NCBI GenBank assembly: GCA_046758445.1
Contig: JBHIAE010000044.1
Location: 1-23,172, forward strand
Source: Candidatus Thorarchaeota archaeon
Lineage (GTDB): Archaea > Asgardarchaeota > Thorarchaeia > Thorarchaeales > Thorarchaeaceae
Length of the DNA stretch: 23,172 nucleotides
Direction: 5' to 3'
The notes below the pieces were generated by a model. The model was not told the DNA's origin and did not search any database. It worked only from the letters and a program-made list of their open reading frames with translations. This document shows positions 1-23,172 of this stretch, piece by piece (position 1 is the stretch's first letter; each line of letters begins with the position of its first letter). The position numbers and the translations under genes are program-made.

Positions 1-606
1 GAAGCTGTTAGGCTGCCAACGCCGGCACATGTAGTCAAGCCGCTTGTGCATTCCAAGGTATTGATTCTTGGAGAGGATGGTGTGGGCAAGAACAGCCTTA
101 TGCGAAAGGCTGAGATGGAGCCCATTGCACCCTCGGAGGAAGTCATTGATTCTGTGCCCTATATCCATAGCAAGGTATTCGAAACTGAGGATCACAGAGT
201 CAGACTCAATGTCTGGTCATTTGACGAAGCAGTCAAGTCCAAGATCAGCCGCAATGAGTTCTATGATGATGCTGAGGCACTCATCATCGTCTACGCCGCC
301 TCGGACAGATGGAGTTTCGACTCAATAGACTTCTGGTTGAAAGAAGCTTCCATCACACTGGAAACTGTTCCGCCTATAGTGATTGTTGCAAACAAGACGG
401 ACCTCGTTATGGATGTCGACGAAGACACAGGAGATAGGCCGGTCACAAAGGAGGAGGGATTCTCTCTTGCGGAGAAGTTGGCTGAGAGATTCGGAAAGGG
501 GAAGAAACTCCACCAGGTGGCCTTCCTAGGTACATCGTGCCTGACTGGTGAAGGCGTTGTAGATGTCTTCCGAACGGCATCTGAACTCGCCGCGCGGAAC
601 AAGTAG
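1..606 (+). CDS. C-terminal part of a protein ending in a degenerate Ras/Rab-like small GTPase domain (5' end outside the window)
   Basis: The frame is open from base 1 (EAVRLPTPAHVVKPLVHSKVLILG...). It shows a P-loop GEDGVGKNS, Rab-like segments RVRLNVW and FYDDAEALIIVY...SFDSIDFWLKE, G4 NKTD and G5-like TSC..GEGV. G2 and G3 are not conserved. Confidence 0.85.
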   Translation, partial: EAVRLPTPAHVVKPLVHSKVLILGEDGVGKNSLMRKAEMEPIAPSEEVIDSVPYIHSKVFETEDHRVRLNVWSFDEAVKSKISRNEFYDDAEALIIVYAASDRWSFDSIDFWLKEASITLETVPPIVIVANKTDLVMDVDEDTGDRPVTKEEGFSLAEKLAERFGKGKKLHQVAFLGTSCLTGEGVVDVFRTASELAARNK

Positions 607-647
607 CCAATGTAGCTGGAAAACATCATATAGAAGACAGTCCTGTC

Positions 648-968
648 GTGAGTGTGGTGTTGGAAACGGAGGAACTGTGTGAGAGCTGCGGAAATGAAGC
701 GGATCCTGCTCAGCCCGTAAAGACTTTGGAGGATCAATTCGCAAACGATGCACGCAAGGACGAGGGAATCTGTATCAACTGCTTCACTAGGAGGTTTGTA
801 ATCGTTTCGAGAGAACGTGAGGATACGGGCGGATTGATTTATGAGCTTCAACAGAAACCCGCATCTAAAGCAGATATAGGTAGCTCCAAGTTCGGATGCA
901 AGAAGTGTGATTGGGTTGCATGGAGCGAAAGGGGGCTTGAGGCCCATCTGGCGAAGCGTCACCCGTGA
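648..968 (+). CDS. Small zinc-finger protein (N-terminal CxxC...CxxC plus C-terminal C2H2 finger)
   Basis: CESC and CINC pairs. The C-terminal CKKC-x12-H-x4-H matches classical C2H2 spacing. The exact start (GTG/TTG 648-660) is uncertain. Confidence 0.8.
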   Translation: MSVVLETEELCESCGNEADPAQPVKTLEDQFANDARKDEGICINCFTRRFVIVSREREDTGGLIYELQQKPASKADIGSSKFGCKKCDWVAWSERGLEAHLAKRHP

Positions 969-982
969 AGACCAATACACGG

Positions 983-1627
983 TTATTTCCCGGTTAACTG
1001 AAAGTATTCGCGTTCCCTTTCTATGAGATGTCCTGACATCCTTAGTCCACCCAAGTTCCTGGCAGCGCTTTCGAGCATTCCCATGCGATACGTTGCCGTT
1101 CGTGGACCTACACCATGCAACCACTGGAGGGTAGTTAGATTAAGCGCTTCATGGACAGAGAAATACAATCGCAAGTCAGATGCTATTGTCCTGGTTCTGT
1201 CAAACATGGAAACTGTCAGTCCTAGACTTGGCGCAACAAAGCTTGCAATTACCCAGATGACAACTAGAGGATCGTTGGCGAATTCGTTGAAGAACAACAT
1301 GAAGCCAGTAAGAATCGGCTGCACCAAGGCCAGTACAACTAGAGCAAGCGACATGTACTGAGGAGCATCATCACTTCCCAGTCCGGCCACTCCGATGATA
1401 TCTTGGTTTGGTGGAAAGAGAAAGACTAGAACACCACCAGAAGCAACACCCACGACCAGCGCAGAAAGGAGTAGCTCGAAGACGAACTCGACTGTTCTCT
1501 CAGTCCAAACCAGGGGGAAGCTGATTAGTGATTGTATAGTGAGTGCTGCAACGATTGTAGCGGCGCCTGCAAAGAACCCTCTCCAACTGAAGAACTCGTA
1601 CCTCATGACCATGATATCTTCAGACAA
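983..1627 (-). CDS. Hypothetical membrane protein (about 4 TM helices, soluble C-terminal tail)
   Basis: 214-aa ORF with four long hydrophobic stretches, convergent with the zinc-finger gene. Start is TTG 1627 or ATG 1612. Confidence 0.75.
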   Translation of the reverse strand: MSEDIMVMRYEFFSWRGFFAGAATIVAALTIQSLISFPLVWTERTVEFVFELLLSALVVGVASGGVLVFLFPPNQDIIGVAGLGSDDAPQYMSLALVVLALVQPILTGFMLFFNEFANDPLVVIWVIASFVAPSLGLTVSMFDRTRTIASDLRLYFSVHEALNLTTLQWLHGVGPRTATYRMGMLESAARNLGGLRMSGHLIEREREYFQLTGK

Positions 1628-1823
1628 GACTTGCTGACATCCACACTATTCTACAACGAGATAATACATAGATATGTGATAAAGGTTCTTGTGATAGCAG
1701 ACAAAGATTCGTAGTACGGTCTTTGAATTGTAGGATTGGATAATAGGTAGAGTCTAGAAAGTGATAGCAATTCCTACCATATACCTCAAATGATTGATGG
1801 AGTATACTTTGGCCTTGTACTCA

Positions 1824-1840
1824 GAGAGAGTCATTTATTA
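1824..1840 (+). promoter_or_regulatory. Candidate archaeal BRE/TATA promoter of the ABC operon
   Basis: Purine run GAGAGAG followed by TTTATTA (1834-1840), about 60 nt upstream of the first gene. Confidence 0.4.
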
Positions 1841-1898
1841 GAATCGTGGAACGGGCTCACCATGGGTTAACAATCTCACCAACAAGGAGTAGATTCAA

Positions 1899-2594
1899 CT
1901 GACTGACGATACAATTGTACGCGTGGACTCCGTATCCAGAGTGTACACAATGGGAGAAATCAAGGTTCACGCTCTAAGGGAGGTATCCTTGGGAATCCAG
2001 AAGGGCGAATCAGTTGGGATAATGGGTCCTAGCGGCTCTGGGAAAACAACTCTGTTGAATCTAATGGGGGCCTTAGATCGGCCTACGAGCGGCAGAGTGG
2101 TCATCGACAAGGTAGATATCACAGACATGAATGAGAAGGAGCTGACTATCGTCAGAAGGAACAAGATCTCCTTTGTCTTTCAGTTCTTCAATCTCCTACC
2201 TGTCCTGTCAGCATACGAGAACGTGGAGCTCCCGCTTCTCATAAGCGGCGTTGAAGAGGAAGTCAGGAAGGAACGAGTTGACCATCTCATCAATCTTGTT
2301 GGACTTGCGGATAGAGCGGAACACCGCCCTGACGAGTTGAGTGGAGGCGAACAACAAAGAGTGGCCATAGCCAGAGCCCTAGCGAAGCCTCCTGGTGCAG
2401 CAAGCTCTGTGGTGGTTCTTGCTGACGAGCCAACCGGAGATCTTGACTCAGCCACAGGCGAAGAGATCATGAGAGTACTAATCGAGTTGACAAAGGGTGA
2501 AGGTGGCACATTGATCTGTGTCACTCATGACCCGGATGTAGGCGAGAAAATGGACCGAGTATTGCAGATGAGAGACGGGAGAATAAGCGATTAA
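1899..2594 (+). CDS. ABC transporter ATP-binding protein, LolD/MacB/FtsE family (ATPase 1)
   Basis: Walker A GPSGSGKTT, Q-loop FVFQ, signature LSGGEQQR, Walker B VVLADE, D-loop PTGDLD, H-loop VTHD. Start placed at CTG 1899 (SD AAGGAG 1884-1889, in-frame TAG at 1890); the ORF track starts at GTG 1923. Confidence 0.95.
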   Translation: MTDDTIVRVDSVSRVYTMGEIKVHALREVSLGIQKGESVGIMGPSGSGKTTLLNLMGALDRPTSGRVVIDKVDITDMNEKELTIVRRNKISFVFQFFNLLPVLSAYENVELPLLISGVEEEVRKERVDHLINLVGLADRAEHRPDELSGGEQQRVAIARALAKPPGAASSVVVLADEPTGDLDSATGEEIMRVLIELTKGEGGTLICVTHDPDVGEKMDRVLQMRDGRISD

Positions 2595-2604
2595 TGAGGG
2601 GGAG

Positions 2605-5430
2605 TTGTTGGCAGCTGTTCCTGTAGGATACGAAGCATTTCACAGTCTTCGCAGGAGGAGTGTGACTCTACTTTGTTTTCTACTCACAGCCACAATGATA
2701 ATGGGAATAGCAGTGTACGTTGATTCGTATTCGGTTCACTACTGGGACGAGGCGGTAGACGTCGGAGAGGTTTCGATGATAGTTGAGGGGCCGGGGGTCG
2801 ATGATGTCCTTGATTCAATCCGTCAGATTGATGGAATAACCAAGGCAGTTGCGCTCAAGACGGAGGATGCCGAAGTCTCCTTCCTATTTCAAGGCGAAGT
2901 ACAGTACCAGTATGTCAGTACTTGCGCGCCAACCACAGAGTACTATGACGCGTTTCCGAGCATCTTCACCATAGCAAATGGGCGGCTTCCGCAGAATGAG
3001 TCTGAAATCGCACTCTCCCAGAGCTTTGTGAGTTGGGAATGGGTGAATCTTACCATTGGCTCAGAACTGCGCTACGTAGTTTCTGACACAATGGTAGAAC
3101 GAAACATGACTGTTGTAGGCACATACGATATACAGGGAGTCGATCGGGATGATTCGTGGAATTACTACTATTTCGATTTCCGTGCAATTGTCGTTCCTTC
3201 CGTCATCGACGAGTATTCAGAGACGCCGGTAGTCCATGCCGACGTTGACAGAACGAGAATCACACCTTTCAACGCAGCGGGTTCACTTGCATACCTCACA
3301 GGAATCGCGCAATCAATAAGAAACCTTGATCCCCAGTATACTCCTCAGACACCATGGTCAAGATTCTATCCGAATAGCCTGCTGGAAAGAGGGATCCATT
3401 CCTACATTGGATGGCAATCGGAAAAGAGGATGTCGCAGCTCTGGCGTGCACTCCCTGCAATCCTACTCATTCTCATGGTTGGTTTCCTTGCAATTAGACA
3501 CAATGTAAATGAGAGACGATATGAAGCAAACATGCTGGTGGCCCGAGGAGCATCCGAAGGCCATGTGAACAGCATCATCAATCGTGAGATAGGTCTTGTT
3601 GCAGTCATTTCATGTGGCTTGGGCCTGCTACTCGGACTTGGTGTAAGTAGGATTGCTCTTGGCGCGACAGGTTTCTTTGAATTCGATTTCTTGCTTATGA
3701 TCGAAGAACCTTGGCTAATCACTATTGAATCAATCATTCTCTCATTGGTGACAGGAATCCTACTACCGGTTCTGACCCTCGTTGGCTATAGGACAGTCTA
3801 TTCAACAAAGAAGACAGTAGAAGCTAGTTCGGGCAGATTGAACAAGATATCTCGTGGTCTGTCGCTTGTCAAATGGGATGCCCTTATTGTAGTCCTTGCC
3901 AGCATTCTGATGATGGCAATGTACACTGGTGGTTCTGAGGTTCAGTCAAACCCGATCTTGGGATTCCTCGCTTCCATAACTCCTCTACCGCTCTTCATCG
4001 GAGTTGCGAGTCTTGCTGTAAAGGGAATTCGCCGTGGGGCCAATCTCATATCAAAATCCCTTGTCCGGATTGTAGGTGAAGTCCCTGCATTTGTTGGGGT
4101 CCGCCGAATAGGCAAGGAAGCATCATCCGCCGGGCCGGCAATCATGGTTCTGGTTCTGGCGATAAGCCTTGCATGGAACAGTGCTGTAGTAGATAGCACT
4201 CTCCCTGCGACCAATCTGAATCAGGCCAGATTTGCAATGGGGGCCGATGTCGCATTCAAGCTAGACACAACACAAAGCAGCCTTTGGGACGAGTTTCTTG
4301 TCAATGCCACAGACCACGCGCTCACGTCTACCGTTTCACGAATTGATGTGACGACTCTCTTCCTCGCAGATGAGTACGACAGCAGAGCTTTCTTTGCGGC
4401 GATAGATCCAACAGAATACTCTGAGATTGGATACGACCACCTTGGGGTCCGTCTAAATGAATCAGAGCTGAGTGAGCAGCTTGAGAATCTCGAAAATGAT
4501 CCATCTGGCGTGGTCATCTCAAGGGACATTGCAGAACGCTATGAATTTGAAGAGGGAGATGTCCTACGCGCTTTTGAGGAATGGGATTCGCCTCAGGTAT
4601 ACGAGTTCACAATAATAGGAATCGTTTCAGCAATTCCCGAAGTCCTAGAGCGAGCTTCAGAAAATGGAGGAGGAGGGCCAGTCTTCTACTACGATGACAT
4701 TCTACCTCCGGGTCCGATGCCACCGCCTTATTACTCGCAGCACAAGTTCGGCGAGAGAAGGGCCTGGGTCCACCAAGACCTGGCAAGGGTTCTCTTCAAT
4801 GAAACTGAGTATGTGGAGCATTATTGTGTATTGGGCACTGCTGCTGGTGCAAACGGTACACTTGTCGCGGAGGAACTCTTGAACTCTGGCGGCGATGATG
4901 TCATAGTGAGTGGAGAGTGGGGCGCTGTCGACTTTGAGGTTCATCATTATGTAAGTCAAATCACGTATGAGATTGATAGAGCAGTTGATACAATGACCAC
5001 GACCGTCACCGTGGGTGTGATACTAGGTGCCTTCACTATCTACGCTGTTGAAGGAGTGCGTGCCAGAAGGAGAGAGATTGCCCTTCTAAGGTCCATGGGG
5101 GCCAGTAACTCACTCGTCGTGAGAGCTCAGGGAGCAGAGCTTCTTGTGCTGGTGTTTCTGAGTATTCTTCTACTCGGACTTTACGCTCCACTCTTCGTAG
5201 CGAACTCTCTTCTGACAGCGGTCGGGGCCTATGGCACTTGGTCGTATCTCTTTCCTGTTGTAGTCTTTCCTGTCATTCCATGGTTTCTGTTACTCGCCGT
5301 GCTGACCTTCTTTCTTGCTTCAGCTGTGGTGTTCATCTTGGCGATTTCAACACTAGCCACCAGAGTAGGTCTCACAACCTCTCTGAATGCAGCCTGGGCA
5401 GAAGCTGGCCCCTATGGAGGTGACCTATAG
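2605..5430 (+). CDS. FtsX/MacB-like ABC permease A (tandem duplicated, two large extracytoplasmic domains)
   Basis: N-terminal TM, large soluble domain with GRLPQNESEIAL, and two FtsX signatures (ERRYEANMLVARGAS; ARRREIALLRSMGAS). TTG start after GAGGGGGAG. Confidence 0.92.
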   Translation: MLAAVPVGYEAFHSLRRRSVTLLCFLLTATMIMGIAVYVDSYSVHYWDEAVDVGEVSMIVEGPGVDDVLDSIRQIDGITKAVALKTEDAEVSFLFQGEVQYQYVSTCAPTTEYYDAFPSIFTIANGRLPQNESEIALSQSFVSWEWVNLTIGSELRYVVSDTMVERNMTVVGTYDIQGVDRDDSWNYYYFDFRAIVVPSVIDEYSETPVVHADVDRTRITPFNAAGSLAYLTGIAQSIRNLDPQYTPQTPWSRFYPNSLLERGIHSYIGWQSEKRMSQLWRALPAILLILMVGFLAIRHNVNERRYEANMLVARGASEGHVNSIINREIGLVAVISCGLGLLLGLGVSRIALGATGFFEFDFLLMIEEPWLITIESIILSLVTGILLPVLTLVGYRTVYSTKKTVEASSGRLNKISRGLSLVKWDALIVVLASILMMAMYTGGSEVQSNPILGFLASITPLPLFIGVASLAVKGIRRGANLISKSLVRIVGEVPAFVGVRRIGKEASSAGPAIMVLVLAISLAWNSAVVDSTLPATNLNQARFAMGADVAFKLDTTQSSLWDEFLVNATDHALTSTVSRIDVTTLFLADEYDSRAFFAAIDPTEYSEIGYDHLGVRLNESELSEQLENLENDPSGVVISRDIAERYEFEEGDVLRAFEEWDSPQVYEFTIIGIVSAIPEVLERASENGGGGPVFYYDDILPPGPMPPPYYSQHKFGERRAWVHQDLARVLFNETEYVEHYCVLGTAAGANGTLVAEELLNSGGDDVIVSGEWGAVDFEVHHYVSQITYEIDRAVDTMTTTVTVGVILGAFTIYAVEGVRARRREIALLRSMGASNSLVVRAQGAELLVLVFLSILLLGLYAPLFVANSLLTAVGAYGTWSYLFPVVVFPVIPWFLLLAVLTFFLASAVVFILAISTLATRVGLTTSLNAAWAEAGPYGGDL

Positions 5431-8243
5431 TGTTCTTGGTGTCTAGGCTCACTTCCAAAGCACCTCAGGTCGCGGCCACCATTCTGATATTCTCGCTGTC
5501 AGCAGGTGTTCTTGGCGGCATCCTCTTCTATATGGATAGCGCAGGTCCCGACGTCCTTGGTGAGCTTACTGAAGATATTCCCGTGGACATGTATGTCAGC
5601 TTTAGGCAGAGTTTCTACAATCAAAATCAGACATCGATAAGCGACATCGAGGATGTTCTAAAGGAGGAATCTGCAGTCATCCACACAGAAACCTTGGCGA
5701 TACTTGAGGACTATAACTGGGAAGAAGAAGATTGGAGGGACGTATTCTGGTATCTCCTAGGAGTCAACGAGTCCTTCTTCGAAACTTTCTCACATGCAAT
5801 TGAAGTTGTGGACGGAGAGTTGAATCTCAACTCCACTACGTGCCTAATCGAGGAAGGAAGAATGACAAGGTACGGTCTTCGAGTAGGTGACAACGTGACC
5901 GTTTCCGTTGAAGTATACAATGAAACTGGAGACCAGTACCTTGTAGAGCAGAACTACACAGTTGTGGGGTCTTTCACAACTACACTCTTCATGTACGCAT
6001 ACGAATGGGGGGTGCCACTTTCGACCTCCCTCTTCCTAGTCACAACAGTTGAAGGGCTGGAGGAGGGATTTGGTGAGATTAGTCGTGACTCTTGGAATTC
6101 CATTAGGGATGAGATTTGGGCGGCTGTAGATCACTCATTGGTACTTGCGCCGGAAGCCATTGGAGCTATGGAAGACCTCGAACACCGGATTGAACAGAAG
6201 ACTCTACCCTTGGCATCAGTAAGCCACTTCGCCTTGATAGATGCAGTCCATGAGTACGTGGCCTGGGGAATCAGTATGAGAGCAATTGCCCTATCATTCT
6301 CCATACCCACCATTGTTATGGCAATCATTCTGGTTCAATACAACTCAGACCTGTTGGCTGATGAGAGACGGCGAGATGTAGGAACGCTCAAGACACGCGG
6401 TTCGTCAGGATGGCAGGCGTTTCGATGGATTCTCAGCAATGCCTTGATTGTAGGATTGATTGGAGGACTGGGTGCAGTACTCGTTGGCGGAGTTTCAGCG
6501 TTGCTCTCTGGAACTGTAAGAGAGCTATTGTCCTTTGACCTGACCAGGCTCGCAGAGTTCACCCTGCTACTTCAAATCGAGGCGGTTGTGGCTGTCTTCA
6601 TGTTCTCATTCGTAGTCGGACTAGGAGTAGCACTGCCTTCGGCCATTAGGGCTCTATTGATGTCGCCGACCGAAGCCCATAGCATAATTGAGAGAGATAT
6701 CCTTCTAGAAACTGAGAAGATGGGGAGCCCGGCCTACGAACTTGTCGCCTTGGGGATTACGGGATATCTTCTCTCGCCGTTGTTGCTTGCCTTCAGGTAC
6801 ATACCAATGAGCACCCTTGGGTCAATGATGTTCGCTGCAATTGTCATTCCGATGCTTGGAATATTCGTGGTGGCCTTCACACGTCTGCTGTCGCGGCCAG
6901 CCGCAAGTGTAAAATCAAGTGTTCTTGCGAGAATCAAAGGAAAATCACTACACTCAGGTACAAAGGTCATCTCGAACTATCTCAGACTGTTCAAGAAGAG
7001 TGAATCGCTGGGAGTCATGTTCATAGCAATGGTATTCGCGGCTGGTATCTTCTCTTCACTGTCTGCAAACACAGCCAGCGTTCACATGAGAGAGGTACTA
7101 TACTTCGAAACTGGTGCGGACATCAAGATCGATATCAAGCCATCGCTTGACAATGTGACCAACGCGCTCCTTGAGGACATATCACTTGTAGAGGGAGTAG
7201 AGTCCGTGAGTGGAGTGCTTGAGACTGATGGGCATGTAGGCTACTGGACTTCTGACTATGGAACGCGTAGATATGTCAGGACACCAATAACAGTGTTCGG
7301 AGTGCAGCCGGTTCAATGGCTTGAGTCTGCATTCTGGTTACCCTACTTCACAAAGGATGGCACCCCTTGGACATCCCTCCCACTACTAGAGGCGGACAAT
7401 ACCAGTGTTCTAACGTCGTTCAAGCCTGTTGATCACTACACTGGAGGATGGCAATACACCCCAGTATACGGCAACGCTTTGACTTTGGAGCTTGAAGCAC
7501 CGGCATGGACAAACTCTAGTGACTGCACAATCGTAGACGTCTTGGCTGATAGCTACGAGGGCGGATACGGTGGAAGAACATACCTCCCCGGAGAGTCTGG
7601 CGCCACGTTCTTTGTTGCAGCTAACCTTGCCTATGTTCAGGCATGCTTGAATACAACCAGGATAAACAAGGTCTATGTGAACCTTGAGCCAGGAGCTAAC
7701 TACACAAAAGCACTGGTTGATCTCAATGAGGTTGCGCCAAACAGCTTTGACAAAATCGCATCATCTGAAGCGCTTGTGGACGCAGCATTAGAGTCGAGGG
7801 CAGGACAGTCAATCTATGGAGCATATACGCTGAACGTGATCTTTTCCTTCCTCTATCTGACTGCTGGCATTCTAATTGTATCCATGGTTAGATTTCGGAA
7901 GCTGAGGCGACAATTCTCAATCATGAGAGCACTTGGGTCAGAACCAAGGCCAATAATCACTTCGGTGCTGTTGGAGTCAGTGACAGGAATTGCAATGGCC
8001 GCTACCATAGGAACGCTAGTTGGTCTTCTACTGACCAGCCTAGTCATCCAACTTCCACTAATCTATATGGGCAGTATGACTGCGCTTTTGTGGAACAGAC
8101 TTCCGGTGATGCTGGCGGTTTCTGTGCCTATGTTGACAGGAATCCTGGGCGCAGCGGTTCTATTCACATTAGCAGCCACATATTTCGTGGTTGTCAGGAA
8201 TCTGAGAGCCAATATCGCTCAAGAAATACAGTACATGGAATGA
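5430..8243 (+). CDS. FtsX/MacB-like ABC permease B (tandem duplicated)
   Basis: FtsX signatures ERRRDVGTLKTRGSS and LRRQFSIMRALGSE, plus the GAD motif (FETGADI). Its GTG start overlaps the stop of permease A (TAGTG). Confidence 0.92.
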   Translation: MFLVSRLTSKAPQVAATILIFSLSAGVLGGILFYMDSAGPDVLGELTEDIPVDMYVSFRQSFYNQNQTSISDIEDVLKEESAVIHTETLAILEDYNWEEEDWRDVFWYLLGVNESFFETFSHAIEVVDGELNLNSTTCLIEEGRMTRYGLRVGDNVTVSVEVYNETGDQYLVEQNYTVVGSFTTTLFMYAYEWGVPLSTSLFLVTTVEGLEEGFGEISRDSWNSIRDEIWAAVDHSLVLAPEAIGAMEDLEHRIEQKTLPLASVSHFALIDAVHEYVAWGISMRAIALSFSIPTIVMAIILVQYNSDLLADERRRDVGTLKTRGSSGWQAFRWILSNALIVGLIGGLGAVLVGGVSALLSGTVRELLSFDLTRLAEFTLLLQIEAVVAVFMFSFVVGLGVALPSAIRALLMSPTEAHSIIERDILLETEKMGSPAYELVALGITGYLLSPLLLAFRYIPMSTLGSMMFAAIVIPMLGIFVVAFTRLLSRPAASVKSSVLARIKGKSLHSGTKVISNYLRLFKKSESLGVMFIAMVFAAGIFSSLSANTASVHMREVLYFETGADIKIDIKPSLDNVTNALLEDISLVEGVESVSGVLETDGHVGYWTSDYGTRRYVRTPITVFGVQPVQWLESAFWLPYFTKDGTPWTSLPLLEADNTSVLTSFKPVDHYTGGWQYTPVYGNALTLELEAPAWTNSSDCTIVDVLADSYEGGYGGRTYLPGESGATFFVAANLAYVQACLNTTRINKVYVNLEPGANYTKALVDLNEVAPNSFDKIASSEALVDAALESRAGQSIYGAYTLNVIFSFLYLTAGILIVSMVRFRKLRRQFSIMRALGSEPRPIITSVLLESVTGIAMAATIGTLVGLLLTSLVIQLPLIYMGSMTALLWNRLPVMLAVSVPMLTGILGAAVLFTLAATYFVVVRNLRANIAQEIQYME

Positions 8244-8246
8244 TGA

Positions 8247-16589: not shown

Positions 16590-18512
16590 CTATCTATATC
16601 TGACATACCAGACTGCGATTCCGACAAGAATGACCGATGCCACACTGATTCCAGCGACCATGATAATCGTGAGAGCGACCGAAACTGTTACTGTCACAAC
16701 CACAGTGCTGGTCGCAGAGTTTCCTCCGATATCGTAGACTGTAAGGACAACCTCGTGCGTTCCAACCGAGATCGCGGCGAAGTCGAACTCTATGGTCTCA
16801 CTATCCCAAGTCTCATCCACCACGAGGATGTTGTCGACAGTAATAGTGTATGTTGCCATGAAGTCATCTGTGGCGGTCCAGTTACGAATGACAATTGCTA
16901 CTCCCTGCGGATATTCGAAGTCTGGTGGAGTGTAGGTAATTACAGGAGCGACATCGTCGTTCAACACGGTAACGAGCACATCATCTGTCGCGTTGTTTCC
17001 ACTTGTGTCATTGACAGACAGTTTGAAGACATACTGACCTATCGAGAGTCCATCAATCCCAATCACTATGACAGGAGAGTCAGGATTCACCGAGCCACTT
17101 GCATGTTCCTCACCATTGCGGGTGACTACGTACTTGTCAGGATAGTCATCTGTGGCATTCCAAGAGAGAGTGTGACCAGTTTCGGCGAAGACGAACTCGG
17201 TGTCTTCTGGACCCTCAATTGTTGGTGTCACATTCTCATATACTGTAACGACAACAATGTGGTCGGTAGGCTTGCTGTTCTGATCTGTTGCCGTAAGCTC
17301 GACTTCGTATTGGGCAATCTCAAAGCTAGGAACAGCATCTGTGAGGTTGAAAGTATACTCATAGGGTGTAACGTTCCAAGCCTGCGAGGCCTTCTCCACA
17401 CCGTTCACGAGTACACTGATAGCACTCGGGTATTCGTCCTCGAGTTGCCAAGTCAAAGTGACATTGGTTTCCCACAGTAGAACATCAAAGTCGCTGGGAC
17501 CTGTGACGACTGGAGCCCGAATGTCAAACGAAACGTCGGTTAGGTTGTATGTGTGAGGGCTAGCTCCGATATGAACGCCGATGTAGGTGATGCTCACGTT
17601 GATGTATGCGATGGGGAGATCGATGAAAAGGACTGTTCCGTTTGAGGGCGTAGTCTGTGCATCAATCTGCGTGCCATTGAAGAACGTGACATTCACGAGG
17701 ACCCCTTCAATCGCTGCAAGACTTGTTTCCATGTATGCGATTACTTCGAGGTCATAATAGTCAGGATCTCCAGCGATTTGGCTGAGCGTTTGGCGGGAGA
17801 ACTTCTGAGTACCATTGCTCTGGAAGTTTCCTGCAACAATCACCGTACCCAAGTAGTCACCAGAAGGCACAATGACTTGCCAAGTGTATGCCTCTTCGGG
17901 AATGTCCCAAAAGGTGACGCTCCCATTGGCCCCCAAGGTTGTTTCAGTGTAAACTGTGCTATTGCCTTGGAAGACTAATGTGAAATTGAGGCCTACCGCC
18001 GGAGCATCATTGATATCTAGGACTGTTGCCTCCAGATCGTCATCATCATCATCCCAGTCGATGTTCCCAACCTTGACACTTGCAGTTGCATCGGGACCAT
18101 CTGAAATTATAATACCCGTTTTGAACAACGAAGGGTCAAAGCCCCCTAGAGCAACTTCAAGTGTGACATTCCAAATGTAACTGTCCTGTGGGACGTCTAG
18201 GAACTCGCACCTGCCATCAGCCGGGCTAGTCAGCTTCGACTGGTAGAAGGATGTATTGGCGAAGTAGAGAGAGACATTTGCGTCGCCGATTATGTGTGTG
18301 TAATTGTAGACATGAAAGATGAAGTCATCATCATCATAGTCGTCGTCAAGGTTGTCTACAACGTCTGTCACAACGAGGTTGGTGTCTGCCAGCACGGCTG
18401 GGGTTTCAGTCACACGGATAATCTCATGTGGCACTTGCGATACTGGAGCCAATGCGCCAGCGAGGATTACGAAGGCTAGCAGAACTGCGAATGTTCCTCG
18501 TGCAACGCTCAT
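16590..18512 (-). CDS. Secreted, C-terminally membrane-anchored surface glycoprotein with 3 CnaB/carboxypeptidase-regulatory-like repeats and 3 Ig-like repeats
   Basis: N-terminal signal peptide and a C-terminal TM ending WYVRYR. Repeats APVVTGPSDF..W..ED, TPTIEGPED..WNATDD, APVITYTPPD..WTATDD. Many N-x-S/T sequons and acidic composition. Confidence 0.88.
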   Translation of the reverse strand: MSVARGTFAVLLAFVILAGALAPVSQVPHEIIRVTETPAVLADTNLVVTDVVDNLDDDYDDDDFIFHVYNYTHIIGDANVSLYFANTSFYQSKLTSPADGRCEFLDVPQDSYIWNVTLEVALGGFDPSLFKTGIIISDGPDATASVKVGNIDWDDDDDDLEATVLDINDAPAVGLNFTLVFQGNSTVYTETTLGANGSVTFWDIPEEAYTWQVIVPSGDYLGTVIVAGNFQSNGTQKFSRQTLSQIAGDPDYYDLEVIAYMETSLAAIEGVLVNVTFFNGTQIDAQTTPSNGTVLFIDLPIAYINVSITYIGVHIGASPHTYNLTDVSFDIRAPVVTGPSDFDVLLWETNVTLTWQLEDEYPSAISVLVNGVEKASQAWNVTPYEYTFNLTDAVPSFEIAQYEVELTATDQNSKPTDHIVVVTVYENVTPTIEGPEDTEFVFAETGHTLSWNATDDYPDKYVVTRNGEEHASGSVNPDSPVIVIGIDGLSIGQYVFKLSVNDTSGNNATDDVLVTVLNDDVAPVITYTPPDFEYPQGVAIVIRNWTATDDFMATYTITVDNILVVDETWDSETIEFDFAAISVGTHEVVLTVYDIGGNSATSTVVVTVTVSVALTIIMVAGISVASVILVGIAVWYVRYR

Positions 18513-18591
18513 CCCGTGTCACTCACAAAACGCTCGATGGGACGTTTCCGATACCCATCTCTCAAGTTGGCGGCGTCGAACCTTCAGGTTG

Positions 18592-18607
18592 CATAAAAGG
18601 ATTTTCC
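18592..18607 (-). promoter_or_regulatory. Candidate BRE/TATA promoter of the surface-protein gene
   Basis: Minus strand GGAAAATCC-TTTTATG, about 80 nt upstream of ATG 18512. Confidence 0.45.
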
Positions 18608-18804
18608 TTAGACTCTAGAATAACCCGGAATAATCTGCTCATCGTTCCGCCTCCGTTCTTTGGGTTCTTATCGGTGTGATTGACCATGTGTCAGTCATTT
18701 GTTGGATGACCCCTGTTTCCACGCTTACTACCCACTATTGACGGCGATGTGCTTATTGATAAGTTTGACAGTTCTTTCTATTGAACTAGACTAGGTGAAC
18801 TGGA

Positions 18805-19155
18805 ATGCTATGTAGATTGTGGAGAGGATGGACCACGCAAAGTAATGCAGACATGTATGAAGAAATCCTGAAGGACTTGATCTTCAAGGAGATTGAGGAA
18901 AGAAACATCGAGGGGTATGAACGTTTCCAATTATTCCGGAACGACAAAAATGATGAAGTTGAATTCATTACAATCATGTACTTCAAAACCCTCGAAGGAA
19001 TCAAGCAGTTTGCAGGAGAGGACTATACTCAAGCTTTTCTTCCTGAGAAAGAGAGAAAACTTCTCTCTAGATTCGATGAACGTGTCGAAATCATTGAGCT
19101 AAAGATCGACCAGGGGATTCAAGTAACTGAGTGTGAAAACCATCCGAAAGTTTAG
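18805..19155 (+). CDS. Antibiotic-biosynthesis-monooxygenase (ABM)-like dimeric alpha/beta barrel protein
   Basis: Family-like pattern RLWRGWT...ADMYE...EVEFITIMYF.TLEGIKQFAGEDY..A.LP...RKLLSRFDERV. SD GGTGA at 18794-18798. Confidence 0.8.
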   Translation: MLCRLWRGWTTQSNADMYEEILKDLIFKEIEERNIEGYERFQLFRNDKNDEVEFITIMYFKTLEGIKQFAGEDYTQAFLPEKERKLLSRFDERVEIIELKIDQGIQVTECENHPKV

Positions 19156-19167
19156 AGAGGAATAATC

Positions 19168-19323
19168 CTTGCGGGAATGTCGTCCTCAGATATCATTGTG
19201 GCCATCAACAAGGATCCCGACGCTCCAATCTTCGAGATTGCAGATTATGGAATTGTTGGTGACATATTCACAGTACTACCAGAAATCATCGATGCTGTGA
19301 AGAAAATCGAAGCTGAAAGATGG
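19168..19323 (+). pseudogene. etfA: 3' remnant of electron transfer flavoprotein alpha subunit (etfA/fixB)
   Basis: [41 protein letters not shown] is the conserved ETF-alpha C-terminus. The preceding GISGAIQH motif and everything upstream are missing (in-frame TAG at 19153). Confidence 0.88.
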
Positions 19324-19363
19324 AGGAACGTCCTCTATCTTCCATCCAAAGATCTCTTGGATG
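19317..19363. terminator. Two adjacent inverted repeats at the end of the etfA remnant
   Basis: AAGATGGAGGA-acg-TCCTCTATCTT (11 bp, one mismatch) and CATCCAA-N7-TTGGATG. Confidence 0.45.
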
Positions 19364-19570
19364 AAATCTGTGATTCACTGGAGCAAAAGATGCTCTCTCT
19401 TCTTCATAGTCCAAGTAGAGTATCATCATAAACTTCAACCGTGTTCATCCTCCCAATCAAGAATCTCTGTCTTTGTTGCAGCACGTACGTTCAAGGCTTC
19501 AATGACACTTACCATGTTCTCAACGCATTAGCTATCACTTCTCAGGCTCAGAAACCGAACACACTCGGGG

Positions 19571-20011
19571 TTATTTGGGGAAGAACTTCCTGTACGGAAG
19601 GAAGAGCCCCATAAGCGATAGACTTGTAATCGGGACCCACTGCAAAATCTGGAAGACATCACCAATATAGAAAGTGTTGAAGAGTCCAGTGCTCACTAAG
19701 AGAGCAGGCACTAACCACAGGGTGTACCAAGCCCACTTCTCTCCCTTCCGAAAGCCCGTTAGAGTTATCGCTAAGACAAAGAGGGACCAACTGACCTTGA
19801 GGAGACCCAGACTCCCGTATAGCCAGCGCACAAAGACCATGGCCACTGGACTCGACACCTCAAGCTCACTCAAGGACAAGTACAAGACAAGCTGAACGTC
19901 ACCTACAGCCAATTCGTGAGGAAGGAAGATTTGGTACAAGCCAACCACCACCCACAACAGGCTCAAAGCTAAGAACAATACCCACCCATACTTCTCATTT
20001 ACTCGCTCCAT
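19571..20011 (-). CDS. Hypothetical 4-TM membrane protein
   Basis: 146 aa, four hydrophobic helices, GFRKGEKWAW loop motif. Confidence 0.8.
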   Translation of the reverse strand: MERVNEKYGWVLFLALSLLWVVVGLYQIFLPHELAVGDVQLVLYLSLSELEVSSPVAMVFVRWLYGSLGLLKVSWSLFVLAITLTGFRKGEKWAWYTLWLVPALLVSTGLFNTFYIGDVFQILQWVPITSLSLMGLFLPYRKFFPK

Positions 20012-20296
20012 CAGAAAACCTCTGACACATGTTTCATTGGATTACTAAGCTGTTGCAGATGTGCGTTTATCATGGCTTCTTTTGAATAGTATGTAAGAGG
20101 GTTTTCATATCATGAGTAGTGTATCATTGCGAAATGCAGTGATGTTCATCCCTAGGGGATGGGAGAAGCAGAGTAGGAACATGAACTCATGTGTGTCACT
20201 GTTCCTTAAGGCTCACATTAGAGAGCAGGATACCGCCTCGTTTCCCGCTGAGTTAACATCTGTTTTCTAACTGAATTGATGACGGAGTTGGGAAGA

Positions 20297-20905
20297 ATGA
20301 GTGATGACGAAGAGTTTCTTGATGAAGAAGAGAAGAGATTTCTAAGAAAACACTGGAGAATGGCGATCGTATTTGCTGTGGTCTTTGTTGCAGCAACAAT
20401 CACAGCAATTCTTGTATTCCTTTGGGTAGTTGGTAATGCACAAGCAACAGGACTCGTGCCAAGTTTGCTTGGACAATGGTCAGTTGGCTATCTCATCACG
20501 TTTATTCTACATGTGATCTTCTGGGAACTTGCGTTTGTGGCGAGTTGGCTTATCGTTGTAGCTGCGGCAATCTACTTCCTATGGTACAAACAACTACCAG
20601 ATGAGGAGCGGGAAGGATGGGCCAACCGTGGCAGGCGTGAAGAAGGCGACGCTATCGGGTTCTTTGTTGCCGTGTTCTGGCTAATCATTGTTTGGATAGA
20701 TGGCCGGTGGGACCTTGCCTTTGAATCATGGACACTCAATGACTGGGTGTATTCATGGATCGCTGCAATCTTCTGGGTCTTCCTGGTCTTTGGCATCCCC
20801 GTGGCAATATACTTCCTGTATTGGATAAGCAAGGAGATGAAAGAGGAACCCCAACGTTCCACTGAATCTGTTGCAGAAGTTGTAGACGAGCCTTCAGAAG
20901 AATAG
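20297..20905 (+). CDS. Hypothetical 4-TM, Trp-rich membrane protein
   Basis: Four TM segments with acidic termini. ATG 20297 is preferred; 20276 and 20279 are alternatives. Confidence 0.8.
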   Translation: MSDDEEFLDEEEKRFLRKHWRMAIVFAVVFVAATITAILVFLWVVGNAQATGLVPSLLGQWSVGYLITFILHVIFWELAFVASWLIVVAAAIYFLWYKQLPDEEREGWANRGRREEGDAIGFFVAVFWLIIVWIDGRWDLAFESWTLNDWVYSWIAAIFWVFLVFGIPVAIYFLYWISKEMKEEPQRSTESVAEVVDEPSEE

Positions 20906-21004
20906 ACAGACGGAGGGTGATCGCCCGCCTCATAAGAGGTGGGTGGACACTCCTCTCACAGTGGTCCATGGAATGCCTTGCTTAACATCATAGTATCAGG
21001 GCTG

Positions 21005-21042
21005 AAGAAAAAGAGGAGAAGGAGACCGAGTTGTGGTCTCCT
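21005..21042 (-). terminator. Hairpin plus pyrimidine/T tract downstream of 21053-21418
   Basis: AGGAGACC-N7-GGTCTCCT (21020-21042), followed on the minus strand by TCTCCTCTTTTTCTTC. Confidence 0.6.
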
Positions 21043-21052
21043 GAAAGGGCGT

Positions 21053-21418
21053 CTATTGTTCCTCTAGGAGGAGTCCTGGGAGGATGATGAGGAATCCTGG
21101 AAGACTCCAACCAACAAATAGCAAAAGGATGCCAACAATAGTGAACCCGGTTCTGTGTGCCAGCGGATCTTTACGCCACATGTAGATGACCACCAGAAAT
21201 ATGGCTTGGACAAGGGCCAAAGCCATTACTGCAATCGGGATTGCCCATGGATAATCTGTAATGAACGCCAAGATAGTTGGGTCTGTAATGAAGGATCCTA
21301 CGTCTACATATGCAAAGGCGAGCCCAATCAGTGCTCCCCCGACTGCAAAGGCTATAGTAGTGAGGACAATGAAGATCATTGCAAACCAAAGTATCCTCTG
21401 TGCTGTTTCAACTCTCAT
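21053..21418 (-). CDS. Hypothetical membrane protein (3-4 TM)
   Basis: 121-aa hydrophobic ORF followed by a terminator-like hairpin. Confidence 0.75.
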   Translation of the reverse strand: MRVETAQRILWFAMIFIVLTTIAFAVGGALIGLAFAYVDVGSFITDPTILAFITDYPWAIPIAVMALALVQAIFLVVIYMWRKDPLAHRTGFTIVGILLLFVGWSLPGFLIILPGLLLEEQ

Positions 21419-21747
21419 TCTATGTTTCTCTCCTTATGTGGGGTTCTCGTTGCAGCCCACCCAACTAGCGCAAAACTCCTCCATCATAAGTATTCCTAAA
21501 GGACCGATTTGATAGGTCAAGTTTTTGCCGCACTCCATGGTGTAACCAATCAGTGCGACAAGTGCAGTACTTTGCAGGTCATGTTTGATTCTCTCTTTCA
21601 GTTCCTATCCGAGTTTCCAACAAGTTCAAGGTGTGAAACGACATCCGGGTCAAAAACCGGGAACGGATGTGGTCTGAATGAATAAGCGGTGGTTTACGGT
21701 GGTCATTGCCGTGGTGGAGATGTGCAACAAAAGGCCGCTCTCATACT

Positions 21748-22650
21748 TCAGGCTTGTCGAACTGTTATGACAATGTTTCCTCTTTTTCTTCCAGTGTCGA
21801 CGTATTTGTGCGCCTCGATAATGTCCTCCAAGGGGAAAATCCGATCTATGACTGGCTTGAGTTTGCCCTCCTCAATGAGCTCTCTGAGGAAGACTAGATT
21901 CTCAGCCTTCTCTTTGGTAGAAGAACTGGTAGAAAGGAATAGGCCTTTCTCCTTTAGCGCTCTATTGCTCTTTGAAGACGAGAGCTTCCTCACGGCGTCG
22001 AAAATGACATCATATGTTCTGCCACTTTGCGTGAAGTCCTCCGTCTCATAGTCGATCACGAAGTCAGCACCTAGAGATTTCACCATCTCAGAATTCCTTG
22101 CACTCGAAACACCAGTGACCTCAGCTCCCCAGTATTTGGCGAGTTGAAGTGCATAGGTTCCCACGCTTCCTGATGCACCATAGACAAGGACCTTCTGTCC
22201 GGTCTGTATGTTTCCCTTTCTAAGAATGTCGTATGCCGTATGTCCGCCTACTGGAACCGCGGCGGCTTCTTCGAAGGTCATATTTGTCGGCTTAATAGCT
22301 ACCATCGAATCTTCAGGCACACATATGTATTCAGCATGAGAACCCGAGTTCATTCCTGTAGATGCGAAAACCTCGTCGCCAGGCTTGAACAACGTTACTT
22401 CATTGCCGACTGATTCTACTTCACCAGCAAACTCATGACCCAATATCTTGTTTCTTCCAAGACCGCCCATAAAGAGACCAAACAGTATTCTGGATGCGAA
22501 ACCCATTCTTCGAAGCATTGCATCTCCAAACGTCACAGTTGTTGCGTTAATCTTCACAAGGAGTTCGTTGGCTTTTGGCATTGGCTTATCGATGTCGATG
22601 AGCTTCAGCCCTTCTGGTGGACCGTATTTCGAAACCACGGCTGCTTTCAT
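21748..22650 (-). CDS. NAD(P)-dependent medium-chain dehydrogenase/reductase (quinone-oxidoreductase-like, probably zinc-independent)
   Basis: MKAAVVSKYGPPE, ILGHEFAG, GASGSVG nucleotide-binding motif, LKPVIDRIFPL...GNIVI. No structural Zn cysteine loop. SD GAGGAGG. Confidence 0.92.
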   Translation of the reverse strand: MKAAVVSKYGPPEGLKLIDIDKPMPKANELLVKINATTVTFGDAMLRRMGFASRILFGLFMGGLGRNKILGHEFAGEVESVGNEVTLFKPGDEVFASTGMNSGSHAEYICVPEDSMVAIKPTNMTFEEAAAVPVGGHTAYDILRKGNIQTGQKVLVYGASGSVGTYALQLAKYWGAEVTGVSSARNSEMVKSLGADFVIDYETEDFTQSGRTYDVIFDAVRKLSSSKSNRALKEKGLFLSTSSSTKEKAENLVFLRELIEEGKLKPVIDRIFPLEDIIEAHKYVDTGRKRGNIVITVRQA

Positions 22651-22731
22651 AGGTTTCCTCCTCGACGAATGTCAAGTGTACTGTAACCTACACTTGCATT
22701 TCCCTTTTCTGCCAAGTGTTTAACAAGACTA

Positions 22732-23172
22732 CTACTTGAAGACAGTCATGAATTCCTTTCCTTGCTCTGTGTATGCGACAACACCCATCTGTTTGAGAAT
22801 CTCCAGGTTGTCATCAACCTCCCAACCCTCTACTAGTTTGCCATTCTTCAAGCGCCAGATGAAGACCATGTTCATCTCTACTTTGTTGCCCGTCGGTGGC
22901 ACTGAAACTCCAAACAGATTCCACTCGTTAGTATGCGTGCCCGTGGCCTTGATCCACACCCACACCTTGTCGCCTTCTGCTATGATGTCCTGAATCGCCT
23001 CGTACCAGTCGGGGAATCCTTCAAAGGCCATGGTGAACATCTCTTTGAACTTATCTCGACCTCTTTGATGGAATAGGTGATCGTAATAGTCTGGAGCCAC
23101 TAGCTCCTCGAAGACATCCATATTGCGGGTATTGTAGCCATCAATAAACTTGCGAATGATCGCCTTGTTCTC
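22732..23172 (-). CDS. SnoaL-like ester cyclase / NTF2-fold protein (5' end outside the window)
   Basis: Frame open to the window edge (ENKAIIRKFIDGYN...). Motifs GFPD, IIAEGDKV, ATGTH, PPTGNKV. Confidence 0.9.
   Translation of the reverse strand, partial: ENKAIIRKFIDGYNTRNMDVFEELVAPDYYDHLFHQRGRDKFKEMFTMAFEGFPDWYEAIQDIIAEGDKVWVWIKATGTHTNEWNLFGVSVPPTGNKVEMNMVFIWRLKNGKLVEGWEVDDNLEILKQMGVVAYTEQGKEFMTVFK

Follow-up and report, generated by a model that had tools for sequence, protein, structure and literature searches.

The window, the whole 23,172-nt stretch of DNA analysed here (C44:1-23172 of a 113-contig assembly), begins at a contig end that cuts through an open reading frame. Frame +1 runs without a stop from base 1 until the TAG codon at 604-606, and its 201 residues contain a small-GTPase (G) domain. 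The gene, the motifs within it and the genes downstream are laid out as follows.

1..606, forward strand: 3' part of a gene of about 438 codons for an N-domain/linker/pseudoGTPase protein; 201 codons and the TAG
19..42, forward strand: TPxHxxKP motif (residues 7-14), directly ahead of G-domain strand 1
70..96, forward strand: P-loop G24-E-D-G-V-G-K30, then N31, then S32 (GEDGVGK-N covers nt 70-93)
211..231, forward strand: VWSFDEA (V71-A77), in place of the G3/switch II motif WDxxGQ
304..318, forward strand: DRWSF, invariant, after strand 4; canonical paralogs have DRxSF and the Trp is family-specific
391..402, forward strand: G4 motif NKTD (N131-K-T-D134), for guanine specificity, retained
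508..525, forward strand: family-specific insert before strand 6, LHQVAF in the window and LHPVAF in most orthologs
532..540, forward strand: G5-like TSC (T178-C180), TSAK in canonical paralogs
648..968, forward strand: zinc-finger protein of 106 residues, CxxC...CxxC and a C-terminal C2H2-type finger
983-1627, reverse strand: predicted membrane protein of about 214 residues, assigned to no family, kept in L003, L005, L031, L047 and L053
1923-2594, forward strand: MacB-type ABC ATPase, by family assignment
2605-5430 and 5430-8243, forward strand: two FtsX-type permease genes of about 940 codons each, the first of which was scanned against Pfam

The beginning of the gene lies elsewhere in the same assembly. 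A reading of the window made from its letters alone (the sequence-only reading) had proposed that the G domain is fused to an unseen domain; the window begins at the contig end, and the N-terminal part was located on contig C88 instead, by searching the genome with the upstream portion of its 92%-identical ortholog L003. This part (L056:1516-2217, the 3' end of C88) has a GTG start and 234 codons, is still open at the contig end and is 87% identical to L003, and comparison with a second ortholog, L002, indicates that the assembly lacks about three codons, some 7-9 nt, where C88 stops and the window starts. The N-terminal part on C88 and the G domain on C44 thus form one protein of about 438 residues (about 440 in the family), with a gene divided by an assembly gap. 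The proposed fusion is correct, and it is seen unbroken in the orthologs, whose frames extend 190-320 residues further upstream than the G domain; 51 loci give proteins of 407-531 residues once trimmed to the conserved N-terminus. A stand-alone GTPase of 186 residues, starting at a GTG at base 46, was considered and rejected, as the ortholog frames are open and conserved for 200-300 residues upstream. The predicted protein P0001 (223 aa) was likewise tried as a full-length ortholog with a short N-terminal extension; it appears to be a short gene call, with a start that falls on a Val-Glu inside the L003 frame and is presumably an internal GTG. Several gene calls, this one among them, are shortened to the G domain (P0002, for instance, has 168 aa), and the public names of P0002, P0006, P0010 and P0016 include 'GTPase SAR1 family protein' and 'Ras-related protein Rab-23'. 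Names of Rab or SAR1-family GTPases are unsuitable for these pseudoGTPase genes, and both the names and the gene models mislead.

By sequence and by fold, the G domain of the window frame belongs to the Ras superfamily and is Rab-like. Against Pfam the frame scores 61.4 bits with Ras (cut-off 21.6; 1e-16), 50.1 with Roc and 33.0 with Arf, and a profile search of the PDB gave Rab1a, Ypt51, Ypt6 and Thor-Rab (7EZB) as best matches, with E values of 1e-17 to 1e-19. The full-length protein of L003 (421 aa) was modelled with AF2 from a 49-sequence alignment (A3), and its G domain (L003 residues 235-421) is predicted with pLDDT above 90. Foldseek places 7EZE, Sec4, 7EZB, 7EZD and REM2 in the top ranks for this domain, with Rab11 also among the top matches; E values are around 1e-12 and TM scores by target 0.74-0.83. 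A ROCO (Roc-COR) identity was rejected: Roc scores below Ras, the protein stops 10-20 residues past the G domain, and no further Pfam domain was found in the full-length orthologs, hence no COR domain. A prenylatable C-terminal Cys is absent, as the window protein ends in ELAARNK and the ends of the orthologs are also without Cys.

The motifs named in the sequence-only reading, GEDGVGK-N, WSFDEA, NKTD and TSC, with no switch-I Thr, are all present in the window as described. A pattern-and-tblastn scan with one genome per species yielded 54 loci at 48-92% identity, nearly all from MAGs titled Thorarchaeota or Promethearchaeota; the host is an Asgard archaeon, as suggested earlier. In the alignment of 53 orthologs, 33 columns are invariant (residue tallies here were counted by hand from the alignments): K19, L23, G24, E25, V28, G29, K30, W72, F74, D75, A77, R84, Y88, Y98, D102, R103, W104, S105, F106, S108, F111, W112, E115, P125, N131, K132, D134, E152, A157, A161, A174, S179 and F190. 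The Gly and Lys residues of the P-loop and the guanine-binding residues of G4 are thus fixed, as is S179 of the G5-like TSC, with T178 and C180 conserved in at least 90% of sequences. In the insert before strand 6, A174 is invariant and L170, H171, P172, V173 and F175 are each conserved in at least 90%; residues 166-170 or so, ahead of it, have no aligned counterpart in the canonical paralogs. The residues before the G domain had been read as a Pro-rich linker. Residues 7-14 are indeed rich in Pro, but they constitute a conserved motif, TPxHxxKP, in which P8, H10 and P14 are each conserved in at least 90% of the 53 orthologs.

The elements that bind Mg2+ and the gamma-phosphate are missing from the same alignment. 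Residue 31, which follows GK, is Arg in 14 orthologs, Glu in 14, Gly in seven, Lys in five, His in five, Gln in three, Ser in three and Asn in two, and never Thr; GKS is kept in just these three of 53, so the Mg-binding Ser/Thr of G1 is lost. S32 matches the latter Ser of 'GKSS' in Rabs and is not a displaced ligand. Between helix 1 and strand 2 there is no conserved Thr column in the 53 orthologs, and the same-genome paralogs have TIGVDF where the switch-I Thr is expected. The G3 motif DxxG(Q) is replaced throughout by WSFDxA(V), with loss of the Gly and Gln equivalents, and DxxG occurs in none of the orthologs or family paralogs found. Joint loss of the Mg2+ and gamma-phosphate elements with retention of G4 and G5, as proposed for the window, is therefore seen across the 53 orthologs. 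The pattern recurs in these orthologs and is not a product of chance or decay. Absence of the P-loop Ser/Thr that binds Mg, of the switch-I Thr and of DxxGQ is thus a character of the family; the Asn is not.

The sequence-only reading had gone further and taken the Asn as a selected, natural counterpart of Ras S17N, a GDP-locked trap for GEFs. Ras S17N favours GDP and sequesters GEFs, and Asn does stand at the S17-equivalent position in the window genome and in L002. It stands there in only these two of the 53 orthologs; L003, 92% identical to the window protein, has Lys, and the position otherwise holds Arg, Glu, Gly, Lys, His, Gln or Ser. Thus, of the two features whose conservation in orthologs was to be compared, loss of G3 is conserved and GKN is not. 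S17N Ras also retains the switch regions that GEFs engage, which here are replaced, and the idea of a GEF trap finds no specific support, given how variable residue 31 is. This variability indicates that there is no selection for Asn, and we regard a selected S17N-like trap as essentially excluded; the Asn would instead be a neutral occupant of a relaxed site.

The register of the G3 segment can be drawn in two ways. MAFFT alignment with the same-genome paralogs and one HMMER alignment give an ungapped register in which S73 corresponds to Ras D57, E76 to G60 and A77 to Q61, while two other HMMER alignments introduce a two-residue insert that places D75 at D57, V78 at G60 and K79 at Q61. The AF2 model has strand 3 ending at W-S, followed by a helical turn made of FDEAVK. 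Compared with strand 3 of Ras and Rab, this fits the ungapped reading, with S73 at the D57 site, slightly better. The G60 and Q61 equivalents are lost under either register.

Comparison of the window with L003 over 603 nt (alignment A5) shows 79 differences, of which about 62 are synonymous and 17 non-synonymous, the latter in 16 codons by hand count. Taking about 24% of sites as synonymous, this corresponds to a hand-estimated dN/dS of roughly 0.06-0.09 for this 92%-identical pair. The replacements are concentrated in four places: residue 31, the former switch-I loop (42-44), an acidic insert (137-146) and the C-terminal tail. Together with intact frames at 51 loci and the 33 invariant columns among 53 species, these figures point to strong purifying selection on the pseudoGTPase gene and not to decay. 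The earlier suggestion that the state is selected, and not a strain-specific loss, thus stands: dN/dS is below 0.1 by hand estimate, the 53 orthologs share the state, and a search for close orthologs with canonical GKS/T and DxxG found none. With non-conservative substitutions in the catalytic motifs, an intact fold and maintenance by selection, the family is a conserved archaeal pseudoGTPase.

The window genome contains 13 other small-GTPase matches. The five nearest are 28-33% identical to the window G domain (the best at 31-33%) and are canonical, with GKT, TIGVDF, WDLAGQP and NKIDL, and with ETSAK in the four that reach that far. These canonical same-genome paralogs, and Rab and Thor-Rab proteins as best solved relatives, indicate that the pseudoGTPase family is a derived paralog of the ordinary Thor Rab-like GTPases, one that has gained the Trp of DRWSF and the LHPVAF insert before strand 6. 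No member with canonical motifs was found among the family members recovered. Losses go further in some of these: in P0053, P0054 and the sister-family protein P0046 (from L064) the P-loop Lys is gone (GVGV, GVGM) and NKxD is kept, and the P-loops of P0057 and P0059 read GKQ. Among 1.84 billion proteins, a profile of the N-terminal domain retrieved only 43 representatives, most of them 400-500 aa long and of the same architecture. In a phylum-wide survey of 301 genomes, the window's own included, the profile matched 68 of the 76 genomes of the same family, the single genome that represents a sister family of the order, and 0 of 223 in the other 28 families, with two to four copies in many genomes. 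By these searches the multi-domain pseudoGTPase protein is restricted to Thorarchaeales.

Taken together, the alignments show a Rab-derived domain from which every residue needed for Mg2+ binding, gamma-phosphate sensing or hydrolysis is missing, and in which the P-loop Gly and Lys and the guanine motifs are kept. Such a domain could still be an active GTPase that uses non-canonical chemistry, with Glu, Lys or Arg at residue 31, or D75, as a replacement, or with catalysis in trans or by dimerisation. The intact P-loop Lys and base-recognition motifs would permit this, the invariant D75, R84 and D102-R103-W104 could form a new site, and D75 falls at the position of the Walker B Asp in two HMMER alignments. 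The eight chemically unlike residues at position 31, Gly included, disfavour a conserved replacement ligand, and equivalents of the switch-I Thr, G60 and Q61 are found in no member; we consider this reading improbable.

Retention of the guanine motifs could also be structural, in a nucleotide-free pseudoGTPase of the class I type whose pocket is empty, whose GxxxxGK and NKxD serve folding only and which acts purely as a protein-binding module. All of the Mg ligands are lost, and acidic residues are frequent both at residue 31 and at the G12-equivalent position. P0053, P0054 and P0046 have no P-loop Lys and still possess NKxD, which demonstrates that NKxD can persist without phosphate binding, and NKxD may likewise be kept for structure alone in an empty window domain. 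CENP-M and the pseudoGTPase domain of AAGAB offer a precedent of class I (PMC12490416). Against an empty pocket stands the invariance of G24, G29, K30, N131, K132, D134 and S179 across 53 species whose proteins are 48-92% identical; to our knowledge G1, G4 and G5 are degenerate in the class I pseudoGTPases so far described. On balance we judge the empty-pocket alternative, the main rival, unlikely.

We favour, with some confidence, a non-cycling domain that most likely holds a Mg2+-free guanine nucleotide as a structural cofactor and provides an adaptor protein with a fixed module for interactions. According to this proposal, the G domain would no longer act as a GTP/GDP switch or as a hydrolase; guanine nucleotide would be bound constitutively without Mg2+, as retention of the motifs suggests; and the domain would present a fixed protein-interaction surface, tethered to the N-terminal domain through a motif-bearing linker, so that the whole protein would work as an adaptor or scaffold. 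Counting against it, Glu occupies residue 31 in 14 of 53 orthologs and many have Asp or Glu within the P-loop. In a site without Mg2+ such acidic residues should repel the phosphates, or the Glu could bind Mg2+ itself.

The remainder of the protein is made up of a compact N-terminal domain and a long linker. For the N-domain (L003 residues 1-75) the AF2 model gives pLDDT above 90 and a fold of four strands plus two helices; a linker helix (136-151) is predicted at about 75, and the other linker residues fall below 50 and are predicted to be disordered. The linker spans some 150-250 residues, is acidic and rich in Pro, and contains several short segments that are conserved: AATFVExP, an [F/Y]xx[I/V]-helix ending in SDxF, a strand-like KxIxVxGxEEI, and TPxHxxKP. 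Within the helix motif A139, L140, V143, S147, D148 and F150 are invariant in the alignment. The N-terminal 234 residues matched no family in Pfam or NCBIfam, and a Foldseek search of the N-domain against the PDB returned nothing below an E value of 0.28. In a wide VIA-align search the top match, a de novo design, reached Z 5.5, with scattered PH, PTB and FERM-F3 domains at Z 3.3-4.2, within the stated noise. In the ESM Atlas, the shape search retrieved only unnamed or unrelated clusters, and the feature search gave no usable match. No known fold can be assigned to the N-domain, from which novelty of the fold does not follow. The family defines a small new N-terminal domain and several conserved linear motifs.

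The gene order around the pseudoGTPase is common to the window, L003, L005, L031, L047 and L053, down to 48% identity. Upstream and divergent lies an APRT-like phosphoribosyltransferase gene on the reverse strand (L005, L031, L047 and L053; L056:806-1456 on C88 in the window's own genome), and beyond it a geranylgeranyl-reductase-like gene (L056:2-715, forward strand, in the own genome; also L005 and L031). The proximity of a purine-salvage enzyme to a pseudoGTPase that retains guanine motifs may be coincidence. Conservation of this upstream order and of the MacB and FtsX genes was assessed in the window's own genome, L005, L031, L047 and L053. The zinc-finger gene (about 105 codons) follows on the same strand 0-170 nt downstream in L003, L005, L031, L047 and L053, and in L005 its start abuts the pseudoGTPase stop codon; the two genes are possibly co-transcribed. 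The zinc-finger protein matched no Pfam or NCBIfam family above cut-off. In an alignment of seven sequences (A7), with orthologs drawn from the ortholog loci, as a word-index search gave two matches, its Cys and His residues and about 20 other positions are invariant. A predicted complex of full-length L003 (A3) with the downstream zinc-finger protein (A7) scored 0.00, which speaks neither for nor against binding.

The window genome also encodes a paralog without a G domain (L057:1489-2130 on G000:C28), with 213 residues comprising the N-domain and the helix motif. It is followed by a ThiS-family frame (L057:2244-2570; Pfam ThiS 4.9e-8, internal VGGG) and then by a frame with a GMGKT P-loop (L057:2589-3230). 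The ThiS neighbour may have a bearing on the [F/Y]xx[I/V]-helix of the linker, which resembles ubiquitin-like-binding helices in outline only, and its position next to this paralog is what suggests a ubiquitin-like partner. A signalling adaptor specific to Thorarchaeales can be imagined, in which a Mg-independent guanine-binding or -sensing Rab-derived domain works with the co-located C4 and C2H2 zinc-finger protein and the conserved acidic linker helix recruits, for example, a ubiquitin-like partner; we hold this to be doubtful. If true, it would be an archaeal case in which a paralog of Rab became a pseudoenzyme scaffold before the origin of eukaryotes.

The nearest relatives of the G domain in both sequence and structure are Thor-Rab and the Asgard Rab-like GTPases (7EZB/7EZD/7EZE), which share its fold and lineage. 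According to Tran et al. (2024, PMC10933270), Thor-Rab has switch loops of the ordinary kind and binds both GDP/Mg2+ and GTP-gamma-S. Unlike Thor-Rab, the window family has neither the Mg ligands nor DxxGQ, carries the strand-6 insert and places the domain at the C-terminus of a multi-domain protein of about 440 residues; for MKD1, the one genome surveyed there, the architectures named are GTPases of a single domain and fusions to roadblock or longin domains (PMC10933270). In Rnd1/3 and the N-terminal GTPase-like domain of p190RhoGAP the catalytic residues are substituted and the nucleotide pocket is kept in a constitutive interaction module (PMC10211241). The window family resembles these in its GTPase fold, its substituted catalytic residues and, as far as sequence indicates, its retained pocket motifs; the relationship is one of superfamily only, and in the window family the whole Mg site is gone. 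Rnd1/3 and p190RhoGAP pseudoGTPases mostly keep the P-loop Ser/Thr. With CENP-M and AAGAB, of class I, the family has in common the use of a G-domain fold as a scaffold without switching. These two do not bind nucleotide, and AAGAB is without conserved G-motif residues (PMC12490416); in the window family, by contrast, the G1 Gly and Lys, G4 and G5 are invariant. Ras S17N and the Rab T-to-N mutants share with the window genome an Asn at the P-loop Ser/Thr site, but are laboratory point mutants of a switch that is intact in other respects. A non-canonical G3 and long extensions are features of RGK proteins, and the large Rabs (CRACR2A, Rab44 and Rab45) place N-terminal domains before a C-terminal Rab domain. 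Both resemble the window architecture in outline, with no specific homology: the RGK protein REM2 (PDB 3CBQ, Foldseek rank 5) is not set apart from ordinary Rabs in the Foldseek list, and the window N-domain matches no known domain.

Asgard small GTPases are well surveyed, and their expansion is studied as a model of early eukaryotic membrane and signalling machinery. PseudoGTPases are already a known kind of protein (PMC10211241, PMC12490416 and PMC10731463). Among the papers searched, none has 'pseudoGTPase' and 'Asgard' together; what is new here is that an archaeal pseudoGTPase is specific to one order, nearly universal there and joined to a new N-terminal domain. Inside an Asgard order, a Rab-like gene was duplicated and then converted into a multi-domain protein that is conserved and non-catalytic, by a route that also lies behind many eukaryotic pseudoGTPases, and its outcome is a near-universal gene (68 of 76 family genomes) with further paralogs. 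Within the family, loss of the Mg site came first and loss of the P-loop Lys followed, a natural series that could be used to ask what nucleotide binding by a G domain needs.

Some individual members show peculiarities of their own. The most distant, P0046 (L064:4382-6079, reverse strand; genome G112), has 565 residues and a P-loop reading GEDDVGM, and its linker is packed with tandem repeats of the ETKVEAP type; its neighbourhood is not conserved except for a nearby geranylgeranyl-reductase-like gene. Two N-domain matches from the same genus (G227:C41:9811-10182 and G248:C26:35355-35540) contain one in-frame TAG each, which could reflect sequencing error, a broken copy or recoding.
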